DNA from: Pseudovirgaria hyperparasitica
Lineage: Eukaryota
Reading direction: 5' to 3' (one strand)
Assembly (NCBI GenBank): GCA_010093815.1
Contig: ML996583.1
Length of the DNA: 64,000 nucleotides
Below, piece by piece: positions 1 through 64,000 of this stretch. Position numbers and translations under genes: made by a program. Each line of letters starts with the position of its first letter. Position 1 is the first letter of the stretch. Under the pieces are notes generated by a model. The model did no database searches, had not been told where the DNA came from, and was given only the letters and a program-made list of their open reading frames with translations.

Positions 1-135
1 AATTAGGTACTTGCCTCCTACTGTACGCGACTCCGACGCGACTGGCGTCATGATTTCTGCTTGCTCTATACATGTCTTCCAGGAAGACGACTCACCAATC
101 GTGACAAACCTCGCACGTGCGGACCTTCAGTTAAG

Positions 136-1429
136 ATGGGTATTAAGAGTAAGTTTTCTGTCCCCTACTCTGATTCTCACAATAACGTCTTCAGATCTCT
201 TCCAGATCATCAAGGAGAATGCTCCCGATGCCGTCAAAGAGGGCGACATCAAAAACCAATTCGGCCGCAAGGTCGCAATTGACGCGTAAAGCTCACCTTC
301 TGCAATACTCATTCCTTTATGCTCCTTAACTGATGTCGCGCTGTACAGCTCCATGTCCATCTACTCCTTCCTCATTGCCGTGCGCTCCGACGGCCAACAA
401 CTCATGTCTGACACGGGCGAAACCACCTCACACATCATGGGCATGTTCTACCGCACACTCCGCATGGTCGACGCCGGTATAAAGCCGCTTTACGTCTTCG
501 ACGGTGCTCCACCAAAGCTCAAATCCGGTGAATTGGCAAAGCGCTTCCAGCGCAAGTCCGAAGCGCAAGAAGCACACGAGGAGGCAAAGGAGACGGGAAC
601 TGCTGAAGAGGTCGAGAAGTTTAGTCGTCGCACGGTGCGTGTCACGCGCGAGCATAACGCCGAGTGCCAGCGTCTGCTGAAACTCATGGGCGTGCCGTAT
701 ATCGTTGCACCGACGGAGGCAGAGGCGCAGTGTGCGGTGCTGGCCAAGGGCGGGAAGGTGTTTGCGGCGGCGAGCGAGGATATGGATACGCTGACGTTTG
801 ACGCGCCGGTGCTGCTACGACACCTGACATTCAGCGAGCAGCGCAAAGAGCCGATCCAGGAGATACATTTGGAAAAGGTGCTAGAGGGCCTCCAGATGGA
901 CCGCAAGCAATTCATAGACATGTGTATTCTGCTCGGGTGTGACTACGTGGATCCGGTCAAGGGCATTGGCCCGAGCACGGCACTGAAGCTGATACGCGAG
1001 CATGAGACGCTGGAGGGTGTGGTAAAGTTCTTCGAGTCCTCAAAGAAGTACACTCTACCAGAAGATTGGCCGTATCAGGATGCGCGTTTGCTGTTCCTCG
1101 AGCCAGATGTTCGCTCAGTGGACCACCCGGATTGTGACTTTAAGTGGGAGGCGCCGGACACGGAGGGACTTGTTAAGTTTCTCGTTGAAGAAAAGGGCTT
1201 CAACGAAGATCGAGTGCGCAACGCTGCAGCAAGACTATCGAAGAACTCAAAGAGCGCTCAGCAGAGTCGACTCGAGGGCTTCTTCAAACCCGTCGAGAAG
1301 ACGGCAGAGCAGAAGGAGAGCTTGAAGAGGAAGAACGATGCAAAGGTCGAAGAGAAAAAGAAGAAACAAAAGCAAGAGGCAAAGGCTAAAAAGGATGCCA
1401 AAGCCAAACCACGAGCTGGTGGTGCTTGA
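136..1429 (+). CDS. FEN1: Flap endonuclease 1 (Rad27/FEN1), 3 exons (136-148, 195-285, 349-1429)
   Basis: Spliced N-terminus [17 protein letters not shown]...[21 protein letters not shown] motifs [23 protein letters not shown] box [12 protein letters not shown] introns restore the frame. Confidence 0.97.
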
Positions 1430-1852
1430 GACCAACCCTGCGAGGCCGAATTTTCTGTGGCCAGGCCACTTTGAGTCATGGCGTTTTTAAGGAACACTTA
1501 GGAATGGCGTTATGTGGTGGTTCTATATACTAACAGTCGGGCATGCGAACAGGAATGATTCACTGAGTTTCAGCATGACCTAAGTCACAGTGATAGTATG
1601 TATGACTGACATACATTATGAATCAATGGAAGAAGCGATATCAAGTCACCACCTGCATGGAGAGGAACTAGGCAGATATATGGTTAACATCTATACACAG
1701 ATAATCTGATTATTCCATTTCAAAGACGCCAGCCTGTCTCAATTGTTTCCTCAAGTCGCGTAGCGAACTATCCTATTCCGTTGAGCGATACGCTATTCAT
1801 TACATTCTGTACCTAGATTTCCTTCATGCGACCTTCACTAGTCTGTTGTCGC

Positions 1853-3157
<1,305 letters not shown>

Positions 3158-3885
3158 GGTCACGACCCCGAGACGACGAATAGAATAAGGTTGTGAGAGA
3201 GTTGTGTGTATGAGCGAAAGGTGATGGACAAGAGAGATGAAGGTGGTAAACGGAGGAGGAGGAAGAGGCGGAGGAGTTGAGTGAGGAGGGAGAAGAGCGC
3301 GGGCTGGGGAAGCTTGGAGGAGCAGTTGCCTTAGCGATGATGCTGTCAGAGAGGGCTCGGGCCAGTCACAGCACAGTGGGACGCCTCATCCCACAGGCAC
3401 TCAGGCACACATACAGTACCTACCGGGCAGGCACCACCGCGCATGACGACTTGTCTCCACCTTTCCTAAGCAGGGGTCTTCAAGGCTATTGCCTCACTTG
3501 GCATTCCAGAGCACTCTCAGTCCATTGCGCCTCTCTGGATCCAACATCTCTACCATTCCTACAGCACTACAGCTCGCATCATATTGTCCGACTACTCGAT
3601 TTCATTGCCTGTCTATTGTTGAGAGGCTGGCATTATGGAAATGTATACTTCCGATGCGAACCAAGAACGCCACGCTAGCAAATGCGCCACATGAACATAG
3701 ATCACCAGGCACAACCAGCCGAGGCCAGTCCCAAGCTTAATTATGCGCCCCCGATATTGCTCTGCGCATGGCACCAGCTAGAATGCACTTGCACTTGTAT
3801 TTCGAAGGAGAACAGGCTTTTGACGCCTTGGAGGAGAAAGACGACACTGAAACGAGGATTTATCTGACCAATTAACGGGCCGTTA

Positions 3886-5412
3886 TCATATCTTAACCTT
3901 AAATCTCCATCCGACCTTGACAACTCTTGCTGCGATCAAGGTAAAGCAACCACAGAGCATCATGGTACCTGCCCACATCTGTGCGTCCAGATATTTCCCA
4001 TCTGCGTTTGTAATGAGCGCTCCGGCTACAGATGGACCCGTTAAGGCTGCGAAGGACACGATCGTGAATCCCATGCCCAAACGCGTACCCGCTTTCCGTA
4101 AATCCGAGGTCAAGCTTGATAACGTTGCTGGAAATAAGCTCTGGATACCAGCAGCAGAAAGGCCGTAGAACGCAGAGAAGGCAATAAGACCACCTCTGTT
4201 GCTGACGCCTGACCATGCAAAGAACATGATTCCAGATAGGAACGAGAACGGTATGATGCTGTTCAATGGACCAAAATACTTATCTGCGAGGTAATTCGGT
4301 ATCAAGCGACCAGGATAGCCAACACTGTTCAGGATGAGTAAGTAATTAATTGAATCTTCATAGCTGACGCCAATCATGTTGCGACCGAAAGAGCCGACCT
4401 GCAAGTGCTGTCAGTCAGCTGTTGCCGTCAATGCGGACATACTCACGTAGTAGAAAGCGAAATACAGACTCCAGAAGTTTAGGAACATGCCGATGCAGTA
4501 TAGTGTATAGGGGATTTCCTTGAAAGCACTCCACTCAACAAGCGGCCCTGCTTTGCGCGGTGGTAATCGAGTCCTCAGAAATGCAATTGATATTAGACCA
4601 GTACCCATTGTCACGAACCCAAGCACACGGACAGTTGTGCCGAAGCCCAACTTTGGAAGTAGCTGCCGCACCAGTACAGAGTACACTATACCACCTGTAG
4701 CTGATCCAGACGCCACGACACCCAGAGCCGAAGAGCGTCGTTTGGCAAAGTAGGTCGTTATCAAAGTCATCGTTGGGGCGAATTGAAGACCGTTGCCCAG
4801 CCCTGTACAGACCCCCTGTGCAAGGAACAGCTGCCAATACTTTGTCGACAGCGACGTCATGAATGTGCCTATGAGCTGCAGCACAAAACCAGTGACGAAC
4901 ACAGGACGGAAGAAGCCTGCATCAGTCGCACGGCCAGCAGCAGTGCCGATGAAGAACAGGAGGAAGATCTGTATCGATCCTACCCATGAGATATCTGCTG
5001 GTGGTCGATTTAGTGTCTCAGTATAGTAAGATTGGAACACCCCGAAACTCGAAATATAGCCCCATGTGTTGAATATAACCTGTCATGATCAATTGCGGTC
5101 CTCTCAAGATGATTCTTAACGCACCAGGTGACCCATAGCCACCTGTAACCAAGCATCCAGTCCTCCATCCGGAGGAGGGCCAGGGTCTTGTCGAGTTGAA
5201 GTGATTGAACGACCAGTTATTATTCTAGAGAGAGCGCTGGTATTATGGTCTCGTGTCGTTGTTCTTTCGATAGCTTCTGGCTGTAATTCCTCTGCAGCTT
5301 CAGCAGGATAAAAGTCCGGACGCTCGTTTGAGGGCCCGTCATCGTCATGAGAGTCTAGACTATGACGATGGTGGTCTTTCTCGTCAAAGTCTTCCTTAAT
5401 AGAGCGAGTCAT
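3886..5412 (-). CDS. MFS monocarboxylate-porter family transporter (Mch-like), 3 exons
   Basis: PPDGGLDAWLQV...NTWGYISSFGVFQSYY; YWQLFLAQGVCTGLGNG; YFAKRRSSALG; many hydrophobic segments; introns near 5080-5122 and 4399-4446. Confidence 0.92.
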
Positions 5413-6151
5413 CCTTGACCTGATGGCTGGTGCAAGTGTGACACGAACGAGCAATCAAGAGAGATCCAAAATAACCCAAAATCAAGCCAATATACCCATT
5501 GACTATATATCCACATGGCTACGACTCATCGGAAGCGTTTTTGCACACAAAATTTCAATTAGTAATGATAGGGCGCGATGACGGCGTCGTCGATCAACTC
5601 AAACATGCCTGTCTAGTGGAAGGTCCAGCGTGTCCACGGTAAGAACTGGGGAACAATTTAAGTGGCTAAAATGCGTGCCGTGATGCCGGCCGAGGAGGAC
5701 GTTTGGAAGAGTGGGTATCTATCTACCCTATTGGTGTCCCAGTCGAAATATTACCATTATCGAGCGAGGTCGGTTGTTCAGGGTTGCTGCATATATCCCT
5801 TGGAGGAGCATACCTGAGTCACCAGGACATAGTTGTAGAGTGCATTGTACACGCCCTGCAGGAGGTCATCGAGGCAGCCACAGCATTGACAGCATCATGA
5901 ACGATCCTTCTGTGTACTCATGTATACGCTTCACCGCTGGAGACAACGCTTCGTACAACTTCCTAGCGAACATATACGTGTGAATGTCGATACACTGATT
6001 GAGCCAGCTGAAGCATTAGACGCCCAAATACACGTTTCTTGTGTTTTCGATGGCCGATAGCGTTTCGATATGACCAGTCTCAATTCTCAACGTTGAGGAG
6101 TCTGACAGGTTGACAGGCACCAGTTCGGCATACTGCACTGTAACTGCAACT

Positions 6152-6176
6152 GCAACAACAACAACAACAACAACAG
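6152..6176 (+). repeat. (CAA)n microsatellite preceded by ACTGCA units
   Basis: gcaacaacaacaacaacaacaacag seen directly. Confidence 0.85.
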
Positions 6177-6397
6177 CTCTGTTTGCCAAATCATGTGGTT
6201 GTGAAGATCGAAGACGCAAAAATGACCCGCACCGCCCATCCGATCTATGCCATGCACGGACTTACCTCGGACCTAAGCCAACGCGTCATCCATGCACGAG
6301 GGCGGAGGGAAGCCTGACCACTGCAGTCTAAACACGGTTCTATTATTACTTCTTTCATGTCAACTTACCACAAAACACCAGGGGGTAATCGCTCAAT

Positions 6398-7384
6398 ATG
6401 GCGCCTGATAGACAAGCCTTGATGCAGCACCACTTTAAACCACTATATGCCATTCCGAAAGCCTCTTTTCTCTATCCTATAAAGGTACCCAAAGTCGTCC
6501 ATGTCTCGTTGCCAGCGTGCTAATGTCTACCTGTTCAGGGCCTGTGGTACTTTGTCACTCACCCTTTTCTATATCCCCTGTTACGGGCCAGACTACTTCC
6601 AGCCGTCCTCCTTTCTGTATTTGTGCTCTTCATTCTCTTCTTCTTCACCTACCTGCCGCAGGTAGCCTTCCTAGCCATCTTCCACCGCCAAGGTGCGTGG
6701 GTGAACGGTACATTCCTTGTGCTAGGTGAAGGCGCTGTTGTCGTCGCTCTTCTTTTCGAAGCCTTCTTTGTAGACGAGACACAAGTCGACATCTTCGACG
6801 CTGTAGGTATCTCGCACTTTCCACGCGGCAGCTGACTAACGTACAATTAGGTTCTCGTCGAGAAGGGTTATGGAGCACTTGTTTCATCAAGACGTCCTGT
6901 GAATGAAGAAGGCGACAATCCCGTCAAGCGCCTCGGAAAGCCCACGAGATCATCAATCTATGCACCATTCTCTCTACGCCAGATAGTGGAGCTTGTCCTG
7001 CTACTACCACTGAATTTCATCCCGGTCGTTGGTGTGCCTCTATTTCTTGTCCTGACTGGCTATCGTGGCGGTCCGTTCCATCACTGGCGCTACTTCAAAC
7101 TGCATGACTGGACCAAGAGTCGAAGGCAGGAGTGGGTGAGAAAGCGTAAATGGTCGTACACTTGGTATGCTGAAGCCAGGTATCACCCCTACCTGAAATG
7201 CTAACACGTCACAAGGTTTGGCACAGTTGCTCTAGTACTGCAGCTTGTGCCTGTGCTAAGCATGTTTTTCCTCATGACGACCGCAGCAGGTGCAGCATTG
7301 TGGGCTATCGAGCTCGAGGAGAGACGACTTCTACTTGAAGACGTCCCAACGACGGGTCCGGAATTCTCCGATGATCCGGCGTGA
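6398..7384 (+). CDS. EI24/Rrt8-family membrane protein, 4 exons
   Basis: ASFLYPIK|GLWYFVTHPFLYPLL; TYLPQVAFLAIF; FVDETQVDIFDAVL; LPLNFIPVVGVP; HHWRYFKL; YTWFGTVALVLQLVPVLSMFFLMTTAAGAALWA match the recalled Rrt8/Lds family pattern. Confidence 0.85.
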
Positions 7385-8022
7385 GCATTCATCAACGTTA
7401 AATTGGCCGTACATGGTGCTGAGGACGATTATGGCTATGAGTCCAACGCACAGAGATATGATTGTGTTGTGCTGGCTGACACTCAAATGTCGCGTCAGCC
7501 GCAAGCAAGCCTTGCCTAAGGCTGCAGTGCATAACTTCTGCACCAGCTAAACAATAGTTGATCGCTTATTCTTCCGGTCCATTTTCGACGCATCTACCAC
7601 ATGTGGACGTTGACCTTCCTTCGTTTGAGTAATGCGGATGCGCAAGGACCGGTCTGTCCCGCTCGCCCAATACAAGTAATCTTCAAAATCCGAGCTTCAA
7701 AAGAGAGCGACATTTCATCCTGCAGGACAAGCAAAAGTCTGCCCTGACATATATTGTCGTCCCGCAGCATTCCTCACCACTGTTTTCTGGGACCTGCACG
7801 CTACAACGGTCTCTTTGCTCCCTTGCACCAGGTACGCGGCTCTAGTGACTATTGTCAGCATTAATCCAAACCGCCTCGGCAACGTCATACCTACCTAAAT
7901 CCTTAGCCTTTACCCTATCAAATAATCGATACTTCGCTCGTCTACATAGAGTTCTGAATTTCCTCACTCGATTGTTTTTGTATGCCATTTGACTCTGTGA
8001 TATTCTAGCAGGTATTACGAAA

Positions 8023-9993
8023 ATGCTTGTTTCGCGGCCTCCGGCGTATTTCGGCGGATATATACGGAGCTTACGAAAATACACCAGTTCGCAATGCCTT
8101 GTGTGTGCAGCCGAGCTATACCGGAGCTTCCATACTACGGCGGTTCCTGAGTTCAAGGGAACGTCAAAGCTGGGTTTTACAGTTGAGAAGCTAGATAAGC
8201 GGCGAGATAGTGCGTAAATTGCTATGCTACAACAAGTGTACTTCTTCTCACATCATTTACAGACAGAGAAAGAGTGGTCATTTTGGGATCTGGTGATATA
8301 CAGCGTCTCGTCCAGTGTAAATGCAAACACTGATCAGGTACAGGCTGGGCCGGTTTCAACCTTGCACGCCAACTCGACCCGAAAAAGTTCCAGGCCGTTA
8401 TTGTATCGCCGCGCTCATATTTTGTTTTTACGCCCCTTCTGGCTTCCACATCTGTCGGCACGCTTGAGTTTCGCACTGCTCTAGAGCCGATACGTTCAAA
8501 GAAATCGAAAGCCGTGTTCTTCCAGGGATGGGCGGATGATATTGACCTACAGAACAAGACGCTGACAATCGAGGAGAATGTCGACGACCCTGGTCAATCG
8601 CTCGCCCCGACAGGTGGCCGAGACCATCTGGAAAGTAAAGAGGAACGCGAGATGAAGCGTATGACCAAGCAAAAGAAAGGTAAACTGTTTGATCTCAAGT
8701 TTGACAAGCTTGTCATTGCAGTCGGGTGTTATAGCCAGACCTTTGGCACACCCGGTGTACGAGAGAACGCATTATTCCTGAAAGATGTTGGCGACGCGCG
8801 GAAGATCAGGAATCGTCTCCTCTCATGTACGCTTAACCCACATTCACTCATGGAGTCAAGAAGCATACATTGACCACAGCGCAGGTTTTGAGAGTGCCTC
8901 CCTCCCGACAACCTCATCCGCCATGAAGAAGATTCTCCTGAACTTTGCCGTTGTTGGTGGTGGCCGTACAGCTTCCTTTCTAGCTTCGAACTCCTCAAAC
9001 TAACAACCCTCGCAGCAACCGGGATCGAATTCTCCGCCGAACTGCACGATCTCATATCCGACGACCTCTCCCAGCTCTACCCGGACCTCATGAAATATGT
9101 GCAAATCACAGTCTACGACGTCGCACCACAAGTACTATCCATGTTCGATGCCAATCTTGGCAAATACGCCATGAACGCTTTCAAACGCGAGGGCATCGCC
9201 ATCAAGACGTCGCACCACGTCGAGAACCTCCGGCCCGGCCCGCCGCAGCACGTCAAAGACGCAGGCACCATCCACGACGAGCACACCGTGTATACGCTCC
9301 AGCTGAAGGAGCTCGGCGAAGTCGGCGTCGGCATGGTCGTATGGAGCACCGGACTGATGATGAACCCGTTTGTCGAGCGCGCCATGGGCAAGTCCCAAAC
9401 GCTGCATGTCCCGCACACAAAGTCCGTCGACTACGCCGATGACGGCGCGCCCACGAGCGACTGGGTCGTGCAGAAACACCCAAAGACGGGCGCCATCGTG
9501 ACAAACGACAAGATGCAGGTCCTCCTCTCGGTGCCGCCTGTCACGTCGTCGTCTAGCGATGCCGCAACCGATGCCTCGACCATGACGCTGCAGGACGTCT
9601 TCGCAATCGGCGACTGCGCCACGCAGGCTCACGCATCCTACCCGGCAACAGCGCAGGTCGCGAACCAGGAGGCCATGTGGCTCGCGAAGCGCCTCAACCG
9701 AGACGATCTCGCAACACAGCACTTTACATACAAGGATCTTGGCGTGATGGCGTACATTGGCAACTGGAAGGCGATTGTGCAGACCAAAGGCGGGAATATA
9801 AGTGGGCAGACGGCATGGTTCATCTGGAGGGGCGCATATCTGACCAAGAGCGTGAGCTGGCGGAACAAGATCCTGATCCCGATGTATTGGTATGTCGCGA
9901 ACGTGGTTGGAGCAGCGATCTTGCAACGGTAGTACTGACTTGTCTCCCAGGTTCATCAACTGGGTGTTTGGACGTGATGTATCGCGCTTCTGA
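8023..9993 (+). CDS. Type II (alternative) mitochondrial NADH dehydrogenase, ~6 exons
   Basis: VVILGSGWAGF FAD site, FVFTPLLASTSVGTLEFR, AVVGGGPTGIEFSAEL NAD site, FAIGDCA, PATAQVANQ, C-terminal FINWVFGRDVSRF; Arg-rich presequence-like N-terminus. Confidence 0.93.
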
Positions 9994-10256
9994 TGAAAAT
10001 TCGGATATCTTTAGGGGGCGTTTTGAAATGGGCGCGTTCAGGAGTTTGTCAAACCGGCGAGAATGAACGATTACGATATTGGAAACTCGACAGTATTACT
10101 AGTGGTGGTGGTGCACAGCGGCTCGACGTTACCATTACCTATATACATACATACATACATATACATACACCTATCCTCAAAGTCTGGGTAATCAGCCGCA
10201 AATAAATCAACAGCGTAAAAATCCTCTTGTCTGAGAATAAAGCTAAACCAATATAT

Positions 10257-10456
10257 ATACATACATACATACATACATACATACATACATACATACATAC
10301 ATACATACATACATACATACATACATACATACATACATACATACATACATANNNNNNNNNNACATACATACATACATACATACATACATACATACATACA
10401 TACATACATACATACATACATACATACATACATACATACATACATACATACATACA
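10257..10456. repeat. (TACA)n microsatellite containing a 10-N gap (10352-10361); shorter copy at ~10141-10168
   Basis: Perfect ATAC/TACA repeat either side of the N run; true length unknown. Confidence 0.98.
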
Positions 10457-10730
10457 AATATCTACAATACGATACAAGTCAGCGTTCAAGACGCGCCATA
10501 ATCCACAAAACCCGTGAAGAAGCCGGTCCGATATAGATTTTGATATTGTTATAAACCTTCTTTCATATTTACACGTACTGCATGTATACCAGATTTCTCC
10601 ACCAATCCAGAAAAAGGAAAACGAAGAAGCTTTACGCTAGATCACGTCTGTGCAAGAGAAAGATATCTGTTCAGGTAGACCGGTTGTTTACAAACAGTGT
10701 TTGTTGCACAACACTTCGTGCCCCTTTGTC

Positions 10731-10810
10731 ATATATACACATATATACACATATATACACATATATACACATATATACACATATATACACATATATACAC
10801 ATATATACAC
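10731..10810. repeat. (ATATATACAC)x8 perfect decamer tandem repeat
   Basis: Eight exact copies counted directly. Confidence 0.98.
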
Positions 10811-11134
10811 ATATATTATATGTGGTCTTACTCGTACAATCACGCCGACGTACGAAAGCAAGGGTGGAAATATACGGTTTGTATTTCAAGATTTCGGCAT
10901 TTCGGGGGGTATCTAACATAATACATGATGATGCGTTCAAAACCCTTTCTTCCCCAACCACAATCATGTCTAGAATGCCTGCCTATGCATGTATATATAT
11001 GTGTGGAAAGCCAACTGACAATGCAATCGTACACAGCTCCCAGGCCCGCTGTCAAATGCAAATGCAACAAGACGCCCGCTAAGATAAAAGACGTCATGAA
11101 AGAATGGTACATGTCATGACCCCGTGGTTCATAA

Positions 11135-14129
11135 CTATTCTGGTACCACATCCAAGCTATTACCCGTCTGCGTCAGACTCAGGCTCGCACCACGGTCCAA
11201 TTCGGATGCTGCTGCGGTGTTACTCGCAGGGCTTGTGAACCCACTCCCACCTCCGGCTGTCGCTGCAGATGAACCTGCCGGTATCTCCTCCGCAAGCCGC
11301 TCTGCGACATTAGAGTCATACTCGCGCTCCTGCGCGCGCACGGCCTCGGGCGCTACCTTCCTTGCTCCGGCAAGAAAATCAACGTCTCCGTCGTCGTCAT
11401 CATCGTCATCGTCTTCATCATCGTCTTCTTCAGAAGTGTAGTCGTCCTCGTCCGAGGAGTCGTCGCGGTAATTGGATAGAGGTTGACGACTAACGGTTGG
11501 GGGTCGCAGATCGTCTAGCATGTCGACGTCTGAGTCTGCGTCGGAGGCGTCGCTATCATCGGAGAACTCTGCGTCTGGAGAGGAGGAGTCGAGAGGAAGG
11601 AAAGAGGCAGGAGGGAGGGTTGAGACAGGGAGTGTTTCGGTTTTGGTGGAAACAATTTCGTCGGTAAAGGCGATATTAGACCTGCGCGCGTCCGCGACTA
11701 CGGCATCTAGTTTGTGTGGAGGGTGGGAGCCTCGTTTCTTCGAAGCCTCCTCGTCATGCTTAATGTGGCGGGAGACGACGTGGATGGCAAAATGATCTTG
11801 CGGCTGGACACCGCCGAGACCCGAAACTTCGAAGTCGTACGCTTTGAATTGTTTATTTGTGCTTGCGTTATTCTCAAGAGACTTCAGGGAGAAGTGGAAC
11901 TCGGACGATGTTGAGCTAGGTGTGCTGTTGATGTCCTTCATTTCGACGTCGTCCACTACGTTTCGGAAAACTCCGGTAATATCGCGGCGTTCAAAAACAT
12001 CTCTCAAAGGTGATCCGGAATTCAGATCTTCACCGACTGGGCGAGTGGTTACTGGGTCGTAAGACGTGACATTCTTATTCGGAAGACCAGCCGCATTCGC
12101 ATCTCCGCTCAAGTCCGTGCAGAATTTAGCCTTGTTGTAGAAGATAATAGGTCCATCTTCTCGTCGTCGCTTCGAAGACGAAGTCCTCATGCCCGAACTA
12201 GCAAACGCAGATGAGTCGCGGCCGGGCATAGGAGAGGATATCGATGACATTTCCATATTCAAACAATCATCCTCGTCGTCCGACTCGTCCTTGTGATGAA
12301 ATATAGGGGTGTATAACAGCTTGTTATTTTCTTTCTCTTTCTGTAGCCTCGCAAGCTTTTGCGCCTTCTTTCGTGGATCTGAGTTGTCGCTGCTACTGAT
12401 GGTCCTCTTTAACCCTGTCGCACCAGTGCCATCAAGGACGGAGTCGGGCGAGACGCCCTCACGTCTTTCAGATGAGGTGTCGCTGCTGTTCCGAGTAATG
12501 TCTTGACCTCCTTTCCAGCGAATCTTGCGACCATCTTTTGAGAGCTCAAGCTTCGAACTATACTTTTCCACCGCGTGCTTGACAAAGTCGACTGTGACAT
12601 TTATAGTATGCAGTTGTGCCATGTTTATCACTAGGTTCAAGTATAGCCATCCATGGTCATCCTCAGGAGACAGACCTTGGTCTTGCGGCGTGAAACCCAG
12701 GTGGCGGAAGTATTCAATATTATCAGAGGGTACCTGCTCTCGATGAGGGTCTAGGTCGAGTGGTCGTGTTGGTCTCTGGTCCGGTGAGGCTGTGTCAGCA
12801 AAGTCTTGCTGAGCGACAGTGGCGGGTAGACCATGATGCTGAATGGCACCCGTGCTCTCAATCTCATCATCTTGGTCGATGGACGGCATGATCTTGGCAA
12901 TACGATTACCCTCCTTCTGGGATTGTTTCCCCTTAGCCTCGCTCAATTTTCTGTCAGCTATAGCAGCAGAATTGGCTACCTCTTGCTGCTGCATTGGATG
13001 CTGATGCCCACCAACGGCACCTTTGCCGGCAAAGATTTGCTCCAGTCGTCTGACGACAAGCTTTTTCCGACTCTTCTCCGTCATGGCTGTAGTGTTGCCT
13101 CGAGGCATCAGACCGATAGGTATATCATGCAGATACGAATGTATCTCGGAGTTGTTGCGAGTGAAAGCCGGCCTTGACACACTCTTGGAATGAGCACTAT
13201 CTTGGCCTGACGGGATCGACGAATTTCCTTGTCCAGACGCAGACATGGACGCATATCCAGAATCGGCGACACGAGAAGTGCCAGACGAAGTGGCAGTGTT
13301 CCGCGGCTTGAGCGTGCCCGGAATGTATGTTTGTGAGGCACCTGTACCAATGCCAGTCATAGGAGATTTTGATACTTCTGTTGAAACTGGGTCATCCACA
13401 GATAGAGCAAACTTCCGAAGCGTCTCCTCCAATTCACGTTTCTTCTGAGGGGGCAGCGCGTGGAATCGAACTTCGAACAGGCGATCTCCTTGTAGATGAG
13501 CGTCGTGCATCTTTTCATACCTCTTCAGCCTCTTTTTCAGTTGCTTGTTCTCGATAGTCAAGTCATCTATAACGCTGCGATAGTCGTCAGAGCTACCTTC
13601 GGTTTGTAGATTGCCAAGGCCGGCTCGTTGTACAGCGCTCAGTGTGGGAGGAAATGGGATGGTACCCTCAGGTGGCGTCTCGGAAGACGACGAGTTTCGA
13701 AGGAAGAACGGAGGATCATCTACAGCAATCAGACAAAGATAGCAAGCAGTACAGGTACATATTTGACTTACTATCGGGACTGAAGTCGTTACGCTGGCAC
13801 ACATCATTGTTGGAGGTCTCAAACCATCGGCCGGCATCACTACTCTCGCCAGAGCTGTTCTGCTTCGGCTGTCGTACGGAAGACGGAGAGCTGGAAGGCG
13901 GATTGGCAACGATGCTCTGGGGAGGTTGTTGTGAAGTTACGGACGAGGTCTTGCGGTGCTTGTCGTGTAGACGAGATGGCGACAGCTTGGAGGTGGATGG
14001 AGTGGAGTGCAGCAGCGACACGGACTTGTGGGCTGGTGGACGTCGCGACGCATATGCTGAGGATCGGTGAGGCAGTCTAGAGGCAGTTGTAAGGTTTTGA
14101 GGCTCGGATGGCGGCATAGTTGGAGCCAT
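11135..14129 (-). CDS. frq: Circadian clock protein FREQUENCY, 2 coding exons (14129-13772, 13719-11135), 980 aa
   Basis: SSGESSDAGRWFETSN, DNDPPFF across the splice junction, coiled coil DYRSVIDDLTIENKQLKKRLKRYE, LFEVRFHALPPQKKRELEETLRKFA, KKLVVRRLEQIF, DQRPTRPLDLDP, GWLYLNLVINMAQLH, FCTDLSGD, SGLGGVQPQDHF, acidic tail and SSAATAGGGSG end. Confidence 0.96.
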
Positions 14130-14130
14130 C

Positions 14131-14154
14131 TTAAATTGCCTGATGGGGAGCCAT
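14131..14154 (-). other. 7-codon upstream ORF (MAPHQAI*) ending 1 nt before the frq start codon
   Basis: Minus strand reads ATG GCT CCC CAT CAG GCA ATT TAA G ATG GCT CCA; translation is untested. Confidence 0.55.
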
Positions 14155-16993
14155 GGGGTTGCTAGCGGCGATGAAGAGGAATAAATCCAGGAGGAATGTA
14201 AATCGAGAGGGTATTTTCGTCAGGTTTGCGAAGGGTGTGAAAGCTTACGGTTTAGTTGAATTGAAGGAGGGATGAGGAGAGTGTATGTTGGCAGTAGATG
14301 ATGAAGGGAAAGGCGGGATGGCAAAGGACAAAGCGAGCCGAATGGTGGAGGAGACATTGCGTAGTAGCCATGGACAGGTCACTCGGTCGTCAGTACGATG
14401 AGGTTGTTTGGTGTGCGATGAAGAGGGCGCCAAGAAGTCGCTGGAGATCGAAAGGCATCAGGAACATCCGCATCACTATAAGTTTCGACTAAATACCCAG
14501 AGTGGGCATAGTTTACATAGTTTACAGAGTTACATACATAAGCGCTGCATCGCCACGGAGCACAGTCCGGTCTAGACCTTCCCTTTACACCGTTGTCCAT
14601 CGTCGATCACTCTGGCGCACATGCACTCTGCTGCACTGTTGCTGCAGCCATTCCTACTAATATAATTATGCGATCAGCTCTTCTCCCTGCAGCTTTTAGA
14701 ACCCGTGGACCGGGGCCTATTCCATTCCGCCTATTCTTCTCTCGATTGTGGCTGCTGAGCTGATGAAGGCGAGTGGCTACCTTACCTCTGCGAAGGCGCA
14801 TCGCTCGATTGCTTCCGGCAGCTCTTCATTCCGGTGTGTTGAATGTTTTGATCAACATATGTTGATGAATGATGATAGCATTCCATCTACTGGTCTGACC
14901 TCTAGAGTGCTGTATAGTTACCCGGCTGGGTCTGTTTCACGTTCTGGCTCTCAACGTTCCTGGTGCAGATGGCCATGAAGACCGACTGAAATTGGCCTGA
15001 GCATAACATACTATTTCAACTTCTCTCTCATGTAAATACTTGAGCCTCGCTATGTACTATTACCAATATGAGCCTCTCCTCGACATTCGACGAGACAATG
15101 ATATCTTCACCTGCCAGGAATCGTGGCACAAGCATGCACTTGGACACCGACTTCCCTCTGAGTCTCTGACATGTCAAACATCTACCGTCAGCTCGTTCAC
15201 GATGCGATCGGCCGATGATTGGTCGATGGCTCGATGGCCGGTACCCTGGATCGAACGCAGTAAGACCATCACTCCACGAATCCATGCATCGCTCGATGAC
15301 AGCTCGCTAACAACAATCGCCCCGTTCTCCAATTAATACACACCCCAGATCGGGGCGGGAAGGGGAAATCTGTGACTGAGGCTGAGTATACTGTATACTG
15401 GTAGGTAGCCTTCCATGTGCCACTTCCGCACCCGCAATCGGAATCGACGTTTGGGCATGCGCCACACCTTACATCGACGATGGATCCAACCAGTATTCAT
15501 TTTCCATACCACAATCCACTACTCTACCATGTTGATATCATCCTTTAAGCTTGCGGGTATCATTCATGGCTCGTTCTATTATCTATCTACAAAGCACTGC
15601 CAGGTAGGAACTACGCTTCCTGAGCGGATCATCTCGATCATTCCATACTAACTATACCTAACAACTCCACTTCATCCACATTCACAGCCATAGCACCGCA
15701 TCACCGTCTCAATCTAGCATGTCCATCATGGACCAAGTCAAGTCATATAGCATTCCAATATCGAGCGTCGCGTAACGCTGCCGTGACACACCAACACCCA
15801 CACCCGCACATACACACAGGCAAGCATACAGACATACTCCTCGATCGTCTCCAAATTCACGATGCGCCCCCAGCCTGCGCCGTTTGTCCACGAGTTTCGT
15901 TCAGGCCCGTCCACAGCCTTCCCAGCCTAAAAGGCGTCATTGCTAGAATCCCCTGCCACCCCAAATCGACGATCGATCTCTCAAATGTTTCTATTTTGCA
16001 GTGCAAAGAATGCTGCTTGCCCGACACACTATGACACACAAACATATTGCGCTCGACTTCGACCATCGCCAAAATCGTTGAGTAGCGTGAGAATGAGCAT
16101 TAGAAACTCATTCATCTAAACCAAAATCAAATTTACTACCTATATCCCTTCCTTATATTCGCGAATGTGTGTACTTATGAAGCGCGTTTCTACTAACATG
16201 ACTAATCATCGAATATGACCTACATGTAGGTATGAATATAACATATGAATAGGAATCTCGTCAAGATGTGCCTCTCTACCGTTTGTCCAGCTTCCTTACT
16301 TTACTTTACTTTGTCTATTTCTTTATCTTCTGAGGAGATATCAGTTTGGGTTTATAGACACGTCTAGATTCCGTGCCCCCCCTTACCTCACGGCCAATAA
16401 AAGAAAAGTTAACTGAATTTATTCCGAGATCGTCCGTTCCGCATGCACATCTCATACTTTCAAGAGCACACACACATGCACGTTGTGGCTTAGTATTTCT
16501 TCTATACATTTGCAGCCTTATTACAAAAACTATAGTACAGCACAGTGCCGCTCATTCAATGCTATTGATGTACCGAAAGTTGCGTTCTCGAAATATACAA
16601 TTACAGTACAGCGTGCTGCAATTCTATGCCTACAGGAATGAGATTCAGAATCACAACTGCTGTTTCACATTGCACTGCCGGGCCGGGTGCGCTTCTCGGA
16701 CTGACATGCCAACATCTTCAATTCAATTTCGCTTAAAAAGCAGTAATGTATGATTTAGCTTAGAATACATGCCTTTGAAAACTCCTGGTGAACAGCTTGT
16801 TTTGTTCCAAGAGGAAAACTACCGCATCATGTCGATCCACCTTCACCAAAGGTAAGGAACTCGAGCGTCCCACTACTGCTTATACATCATCCCATCAATA
16901 CACATATTCATTCCCCAATGTTTCTAAGCCCCATGAACGTGAAGAAAGCGTGAGGACCGATAATTGACCACCTAGCTGACAGACCGCGAAAAG

Positions 16994-19560
16994 TCACCGT
17001 ACCCCCGGAATCCCAAACAATCCCCCAGCTTGCTGAAACTTCGTTTGGTATTCCCTCAAGTCAGCCCACGCTCTTAATTCACCCTCTTCGCCCGCTTGCC
17101 CTAGTCCTTCGCTCGAGCCTGGACTCGTCCGTTCGAGCCTCGATAGGATTTCGAGAAAACTCATGAGGTACGCGTCGGCTTGGAGGGCGATGGTGCCTTT
17201 TCGATTCTTCGGGACGTCAAGCAGCGTCGCCGCCACCTGGCGGATTTTGGATGTCTGCACGCAGATGCTCCGTTAGGGGCGCAATGCAAGCCGGGGAGAG
17301 TGGCACCAGAAAGCTAACGAAGAAATTGGCGGGTACACTTACGAAGCTGTCTCCGTTAGGCTCCATGTTCACCTGCGAAATACTGCCAAGCACAACGAGC
17401 AGGTCTTTGATGATTTGCTCGCGCTCCGTCGCCATTTCACTGTCCGTCACATCATACGTTGATGAAGTGTCATGCTGCTGCTGCTGTTGCTGCTGCTGCT
17501 GCAACACCGACTCAAGACCGGCGGATACGACGTCGGGGGACTTGTGCTCGTTCTTCTGCTTCTGCTGCATCTGCTCGCTAGCATCGCGCATGTTGAAATA
17601 TTTTTCGACAATGTAGGATCGCGTGCTCAGATGGCTCGCATAGACATTCGCTTTCTGAATCTCGTACTGCACTTTCCTTCGCTCTGCAGGATTCTGCTCC
17701 ACTTCGTAGGGGTTCGTAGGTTGTAGATTGCGAACGTTAGCGTACTCTGGCAATGGTGGGTAGTAGGAGTCATTCGACTGTCCGAATTGGCCTTCACTAG
17801 GCCAAACCTTTAATTCCGCAGGTATTCCGTCAAGAACAGCTTTGCAACTCTGTAAGCACGTCTCAAGCAATCGTTTCTGTCTGTCAAAATCGAAGATTTC
17901 ACCAATGCCATATGCCATCTCCATACTCGTCAAAGGGGAATAAGACGAATAAACTCTGCAATTGGCATTGAAACCTGCCATAAGTGGAGTCACGCCGTGA
18001 GGTTGGTCACCGACATGATGCGAGGTAATATATGCATCGTCTACCTCGGCTGGAAATGGTGGATAGGGTTCAGATGGCGTTGCTGGTGGGATTGTGACCT
18101 CGCCAAAGCTTGCTCCCGATTGCTGTAAAGTCCTACATCACGACGCGATTAGATTTTTGATAGAACCGCAATAACAGTACACATACTTCATGCCAACGAA
18201 ACAGGTCCAAAACAGACGCCTCGCAATCTGCTCAGTAATCTTGTCAGGGGGCGGCCCTTTCGAAGCTTCGTTAGGCCCATTGACGCTGCCAAGCATGCCC
18301 GGTACTCCTAAGCCAATGTCCATGAAGCTCGGTTCTTTGCCTGCGTGGTGTAGGCCCAGGGTCCGCATCATGTTGAGAGCCTCGCCAAAGAAGAGGCGGC
18401 ACTGGCGCCAGTTGAATGTATATGCGCCAGTGAGACAAAGGAAATAACTCGTGCAAGCATCGTACACACTCAGATCCTCGGGCTGCATCAAGTATCTAGT
18501 GCCTCTTGCGTCTGCACATACTTCAATGCAGCGATAGACCAGACTCATATGTGTAGGAAACAGCTTGTCTTTTCGTTGGGCTTTCAAATGCAGGCGGGGT
18601 TTGCGTGGGAAGGACGCAACGAGCGCTCCTATCATAGACGCTAGAAGAGCTAGAAATCTGGGGTTCTTCTGATCCTCGCGTTCAGACCACTGTCGTCGGA
18701 AGGTCGGCTCATGTGGAAAAGGGCATAGCGGGTGAATGTAGGTAAAAAAGTCATTAAGGAGCAATGTTATGGTGTCGTGTGAGCAAATCTGTTCTGCGCC
18801 GAGACCTGGATATGAAGAGAGAGCAGCAAGTGCTTGGACGGCTTGACCCGTCGGCGAAGAAGGCGATTCTGGTAGGATGCCTTGAGATTCTTCGAGTCGT
18901 CGTCTCTTGATGGCCTCGGCATGGCGATTAGGTGGTCCCCGTCGACGACTGGGTCGTTCAAACGTGCATGGTATGTCTAATTGAGAGCACGCGCGGCAAG
19001 GCGGGCCTGATTCGTCGCACTGAAGAACTCAGGGTCAGCAGTGTGCGTAGACAATATCCAGCGATGGAGTCTGTTGAAGGATTTGCATCCGTCATCGACT
19101 TCAAGCTTACCTTCACCTTTCGAATGCTACAGGAATCGCATGCTTTGCGCAGTCGATTCGATTTCTGGGGTGTCTGTCCGTCATTATGGTGCTGCTGATG
19201 TTGATGTTGCTGCTGCTCTTGGTGTAGATGTTGGTGTTGAGCTTGCTGCTGAGCTTGCTGGGCCGTCTGTTGTGCTTGAGCGGCTTGTTGCGCGGCTTGA
19301 GCGGCTTGCTGTTGCGAGTGCTCAGCAAGAGCAGCTATTGTTCTCTGCTCTATAGGAGAATTGTTGTTTGTGTGGTTCGATTGCAAGGACGGATCGGCGA
19401 GTGAAGGTTCGATGTCAGGATAGGTGTGTTGCTGATTTCTCGATGGATTGAATTGCAGTGGATCGGGCTTGACGTCCTCGACCATTTGCGCCGGGGGCGC
19501 AGGGTATATAGGCGTGTAATGGGCCTGATTGGGATTCGGAGGCTCTGGATATTGGGACAT
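16994..19560 (-). CDS. Zn(II)2Cys6 transcription factor with fungal-specific middle region; C-terminus resembles the ACE3-type family; 4 exons
   Basis: RLRKACDSCSIRKVK|CDESGPPCRACSQLDIPCTFERPSRRRGP; FFTYIHPLCPFPHEPTF; ARRLFW; QKANVYASHL; MEPNGDSF.SKIRQVAATLL...FLEILSRLE; poly-Q tracts. Confidence 0.92.
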
Positions 19561-20084
19561 CTTTGATGCCGAAAATTAACCAACGTGAAGCCGGATAACA
19601 GTCGTGGGACTTGGATTTTATTGCTGCTGAAGGTGCTGGTACGTGCGCGGGCGCCTTTTCCACAGATCGAGCACACCGGAACAGGAGATTGCGCGTCACA
19701 TTGAAGTGCAGCACTTAACAGGGATGGAGTAACTTCCGCAAGGTCAACAGTGAAAGAGATGGAGATGGTGCACTGGACTGTGTGACACAAAAGCTTTCGA
19801 ATATGATGGTTCGTGAAGGGACTCAACGCTCATTGGTTCACCAGCTACAAAGCTTGCTTGCTGCGTTCGTTACCCACTGGTGTAAAGATTCACGCACCCA
19901 AATTATCCTACAATTCCCATGACTCGAGTCGGATAGCATCACTGGTCCGTATGGTATATGGAGAACGCATCGTCATGAGGACTATTTTAGGAAATAAATC
20001 ACCAGGTTGTAGAGCCGAAGATACGACGTCATGGGTTATACAGATCCATATGTACTACGATCACGAGCCGGAAGTTCTACATCC

Positions 20085-21870
20085 TCAAATACTATCATCA
20101 CTTGGCAGCTCCTCACGAATCGGCGGTCTACAGCTTCTCGACAGCGAGAAATCCAGAATATCAGACCTCGACTCAACGAATTTCCTGAGACACCAAGACA
20201 CCTGAATCGCCGTGTATCTCTCGTTCCCAAGGAGATCAGGCTGTTTGCCTTTCGCAAAAATCATTTGATGCTTGCTGTCCTCCCGGTCATACACCTTGTC
20301 TGACGAGCCGAAAGCAATAACAGCCAGCCGCGACGAACGTTTGTTCTCTTCTGCATGCTTGATACTCTTCTCGAAGCCTTGCTGCGCCATGCCTTGCAGA
20401 AGATGCTCGTATATTTTCTGCGGTAACCGAGACGATGTTGATGAGCTAGTGGAGCTACTCGGCCATGTAGTGATATTTAGTGTGATTAAGCTTGGGATAT
20501 CACCAACAGCAGTCTTTGTGGATACATTAGCAGCAAAGAAGACGGATAACAAAAGACAGATTATAGCTCACCTCAAATGCAGAGAAATTTTCGGTATTTG
20601 ACCTGACCGCACACGTTGCAGGGAATGCGACCGATAATTGTTCAATAGCGGTGCAGGCCTTGCATATTTGCTCAAAGTGCTCGATCGAATAGACAATCTC
20701 ATCATCTTGACAGTCCATATCACCTTTGCCAGCATGGACGTTCAGCTGCTTTAACGTACTAGCATGCCTGACAATCCCAGCTGGCGCTGGTAGATCCTTC
20801 ACGTTCGCAATGTCCAGAGCGAGCGAACGAAGGCCAGAGGTTAGACATAGGAAGTTGTCTAATGTGCTCAATCCATCGTGCTCATTGTTGTCCTCGTGCT
20901 TGAATTCCAGAGTTTCCAGTCTCACTGGCAATTTGGAACTCTTACTTAATTCGGCAAAGAAGCATTCCGCACCGGGACAGAGAAACACCCTTAGCGACAT
21001 CACATTGGAGAACTCTATTATCTTCGTATACGTGTCTTGACAAAACTTCAAACTGACCTTCTGCAGTGTGAGTTCCCGGAGACTCATCGGAGTACATTTG
21101 TCAAAAGGCATCATATGGCTGAATATACTGCTCGTGATCAAGCCTGGTCCACCACTGGAGTCATTCAATTCACGGGGTGGAATCGGATCAGAAGCAAGGT
21201 CATCGAAGGAGGCGTGAAGCGTGATCTTCTCGATGTTCTTCGTCCGCGAAACCAGAAACTGGCAGTAATCGAGCACCGCTCTACTATCTGGGTAAAGACC
21301 CAGCTTCCGTACTTCTGAAAAGCACTCGTCGATCTGCGGCAGCTTCTCTAGTTCTGCAACCATAGGACGGTCCATAGCAATTGCTTCCATCCATTTCATC
21401 CGCCTTTGCTTCTTGTATAGGAGTAACAGATTCTCTCCCGAAAACAGCTCCCACGGATGCCATGAGAACTTCTCTAGTATGTTTTCAGGAAGGAATTCGA
21501 TAAGGAGACGTATTGTAAAGTTGGCTTGCTGAAGCTGATTGCACGGGTCCAAGACAGTGGCTAGGTAAAGGTCCACCTTTTTAATATGCTTGAGGCCAAT
21601 GTTGTTCGGACTCAGAAAGCTACTGAGTAGTATGTCCTGGGGCGAACCGATGTCTAATGTGACTTCATTATACAGCGGTCGCACTGCAATCTCATGCAAC
21701 TGTTTGCTTGTGAGACAAAGATTCTTGAGATCTGTTGGTCGCGTGACCTGTAGAGCCAATTGCGAGTCAGCTGGTCTGAAAGTAGTGGTATGTAGTATTT
21801 ATGCACTGACATGAGCTACTATGAGACTTTTGATCTCGACTGAGAGGCTCGCGAAATTCAGCGGAGCCAT
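20085..21870 (-). CDS. F-box domain protein with LRR-like body, 3 exons
   Basis: Spliced N-terminus MAPLNFASLSVEIKSLIVAH|VTRPTDLKNLCLTSKQLHEIAVRPLY fits an F-box; repeated LxxLxL segments downstream. Confidence 0.8.
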
Positions 21871-22980
21871 ATTTGATATGCGAAGCGGTAGGAATATGAT
21901 GGAATTCGTTTCAGTATCGTGCAAGATATGCTGTTGCTTTCTTGAAGTACGAGAATGTACGTAGATCGTCGCAGATCGAGAGCGCGAGTTTCAGGAATAT
22001 GACTGTGGAGTTGTAGAGTGAATTCTGGGACTATGACGGGCGACTGGGTCGGTAGCGGCCTGGGTGTATGCACAAAGATCTGTTAAGCGATGTGACTCCG
22101 CTTTGTGAAGACGTGCGTTGTAAATTTCGTGCTGTTGAGGGCAATTGAATGTATGAGCTTTCGAAGATCCGTCGAAGTTTTGATGCGCGCGCATTCATAT
22201 GCCACGGTATCGTAGGAAACTCAATGCCCAAGAGATTCAAGGTCCGGGTCAACCGTACAACGCAGGTCAAATGTGATCGCGGTATTCAATATGAAAATGC
22301 AAGCATGTACTGGCGCTTAGGATGTTGAGTACTACTTGCTGCCTGGGCACGGCTTCAGGACTTCGACTTCAGCCTCATTCTTTCCAGCTGCCGCTAGTAC
22401 AAACGTGTTAAGGGTGAAAGCAGCCTCGAGATGTGGTTTTCCGCCTCAGGCTGGTGGGTCTCGAAGTTTGGTAGGCTGTTGTGATGGTTGAACGTAAGTG
22501 GAGAGAAGGAAGACCAGCGCTGGTCTTGATGCATATCGACAGGTAGTAAGTATTATGTGGGGTTCGCAGCTAACCAGATCCGACAGAGGTACCATGGATG
22601 GGTACCGAACGGTCCGCGCCGTGACTCCGATCGCCTTGGGTTTGAGGTTGTGAAATGAGTGATTGTAGCTAGAACATCTCACGAAGTACTTTTACTCGAA
22701 GTTCAACGTCTAGCAATAACTATTTGGTACACCTGCACAGACTAAAGAGGCTGCAGAGCCATTGCGAAGGAAGTAGATCTTCGGCCGCCCAAATGCTTGA
22801 CCGTATGTGGCCCATTCATATGCATGCCCCGAGAAAACGCATCTGCCAAACGATCAACATCTCGTCACTTTCCCTCCGTAACTCCAATGCTGTAGACGCC
22901 ACGCTATGCCAGTATACCCGAAATATGCAAGTTCAGGACTGTGACTGTAGATGTACGATTCGAATAATCGTTCACCATCC

Positions 22981-25654
22981 TCAAGCCTCATCGTCGCTAC
23001 TCTCCAGACCTGCCATCATCTCGGCCTCCAACTCATCGTCGTCATCATCATCTTCTTCTTCTTCTTCCTCCTCCTCCTCCTCCTCCTCCTGTTCCTCTTC
23101 TTCTTCCACTTTCGTACCCCTTTTCGAGTTCTTAATCTCTTCGGGCCCCGTAGTGTCTGGGCTTGGTAATCCAGAAGACTTGTTGTCAGCTGCCATCACA
23201 TTGGTGAGACTGGTCACACGGTTCAATGCTCGCTTCTTCCGCTTCTGCAACTTGGATTTACTCGCGTTTGACGAATCACTGTCCTCTGCATCACTGGGCT
23301 CTGCTGATGACAAATCCTCCCTTCTCCTCTTTTTGCCGTTCGTCGAGGTTTTCTCGGAGACATCTGTGTCTGCGTTGGATTGTGTACTTTCACTGTCGCT
23401 GTCTCGATCAGTATCGTCGTCACCGGACTCATTCAAGAAGTCATCGAGGTCATCATGCATTGCCTCCCACTCGTTGTTGGTGAAGTCGAGATTCTCGTAT
23501 TCTGAATCTGCAGGAGTCGGCTCTTCAGCAGCGCCGTCGTCTTCAGCTGACAGAAAGTCACCATCATCCAGCTCTTCCAATGGTGAACTATCACCCCCTG
23601 GCCCGCGATAATTAGCCTCATCATCGACCGGGATCAAGTATGGAGTCTCGTCTGGTCTGATCCAGGTAGAAAACGCTTCCATCAGCCAGCCTGTAGTAAC
23701 AATCTTGATATGTGAATGCCTTGCTGCTTTTTTGACTTTGACTGTCTTGCGATGGGGAGTCGCTACGAGATGGGTCGTTCTCTTGTTTATGTCATATGAC
23801 ACAACCGCGCCAAAGCTCTTCGTCCAAAGGCCTACATCCGAGCTATGCACGATTAGACCCATTCCGACCGCGCAAACGAACCAGACTTACTGTTGAATAT
23901 CAATATTTTGTGGTACAATGCCTGAAAATACTATCCGGGTTCCCTTAAGAACCTCGCGTTTCTTTTCTGTCACCAGATCCTTGACATCCGGTATAAGACT
24001 ATCGTCATCTGCTGTGATTTTCCTCGAATCCTTTCCACCTTTGAGCTCGGCAACCCTGCCTCCTACTACACCGGCTGAATTCTTCTCGTATTCTTCGAAA
24101 AAGGCATCGTGAATCTCACGAAGGTGCCGCTCCAAGGACAGCAACTCTGTGTCGTCATCATGAAGGAGATGCCTGTGCTCATGTTGGATAGGGACATCTG
24201 CATCGCCATGCGCAGCCCTCTCTCGCTCGATTTTGTCTTGTTCTTCGTCGGCTTTCTCAAGTTCTAATTGCTTTTGTAGTAGAGGGCGCTCAGCAATTTG
24301 CTTTACAATCACGTCATCCTGGCTGCTAGTCTGCTCTTGTAGAAGATTTGGGTCATCTCGACTGCCTATTGTGATCAGTTGCTGCTCGATATCGGACATC
24401 TCCGTATCGCCGTCAGGTACTACTTCCGCGTCAGACACGGCGAGTTCAGAGGCTGCCAGGGATAAGTCTTTCTCAGCAACCGCTGTTGTCTGTTCAGTAT
24501 TCTCAGTGGCGTCTTTTACAGACGAACCTGCGGTTGGTGGCATTTCTTCTGCTTTTGGCAAAGCTTGGGTCTTTGGTAAAAAGCTAGAATTGATGTCGCC
24601 AACACCTACAAAAAAGTCATATGGTACAACTTTCAGTAGATGCTCACTCCAGCCCCATACATCCGCGCGATCATCGATGATAACGACCATTTTCGTTGAC
24701 ACAGGAAAAATGCGGGCCAAGCTTTTTCTGTCTAAGCTGCCGTTTTCATCTCGCGTAAGCACACGGTCACCGAATATCTTTCGATCTGGATCCACAATCT
24801 TCGCAACATTGTGCGCGTATGCCCTCGTACCCATTGTGTAGATATGAAGCTCGTATAACTTTGACATCTCTTCCAGAAATTTCTGCAAGCCCGGTCGCAT
24901 CTTGATGTAGTACCAGCAGCCGTTGCCTCCTGGACCATCGTCAATCAACTGGAAAGCTTGTACATCTTTGACGGCATCGTAATTGGGATTGTTTGGGTCT
25001 CGCTGCCACTCAGCCACGGTCGGATCGACAGTGGCATGAATGATTGTTTGATCAAGATCGACTACCATATTTAATTTTCTGCTTGTTAGCAGGCGGCGCT
25101 TATCATCCTGTTCCAATCTTCTGGCCTCCTGTTGACTAATTGTAAGGGCGGTGTGACCATGGACTTTCATGATTGGCGCACGTTCCGAGTCTCTGATGGA
25201 TGTGTTGTAGTCGATACTAACGGCCTAATGAGTAGCTGGAGAGTGATGAGTGAATGTACACTAACTCTGTCATGTCCTTCCCACAGTTGGCGCAAAGGCC
25301 GCCGAATTGAACTTCGTGTTGACATGGCTCATCTATCTCAACTAGAGCAACGCTGACTATGTTAGCTCAACGCGTTCATGAGGCTTAGACTTGTCTCATA
25401 TACCCAGCCTGCTGTATGATGTCACCCTTCTTTACTTTCCAGGCATTGATACTGCCATTTGTGGGAGCTTCAATGCGCGCAGGAAAAGTCTTGGTGACTA
25501 CGGCCTCATCGCCATACTTGTTTCCTTCGGTGACCTTGGAGGTATATGTGTAGGCAAGTATAGGAACAGACTTCTGCACTTCATCATTAGGGCGTTTGAG
25601 AAGATCCGTAACAGTGATAGGATAATGCAGGTCGGGAGAAGATCTGAGAAGCAT
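22981..25654 (-). CDS. FCP1: RNA polymerase II CTD phosphatase Fcp1, 4 exons
   Basis: CQHEVQFGGLCANCGKD; DLDQT (DxDxT) catalytic motif; YYIKMRPGL; MVVIIDDRADVW; BRCT domain (IVFSGIVP...TTHLVA...IVTTGWL); acidic tail. Confidence 0.96.
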
Positions 25655-25975
25655 TCCTATTGTTTACATGCTCTTGGAGCGCGTTCAGGGTACTTTCGTC
25701 TCTTATAGGCAGGTATACACCAGCGCTGAAGTATGTAAGCGGATATCGTGGTAAGGGACGCTTGCTATTGGCGCGACAGGTGTTGTGGCTGGTATGCAGA
25801 CGGCGACGCGCGAGGCAGGGGAGCAAGTATGGCTAATCCGAGGTCGCGAACAGTGATGCGCGTATAGTCCAATGCATGTAGAGCGGGAGCCACGTGTTTT
25901 GGAGTGTTGGTGACAGTGATGGTGCAGAGGTGTGAAGGTACAAGTGAAGTGACAAGTAGCGCAGTCGGACTAGGA

Positions 25976-26009
25976 ATTAGCTGTAAGATTAGCTGTATCC
26001 ATTAGCTGT
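25976..26009. repeat. Three direct copies of ATTAGCTGT upstream of FCP1
   Basis: Copies at 25976, 25988 and 26001. Confidence 0.85.
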
Positions 26010-26962
26010 CGCGGTTCGAGCTTTGGTTGCGCGAACCAAGGTTGAGAAAGGCACGCCCCACCACTTTATAGAGAGAGCAGCTCCTTTTAGCCTGAGGCAC
26101 CCAGTCTTGGGCTGACAGGAGTCATGGGCCCAAGCTTGGCTGCTACCTAGGTAGGTACCTTAGTCTGTTTGCAGTAATTAATTAGTTTTCACCTGGTCTT
26201 CACCACAACTACGACATGCCATCTATTAACAAGCTTTCCCTACTTCGAAGTGCTGATGCTGCTACCTGAGTTAAGCCGTTCAAATCTTTATATTTCGATC
26301 AGACAACACTTCCTAGTCCTGACTCTTAAGAGTGCTACGCTTGCTTGACCGTTGGCACTCCAACATCATGCCTTCCATCCCCATCCCCTTGCCGTAGCCC
26401 GCGATGGTGCATATAAAAATGCTCAATATACTTAGATGGGAGACATTGTACGCTCTCGCCTAGATCTCTGCTACATGTTGCGAGTCTAGAGTGAAGACCA
26501 TCTGGTGACCCTCAAGTTATCATCGGTGTCCACTGACCTGTCGTTGCATTAAGCTCGAGTGTTTCGTCCATGAGCACTGTCCACAACAAGACTAGCCTCT
26601 AAGCAGTAGTGGTAGGGGCACGGTGCCATCTTTATGGCCGACAGGCTATGATGCTCCTGAAGCAGATTGGTAGATGATACACTATCTATCAATACAAACC
26701 TGGCCACTCAAGTCGTAGAAGACTGCTTCATAGCACTGCTGCGAAGCTGTACACATACTACGTGGCCGTATTGGTGGAAGTGAAACCATATGCGATATGT
26801 TTTGGGATGACGTTCGTTGCCGTTGCCATCAACCAGGACCTAAGGATCTACCAGAATGTTGCCAATCGATAGCCTTCCATCGCACATACCAAGCATCCTC
26901 AGCCCAAGAAGGTATCTACGCGTTACATCCATATCAGCCTTCTCTCATGTGTACAGTCTGAT

Positions 26963-28674
26963 TTACTCAAAGAGGCAGGATCCATAGACACCTATTTTAT
27001 TCCTGCGCATCCCCTCTTCGCTTTCCGTACCAGGCATGAGAGGACTGATCACGAAGCCCCACCACCGTATAGCCGTATTGTGCTGGCCCAGCTGGCCTCG
27101 GCTGTGACTTTCCTCAGTGGGCATAACGCGGCCATTTACACTGTCTGCGCGCATACTATTTAGGAATCTTTTAATCGTGCCTCCCATGCGAAGCTGCGAG
27201 AAGTATGCGAGGATGGCCTGTAGTTCCTCTTCGTTTTCGCTGGCGCCGAAGTACAGCATTGCAATTCCCATAGGGAAGGATGCGTTAGTAGGTCCAATGC
27301 CACCAAGTGCGGGATGGAAAAAGTACGGCGCGGCTTTGCGGATCATGGTTGCGTATTGGCTAGGTTCTGTGTGTGGAGATAGTGTCATAGGGGCATAGCT
27401 TGGTCGGAGGGCACCGAGGTCAGCTATGACTTGGCGAAGGTTGGTGTATACGACGATGCATATTGCCCAGTATAGTATGGTGATATGTGCGAGAGAATAG
27501 ACCCCTGCAGGTACATCATTCGGGCTGTCTATGAGAGCTTCAGGCCAGGCATGGCTGAAGTTAGACTTACGGCAAAAAGCTTGCAGTTTGTCCATCCAGT
27601 CTTGTAGTGCAATGTCTATATGACAGCATCTGCCGACGATGCACTGTAGCTCATCGAAAACGAGATCTGAGTCTTCGCCGGTGTAAAGCATGGCACGAGT
27701 CGCATCGACATTCTCGAGCATGTCAGGGACAACCGCTAGAATGTCTATCACTTCGTCTCTCAGATTCTTAGGATTCTTAGACCACGGTTTGCTGAGCCAT
27801 TCTTCAGTGTTGAAGAAGCTCTTCTTCCGCGCTTGTATTGCTGATATCAGGCCGTTCAGTCGCATCGATCGAAACTGTCGATGAGCTAAACCGTCCGAAT
27901 GTCGCTCTGGTCCTCTTACTTGGAGGAGTATACAAACCCCTTTCGTGTGGCTCATCCAACTGTATCCAAGCGATTGAATCTGCTCCCTTCCTGTTGCGGC
28001 TGCAGCGCCCTGAAATACCTCGTAGAGCGCTAGAACTGCACAAGCATATAAGACATCGTCGCTCAACCTTCGATTTCTGTATCTCAAAGCGACATTTAAT
28101 TCCTTGAGTGCATCTCCATACAGCTTGATGCTGTGATGAAGGGTATCGTTATTGTCTGGATCGAGAAGGTGTAATCGCGCGAAGCTTAGAGCTAGAAGTG
28201 ACAATCTCAAGACCGAATCGCCGAATGCTAAACAGGAAGCCAGATCATACCATCCTATCGAAGTTGAGAGTTCAGCGAAAGGGCTCATGATGAGCTCTTT
28301 ACCCGGTAAGTGAATCTCCCAAAATCGGCCAAGGACCAAATTCTCCCACGACGCTCGATCAAGGCCATTGTGGACCAGCAATAGTGGGTCTTTCAACTGG
28401 TTCCTTGTCGACCGTTGACCTAAGCCACCGGTATCAGGTAATACACCTCGATTACCGTCTCTATAGGGCACAAAACTGAGTGGTCGCTCGTAGCCTTCGC
28501 ATACTCTGCCGCTCGCTAGACATTGGCCACATGCGGGCCGCCGCAAGTCGCACTTTAGTGAAAATGATTAGCAACCATAAAGAGTGATATGTTGCGCAAC
28601 AGGACAATACTTACGCCTTTCTTTCTTTTGCGACAGGTGTTACATCCTTTTGATCTCCCAGGGACACCAACCAT
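26963..28674 (-). CDS. Zn(II)2Cys6 transcription factor, 2 exons
   Basis: MVGVPGRSKGCNTCRKRKKG|CDLRRPACGQCLASGRVCEGYER; later LYGDALKEL, WMSHTKG..LLQVRGP, EWLSKPW typical of this class. Confidence 0.92.
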
Positions 28675-30161
28675 TACGTGAGTAAGACTAAAATGTTTCA
28701 CGAAAGAGTTCAGCCAAAGTATTCGTCTACCACACCATAAAGTACAGAGAAGTCTAGAAGACGCTCGACGCTTGGCTCAGGAGGAGCGCGTGGTATAATT
28801 TTGTTAATGAGCGCATCAGCAAGCCCGCACCGGCTATAACAGAGCAAGCATCGTCAAGACGAGGAGCGATTGCAGGCTTGCAGCGAATCCTCCTGGAACA
28901 CTCTAAAGCCATGTAGCGATCAGAGCGACTCGCACAAGAAATGTCGAAGTGCAATTACAGCTGCCATGGTAGGAAGTCAGATTATTAGTAAGTTGGTGCG
29001 TCTGAAGTGAGGAGGGTATGTAGCCAAGCTTGAAGGCTGAAAGTTGAGGCAAGACGCGCAAAATGGCTCCATTTCTGGCTTAGCGTGATAATGATCTAGC
29101 CTAAATTGGCATACTGGTTTTGATCTCAGACGTGTATTATCAAAGATCATCCAGGATAACAATTCGTCGCATTCATTCAAGTTTAACAGCTGAGTCTCGA
29201 GGTCAGTAATCAGAGTTGACAAGGCTATAGGCTGTGGTTCCTTCGAATTTGCGGTGCGAAGTCCTCGTGAGCCTATAGATGCTTAGAACGTATTTCGATC
29301 TTTCTTGTAATTAGACCTGACATTGCTCGGACTTGCTCGATAATGCTTGGCTCTCAATGTGAACTCTTCGTTACTTGTATTGCGCCCGCAAGACGGACGC
29401 TCGTATCATCAGCTCAAACATAGGGAGTCTCTTGGGTATGGGTCAGTGCCAGTCTCGGTCTCTATTGATGCATTTTCAACATCTTATATGGCGACAGGAC
29501 CGGATATTCTGTTTAAACACTCTGCATAGTAGATGATATGAGTCCACGCTGTAACATGTAGTCCGAAGACAAGTTTGAGAGGTTCCGCCACATATGTTAC
29601 AGCGTGTAAGCGCATGATGGCTGATGCTTAGTCGTGGGGGCCAAAAGACTTGATGAGACGCTCACGCCCTTTAGATGAATTATTAGTGAATAAGCAACAG
29701 CTTCTCTATGCAAATGCAAAGCGTATCATGCAGCATCGCAGATATACGAGGTATAAGGGGTCATGATCATCAACCTATACGAGCGAATACCCATAAACAC
29801 AAAGGCAAACAAGAATTACATTGCAGGCGCCTCGAAGACAACGGGTCAGCGACGAGGAAAGCTAGAGATCGTTCCGGCGACGCCACAAGAGACATAATAG
29901 GTCCATCTCATTGCCAAGTGCTTCGTTATTGCACTTGAACCACAAAACACCCGGTCGCACATCACATTTGGCGTCTGCACATGCAAGTTTGACTTCAGCC
30001 TCACGAGGTGCCATGTCGTATAAATTGCAAGCTCATGCCCACGCGCCTGTTGTCCGTGGTGGACTTCTAAATCCTGCAGCAAGTGCTTTGTCGCCGTGAA
30101 GAGCAGCAGTTGAACTTCGCGTGGACACCGCCATCCCCTATTCGGAACGCAACACGCTGCG

Positions 30162-31536
30162 ATGCGCGTCTATGCGGCATACCTGGGCCTCGTTCCAGCT
30201 TTGACCCAAGCTGCAGCTTTTCCGGGACCATTACCGACTCAATATCGAGTGCAGAAGATTCAAGCAGGATGGAACCCAAAGCCTACACAAGCTCCTAGTT
30301 TGGAGCTCTTCATGCAGCGACGCGACATTGGAATAGATCCAAATACTTGCGGTTGGGTTGATGGTCAATCAGGTACGTTCTGAGCCTACCGTTATATCGA
30401 TTTCATGCACTCATTTCTGTGTAGACGGAGCAGTGCAATGTCCTGCGGGAAACACTTGCATGCTATACACTCCTGATAACATCGTTGGCATGGCGGGATG
30501 CTGCTCCGGCGGTAACTTGCAGAATTGCGGGTAGGTGACAGTCACGCACAAATTAGTGAATATTAGCTGACTCGTACCTAGATGGAATACCGGCTGTGTT
30601 GATCAAGAGAATTACTCGACCGCCTGCAACGACCCGTCTTGCTTTAACAACCCGTTCATTGTCCTCTGTACCGATTCCTCGGCCCCTTTCTGCGTATCAT
30701 GGACGTATCCCGGCGACCAGATCCAAGACCATGGCTGCGGCACAGATGCAGCATCCACATGGCAGACGGTCGAGAAAGACATATCCACCGACGGTATCAC
30801 AACCTCTCTCGACCTTACATACGTCCCCGAGGAATCTGTGACAGGCTGGCGGGCTGAAGAGCAATCGACTCTCTACCCAACTGTCACTGCCGGCCAATCC
30901 TCACAACGTAGCTCTCGGAGCAGTTCCACGAACGCCCTCATAACTGGAGGCTCGTCCAATCCCAATTTCGACTACAGCGATCGACGAAGCCGCGTTTTGT
31001 CCATTGGTGCGATCGTAGGCATCGTCATTGGAGGCATATCTGCTCTCGCTGTCATTATCGGTGCAATAATATTTGTCTTCTGGGACCGCCGTCGCAAACG
31101 CCGCAACGCAGCTGCTGCGCAGTACAATCCAACCCAAAGCGGATTCAACAACGGCACAGATTCCACGTCGTATATGCCACAGGGCCCACCGCCGCCTATG
31201 CAGCAGTATGGGCAATCGCCACCCGTGGTGCAGGAGTACTACGGACAGGACAATAAATCCTATCCACAGGCGTCGCCACAGCCACAGTATGCGCAACCAT
31301 ATCCGTCTCCATCAGTATCACCGCATCCGCAAGCCGCAGTCCCAGTCCCAGCGCCATATCATAGGGGTTCGGCCGTGCCCTCCGAGCAGGATGGCCTGCG
31401 CCCACGTACAATACTTGGGTCGGACGGGAATAGTCCAGTCAGTGCAATAGCACATAGTCCAGTGAATGGACCTCCAGTTGAACCTCCGTCGCCCAATCAG
31501 CCACCTCCGCAAAGTCAGGTTCACGAGCTGGGCTGA
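30162..31536 (+). CDS. Predicted type I single-pass membrane protein: signal peptide, Cys-rich ectodomain, TM helix, Pro/Gln/Tyr-rich tail; 3 exons
   Basis: WNPKPTQAP, TCGWVDG, MAGCC, FCVSWTYP..DHGC; TM LSIGAIVGIVIGGISALAVIIGAIIFVFW followed by RRRKRR. Confidence 0.85.
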
Positions 31537-32028
31537 GCGGGTGGTCATGAAGCTAGAGTTGTAGCTGAAGCTTAAAAAAATTTGCATTTTAGCGGCGTAC
31601 TTTCGATGATAGCTTTTCGTGGGTGGCAAGTTTAACATAAATTGTGTAACACCCTGACGCCGGCGGCGACCCGTTCAGATTCCTACGAATGTTAGATCAT
31701 CTTCGCAATGATGCCTCTAGTAGAAGTGGAATATCTAACGGCGCTGTTCTGGTTGTTACCAAGGCTGCGTCTTACAAGTGGCGGAGGCTTGCTCACTATA
31801 CTGAAGAACATGTCTCCTGGGGTATAGACATCAGATAATACAAACCTAATCGTAATGTTGTAAGACGTCCCGTCATAAAGCTTATTTTGTATAAGTTCCC
31901 GTGAATCTCGGACGGCTGCGTGACATTCTGAGTGCGTAACGTTCTTGTTTGAGAAGCAAGGACAGATACCGCTATGATATTTGTCTAGCCAAAGTTCATA
32001 GGTAGCTAGCAGTAGGACGACTTGGGTC

Positions 32029-33171
32029 TCAATCCTCTACACTCGGAATCGCTGTTTCTCGACCAGTATCGATGAAACCTGTTAGATCAATAGGAGCCTC
32101 TGCTTTAAATCCGTTTTGCTCGGCCCAAGCTCTGACTTTGACTTTGTCTATGACAGCTTGTTCTTTCCCGGCACGTTTTTTGTGATCCAGTAAGTTCATA
32201 CTCTGAAGAGTCGTCACGATGTCCTCTGGAACTATATATGTTATATCACTAAGTTCTCGAACTGTTGTAGGTGGGTTCTTTTGGTGTGATTGTGGTGTAG
32301 GTACGTGCCGCGCGAGCATAACGCGAGCCAATGTCTGCGCCCAGAAATTCGTATACGCAAGACGTCCGAGAGTCGAGAGAGCTGCGAGTAGTTTTAGTAA
32401 GTGCACGGCATAGCGCCCAAGATAAAGGTATAGCATACGTTTCTCTGGACCACCCAGCCTGCCTTCCCGTTTGCTCAATTCATAGCTTACGCTCATAAGA
32501 ACTTGCCCTAGACCTTGCCGTTGCCATGGTGGGAAAACCAGTATACAGGCCAAGTTGTTATTATCCCAGCTCATTTTTTCTTTGCTAAAGAATCCGACAA
32601 CCTGAGGGCTTGTGCCATTTCCGTCGCTAGACGGAGTCTCCATGATTAGAAGATAGTATAAGAAGGTCGTCACATCGTAAAACACAGATTTGGTATCGAG
32701 AAAGAGCTTTGCAAAGAGTGATAGATTCTGAGCGTATAGCTTGTCAACTTCCCCATCGAGCTCGTGCAATGTATATCGTCCTTTGCTGTATATTTTGGTG
32801 CCGGGTGGAGGTCCGTTGCGAAGTGGGCATACCTTCTTTAAAGCACCGCATCAGTATACAAGATCTAGACAGCTGGTGTAGGCAGTACGCGAACTCACCG
32901 TATGTGTCAAGTACGGAAAGATTTCCTTAGAGTATTTAAAGCACCATTGGCATACGAGCAGTCGCTCGGTTGGAGGGGTAACAAGCTCTTCAGGATAGAA
33001 CGATGGAAACCACGGCTTGATCTGCACATTTCCTAGCACCACATTGAAGATGTTTGGCTGGACGGGCTCGGTCGCAGGCCGCCCAGAGGTTTTCCTTACA
33101 GGTGAATGTGATTGTTGGCCATCAGTTTTGCTTAGAAGTTCCATAGAGGACGATTGAGTCGAGTGACTCAT
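32029..33171 (-). CDS. MYST-family histone acetyltransferase, Sas2-like (no chromodomain), 3 exons
   Basis: IKPWFPSFYP, C2HC finger CQWCFKY...H...C, YAQNLSLFAKLFLDTKSVFYDV, VGFFSKEK, NNLACILVFPPWQRQGLG, GGPEK. Confidence 0.9.
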
Positions 33172-33542
33172 TTCTTTAGTGTGAGGTGTGCACAGCGTGG
33201 AGCGTCGTGAAGTTGAAGTATGAGTAGAGGAAAAGAGAGATCCGCTCCAGAGATGCCGCGCGTGTCGCGTCGCGTGTGTTGCAGAATGATACAAATGGCC
33301 ATGTACGATAAGGTGGCATGTTACAGTCTTGAATACTCAGCATTGATTCGTGTTCGTATAATTTATTCTTGAAGTCTTTGCCATGTAGGTTATGTTGAGT
33401 TCAGCTTGGTTCTTAAGCTTCCAAGGTTGGTACATCGGACGGTGCACGTCATCCAGGTTACTTCCATTTGCGGCGAGTTGCTCACCTCCGAGACAACTTT
33501 TCTGTGCCAAAGGTCGACTTCTCCACTTCCGACAAAACCATA

Positions 33543-34360
33543 ATGTTCATATCACGATCGCTACGGGCGAAAGCCACTCAGCTACGGTCGTCCCCATTAC
33601 AGATTCGTAATAGACGCCGTTCCTATTACACAGTTGACCATCCTGATCCGACTCCCTTCTCCGAAACTGAATCCGCTATTCTTTCCTCTGCCCTTTCCCG
33701 CGTCCCGACTCATGGCTTCTCTCAAAAAGCACTCAAGCTCGGTGCGCGCGATGCAGGATACTTGGATGTTTCGACCAATCTATTTCCACGTGGTACATTC
33801 GACCTTGTCAATTATCATCTAGTCACACGCCGAATGGCTTTGAAAGAGGAAGTGCAATTTCCGGAGCTGGACACACAGAGCGGCAATAAGCTCGGTGTAG
33901 GCGCGAGGGTACGAATACTGGCTCTAGCAAGACTACGAGCCAATAAGGATATCATTGGGAAGTGGCAAGATGTACGTGGATCCTTTAGCGATCTATCGAG
34001 AGTCCAATGTTAACACAAACCACGCAGGCCATTGCGATAATGGCACAGCCCTCGTATGTCTCCGCGTCACTCTCCGAGCTAGCACGTCTATCAGATGAGA
34101 TATGGTATCTTGCCGGTGATAAAGCTGTGGATGCAAGCTGGTATACAAAGCGTGCGACGCTGTCTGCAATTTACTCTGCAGCCGAGCTCCACCAGACACA
34201 AGATCAAAGTCCTAATTTCATAGAGACGGAAAGGTTTCTCGATTCAAGGCTAGAAGATCTGAGGAAGGTCTCCAGCTTGGCAGGCGGATTTGGTGGATGG
34301 GTAGGATACACTGCACAATCAGCAGTGAATGTGTTACGGAGTAAGGGCGTAAAAATATGA
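33543..34360 (+). CDS. COQ9: Ubiquinone biosynthesis protein Coq9, 2 exons
   Basis: ILSSALSRVPTHGFS, LFPRGTFDLV, LSDEIWYLAGDKAVDASWYTKRATLSAIYSAAEL, DQSPNFIETERFL. Confidence 0.94.
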
Positions 34361-34662
34361 TGTTCAACCACGGGCACATATATGGATGCTGTAAGACAGG
34401 CAAGAGCGTTTCGTTCTCACTGACGGCGTGCAGACCTGTGTAGCACAACTGCATATCTTAATTAGAGACCCATTATCCGAAAGCCAACATATAAGCTTCA
34501 AGATCAATTAGACATGAAAGTAATTCCTGGCTCCTAACAACTACATCTCCAAACTCGAAACTCGAACGACATGTCTGGGGTATACTATCGTTGACTAGTT
34601 GTCCTGGCTGGGCTTCACCGTCATCCATACACATAATCAATGATGACGATATCGCCAAGCTT

Positions 34663-35618
34663 TTATGAAGCACCATTGTTGTTGGTCTTTGCCTTCTCTT
34701 TGGCCCTCCTCAACTCGGTTCCACTCTTGATTACTGTGCTGAGGTCTCCGACCGGTAAATTGACCGGGAAGTCCACAGTGCTAAGCATCAAGACAAGAAG
34801 TAGATATAATCCGATAATGATGACTGGGAAACCTACGGCCCCTGCGGCGACGGTATAGTTGTGGAGTTTCTCAAAATTCCCTTGGGCACCGTAGAATTGG
34901 GCTGCAGAGAATACGGGAAAGACAATAGTGAGGAGAGCAAAAGCTAGGACGAAGAGCACGTTCGTGCGCAAGGCACAGATAGTGCTATAGAGGGAGAAGA
35001 TTCCCATGAAGATTCCGACGTAGGCGTTGGAGGAGAGAAACCCAGCTGTTGCTAGGCCGCCCATTCCGGCCATGTCTTGTTCAGCGAAAGCACCAGCTGC
35101 GTTGAACCATGGAGTCAAAGTTGCACCATAGTACTTCAAATGATTAGCTTATATACCGGAAGCAATTATGTTGGGGGACTCACAAGAAAGAAAGCACCAT
35201 ACACTGCAAAAAACGTCGACGGAAAGCTGTTGCCAAGAATGAATTCGCCGATGGCAGCGAGGATTGCTAGCAAGCCACCGAAGAAGTAGAACGTTCCGAC
35301 TGTCGCCGCACCGTTTCCAGCAGCGCCTCTCCATCCCATGAAGGTGATAATGATAGGAGCGTATGCGAGCAGGAACCCGGCCAAACCCCTGAGCTTTCTG
35401 TCAGTCACGAGTCTGAAACACACAATACTCAAAGCTTACAATGGGGTTGGGTTGCCAAAGGTCTTCCTCAGATCACCCTTGACGGCGCCGTACGGAGAAA
35501 GATACATGCGTTCGAACATCTCGGGCGTCATGGTGATCGAGCCGGCCGTTTGCGTAGGCGCCAACGGCGGCATGCCTGACTGACCCTGGTTGCCTTCCTT
35601 TTCATCTGTGCTGCTCAT
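34663..35618 (-). CDS. GPR1/FUN34/YaaH (ATO/AlcS-like) acetate/ammonium transporter family, 3 exons
   Basis: FERMYLSP...LRKTFGNPTPL|GLAGFLL, MGWRGA, FFGGLL, EFILGNSFPSTFFAVYGAF, CALRTNV, LPVGDLS. Confidence 0.92.
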
Positions 35619-37168
35619 ACTGGCAATTGGTGTGGTGTACTGTTAACAATATGAGCGGACAGTATTATAACGAAAAGTGGCACACGACCTTCTAAGACGA
35701 TGAGATTGGTGACAACAACTTCCACGGGAGGCGAGCCTTTTTATACATGCGTGATATAGGTCAACTCGTTGTCCTCGGGTAAGTACGTTTGGTAAATCTA
35801 AGCTTTATCCACATCTTTCCCCGTCCTTCGACCAATTTTGTTGCGTTACATGCTGATTCGCTGGATAGCTTCTTCGAACGGCGCTGGCATCACGATCGGC
35901 GCTGGCAGGGGTCATGGTGACACCATGGGGAACATTAGTCTCGAACATAGCTACGGTACATATCTGATTTAGGCATCCAGCCCTGACAGTCATTATACAT
36001 TGTAGTGAGACAACAAGATGATTGGATATGATATTGCACCATATACGACCAAGAGTGTGATATTCAAGTCTCTGGTGGTGTTGATTATATCGTATGTTGC
36101 CTCAGCGAAGTAACGCCATCCGAGGTATGCAGGTTGTATACCAAACATCCCGTTTCGTTCATCCCGCAGAGAGAGCTACGGGAACGCTGATACGATAGTA
36201 GAATAGCTCTGTCGATCATTGTACCCAAAGAGGACTTGCAAGCCTACCAGTACTGGATCATTCGATCGTATATGACTGGTTTAAGGGCGGTATCTTCTTC
36301 AGGGTCAATGTTATCGAGTGAAGCACAAACTCTGTTAACAAAAACATGTTCTGCCTGTGTGCTGTCAGCATTTCATCGCGAGTCTCAATGGAAAATAACC
36401 GTAACATCGATGTACTAAAACTCTAGTCCTTTGCCTAGGCAAGCCACGCTCATACACTACTAAAAACCTACTCCATAATACTGACGCCTGTCTTAGTGGC
36501 GTAAATCGTCACGGCTGTCACTGTTTCCCGATTAGCGCACTAACTGAAATAGGCAAATTCGACAAAGCTACCGGAGTACCCCAGATTTTAACACGGGAGG
36601 ATTTAGTATGATTCGTGGATATAACACCGCATATTTCGATGTTTCCCTTCTACTTAATCAATGCAGTATCCGATACGGGGATACCCGACAAGTAAATCAT
36701 AAGTCGGCTGGTTCGCATTATTGACTGGATTAGATACTTCTATTCTCTTGTCGATCATATAGATTAGACGCAGAGCAAGAATGTGATGCCTCCTACTACT
36801 GGCACATACCACAATTTGCGCTCGTCTTCGTCTTAGAATACAAAACATGAAATCAGCATTCCAAAATTGCGAGCGATGTTGCGCCGTCAATCTGCCGCAA
36901 AGTACGAAGCTGCCAAGCAGGTTGCGCAAGCAAGTCTCCACAGCCTCGTCTCGCTGTAGTCCCCACGACAGATCCCCACCAAAAAGCATCACCGCGCCAC
37001 GAAACAAAGTGGGCAGTAGAGCAAATTCTAATGAGAACTGGAGACTTTCTCCTTGAAATTAGATGCTGTGACGCACTCCACGCGGCCCGAGCCACGATGC
37101 ATAACGTACAGTCGTTGCGCAATGAATGGGAGTGCGTAATTCCAGGAGAAGTGGTTTCGTCGAGTGAT

Positions 37169-37180
37169 TATATATATAAA
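37169..37180 (+). promoter_or_regulatory. TATA box candidate for the carboxylesterase gene
   Basis: TATATATATAAA ~90 nt upstream of the ATG at 37268. Confidence 0.55.
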
Positions 37181-37267
37181 GAAGTTGTGAAACAACGTGA
37201 TACTGAGGTATCTACTACCAACGCCTAATCCATTGCTTGAACAGCCTCATAGCTAGGCATATCCGCC

Positions 37268-39013
37268 ATGAGAGCCTCATCTTTTTCACTCCTTGCCATC
37301 GCGGCGCCCTTGGCTACTGCATATCCACAGCAAAGCACACCTACCACGAGGGCAGTATCGAATTCTTCCATGCCCTCCGTTACCTTGGACTATTCTACTG
37401 TCGTTGCAACAGCCGGAAACTCGTCCATCGGCTACTACAAATACCAGAATATCCGCTTCGCTGCAGTCCCCACGGGTGACCTGCGCTGGGCAGCACCGGA
37501 ATGGCCTCCAGTCGAGAGTGTAGTGAACGATGGCAGTCTCGCTGATGCAGATGTCGATTGCGCTTCTACTGAGGACTGTCTATACCTGGATATATGGGCA
37601 CCGGCAGACGCTGCTGGCCGAAATCTCCCGGTCATGGTGTGGACGTACGGCGGCGGCTTCACCGGCGGATCAAAGAGTGAGAACACTCCTGAAGGGCTGT
37701 TCGATCTGACGACGGACTTCATCTTTGTTGCGTACAACTATCGTCTTGGAATGACTGGTCTGGCGAATGGCGTGACACTGTTACATGAAGGTGGCACTTC
37801 TAATACGGCGATTTGGGATGTGCAGCATGCGTTCCAGTGGGTGCAGAAGTATATTGGCGAGTTTGGTGGGAACAAGGACGATGTCACTGCTGTTGGCTTC
37901 TCTGCTGGTGCATCTCAAGTTCTGTTCCAGGTGACTGTAAGTATGGACTGTGAAATATGCGGACTGTGTGCTAACAATTGGCCCTCATAGCGCTTCGCCG
38001 GGCACGCAGAACAATTGTTCAAGCAGGCATATGTCATGTCTCCTGGATTCGTCCCTGGCGCTGGGCACCACCACGCTGAGATGTTCTGGCAAAATGTCTC
38101 AACGTCAGTTGGTTGCAACGGCGGTTCTCTAGACTGTATGCGGCAAGTAGACTTCGACACGTTGTCTACCGCAGCCAGCGACGTGGAGAGTGCTTATAAC
38201 TATCAATTCCAGCCGCGCGTGGATGGAAACATTATTGCAGACACTTGTGAGCCCAACATCACAGCCATTATGTTCCTCTAACTGACTGATTACTCCTCAG
38301 ACGAGGCTCAGCTTTACCAGAAGCATTTCAACTTCAGTGGCCCCTTCGTCATAACCCATGAAGTCCACGAGATGAACAGCCAAGACTACAGCGGCGTCAA
38401 CACCACCGCCGATGTCTCTACATATCTACGCATCTTCTTTCCCGCCATTACTGACGACGTCGTATCTGAAGCGTTGGAGCTCTATCCAGAGGCCGACTAC
38501 ACCTCTCCAGGCCTACGATTTTCCGACATGAAGCAAAGCTTCGATCTGACAGCCCACAATCTAGCACTGACCCAGGCCCTGGACAACCAGACATGGAACG
38601 CGCTTGTTGCTCTGGGAGCAGCAACTCATGGGACGGATCAGAATTACTACTGGTATAGCACATATACCCTGTCCTCTTCGACAAAGACTTCAAGCAACTC
38701 CACGAGTAGTGCCCCTACAGCGAGCAGCAACACTACGATGTCCACTGTACCAGGAGGAGCGGGTGGTATGGGTGGTATGGGAAGCACGACAGTCGATGCG
38801 ACGGTGGCCAGACAGATGCAGAAGTATTTGATGTCGTTTGTGTTGACGGGAAACCCTAACTCCCTCTGGAGCAGTGACAAGTTATACTGGCCGCAGTACA
38901 CAGCGGGAAATACTTCCACCACAGAGCTAGTGTTTAACACAACGATGTATCTTGAAGAAGACAGTTTGGCGAATGCGAGGAGCCTTTTCTGGAATAAGGT
39001 GTTATGGTATTAG
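37268..39013 (+). CDS. Secreted type-B carboxylesterase/lipase (alpha/beta hydrolase), at least 3 exons
   Basis: Signal peptide; NIRFAAVPTGDLRWAAP, EDCLYLDIWAP, LPVMVWTYGGGF, YNYRLG, nucleophile GFSAGA, candidate catalytic His in ATHGTD. Confidence 0.93.
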
Positions 39014-39619
39014 AGAAACCTTAGCCATAGAGGAGAAATTATTAGAGTAGCATGAAATAAGCAAAGTAGTTTTCTTAGTCTATTATGTTGAATATGTTGA
39101 CAGTAAATCTGGTATCTGGCGATCCATCTGTGTTCATGACGCCGTAAGTGGTGACTTCATACTTCGAGACGCTCAACATGATGTGAACCCGAAGGCAACG
39201 TAGTTTGTACATATGAAGGTTTTAAGGCAAGGACTATCTGAACCATCACGTAATGCCCTCGTATTTGAAGATCAGAGTAGTAGCGATACCCGATCTCACA
39301 TTCAGAGATTTGTGCCATTCAACGAGACTTTTATATTGACGAGAGGAAAGGGTTGCGTCATTCTTCTACGCTCTTACTATGTCATACTAACCTCATATCT
39401 TAATGGGATCAGGTGTCTAACAACATGAGCTCGTGTAGTGTAAGCAAGATCGATCAAAGAGCTAAGCCAGCTTGGCGGCTTACTCAGGGGTATATGCAAC
39501 AGAAATGAACAACGCCGTGTACTGCCTCGGCGGCGAAATTTGGACAAATGCGATAGTTTTTTGAACGCCGGAAGAATGTGGACTTTTGGACGCTATCGAA
39601 TAAGCGTCAGCTGGACGGC

Positions 39620-40828
39620 TCAGCCAAAATGGAGACCTTCTTTGTTGAATGCGTGAAGCATGCTCAGAAAGTCACCTTCGTCGCAGTTTCGTGCTCGCTT
39701 CTCAGCCAGCTCAGTATCGTTCTCGAGCACCTTGCGCACCTTCTCTCGAACCAGTTCCGAGACTCTGCCTCTTTTCTTCCTCTTGCCACCGCCTCGCTTT
39801 GACTGTGACTTGAGCACCTGAGCTTCCTTGAAGTAATCTGGAAGATCATCTACTTCGTCTTCGTCCACTTCCATGATGCCGTTCCATTCCTCCTCTCCGT
39901 CGTCAACCATGGCTGTGTCCTCGGTCAATTCGCCCTCGGCAAGTGGTGAATCGTCCAATACTACATCATTTTGTGCTGCCCATAGACGGTAATTCTCTGT
40001 TAGCATGTCGAGCACACTTGTCGTCCCCAAGAATGCGGCTCTTAACGTCTTATTCTTCCTTACAAAACACACTCTAAGCATGCCGTCCCACTCGTCGAAG
40101 GAGATCGCCGGCCTCGGAACTTTTGGTATCAGCCTAACAACCGATGATTCCACATTTGGTGGTGGATTGAAGTTGTTCCTCCCGACTTTCATGACATGCG
40201 TGACATGAGCGTAGAATTGTGCGTTAACGCTTAGCCTTGAATATAATTTCTCGCCAGGCCTAGCAAATAGCCGGGCCGAGAACTCTTTCTGAAACATGAG
40301 TACGGCACATCGAGGAGGACGTTCGAGGGATAATAATTTGAATACGAGCGGCGAGGAAATCTGATATGGAGTGTTCGATATACAGACGTCAAATGGAGGT
40401 AGCTCCGTTTTGATGACATCACCGAGAAGGATGCTCAGCCGTTGGTGCAGGGCAGGCGTCGGTTGAACGCGTTTAGTCAGTTCTGCTGCCATTCGAGGAT
40501 CCATTTCTACGGCTGTGACATGCTTTGCGGTTTGCAGGATACGGACTGTCAGATTACCAGTTCCGGGACCAACTTCCAGGACGTGCTGACTGTTGTAAGC
40601 CAAAGTTATAATGGGTTGAACAGCGAGTTCTTTACTTACATCACTCTGTTTCAGGTCTGCCTTATCAACAATTGCCTGCGCTACTCCAGGGTTCTTGAGG
40701 ATATGCTGGCCGAGATCTGTGTTCATCTTGAATATCGAGTTGGCTTTCGCCTTCTGAGCCTGTGCATAGGGCGCGCTGCCAGCAGTAGCCGCAGAGGCAT
40801 TGCGCTTATGGTTATGTTGCTTGGGCAT
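39620..40828 (-). CDS. DIM1: 18S rRNA dimethyladenosine transferase, 2 exons
   Basis: [59 protein letters not shown]. Confidence 0.97.
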
Positions 40829-40982
40829 GCTGGAGCAGAGACTTAGAAAAGTTATCACTGTGTAGATTGCAAGTCTTGCCGCTTAGTGTAGGTGAATTTT
40901 GGATTTAGGAAATTTGTTGCCTCAGGCCTTATCGATTAGACTTCAAGTGGGAACGTAGTTCACCATTCATTTAGCGTGCTGC

Positions 40983-41008
40983 CGCGTTCGCGTTCGCGTA
41001 CGCGACTC
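40983..41008. promoter_or_regulatory. Cluster of MCB-like (ACGCG-core) elements in the DIM1/APN1 divergent promoter
   Basis: CGCGTTCGCGTTCGCGTACGCGACTC: four CGCG cores in 26 nt. Confidence 0.6.
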
Positions 41009-41159
41009 GAACATCCGAATCTTGAAGAATGACCTGCTGCAAACGTTATCGGAGGTGAACTGCTGATATGACCTTGACCTCGTCAAACTGCCTGTGATTG
41101 TTCCAGGCAGGTTTCTTAATAGACCTCACGGCGAATCAAAACCCAGAACTGCACCAAAC

Positions 41160-42677
41160 ATGTCCTCTTCCGAGCTCTCATCAGCGACTTCTGATCTAGT
41201 CGATGACGCCTCCACTGCTGGGACAAGTCCGCACGAAAGGGTCACGGTAGCCGTGAATCCGAAGAAGCGCAAAGTCATTACTACGACGACTACGGGTAGC
41301 AAACGTTTCAAGACCACTGGGAACGCTGTGCAGAAGGTCGAGGTCACGCCGCAAGAGACTCAGACCAAGAAGAGTAAAGTTAAGGTGGAAAAAGGTTCGG
41401 ACCTCAATAAGTCTCAGCCTACTGTGTCGATAAAGGCGGCCCCCAAGAAACGGAAAACCAAGGAAGAGAAGGAAGCTGAGAATATGCCGTTGGCTACTCG
41501 AACCATAGGTTCCAAGATATTTGCTGGAGCTCATGTTAGTGTTGCGGGAGGCGTCCAAAATGCGGTCATCAACTCCTTGCATATTGGGTAGGTTAAAGTG
41601 AAGAGTCGATCACATTCCAGCTGTTGATACTATCACAGGGGTAACGCATTCGCCCTCTTTCTCAAGTCACAAAGAAAATGGACCAACCCACCACTCAAGA
41701 CTGAGGATGCTGTGGTCTACAAGGCCCACTGTAAAGAGCATGGTATCGAGAGCGATAAACATGTTGTGCCGCATGGGTCGTACCTTGTGAACTTGGCGCA
41801 TACTGATGCGGACAGGACAGCCCAAGCATATGGATCATTCCTGGACGACCTTAAACGATGCCATCAATTGGGTATCAAACTTTATAATTTCCATCCAGGT
41901 AATTGCGCAAGCTCAACGAGAGAAGAGGCGATCCGTCATTTAGCACACCAATTGAACAGGGCACACAAAGATCCGGATACTGGCGGAGTGATTACCGTTC
42001 TTGAGACCATGGCATCCGCAGGCAACACTATCGGTAGCACATTTTCTGAGCTCGCATCGATCATTAAACTAGTCAACGACAAGTCGCGTGTGGCAGTGTG
42101 TCTTGACACTTGCCATGTGTTTGCTGCAGGCTATGATTTGCGAACCCCTGAAGCTTTCAAGGCTACAATAGAGCAATTCGATAAAGACATTGGACTCAAA
42201 TACCTTCGTGCTTTCCACGTCAACGACAGCAAAGCTCCACTCGGTTCGCACAAAGATCTACATGCCAACATCGGAACTGGGTTCCTAGGTCTTCGTGCGT
42301 TCCACAATCTAGTGAACGAGCCACGTTTATGGGGTTTGCCCCTCGTTCTCGAAACGCCCATTGGTGTAAAGAATGAGAAGGGCAAGGAAGTCGATGACCA
42401 CGGGATCTACGCTCGCGAGATCAAACTTCTCGAAAGCCTTGTCGGTATGGACCCTGAAAGCTCCGAATTCACAGAAATGGAGAGTAAACTACATGCGAAA
42501 GGTGAAAGTGAGCGAGCGAGAATTCAAGACCAAGTGGACCGCAAGGCCATCAAAGACAAAAAGGGTGGAGGCAAGGCGGGTGCAAAGAAACCTGCGAAAG
42601 CCAAACCTACGAAAGGCAAGAAGAAGAAGATAGAGACTTCTGATGAGGAAGGCGATTCTGGTGAAGACACTGCTTGA
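41160..42677 (+). CDS. APN1: AP endonuclease, endonuclease IV family; 2 exons (possible extra upstream exon from ATG 41029)
   Basis: GAHVSVAGG, HIG|GNAFALFLKSQRKW, PHGSYLVNL, YNFHPG, VLETMA, VCLDTCHVFAAGYD, HVNDSK, DLHANIG, VLETP. Confidence 0.96.
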
Positions 42678-43175
42678 TCAAGCCATTAAGAAAAGACTTC
42701 AGAATCAGAGAGACGGTCAATACGACGAGACGCGCGTAGTCTTCTGTCCAAACCAAGTATGTGTCATTTTCTCATCCAGTCACACCACGCGTGTTCTCTC
42801 TAATCACTTACAATATAACCTCGCTCCAACTCATTGACTCCATTTCAGGGAATCCGAGACTCATTAGCACTAAAACTGCCCACACCGCATTAATAAAGCA
42901 ATATCCTTTGACCTTTGTTTCCCTTCATTAGCTCTTGTATACCCGGTCTGGTTCATATCATATTGTGTATATTTATGTAAGATACGACTGAAACACGTGA
43001 CCGTCCCCGCTATTGCGGGTGCGGTAGAATCTTTCCATGTTCCACGATGATAGCCTCGTCCGATCCGCCTGTAGACTATTGCGCTGGTCTGTGTCAGTAA
43101 TGGTTCTCCTTATTCATAATGGCATTGTATTATTGAAATGTAAGCAGTAATCTACTGCCCCCCCCAACAGATGTG

Positions 43176-44270
43176 ATGGACTCGTTTTTGTATACAAACT
43201 CAGTCGCCGCCTCCTGGACATGCCCTGCGGTATCGAACGACATTGTCCACTCTTTTCACCGCAGTCTCCCTGACTATAGCGAAACAAGGCTTCACTCCCT
43301 CCCGGACCTCGCCACAGACCTCGGAGTCGCGCACGTTGTGATCAAGGACGAGTCCACACGCTTCGGCTTACCTGCTTTCAAGATCACGGGTGCGTCTTGG
43401 GCCGTCTACCGCGCAGTCTGCGAAGCCACTTCACTACCACTGAATGTATCCTTGGAGGTTCTGGGCAGGGCCGCCAACGATAGAGGTATAAGGATGGTAG
43501 CATGTACTGAAGGCAATTGGGGCCAAGCAGTCGCGCAGATGGCTCGATATTTAAGCATTCCGGCTACGATCTTTGTCCCGCGTTTCATGTCCACAGCAAC
43601 GCAGGCGACTATCGAAGGGGAGGGTGCGCAAGTGATCAAGATTGAGGGCGATTACGACGAGAGTGTAAAACGTGCGGAGAGGGAGGCCAAGGAGAACGAC
43701 GCGTTGCTGTGTATGGATACCGCCTGGCCCGGTTACGAGAAAATCCCGGCCTGGGTTGTTCAAGGGTATGCAACGATATTGAGTGAAACGGACGCGCAAT
43801 TGGAGCAGTTGGTCGGACGACCGGCTACACATGCGTTTGCACCGGTTGGTGTGGGAAGCTGGGGACATGCAGTGACAGTCCACTACAAGTCGAAGACTGA
43901 AGGCCAGCGCGCATTGGTCGTTGCTGTGGAGCCGGATACCGCGGCATGCTTAAAGACATCGCTTAAAAAGGGCATGATCACCTCGATTGAGACAGGAGAG
44001 AGCATCATGGCCGGTATGAATTGTGGAACGGTCAGCCTGATGGCTTGGCCTGCATTAAGAGATGGAGCGGATGCCGTGGTCACTGTGACTGATGTGGAAG
44101 CCCACAGAGCAGTAGAATATCTTCATTCGAGGCAAGTAATCGCTGGTCCATGTGGAGCATCGACGGTTGCGGCCTTCAGGAAGATCAGCAATCAGCTAGG
44201 TCTGGGAAGGGAGAGTGTTGTGGTGTTATTTAGCACAGAGGGATCGCGAGAGTACAAGATACCGGAATGA
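43176..44270 (+). CDS. PLP-dependent diaminopropionate ammonia-lyase-like enzyme (fold type II), no intron in ORF
   Basis: FHRSLPDYSETRL, KDESTRFGLPAFKITGASWA (PLP Lys), GDYDESV, DTAWPGYEKIP, GVGS, SIMAGMNCG, GPCGA, STEG. Confidence 0.88.
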   Translation: MDSFLYTNSVAASWTCPAVSNDIVHSFHRSLPDYSETRLHSLPDLATDLGVAHVVIKDESTRFGLPAFKITGASWAVYRAVCEATSLPLNVSLEVLGRAANDRGIRMVACTEGNWGQAVAQMARYLSIPATIFVPRFMSTATQATIEGEGAQVIKIEGDYDESVKRAEREAKENDALLCMDTAWPGYEKIPAWVVQGYATILSETDAQLEQLVGRPATHAFAPVGVGSWGHAVTVHYKSKTEGQRALVVAVEPDTAACLKTSLKKGMITSIETGESIMAGMNCGTVSLMAWPALRDGADAVVTVTDVEAHRAVEYLHSRQVIAGPCGASTVAAFRKISNQLGLGRESVVVLFSTEGSREYKIPE

Positions 44271-45357
44271 CCCCGTCATATAAGAACATTTCTGTTTATC
44301 CAAGGTGACAAAGCCTTCTTCCGCCGAACTGATAGATGAAACAGCTTGGCTTTGGTTGATACCTCATTCTCCTGACACAATTATCGCTGTAGATTTCGAC
44401 ACATACTCAAGAGTTTGATCACACCTCTGATTCTGACGACGTGTTCAAGCACAGGAATTCGTTACATGGTCAGTCCTCCAGGTCAGCGAGTGGCTACGCT
44501 ACTCGTATACTCTCATCCACGGCATCTGCCACACCTTCAAATATATGATGTCAAGGATAGAAGTCTCAATAGTCACCTCAAAGAAGTTCAATCTCCGCCT
44601 ATTGTGTCTGCAGCTTTCAGTCGAATATCAGACATTAATATGCCTCGAGGAGACCCTTTGCAAGGGTTCAAATATGATACAGCCGGAGCTATATGTCTCA
44701 TATGACGTAGAGCATATGTGCATAGGGTACCACAACCGGACAGCTTCTACAAGAAAAGCGTATTGCTTCATTGTGACATTGATCATTCGCCTGTCGCACT
44801 TTTTGGCAAGGAAGTCACCTCCGACACTCTACCATGGTGGCTATGGTAATGAACGCGCTCCAGACACGAGATACGGAAGAATTGTCCTCGCAAGTCACAA
44901 AAAGTTGTGGATCTTTAATGCAATAAGCTCCATCGAAAATTGTACTCCCACTGAGCTGCAATAAATAGGCCGTATGATCAGAGAGGACGCCGTTTGGACC
45001 AGAGTACTGCTGATCAATCCTATATGTTTCTGTTTGGACGCCACATGCGTTGGTGTTTGTGTTGGGTTATCTGACAAATAACGACTAATTAACCTCCAGA
45101 CCCCAACACCCAATGCAACACGCGGAGTGAAGAAGCAAAAGTGTCGCATGCGAGTCACAATCGTGCAGTATATGACCAATTTGAGTACTTTCTACCGTTG
45201 GGTCAGACCGTTGGGTGGCAGTCGTTTGATTACTCGTGGGATCCTGCCGACCTGCAGATATATATAATACCCAGCAGCGCTGCTGAGAGATAGTACCAAG
45301 TCTGTAAAGGTTGATAAATCTCGCAATATCATCCGTGGTCTCAACCAGCTAGTCGCG

Positions 45358-46184
45358 ATGAAGCTTGCCATAGTAGCCACATTGTCTGCGTTGTGTGCGT
45401 CTTTCAGTGAGCTCCACCTTCTCTCAGAAATACGTTCTACTGACAGTCCACAGCGGATGCCCTCGTCCTTCGTCAGACTCCTGGACAACGACTCCCGTCC
45501 GGAAACTCCATCCGTCTCCTTCCCCTAGGAGACTCCATTACATGGGGCACAGATAGCACAGATGAAAGTGGCTACCGCGGCGGTCTCCTATCCGAACTCA
45601 GCGGCAACATCGTCGACTTCATCGGGAACGCATCACAGCGCCGTGGCAACATTCCCGATCCCGACAATGCCGGCTGGCCAGGATACACGATTGCGCAAAT
45701 CGGCGAGGCCGCGGACAATGCCTCCACATCGGTGTTTGCACCTCAGCCCAATGTTGTCACGCTGCATGCAGGTACAAACGACATGATTTATATCTTCCAG
45801 GACTATGCTGGTGCTCCAGATCGACTAGAGGCGTTGATCAATAAGATCACGGCAAATGTGCCGAATACGCTGGTGCTGGTTGCGAAGATCATTCATGCCT
45901 CTGACCCGGACGTTGATGCTAGAATCCAGACGTATAACTCAGGGATAGATGCTGCTGTACAGAGGGCTCAGCAGGGTGGGAAGTTCAAGGTGCGCGTAGT
46001 AGATCAATCTGCTATCGATGACCTTGGAGATGGTGTGCATCCGTAAGTTTACTGCTCGTGACATATGGTGGGAAGACAAGTCTGACGATGAGGCAGGACC
46101 GACGCAGGATATGCGACGATGGCAACCAATTGGTACAATGCTATTTACGATGCAGATGTGGCAGGACTTATTTCACCAGCCTAG
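45358..46184 (+). CDS. Secreted SGNH/GDSL hydrolase, carbohydrate esterase family 3-like, 3 exons
   Basis: Signal peptide MKLAIVATLSALCASF; IRLLPLGDSITWG, GWPGYTIAQI, LHAGTND, DGVHP|TDAGYATMA. Confidence 0.9.
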
Positions 46185-47262
46185 GGGTGGAAGGCTCACT
46201 CGCACGAGGGTCGCTCAGTTTTCGACTTGCGTCCTACGTAAGGGAAAGAGGAATAGATAAGGGACATATACCTACTCAAACAGATCATTACACTGGTGTA
46301 TGTGTTCTCACTATCGCTATGAACAAACAAAGAGGTCAGAACTAGTCTATAGACTAGCTTATCTCAAGATATCAAGTGAATCTTCAAATCCAATAGAGAT
46401 CTTTTGCTCTAGTGCCAATGAAATACTCTACACTAACCATCACGGCAGGTACGTTCAATGCAAGCTCTCGAATAGGTCCATCGCCTCACTCGAGACCACC
46501 ACCTACATATTCACTGGCATGCCTGTGCAAATAGTGTCAGCTGCAAAAAACGCCATTGCTGAATCATTCCCGAACACATGAAGAAACAGATACGAATTTC
46601 TCGGTTGCACTTTCTTATCGGTATAGTCGTAGACCAATATCACAAACATCCCGGGTTGGAGCTGAAAAATCTTCGGTATCCAAGTTTGGACCGGGCTTGT
46701 TCAGTATGTGGTCCCGTTGTATTGGTATCTTTTTTTCGATGTTTGTGCCCTCTGGCAGATTGTTTGGGCCGGTACAGGGTCGATACTCAGCCATGACGCC
46801 CGTATCTGTTTAGACAGTTCATATCATGGGCGTCGGTAGCGTCATTGAGTTTAGGATAATCTCAACCTCTGGCTCGGTAAACTCCTCACGCTAAGTTATG
46901 TAGAGAAGGATATGCGGAATCTTGTTTTATAAATATTGTCGTTTGCATCTGCGGCTCTTACACTCTGTTTCCAGCTGTCGTCTTTCTTTCTCGTAGTGCC
47001 ACTAGATACTGAAAGACCTACATTTCATGAAGAATGGGTGCCGAATTGATGTTGTCTTATGAGATGTAGCTTAATAGATTATGTGTGATAACAGTTCCTC
47101 TATGCCCCCTTTCTATACGCCATGTACGATGCCCCAGAATCTGCCCACCTTGCCTTAAGCTGTGATCCCCACGAAATTAAAACCCGAACGCCACTTAGCA
47201 GCAAAGATGGGTATCTTAGCCCTCCAGACTCCTTGCAAGATACACCGACGCTCTATTCTCAC

Positions 47263-48892
47263 TCAGATCAGCCTCAGCCCGCTCTTCGGCATAGTGCGCG
47301 TAAACGCCAGCATCGCCTTATTCTTATTCGGCAGTTTCTGGAGTCTCCTATATGCCTCTTTGACATGCTGTAGTTGCACTGGCTCACGCGCTTCATCTGG
47401 CATGTCAAAAAGTCCCGTCTCACGCTTTCTCTTGCGGCCCGCACTGCCCTCGTCACCACCGCCCGCAGCGCCAGTCTTCTTCTTGTACAGATCCTCCGCG
47501 GCCTTGACCTTGAGCGCCTCTTCGGTCAATGTCTGGACGATCTCAAAGGTCAAGAATCCCAAGATGTCGATAGTGTCATCGTTAGGCTTTGTTTCGAGAA
47601 TGACGCCGACACCAGCCCACTCACGGAAACGCTTCGCTTTGCGAAATGTAAAACTGGCTTGACGACAGTCGGACCAGTGCACATACTCGTCTCGCGTCAT
47701 GTCTTTTGTACGTTCGTCGGCGTTGCGAAGACGTTGAATCGTGGCGTAATTCATCTCTTCTTCCTCCTCGTCTTCGATATCGTCGCGTGGGGGTACGACC
47801 TCGCTGAAGAAGCTTTGTACGTCCCATACGAGGTCGACTTTCGTGCGCTTTGCTTTCTTGCCAACATCTGCGGCAGGGCCTGAGGCCCCAACACCCTGAA
47901 TATCATCACCTGCGGCTAGCTCCGCTGCGTCGCCGCCGCCCTTGTCATCAGAGTCTTTGACGTTGCGTCGAACATCTTTCCATTGGAGGAAAGTACGTAG
48001 ACGGGAAATTTTGGCTTTATCGTGGCGGATAAGCATCATGAGGTCATCCGTGGAAATGGATCGAGAGCCGCGGCGGGTGGCTAAGGCAGTGCATTCTCGA
48101 AGCTAATAACGTTCAGTAAACTTGACATCTGGTCAATGTACTGAAGGTAACAGGATATGTACCATTTCTTGAACTTGTTGTTGGACGATCTGTTCGATGA
48201 GGAAGGTGACTTCCGGTGCGGGTTCGGCGGTCTCACCAGAGACGAACATCATCTGTCGGATAAAGTCAATGAACCGAATCCAGAAACCTCTCATATTGCG
48301 AAATTCGTCCATCGTGCAGATACAGGGTCTAGGCCCAATAAAAATAGAGACTCGATTGAGAGAACGAATGTGATAACTTCTGTAAGGGATGAATACACAG
48401 TAGAGCTACAGGACACGGCAAATAACCCCACACTGCTGCAGGTCACGAGCTTATAAGGCTGAAGCCGTATGTAGCCGGAGAACACATAGAACGGGAAAAT
48501 GAAGACGATACCTTAGGAAATAGTTTTTGATATGAGCCCAAACAGTATTTTTTACTTCTCGCCGGACGGACCAGCTCATCCTGATGTAGAGCCTTGTGTC
48601 TTTTCTGTGGTCGAACAAACATAACGGACACAAAGAGAAGGTACGATGTAGAATGTTGTATAAGAGGTAGAGAAGTGGCAGATGGAGAAGTAGAAGCAGA
48701 AGCAGAAACGAGATGTCACGGTAAAGAAAAAGACAAGAAGATTTAAATGAGGTGGCAGGTCCATAAGATCAAGAGTCACGACCTGGAAATGGGGATCTCA
48801 CGGCAATATCTTAAAAGTGCACTGTGACAAAATCGCAATTCACTAACCTGCTGGATCTCCTGACGATACTTGGCCGTCTTTGTGTCTGCCAT
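47263..48892 (-). CDS. SPT3: SAGA subunit Spt3, 3 exons (48892-48848, 48252-~48163, ~48102-47263)
   Basis: KYRQEIQQ|MMFVSGET, RRGSRSISTDDL, IRHDKAKISRLRTFLQWKDVR, CRQASFTFRKAKRFREW, DILGFLTFEIV. Confidence 0.96.
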
Positions 48893-49224
48893 GGTCGTGA
48901 ATGCGGCGGTCCAGCCGCTATGTTCACGCAAGGGCTATTCAGAACAGATTATGTATAATACAGTATTGACTATAGATGCAGCGCTGAGTAGAGACTGAAT
49001 AACGACTGGTGAAATGATAATGACTGGATGAAGGTGAAGGTTGAAGTGAGCGAGTTGGCGTTGGAGGCTGAGTGGGGCCAGGGTTCCGTGCTGCTCATGC
49101 TAGGCTATCTCAAGCCTAGCTCAGCCCTACAAAAATCCTCTGCATCAAAAAATATCATTGCGGGGTTTGTGCAATCATTGCGGGGTCACAGTCATTCTTG
49201 GGATAATTATACGAGATCAACAAG

Positions 49225-50166
49225 ATGCTGTACCTGATTGGCCTTGGCCTCGCTGATGAGAAAGACATCAGCGTAAGAGGCCTTGAAATCGTCAAGCGTG
49301 CTTCACGCGTCTATCTCGAAGCCTACACCGCAATCCTACTCGTAGAAAAGCATGTTCTGGTGAGTTTCTTCACATACCTGCCATGCTTTAGCAATCCACA
49401 ATCAGCACAACACCTCGTCTAACTAACACAGCTATAGGAATCCTTCTATGGTCGCGAAGTCATTCTGGCTGACCGTGAAATGGTCGAGTCGAACAGCGAA
49501 GCCATCCTCAAAAGTGCGGAAAAGGAAGACGTTGCCTTTCTCGTCGTAGGCGATCCATGCAGCGCAACAACCCATACGGACCTTCTGCTACGCGCGCGAC
49601 ATGCCACACCTGCAATCCCAACCCGTGTCCTACCGAACACGAGCATTATGACTGCTATTGGATGTACAGGGTTGCAGCTGTACAATTTCGGCCAGACTGT
49701 CAGTATGGTCTTCTTCACGGACAACTGGAAGCCGACGAGTATCTATGACCGCATCAAGGAGAATGTTGCGCATGGATTCCATACTTTGGTGCTGCTAGAT
49801 ATCAAGGTCAAGGAGGCGAGTGAGGAGAATATGGCGAGAGGCCGCCCATGGATCTTTGAGCCGCCAAGGTTCATGTCCAGTGCTCTATGTGCCGAGCAGC
49901 TGTTGTACGTCGAAGGGGAGAGGAAAGAGGGGATCTGTGGTCCGGATAATTTGGCAGTAGCAGTGGCAAGAGTTGGCAGTGAAGAGGAAAAGATTGTGGC
50001 AGGGACTTTAGAAGAGCTTAGTACAGTCGACCTTGGGAAGCCGCTGCACAGCTTGGTTCTTATCGGTAAGAAGGGGCATGAGATGGAGATGGAATATGTG
50101 AGAGACTTCGCCATTGACAAAGCCAAGTTCGAGGTAATCTGGAAGAGAGACTATGGCAAGTCGTAG
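49225..50166 (+). CDS. DPH5: Diphthine methyl ester synthase, 2 exons
   Basis: [72 protein letters not shown]. Confidence 0.97.
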
Positions 50167-50504
50167 ACCACATCCATTCGCAATTGAGCAGGACGGCGGC
50201 CAGCGCGTCGCCTGATCCTCAACGTCTGCGACAATGTCACAAACACGTTTGTATTCATCCGGCGTTCTTCCTTGCCACATTCACCGAGCATAACATGCAT
50301 AGAGTAAGACCGAGAATCAGTGAGAATCCTTTTTATATGCTCCAAATGTACATAAGTAGTTCGAAGTTCGCAATTCGGTGCACAACCTCTTCATGAGGTA
50401 GTGTATAGCACCATAGAGCAGGGTTGTCCGAACTATCCGCGTTAAATGCGTGCTACGCCGTTCCGTGCGTTGGTAATTTGCATCAATAGTCAGGATTCCA
50501 CAGT

Positions 50505-51424
50505 TCAAGCCTTCTTCTCCTCTTCTTCCTCCTCGTCGTATTGCAGCCTCTTGGCATTCGCACGCTCCAACTTCCTCTCGCGGGCAGCCTTGTTCTTTGC
50601 ACGCTTGGCGTCCATCTCGTCGGCGAGTTGGCGCTCACGAAGCTTCTCGGCCTTGGCCTTGTGGATCTGGCGGCTGAATTAGCATCTTGCAAGGGCGGCC
50701 GGAGTCATGATGCCATGAATGTCATGGGGGAACGTACGTGTTCTACAAGGGCACGCTTGTGCTTGAAAGTGTTACCCTTAGCGAGCTGGTACAGCTCGTG
50801 GTAGAGGTGCTTGTCGATCTTGCCGGCTGCACGGTACTTGACCAGCAGGCGGCGGAGTACGCGCTGACGGCGCATCCATAAGATCTCGCTGTGAAACAGC
50901 GTTAGCCATATAACCCTCTAGGCTCTTCAACCATCGACTCTACCGCAAGGCGGTCTCGGAGTGATTGATGGGACAACCGAGGGATATATCCTACCTAGGC
51001 ATTCTAGCCTCTTGTGTTCCCTTCCTCTTACCGAAGCCACGGTGTCTACCGATTCTTCGTGCAGCGGTCAACTCACGGGCGCGGGTGCGCGAGTGCATCG
51101 TGACGGGCTTGCGGATGATGAGGCCATCGGAGACCAACTTGCGGATCGTCTGGCGGGAGTTGGCGTTCGAGATTTCGTTGACCTCGTTAGGGTCAAGCCA
51201 AATCTTGCGCTTGCCGCATCCGACGACAGACGCTGCGAGGCGCTTCTGGGTGCGAAGGTTGACCCTGAGGAAAGAAGAACATGTTAGTTGGTTTCTGAAG
51301 TGGTGGCGGAGTTGGGTGAGGGGAACATGAGAATGGCAGTGATAGCGATTAGAACGGTGGATTGACGATGATAGATAGTTTTCTCAAATCCTCAATCGAC
51401 CGTATAGAGAGGGACAACATACAT
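50505..51424 (-). CDS. RPL19: 60S ribosomal protein L19 (eL19), 4 exons; start codon split AT|G by intron 1
   Basis: [59 protein letters not shown]; exons 51424-51423, 51264-50995, 50888-50738, 50666-50505. Confidence 0.97.
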
Positions 51425-52017
51425 TGTCGATGAATGGTTGGTCGCTGTCGGGTTAGTTGATGAGCAATGTCGTGGATGAGGTTGCAAGTATTTTCGCAAG
51501 CGAACGGTGGAGATGTGGGCGCCAAGAGTCACGTGTAGCGAGTGGCCTTCCATCACCCACATCTATTTAAACGAACCTTGACAACAAGATCATTACGGAA
51601 CGTTGCTCATTATGATTCAGATTGACTGACTGACTGTCTATCCTAAAATTGTATAAGTATGACACCTCAAGACTTTGCCCACCCCTACAGCAGTCGGGTC
51701 CGAATCAATGCAGACCGTGGACGATATCTCGGTGACTCGATGAACCATTTTGGCGCTCAATAGCGTGCTTGTACTGTAGTACTATCTGTTCGCCCTCGCT
51801 GTCGTCAATAATCTCTGACCAACATAGCCGCTCTACATGGAGCTCTAGGGGTATATCTGGGCATAGCGGCCCTTGAATCCGAGTAATGTAGTGTCTTGGC
51901 CGTTACGAGCCTAAACGTGCTGAGTACGCCAATTTTCAGCCTCCACTCATCTGAGTTACAGCCGTGTTGGTCGACATCGTCCATCCATACATCCCAAACG
52001 GCGCAGCCAGCTGCACC

Positions 52018-53264
52018 ATGGCGGTCATTCGTCTTGACGTCTTTGTTATTGCGCCGGCCCTTTTACTAACCACACTGTTCACGGTATCTGTGGTTCAGTT
52101 AGCCCTGATTGCACACGTCGTAGGCTGGACGAACAGCGAAAGTACATTTCTCGATACCCCAGACGTAGACCAAACAGCAAGAACTGGAAAAGTTCCTTTG
52201 CCGCCCAACTTGAACTATGAGAGTTCAGCCTGCTTGCTTGCATGCAGCGCCTGTAGTATTTTGGCCTCAGGATTATTGGGTGCCTTAATATATACCACCG
52301 AGAGAGGCCTCAAATTGGAACTGAATTTCGGCAAGCCTACTGTATGTATAATAAACCTGAAGGTATGTCTCTGCGTACTGAATCTTGTGGACAGGCCCAT
52401 TCTGCCGCTGTTAGGAAAAGGCTACATGAGTCATCCGTGATGTTCAGCTTGTCTGGAGTCCTGGTTGTTCTGACAACTGGTGTACTAATCTTCTGTTTTA
52501 TTGATCCAGGCAGATCACATAGTCCTTCAATCTCATACAATCCCTCATCCAACACGGTCACGAACTACGACCAATATCAAACCCTGGAAACTTGGACATG
52601 TGTTCTTTCAGTCAAGGCAAGCTCACTCAACATATTGCGCCAACAATGCCGCCAGGCACGTGCTGCACGGTTCTTACTTATTCCCAACATTGCTGTGACT
52701 GCATTGCTGGCATGTTGTCTGGCCTGGCGTCAGCGTGTTTTCAACCTTCATCAGGACGACGTTCCTGATAAGGTTGAGATAGATGCATTGGAGAAGCGAA
52801 CAGGCTTTGTAACGCGCCCGTCGGAGCAGACAATCGTGGAATTAGATACCGGCTCAGCCAAAGAAGTCGCCGGTGGCCAAATTACTGAATTACCACAGGC
52901 GGCGGCGGAGCTCCCTGGTCCAAAAATGACATATAATGGCGCCGAATACTTCGCTGGCACAGCAATCCCATCGGCGACAGTGCATTCGGGATGGCCGCTA
53001 GACCGAGTCATACTGTGGCTCTCAGTAAACAACTTCTCGATTGAGTGGCAAGAGCTATTCCGGTACTTAAACCTCGACGAAGGTCTGTTTCTAGACCTCG
53101 GACGTGACGATGCCAACAAGAAAGATGCCAATGCCATGTATCACAAGATCCTTCCTCAACTGGCCCAACAGTATAGAAAGAGTGGCGTGCGGTGGGACAG
53201 ACAGAAAGCAAGAGATGAGAGTAGAAGATTGCAAAGGTTGATACGGAGTATCCTCGAAGACTGA
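52018..53264 (+). CDS. Predicted four-TM (MARVEL-like topology) membrane protein with a C-terminal Bck1-type SAM-like domain, 2 exons (intron 52342-52394)
   Basis: Four hydrophobic helices, loop TLETWTC...CRQARAARFLLIP, EL[PD]-repeat linker, then WPLDRVILWL..NNFS.EWQE.F... Confidence 0.75.
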
Positions 53265-53848
53265 AGCCTATATTTTGCAACACGATCTTTTACCACCTGG
53301 ATGTCGTCTCGATGGTTTGCTGAGGAGTTACATTCTTGGTGAATACTAATGATGCCTTCGCTACGCAGCGGGTGTGCACATAACGATGAACACCTGGCTT
53401 TGCGAGCACATTGGGCATGCTCAACTCCATTACGTGAACTTTTCGCGCGGAGACTTCACCATACTTGAGCTTCGCACACAAAGGCCTCTATGTTACGGAC
53501 ATCGTTAGCAACGCAGCTGTAATACACAATGCGATGTTTAACGTTTTCGAGGCTATGCCACTTCGCATCACGCATCACACATTCGAGACGACGCGAATAC
53601 AAGACAACACCCTATATGCATCACTTGAGCTAGGCTACGAGATGCATATAAACTCCCCTGCCATCTCTCCCAGCTCCTCACCAACTTCCTAAGTTCTCAC
53701 ACCACATTTTCAAGCCCAGGTCCATCAACCTATCATCTTCGGACTACCACAATCACTTACACACGAAGCTATTACCCACCAACTACCACAAGCCTAACGG
53801 GCGCTCTAAGGACCGCCACAATCAACCGTAACCCCGTACACCATCAAG

Positions 53849-54622
53849 ATGGCCAACTGCAATCACCGTGTCATGAACCCGACCGACTCGAGACAACGCG
53901 AGATCATGCGCGCCTGGCTCCGCGCCGGCAATCGCATGCGCGACGGCGTGCACAACCCGGACCCCAACGACGAGCGGTACAAGTTCGGCCACAACAGCAC
54001 CGGGAACCGCTATGAAGACCCTACGTGGCGCCGCATCGTCTCCGGGCAGCCATCACACGGACATAGGCGTTTTCACCAGCGTGCCATTACGGATGGACGC
54101 GAAAGTGCTACGTATGGAGGCTTGCATGATGCGTCTTTCGCAACCAGTGGGGGTCATGGCAGCGATGGATTAGTGACCAGGTTGCAGGCGCTTACAATAG
54201 GCACGGGTACCATGGATGGCCAGTCATCGATGATGAGGAGTTCGCGCCAAGGTCCGAGTTTGGGCGGAGTGCAATCGGGACGATCGTTCGCAGCGATCAC
54301 TGCTCCAGGCGGAGCGAGCATGAGGGCAGACATCGGTGGCAACATGGGCAGCTACAATGCTGGCGGGACCGCGAACTTCCAGCAGCCCTCGAGAAAGTCG
54401 CACAAAGACTCGATGATGGCATCGTCCCGCCAGGGACCTAGTTTAGGCAATGTGGCAGCTGGAACCATGACGATGGCGTCGGATGGGTCAATGATGCGGT
54501 CGAGTCGTCAGGGACCGAGTGTAGGTATTGGGGATTCATTCAGAGGGTTGAGTCAGCGCGGATCTGGACTCGGAAACATGAGCACGGGTTCTACTATGCC
54601 GGGACGCCGCCGACGATTCTAG
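53849..54622 (+). CDS. Hypothetical intronless Gly/Ser-rich protein with SMMxSSRQGPS repeats
   Basis: 257-aa ORF, CAAGATGG start context, C/A-rich leader, TATAAA near 53647; protein-level repeats use different synonymous codons. Confidence 0.7.
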   Translation: MANCNHRVMNPTDSRQREIMRAWLRAGNRMRDGVHNPDPNDERYKFGHNSTGNRYEDPTWRRIVSGQPSHGHRRFHQRAITDGRESATYGGLHDASFATSGGHGSDGLVTRLQALTIGTGTMDGQSSMMRSSRQGPSLGGVQSGRSFAAITAPGGASMRADIGGNMGSYNAGGTANFQQPSRKSHKDSMMASSRQGPSLGNVAAGTMTMASDGSMMRSSRQGPSVGIGDSFRGLSQRGSGLGNMSTGSTMPGRRRRF

Positions 54623-54800
54623 CAATTAGAGATACACCGGAACCGGGAGGAATTATCTCTAATCTGAAGGGAAGAGAGTCTAAGCGGTGGGAAAATTTGT
54701 TGATTGGGACTTTATAGATTGAATGCCGGTAGTAGCTGAGCAAGCCCATATGAACCTTGTCTAAGGATATAATGTGTACAGATACATCGTTACGTTGAGA

Positions 54801-56175
54801 TCAATGCTTGATAGGGAATTGATCTCGGATCTGCCATAACCTGAACATCATTATGCTTGCCACTAGGTACGCAAGCCCTGCGTAGATCTGCGGATAAAGA
54901 TACTCGCGATCGCTGTCTGGTCTTCTAATTTTCAAGGCTATGACTTCGGAGAAAGTAGTCGGCAGCGTGATGATGGCCCAACACAGCGATAAAAGTGACG
55001 GAAGGTGTTTCAGTCCCACTACTTCGGCACATAAGGGACTGATAGTCTGAGTAAAGGGTTAGTATCATTATTGGTCGCTGGAAAGGTGGTTAAGCCGACT
55101 CACTCCCCAGAACAATCCAATCGTTGCTCCTGACAAGACAGCAAAGACGAGTAACAGTGGCCAATTCTGTGCTGGGATCCAGAGTGCGAAGACGAATACG
55201 GCATTAGCCGTAGTGATATAACCTGCAACCTTTATCCGGCCATACCTATCACTCATGATCCCAATCAAAGGTCTGCCGATGAGAGTTCCTCCGTTGAGAG
55301 CGGCTGTTGTGGTTGCCGCTTGCGAAGCCGAGAGTCCAATTGAACGCGCAAAGTCCGAGAGCGAATATAAAATGGTAACATAACCAAGCAGGGAAAAGAA
55401 GCCCCATGCTAGGAGGCATATCACACCTTGACTTCTGAATAAACGGAAATCGAAGCCTCGAAGGGATGGTTTAATGGCCTTGTTGCGGCTCCGCAGAAAG
55501 ATGCAAGCAGCTAAGTTACAAGCTCCTGAGACAATACCAGTGATTCGTAAAGCCCATGCAAGAGAGACGTGCTCGATGCTAGCTCGAACAGCAAATGAGA
55601 ATATAACACCGCCTATGCCAGAGCCCGCACTTGTGATGCCGTTAGCCAGGCTCCTTTTCCTGGCAAACCATTGGCTGCTGATAGGATTCGACGGAATCCA
55701 AATGAAGCCGATGCCTAAACCAAATAGGAGACCTTGTGAAAGGTAAAGCTGCCAGATACGTGTCGCGAAGGATGCCGCGACGAAACCAGCAGTCTGGAAT
55801 GCGATGCCTAACAGCATGGGTGGGTGTATTCCCCAAAGGCGGACTGCTATAGTGGCAGGAGTCGAGGACAGCATGGCAGCTCCGAATACGAGGCCGCCAA
55901 TAAAGGCGTAGTCCAAAGCAGTGGCTTCAGGGAAGACATTGTTGGAGAGGTAATAGGCAAGGTAGACTCCATATGACTGGCTCGATTAGAACAATAGCAG
56001 GACTCTTGAGAACACTCACGGCTGCAACCCCCCATGTAAACGAGTTCACTGTAGCTACGCAAGCTACGCAGACCCATCCGTAACCGCCATCGGGGATATG
56101 AATGTCTTCAACAGCCTCTGTGGTAGCAGTCCTCGAACGTTCAACGTCACCAATGGGTTCTGCTTTTGGATTCAT
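54801..56175 (-). CDS. MFS monocarboxylate-porter family transporter (second in window), 3 exons
   Basis: PDGGYGWVCV..NSFTWG, IWQLYLSQGLLFGLG, WFARKRSLANGITSAGSGIGG, IGRPLIGIMSDRYGR. Confidence 0.92.
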
Positions 56176-56959
56176 GTTTAACTACTACTCAAAGAAAATA
56201 TGTGATTGGGCGATACCTGTCTCTACAGTAGTGCTCACAGACGGTTTTAGACGTCGACGAAAGAATGGCGCTTAAAGTTAATAATGAATGTTAGATAGAG
56301 AGAGCGCGTTTGGGGGCATAGAATACGTGAAGACTGCGAATGACTCAAGGCATCTGAAAAATTCTGCTGGATACCACCGACTATACTGTATACCGTAACG
56401 GGTATATATTAGCAGCCGTCGACGATCCGTTGCTTGCAAACAGGGCAGTGAATCTCCAGATCCACCTGACAGCTGATGTAAGAACCCGATAAGATTCTTT
56501 GTAGCATGGCAGACGAATTGCCATTTTCCCCCTCTCACTTGGGTTACATTTCTTCAGGATGTCCCCACATCAATCACAGGCCGACGAGCACAGGGACCCG
56601 GTAAGCATTCGCGGGTCATGATGCCGAGATCTGCCACTAGCTGGTAGGGCAGTCTTTTTGAAACGAATGGCAGCTCGCGGGGCGTTCATGCTGGTCAGCT
56701 TTGATGGAGAAGACATAGGAAGCAGACTTTTGTTGTTGTTGTCTTTGTGTTGACAGCACACTTCCACTGAGTCATGGAAAGACAATGGAAATGGAACGGC
56801 AACAAACTGACTGCGTCGTCAAGCGAGGCTAAGACTTTTACGTCATCAAAGCTTGGCAGGCGCGTCACCCGGCGCGTTCCCAAACGCGCTTCGACTACTG
56901 AAAAATGTACAGGCCAGCATCATAAAGCTGCATCTTCTTGGTCCAAGAAGACGAAAAAT

Positions 56960-57524
56960 ATGGCGTTCAAGAGAGCGTCAAAGCGTGCTGCATCGGAGGC
57001 TTCAGACTCACCTGAGCCGAAGACGAAGAAGGCGAAGGGCAGTGCGAAAGCTGGACCTCATGGTTCGAAGCTGGATAGCAAGGGCGAGCCTTATTTCGAG
57101 GTGTGCCCAATCCCATATCCTTACATTCCGATGTATTCTGACGTTGGCATCAGCTGGCAAAAATGCGTCGTGTCACAGTGTCAGAGTTTAAAGGCAAGGC
57201 GCTAGTGAACATCCGTGAATACTGGGAGAAGGATGGTGATCTACTTCCTGGCAAAAAGGTAGGAATAATCCATTTCTCTGTTATGCCGGAGCTGACTTCG
57301 ATCAGGGTATCAGTCTGACCATCGAACAATACACGGCACTATTAGAAAGTATCCCAGGCATTGAAGCACTTTTGAAGAAGCAAGGGGAGGACGTCCCCAG
57401 AGTCTCGTACGATGAACCTGCTACTTCCAAGGCAGATGATGCGGAGGACGAGAAGGACAAGGAAGAAAGCCCTAAGCCAAGCAAGAGCAACATTGAAGCT
57501 ACGAGTGATGAGGATGAGGGGTGA
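56960..57524 (+). CDS. SUB1: Transcriptional coactivator PC4/Sub1, 3 exons
   Basis: [47 protein letters not shown] is the PC4 ssDNA-binding domain. Confidence 0.93.
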
Positions 57525-58935
57525 TCGACAATGTCCTCATACATATATCAACTTCTTGACCAAGATGTGAGTTCAACGAGACTCACTGCGATCTGAAACG
57601 GCCTGGATATGGTAAACATGGCGTTAGGCGAACGGCCGAATCACGAACACGGCTACTTTTTTGGCGTTGCTCAATTATGTGTAAGTCATGCGGTGACCTG
57701 ATACACCGGATGTAAACACCTCCTTGTATGTACAAGTACAAGTTTGTCTACTTCTTACACTGTCAAATATCTCAATGTAAGACTTATCTATTGCCTATGT
57801 CCAGTTGATAAGTTCAGGTCTGCCATAGCCATATTTGGGGCACCCAAAACTTACTCCACAATGTGATCCAGCGCCCTCGCCTTACGAACATCCAGACAGT
57901 CAATCGTGAGCTCATCCTTCGACAGCTTACTCGTAGCCAATATCACGTATCCCACGTCCAAAGTCTGCGCCCGAAATCTCTCGATATCAATCGCGCCGTC
58001 TACAAACGCAGGTGTTCAGGCATCTGCGGCCCCCTAATCACCGCTGTCGTGGGCACCAAGAACATGTTAAAGAACGTGCCAAATCCGCTCAACCACTAAC
58101 CGCAGCGTCTGTCATACCCACCAGCAAATCGATCAGTCCAACCTTCCATCCACAGCAGCAACTCGGTCTTTCGAAACAGTACGTCAACTTTCAGCCAGGC
58201 TCGTCGGTGTCTATATCAGACTGTTTCACTAGCAGATACATATTCTCCTGGCGCAAGCTGCACACGTCCCGAAGTAAACGCAAGCGCCAGCGTCTTACTC
58301 TGCCGCCGTTCGATCAGGAGAAAGCTGAAATGCTCAGACGGCGCAAGCATGCGCCACAAGTCCCGTCCTCCTGCACCCACGTACTCCTATGTACGTGCGG
58401 GTTCAACACGATTGGCTCATTACTCAAGCCCAGCAGCATCACCACAGCCAGTCTTGTACGCAAACGTCATGCCCACGTGAGCAGTGGGCGATGTTTTACC
58501 CTTACTATCGATGGTGGTGAGGTTAGTGCTTGGAGAGCACGTGGTATATAGTATCTCTAGGGTTAGAAGCGCCATTCACAAGGTTGGTCTCGGTGACAGT
58601 GTCTGTGTTCCGGCACGCTCGCTGTGATGACCATTAGGGTTGAGAATGGCAAGGGGCACCCTATTTCTCGAGCGTCTCGCCATCGTGATAATGTTATTTT
58701 GTGATGTCAGTGTAGGTGAGGGCTGGATCAGGAGCTCGTCGATGTCGGCGAAGGTCTTGCTTAAAGTTTCTCTCATATTTCGAGTATCGGTTTTGCTGTA
58801 GTGATACCCTTGATACAGGCAGCGAGTATTCGCAGTGTAATCGTATCCGAGTCTCTTGGTTTAATAACTTATTCTCATATTCTTTGTTTAAGTTATGTTC
58901 TGGAACACGCAATGAATACCATCGTGAATGTTCGT

Positions 58936-60043
58936 TCAGACCACCTCCCGGTGCTGTCTGCTCGCACCGTTTGCCAACATACTCGCCGCCCCCTGCTCAA
59001 TCACCTGCGTCTTAGTCAAATGTCTCTGCAACCCCTCCTCACCCTCCTCATGCAGCGCATGTCCCTTGCCAATCTTCTGCAGACTGTCTCTCATCAACAG
59101 CTCATAATAGGCCGTGGCAAATAACGTCGCAGGCACATTGACCATTATCGCGATCCAGCTGTAATTGTAGTAGCTGAAAGCCTCCCCGCCATAGAAGATA
59201 GCCGCCACAATCCGCGTTCCGAGGTCACGCGCCAAGTTCGTCGAAATGGAGATGTCTGCAAACCCCCATACCATAACGGCGTAGACAAGTCCGATGGCGA
59301 ATGGTGCGGATGCGGGCGATACGAATGGATTTGCAGGATCCAGACAGGCCCATATAACAATGCCAATGAACGAGTCGACAAAGAATTCAATCAGGAATAA
59401 GTAGCCTAGGTTTGTTTGTCCCTCGCCTGGGAATGTACATAGCACACTCGCTGGTCCACCGTTGAACACGGTGCCCTTCCCCTCGGCGATTGTCTGTGCC
59501 GCGAATTCCGACAATTGGACGTGGTACTGACCCATGACAAGCAGACCGGCGATGAAGGAGCCGAAGATCTGGGAGAAGATATAGTAGGGCACTTTCTTCC
59601 AAGGGAAACCTTGCCAGACAGCGAAGCAGATGGTGATGGCTGGATTGAAGTGACCGCCAGAAGTCGAGGCGCATGTTATGATGGCGAAAGCAATGCCCAG
59701 AGCAAAAGCCCAGCCAACTTGAAAGATTGATCCGAAGGCTGGATTGGCTTCGTTGAGGGTGAAGGCCGCGGTTGCGGCAATTCCAGGATAGACTGGCGGT
59801 ATATCAGTATGTTATCATGAGCATATTATGAGGGTAGCTACCATAGAAGAAGACACCGGTGGCTTCAGCCATGCATTCTCGCAGCCATCTTGGACGTCGA
59901 TGCTCAAAGTCTAGTTTGCGTTGCGATACTGGCCTGCGTTCTACAACTTGTCTGTCGTAATGTCTCTGTATGGCATCGGTAGCACCAATCTCGAGCTCAT
60001 GCGTCTTCAACCTATCCAGACTTGCATCGTAGCCATTTGCCAT
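58936..60043 (-). CDS. Aquaglyceroporin (MIP family), 2 exons
   Basis: TSGGHFNPAITI, PYYIFSQIFGSFIAG, FCT-like LCTFPG, second signature TNLARDLGTR (NLA in place of NPA). Confidence 0.94.
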
Positions 60044-61244
60044 CGCTCTAGAAGCTGAAGAAGTAGCAGTTGAATGCAGAAGGGCAAGCGCAGAAATTGA
60101 TAATCAACAGGTTCACCGCGGGATTCGTGCCGTACAAGTACTCTAGCCAATCCTTCAGCGCTGGTCGGTTCGCTGCGGAGACAGGACAAACCCCGTGGGG
60201 AAGACAATGCGAATCAGACATGAGGTCATTTTCACGGCCCCGATGGCACAACGTGGTTAATCGGCATACGCATGGAGCAGTAAAGCGGATCCTATCACAA
60301 CGATGCCGGGGTCGTCAGCGTGGTGGAGGCGAAGAAGCTAGCATTGAGTCGGTTCCGACGGCTGTTGTCTTTGTAATGGTCTCAGCCGTCCATCGGCTGT
60401 GTCCCTTCATTACCGGTGCCGTTATGGGAAGGACAGAGATGTATGAATACTCTTCCTGACGACTATAGAATAACAAAAGCTCCTCTACAATCCGACAGCT
60501 GTGGCATGGTAAAGCTTGGAAGCAGTTCCTGTCGCATGGTGATGTCTTGGAAAGCTTGATTCAGGACAAGCTAGCAATGACCCCTGGAAGATAGGAGTGT
60601 CGATAAAATGACTAGGGCACGCGATGCGGTTTGACGGAATTGCCGTTATATGCGGTGTGTGGCTTGCGAGCGGCAACGGGAATCGGACGATTTAGAGTGC
60701 TTAACAAGTCTGAAAAGATGAATGGAGATGGAAAACGTTGGCCGGCGCTGTCAAAAACGACTGTTGTGGGGCGGCAGACGTTACCCCACGGGGACGCTCC
60801 GACAAACTGACTCGTGCTGACTTGTGCTTTATCGTCAGTCTTCTAACTCATTTACTCTCTCTCTCTCTCACTCTCTCTTTCTCGCATCATTGAGACATAT
60901 CATATGATCCAGATCAAGGTGTCAATCAAGTGAATATCTGATCGGCGCACGGTGCGTGATCAGTGTGCACACAGGTGAGATGCGATAGCCTGCGAATATG
61001 ATACTCGTGACGTCGTAAAATCGATGTAGCATGTTTATTACATGGGAAAAGGATACCACACAACACTCTATCCGCCTCGAAACTAGTGTTATTAGGGACA
61101 TTCAATGATCGTTCAAAATGAGTATTATTCACTGCCCGACAAGCACCGCTCTGTTACATATACGAGATTTTGCTTCTTACAATATTATCCCCATTCCAAA
61201 CATCTCTTCTACAAATCGCACATATCATCCATCGCAGAATCATA

Positions 61245-61911
61245 ATGTCTCCAATGAATACTGTCAGTCATGTTCCATCCAGCACTGAGGCAGCAGCTTC
61301 TTCGTTACTGGCCTCACTTCAATCCATACATGACAGCCCGTTCTCTACGTCCATACCCTCGGACGTCCCATCTCGTCCAAAACCGCACCGCAACCTCACC
61401 ACTCTCAGCCAGATAGCCCGTCAACATGCCGCCCATGCCCTCTCTGCAGACGCACAGCGAAAGACATCAATCATGCAATGGATGCTTCAGGGTGCAGAGT
61501 ACGGAAAGAACATAGAGGATATTACGGTACGTGAATCGCTCTTTACCTTTCTAATAGTGTTACTATGGAAGGACTGGGATGTGCACGTCGTATACTGGTG
61601 AGGATTCTGCAGTGAATGCTATGCACGAACAATATCGCAGAAGTGTGTGAAACAGATTAGCTGATAGCTTGCAGAGAGCTAAGAGGGCCGTCACAAGGGC
61701 TGAGCAAGCGTGTATAGACGAGAAGAGCGTGAAATGGAGTGAGCTAATAGCGATATTAGCGGGTCGCGAGATGAGTTTAAATGGAGGCGAAGATGAAAGA
61801 GGGGAGGATGATGAGAGACTTGTTGAGGTGATGGTTAGGGGCGAACGGAGCCCGAGAATAATCAAGTTTTTTGGTGGTGGGAAGGAGAAGAAGGGTGATT
61901 GGAAGGTTTGA
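61245..61911 (+). CDS. Small hypothetical protein, 2 exons (intron 61527-61674)
   Basis: ACG|GTACGT donor and CTGAT...CTTGCAG| acceptor join two ORFs in frame; no family recognised. Confidence 0.55.
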
Positions 61912-62843
61912 TTATCCGATGTACTTGGTAAGTACAGAAGCAAGAGCAAGGGCTCCAATATGCGGGCTTACTAGTGTATACTATCCAAATTTTGCACTTC
62001 GAAACATCAAGTGTAAGAGAGACGGTAAGAAGATTAGGGATTGTGTTCTATAAGGGTCACATCTACTAGAGATTTGATGGTAAGAATTAGATCATGTTTC
62101 TCTACTTCGTAATTTCACCTAGTCGAAAGTTTGAAATATAATTCTCACACGATGTTTGTTTGTTTGTTTCGTGGGGTTTGCACTATCTATTCGCACGCAC
62201 AAGTCAATAACAAGTCAGCAATAAGAGCGTGTCATACTTCCATGAAACCTGTCTACTTCTCACATCGGTCCCTACGGAATTCCAATGTCACACTCAATAT
62301 CGCGGAATACGGCGACGAGTAGAAACCCTACATAAAAGTCATATAAGTGGGCTAGTAATCTGTCGGCAGGATATTGCAGATGGTTAGACGGGCAGCATAT
62401 ATTTCGCCTGTCGTCGTGGGTTGTATATGGCAGGCACCGGGTATGGCATGCAATGAGGGAATGCATAAAACGAGTAATGAGCCTATGAAAAGGGCAAATT
62501 TCATGTGTACATGTATTGTGCGTAGCACGAAGTTTACATGAATCTTGATTGAAATGGGCCAGCTGAGAGTGTTCTCTGTTCGTGTAAGTACAGCAGATAT
62601 ATTTAATCTTGGATATGAGAAGAAGAGGACAAGTGTGAAATGTGAACGGAGAAACAGTTAGGAACATCGAAACTGCTGTGTCTAGGGCTGACAATCTGAA
62701 CAGGGCAGCTTAAGCTGATCGTCGTATGGAATGTTTCGTCACCGTTATCACGAAGTAGTCAATAGTTGAAGCTTGGTTGGAAGTCCCAGTGATACCATGT
62801 TCTAATCGTCCGCATCTTGCATGCCACATCTCATCACCAACCT

Positions 62844-63647
62844 TTACTCCTTCACCCCCTTACTCGCCGGCATCCCGGTCACAACTCCAGGCGTATACTT
62901 TGCCTTACCACTCTCACTCGTCGTGGTCTTCTTCGTCGACCCTCCCGCGTTACCCCTTTTCACACTCGAACCAGTCCCCTTTGGCATTCCCGTAACCACC
63001 CCCGGTGTATACTTCGCACCACTACCATCCTCCGTTGTCTTCTTCACCCCTGCCCCTGTGATCTTCTTCTGCGCGGTACCACCTGTCCCCGTCACAACAC
63101 CTGGCGTATACTTCGACCCGGCCGTCGTCGCAGACGCAGACCGCGAACGCACCACCGATCCCTTGGTGTCAGTCACCCTTGGCTTCGCAGAGCTAGCAAT
63201 AGACCTTTTCGTCGGCACAGTCCCGGTATAAGGCATATTAGCAGCCGCAGCACCCTTCCCATTTGGCGCCACAGGAGTGGAATGAGCCCGTTTGACCGCC
63301 ACTGGCCTCTTCGTTGTTGAAGACGCGCCTGTGGCGATGGTCTTTCTAGGCCTCGAACCTGCTGGTTTGGATGCTGAGCCGGTGCCTTTGATTGCGTTGC
63401 CCCAGGTGTCGAATTTAGTTTCCACGGCTGGGAGAATCTATGTGAGCCAGCAGGCGTGGGTGGAAAGGCTAGGGAAGGCTGAGAGGAGAACTGGGGAAGT
63501 CGTACCTCGACCGTATGCAGCACCGCCGGACTCAATGTAGTCGCCTGCTTTATTCAATATATCTCCGGCGTAGCCACCGGCGGTGCGCATGCCGCTGTCG
63601 ACGAAGCCGGCGACGCTGGACTGGATGATATTGGAGACGAAGTTCAT
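62844..63647 (-). CDS. Hypothetical basic Gly/Thr/Lys-rich protein with KYTPGVVTG repeats, 2 exons
   Basis: MNFVSNIIQSSVAGFVD...GAAYGR joined via G|GTACGA...TCTCCCAG|CC to AVETKFDTWGNAIK; three exact KYTPGVVTG peptides. Confidence 0.7.
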
Positions 63648-64000
63648 GCTTGGCGGAATGTGGAGGTGACGGTGTTGGGGGACATTGACTGTATAGAAAC
63701 ACACTGTCGACCTTGACGATTGATGTTCCTGTTACAGAAGTCGAATGTTGCTACGGATCTTGGATGCCCTGTTTACATCCCTGTCAATGACATCGCTTAT
63801 ACGGGATGAGACATCACGTGTGTGTGCCACAAGCGGCATTGTCTTAGCATTCATACTCCTGCCTCTTCAAAATTGGACTTGATCATTCATTGTTGAGACT
63901 ATACAGCCCGCCATGCCGATGCTCCCACCACTTTTTATCCTATGGACAAATACAGTAAAATCAGAACATCGACCGAGTAACCCAACATGCCACGAGATGT

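Follow-up and report, generated by a model that had tools for sequence, protein, structure and literature searches.

A transcribed gene of Pseudovirgaria hyperparasitica that joins four hydrophobic helices to a predicted SAM-type domain of the Bck1/Mkh1 N-terminal family

The window analysed here is a stretch of 64,000 nt of Pseudovirgaria hyperparasitica (GCA_010093815.1, contig ML996583.1). It holds a two-exon gene whose spliced product of 397 aa carries four hydrophobic helices, an acidic linker and a C-terminal domain related to the N-terminal region of the MAPKKKs of the Bck1 class. The gene is transcribed and spliced as predicted. In our view this is a real, expressed tetraspan gene with a SAM-type tail, and we tentatively favour the reading that it encodes a functional docking module, tethered to a membrane, which would act by homotypic contacts. 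That Bck1 itself is one of the partners is possible but doubtful, judging from the sequence.

Gene model, transcripts and membrane half

The features of the gene, in positions of the window and with the basis of each, are the following.

52018..52341, + strand: exon 1 (coding), aa 1-108; ORF/splice prediction, RNA-like contigs cover from 51627
52039-52095, + strand: hydrophobic helix 1, aa 8-26; Kyte-Doolittle
52234-52290, + strand: hydrophobic helix 2, aa 73-91; Kyte-Doolittle
52342..52394, + strand: intron of 53 nt, GTATGT..TACTGAA..ACAG; predicted, and spliced out as GT..AG by one contig of X1 and one of X2
52395..53264, + strand: exon 2 (coding), aa 109-397, stop TGA 53262-53264; ORF and contigs
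52446..52502, + strand: hydrophobic helix 3, aa 126-144; Kyte-Doolittle, inside a helix of the AF2 exon-2 model
52671..52727, + strand: hydrophobic helix 4, aa 201-219; Kyte-Doolittle, inside a helix of the AF2 exon-2 model
52728..52979, + strand: acidic linker, aa 220-303, predicted disordered; sequence and AF2 pLDDT
52980..53261, + strand: C-terminal predicted SAM-fold domain, aa 304-397, Bck1/Mkh1 N-terminal family; phmmer, alignment, AF2 and VIA-align

Downstream of an in-frame stop at 51952-51954, translation would start at the first ATG of the frame, at 52018. Numerous GT..AG pairs are compatible with an open frame, but the sole canonical one that joins both frames is 52342-52394, which has a fungal donor, a branch-like sequence and an acceptor of canonical type. 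The gene call present in the database (P0004, 274 aa) takes an internal Met of exon 2 as its start and misses helices 1 and 2. A preliminary description of this DNA, made from its letters, had proposed one spliced ORF encoding four hydrophobic helices, a linker with EL[PD] repeats and a C-terminal segment at 52992-53261; all of this was found again as it had been written.

Transcript data were available as contigs of two runs, X1 and X2, which belong to one sample of one study and whose library kind is unrecorded; they were compared with the window over 50500-55000. We observed that the contigs of X1/X2 drop exactly the 53 nt of 52342-52394 (GT..AG), with a depth of 35/91. The contig aligns to 51627-52341 and 52395-55000 with zero differing letters and no further joint, and therefore no splice removes the domain or the stop codon. 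Three CT..AC introns (GT..AG on the minus strand) of the adjacent ribosomal protein L19 gene are also removed, at a depth of 1625/2728. Since the L19 introns, which the window keeps, are spliced out and the depth is uneven (1625 versus 35), X1 and X2 behave as RNA, and we infer that both are RNA-like runs. The contigs come without strand, transcript ends or expression level, and as they extend into the next gene they do not delimit a single transcript. Over 52395-55000 they are unbroken and run through the domain and the stop, in agreement with the continuous transcript that the preliminary description had named as a check.

Hydrophobicity was evaluated on the spliced protein by the Kyte-Doolittle scale in 19-residue windows, and the four hydrophobic segments score 2.1-2.4. 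Four transmembrane helices is also the number that characterises tetraspan families (MARVEL, SUR7/claudin-like, Sho1-type). When the two exon products were each scanned alone, no Pfam family was found in either, the best being PRD1_P5_C at E 0.12. In the ESM Atlas, exon 1 pointed to an unnamed Ascomycota cluster (0.92), to MARVEL (0.84) and then to AWPM-19 and claudin-like proteins, with a recognition value below the tool's bar; the exon-2 product gave no usable feature match and a structural TM of at most 0.32.

The linker that follows helix 4 is about 80 aa long and contains three EL[PD] tripeptides (ELD 257-259, ELP 273-275 and ELP 280-282). In the AF2 model, its mean pLDDT is 43-59 per 10-residue block and mostly below 50 (exon-2 residues 121-200). 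A resemblance of the linker to the SATYIP..FGPGVGIP motif of Bck1 was considered and rejected: the exon-2 product has no match to an HMM of the motif, and 426 of 2000 shuffles reach the alignment score. Helices 2 and 3 are joined by a basic loop, which, together with a WRQR past helix 4, suggests that the tail may be cytosolic. Nevertheless, helix 4 is flanked by arginines on both sides, four immediately in front of it and two behind it. This is a misfit with a simple positive-inside reading, so that the predicted topology is tentative.

The C-terminal domain: relatives, carriers and predicted fold

The 94-aa domain was compared by phmmer with 1.84 billion representative proteins. This search gave 196 matches at E <= 1e-3, 129 of which reach E <= 1e-10; the best 150 of the 196, the window protein included, were listed, and the best non-self match has an E-value of 3e-24. 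Proteins of 1200-1940 aa with a C-terminal kinase make up at least 53 of the 149 listed relatives: the HRDxKxxN kinase motif is present in 51 of the 149 and a Pkinase match in two more. Kinase-bearing proteins were matched with E-values of 1e-17 to 1e-19. For the architectures, a Pfam scan covered the best 36 non-self matches and 76 further non-kinase matches; among the 36, 17 are proteins of 1568-1938 aa in which a C-terminal Pkinase is the only Pfam family and in which the segment that corresponds to the window domain lies at residues about 80-490.

We also used the domain region of P0009, the closest kinase-bearing match, as a query and obtained 164 proteins at E <= 1e-10. Some of these bear the source names 'STE STE11 BCK1 kinase', 'MAP kinase kinase kinase mkh1' or 'mitogen-activated protein kinase kinase kinase', all from Pezizomycotina. 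Many of the short matches resemble N-terminal fragments of Bck1-class kinases, with the SATYIP..FGPGVGIP motif upstream. The conserved core of the family can be written W..V..WL...FS..W...F, FL.LG, P.L and E..R, and begins at W 52992 in the window copy. Of all carriers of the family, the best conserved is Bck1/Mkh1, the cell-wall-integrity MAPKKK of filamentous ascomycetes. Phmmer and the source names agree on the kinship of the last ~90 aa with the N-termini of Bck1-type MAPKKKs that had been proposed at the outset, and the residue pattern then given for the Bck1/Mck1/MIK-1 class agrees with the family consensus. The description of this copy as kinase-free stands as well: the exon products have no Pfam match, the frame ends at the TGA, and no joint in the contig removes this stop. 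The window copy of the domain matches no Pfam family at E <= 10, and the domain family is uncatalogued as such in Pfam.

At least 20 non-kinase proteins carry the domain, of which 18 are among the 149 listed relatives, in the following settings.

HeLo and GIT_SHD, with or without RA: P0075, P0082, P0088, P0104, P0143
RA alone: P0123
NACHT_N/NACHT: P0099
TPR: P0055, P0105
ankyrin repeats: P0072, P0115, P0149
two tandem copies of the domain, ankyrin and RING: P0005
Zn-cluster or C2H2: P0081, P0087, P0052, P0137
beside a topoisomerase fragment: P0018
PF17111: P0154, P0155 (from a profile search of 64-588-aa proteins)

Fused gene models may account for some of these settings. Bck1 is not the exclusive carrier of the domain, which it shares with HeLo/RA, NACHT, TPR, ankyrin and zinc-finger proteins.

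An AF2 model of the domain, built with 36 sequences, has a mean pLDDT of 83 and five helices, and in the AF2 model of the exon-2 product the domain reaches a pLDDT of 92-97. In VIA-align, which is independent of Foldseek, the matches have Z from 7.8 to 4.7, thus below 8, the range where the tool warns of common arrangements, and an rmsd of 2.2-3.8 A over 58-75 aligned residues. They include the Hyphen/Aveugle SAM (Z 7.8), the SARM1 SAM (7.3 and 7.1) and the Scm SAM (7.2), and a SAM domain is named in the title of 16 of the 25 top rows. Polymer-forming SAMs are among these neighbours (SARM1, Scm, Shank3, DGK-delta). The rows that belong to MAPK pathways are a ZAK entry (Z 6.3), whose aligned part we take to be the SAM domain of ZAK, the Ste50 SAM (4.9) and the ASK3 SAM (4.7).

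Foldseek found nothing in the PDB at E <= 1e-3, and its weak rows were mostly SAM domains. Pfam SAM_3 is matched weakly by 16 of the 36 relatives (best E 7.8e-4), and the family profile retrieved two entries from the PDB sequences, liprin-beta (E 0.26) and ETV6 (E 0.61), each at the N-terminal W..V..WL motif of the SAM. When the single domain was compared with the PDB by sequence, the sole match was a ryanodine-receptor chimera (E 0.38), which we took as due to chance. The matches to SAM domains are consistent with one another and cover the full domain, so that a SAM-type five-helix fold appears to be the best reading of the models. Together, the AF2 bundle of five helices and the VIA-align matches, all of Z below 8, give moderate support to the SAM-like nature that the preliminary description had assigned to this domain. 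In the passages of the literature that we retrieved, which concern Ste50/Ste11 or other proteins, no description of a SAM-like domain in Bck1-class kinases was found.

Conservation, origin and distribution of the gene

The window copy is 34-47% identical to the 53 kinase-borne copies (median 0.40), and these copies have a median identity of 0.51 among themselves. The positions at which it agrees with them are unevenly spread. It keeps 16 of the 18 columns that are at least 90% conserved among the 53 kinase-borne copies and 22 of the 29 that are at least 80% conserved; of the columns conserved below 60%, it keeps 10 of 39. In alignment A1, the window copy keeps all five invariant and all nine nearly invariant columns (5/5 and 9/9). 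An intact frame, with identities concentrated in constrained columns at such a divergence, speaks against neutral decay. This argues, on the sequence, that the fold of the window domain is maintained, though it is no substitute for dN/dS.

What is maintained could nevertheless be a domain that merely clusters the membrane protein with itself. SAM domains commonly self-associate, and a shared domain would then reflect common ancestry and not a shared partner, with no link to Bck1 or to cell-wall integrity. The polymer-forming SAMs among the structural neighbours are in keeping with this explanation, and so are the many unrelated architectures that carry the domain, which suit a generic oligomerisation module; moreover, at an identity of at most 47% to the kinase-borne copies, the interface residues may differ. 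The conserved positions that the window copy retains are, however, those conserved in Bck1 (16/18), and we regard pure self-clustering as rather unlikely.

Concerning the origin of the gene, a maximum-likelihood tree of 151 copies of the domain is poorly resolved, with 85 of its 148 inner branches drawn open. The window copy has a branch of 0.7, compared with a median of 0.25, lies in no starred clade and is weakly sister to P0063 (SH-aLRT 89). P0063 was examined as an orthologue and set aside, as it has only the domain in common with the window protein. It had been suggested that the gene was formed by capture of the domain from Bck1. The tree does not support this suggestion, as it gives no resolution around the window copy, and the domain also occurs in the non-kinase proteins listed above; capture from Bck1 is a possible origin as far as the sequences go. 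The architecture had also been presented as undescribed. Indeed, the four-helix form was seen in none of the 149 listed relatives, but P0115 has one transmembrane helix before the domain, and hence membrane anchoring of the domain is not unique to the window protein.

We looked for orthologues in several ways. A word-based homologue search with the exon-2 product returned only itself among 1455 candidates, with a tool that misses known relatives of 45-50% identity and whose negative result therefore carries little weight for distant orthologues. A search with profile A2 among proteins of 64-588 aa, by the same tool that misses the 45-50% relatives, gave 5 proteins among 7999 candidates, in none of which the membrane part was present. 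A metagenome scan gave 86 pattern matches, of which 0 were confirmed, and tblastn within the window detected neither exon, nor the domain, a second time. As far as can be seen in the word-based, profile and metagenome searches, the gene is lineage-restricted. Its neighbourhood is of housekeeping type, with a FEN1-like nuclease, FRQ, a Dim1-like methylase, a TAF13-like protein, a diphthine-synthase-like protein and L19, and also an MFS protein and an aquaporin; the locus lies outside repeat-rich DNA.

One may then ask if this is a chimeric gene of recent origin that has hardly any function or none, in which a duplicated piece of the domain came to stand behind a tetraspan-like frame and which is transcribed and spliced but not selected as a whole. 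The missing orthologue in the word-based, profile and metagenome searches would fit, as would the long branch of the window domain, a linker predicted to be disordered and a membrane half that has no Pfam family and only weak language-model leads. On the other hand, the domain has acquired no stop or frameshift at about 40-47% identity to its relatives and keeps its conserved columns (16/18) far better than the variable ones (10/39), its fold is predicted at high confidence, an exactly spliced intron links both frames, and the neighbours are housekeeping genes. We consider such a chimera unlikely.

Possible function and comparison with known systems

In the favoured reading of the gene as encoding a membrane-tethered docking module, the tetraspan part would anchor the protein in the membrane, and the long flexible linker would tether the terminal SAM-type domain on the cytosolic side. 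The domain would then pair with a like domain, as SAM domains usually do, and this pairing would hold at the membrane the protein itself, Bck1 or another carrier of the family. By analogy with SAM domains, like-with-like pairing at the membrane seems the most economical mechanism. Since the domain is present in many proteins other than Bck1, this kinase would be only one of several candidate partners. Its effect on Bck1 could be recruitment (activation) or titration (decoy), between which the sequence cannot tell; an adaptor or a decoy that contacts Bck1 SAM to SAM had been suggested in the preliminary description.

A broader proposal is that the N-terminal domain of Bck1 is the hub of an uncatalogued network of homotypic docking in filamentous ascomycetes, to which the window gene would contribute a lineage-specific membrane input of Sho1 type that recruits Bck1 by pairing of like domains, or a brake. 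Kinase-free copies, namely the four-helix protein, P0115 and the HeLo/NACHT/TPR death or surveillance proteins, would in such a network plug into the MAPKKK of the cell-wall-integrity cascade. We hold this proposal to be improbable at present. Still less probable, indeed very improbable, is that the domain is a bait or mimic of Bck1 that reports or intercepts what targets the Bck1 N-terminus, for instance an upstream activator or a foreign effector: it is brought to mind by the NLR-like and HeLo cell-death architectures (P0099, P0075, P0082, P0088, P0104, P0143, P0055, P0105) and the PF17111 proteins that carry the domain, but its basis is entirely domain co-occurrence, some such architectures are possibly fused gene models, and no ligand of the Bck1 domain was found in the literature searched.

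Pkc1 is the known route of Bck1 activation. For filamentous fungi, the literature searched says little on what Bck1 does with its long non-kinase part. According to the models, this part would contain a folded module of SAM type, of which a membrane protein and NLR-like proteins have free copies. This gives a testable handle on the localisation, scaffolding or monitoring of the cell-wall-integrity cascade. The architecture is new and the kind of module is known; as the gene was seen in one lineage only, its direct importance is modest unless binding to Bck1 holds.

The docking-module reading can be set against known systems. With the Bck1/Mkh1 MAPKKKs, the window protein has in common the ~90-aa domain family and its conserved core. 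In these kinases of 1200-1940 aa the domain is 150-500 aa from the N-terminus, whereas in the window protein it is C-terminal, behind four helices, and both the C-terminal STE11-class kinase domain and the long Bck1 regions are absent. With SAM domains, the model of the window domain shares a five-helix bundle of ~70 core residues, and it would differ from them in that helices 3 and 4 are separated by a longer loop and the last helix is long.

Among the relatives, the closest in layout is P0115 (851 aa), in which a membrane helix is N-terminal to a kinase-free copy of the domain, as in the window protein. P0115 has one helix instead of four, its ankyrin repeats follow the domain, and no similarity between the two was seen outside the domain.

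The C-terminal SH3 of Sho1 binds and recruits the MAPKK Pbs2. The passages available from PMC4411306 describe Sho1 as an osmosensor with four transmembrane helices, which has a protein-binding domain in the cytoplasm and serves as scaffold of the HOG MAPK module. The likeness to Sho1 is one of overall design only, that is, four helices, a linker and a small C-terminal docking domain. The docking domain would be of SAM type and not an SH3, the loops are longer in the window protein, and its link to a MAPK cascade is inferred.

The other system is the Opy2-Ste50-Ste11 chain, where a SAM-SAM contact brings the MAPKKK Ste11 to the membrane. Ste50-Ste11 pairing through SAM domains, with Opy2 as the membrane anchor, is described in the passages available from PMC6589780 and PMC6347418. 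The Ste50-like order, domain and then RA, is present in the relatives P0123, P0082, P0088 and P0104, and RA precedes the domain in P0143. In the window protein no RA match was found, and the protein ends 3 residues past the last helix of the domain. Finally, anchor and SAM are separate in Opy2 and Ste50, whereas the window protein would carry both on one polypeptide and its partner, by analogy, would more likely be Bck1 than Ste11.

Gene call and neighbouring genes

At the locus of the four-helix protein, the public gene call (P0004, 274 aa) begins at a methionine within exon 2 (52395-53264) and consequently leaves out the first exon together with two of the four helices that cross the membrane. 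Other features of the window include the following.

8334-9929, Pyr_redox_2/NDH2-like gene
10352-10361, scaffold gap of 10 N, just downstream of the Pyr_redox_2/NDH2-like gene
11138-13936, minus strand, full-length gene of the clock protein frequency (FRQ; Pfam FRQ, E 2e-132)
50544-51453, minus strand, gene of ribosomal protein L19e, interrupted by three introns (50667-50737, 50889-50994 and 51264-51421)
53810-54619, plus strand, open frame of 270 aa without Pfam family

All three introns of the L19e gene were absent from the RNA-like contigs, whose depth is very high at this gene. We also observed that the 270-aa frame, in which the unit S-M-M-R/A-S-S-R-Q-G-P-S-L/V-G is repeated three times, is spanned without any joint by an RNA-like contig that also covers the gene of the four-helix protein.

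Tandem and membrane-anchored relatives of the domain

The best non-self match to the window domain was P0005, a protein of 2375 aa that contains the Bck1-type SAM-like domain twice in tandem (1925-2012 and 2065-2156), the two copies lying between ankyrin repeats and a RING finger. Matches to bromodomain, C2 and Sec3-PH precede this part of the protein, and the gene model of P0005 may be a fusion. P0115 (851 aa) is, among the 149 listed relatives, the best non-self matches of the phmmer search, the only membrane-anchored carrier of the domain besides the window protein; it has a single clear membrane-spanning helix at about aa 31-56, followed by the domain (136-221) and then by ankyrin repeats.

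The domain in NLR-like, HeLo and RA proteins

According to predicted gene models, the domain is also carried by NLR-like proteins (NACHT_N/NACHT, TPR) and by proteins with the PF17111 N-terminal domain (P0099, P0055, P0105, P0154 and P0155). Further relatives outside the window are P0123, a short protein with the domain followed by RA, and five proteins in which HeLo and Spa2-homology (GIT_SHD) domains stand before it and RA, where present, behind it (P0075, P0082, P0088, P0104 and P0143); in P0143, RA precedes the SAM-like domain. Except in P0143, the order of the domain and RA resembles the SAM-RA order of Ste50, placed in the HeLo proteins behind a HeLo cell-death domain.
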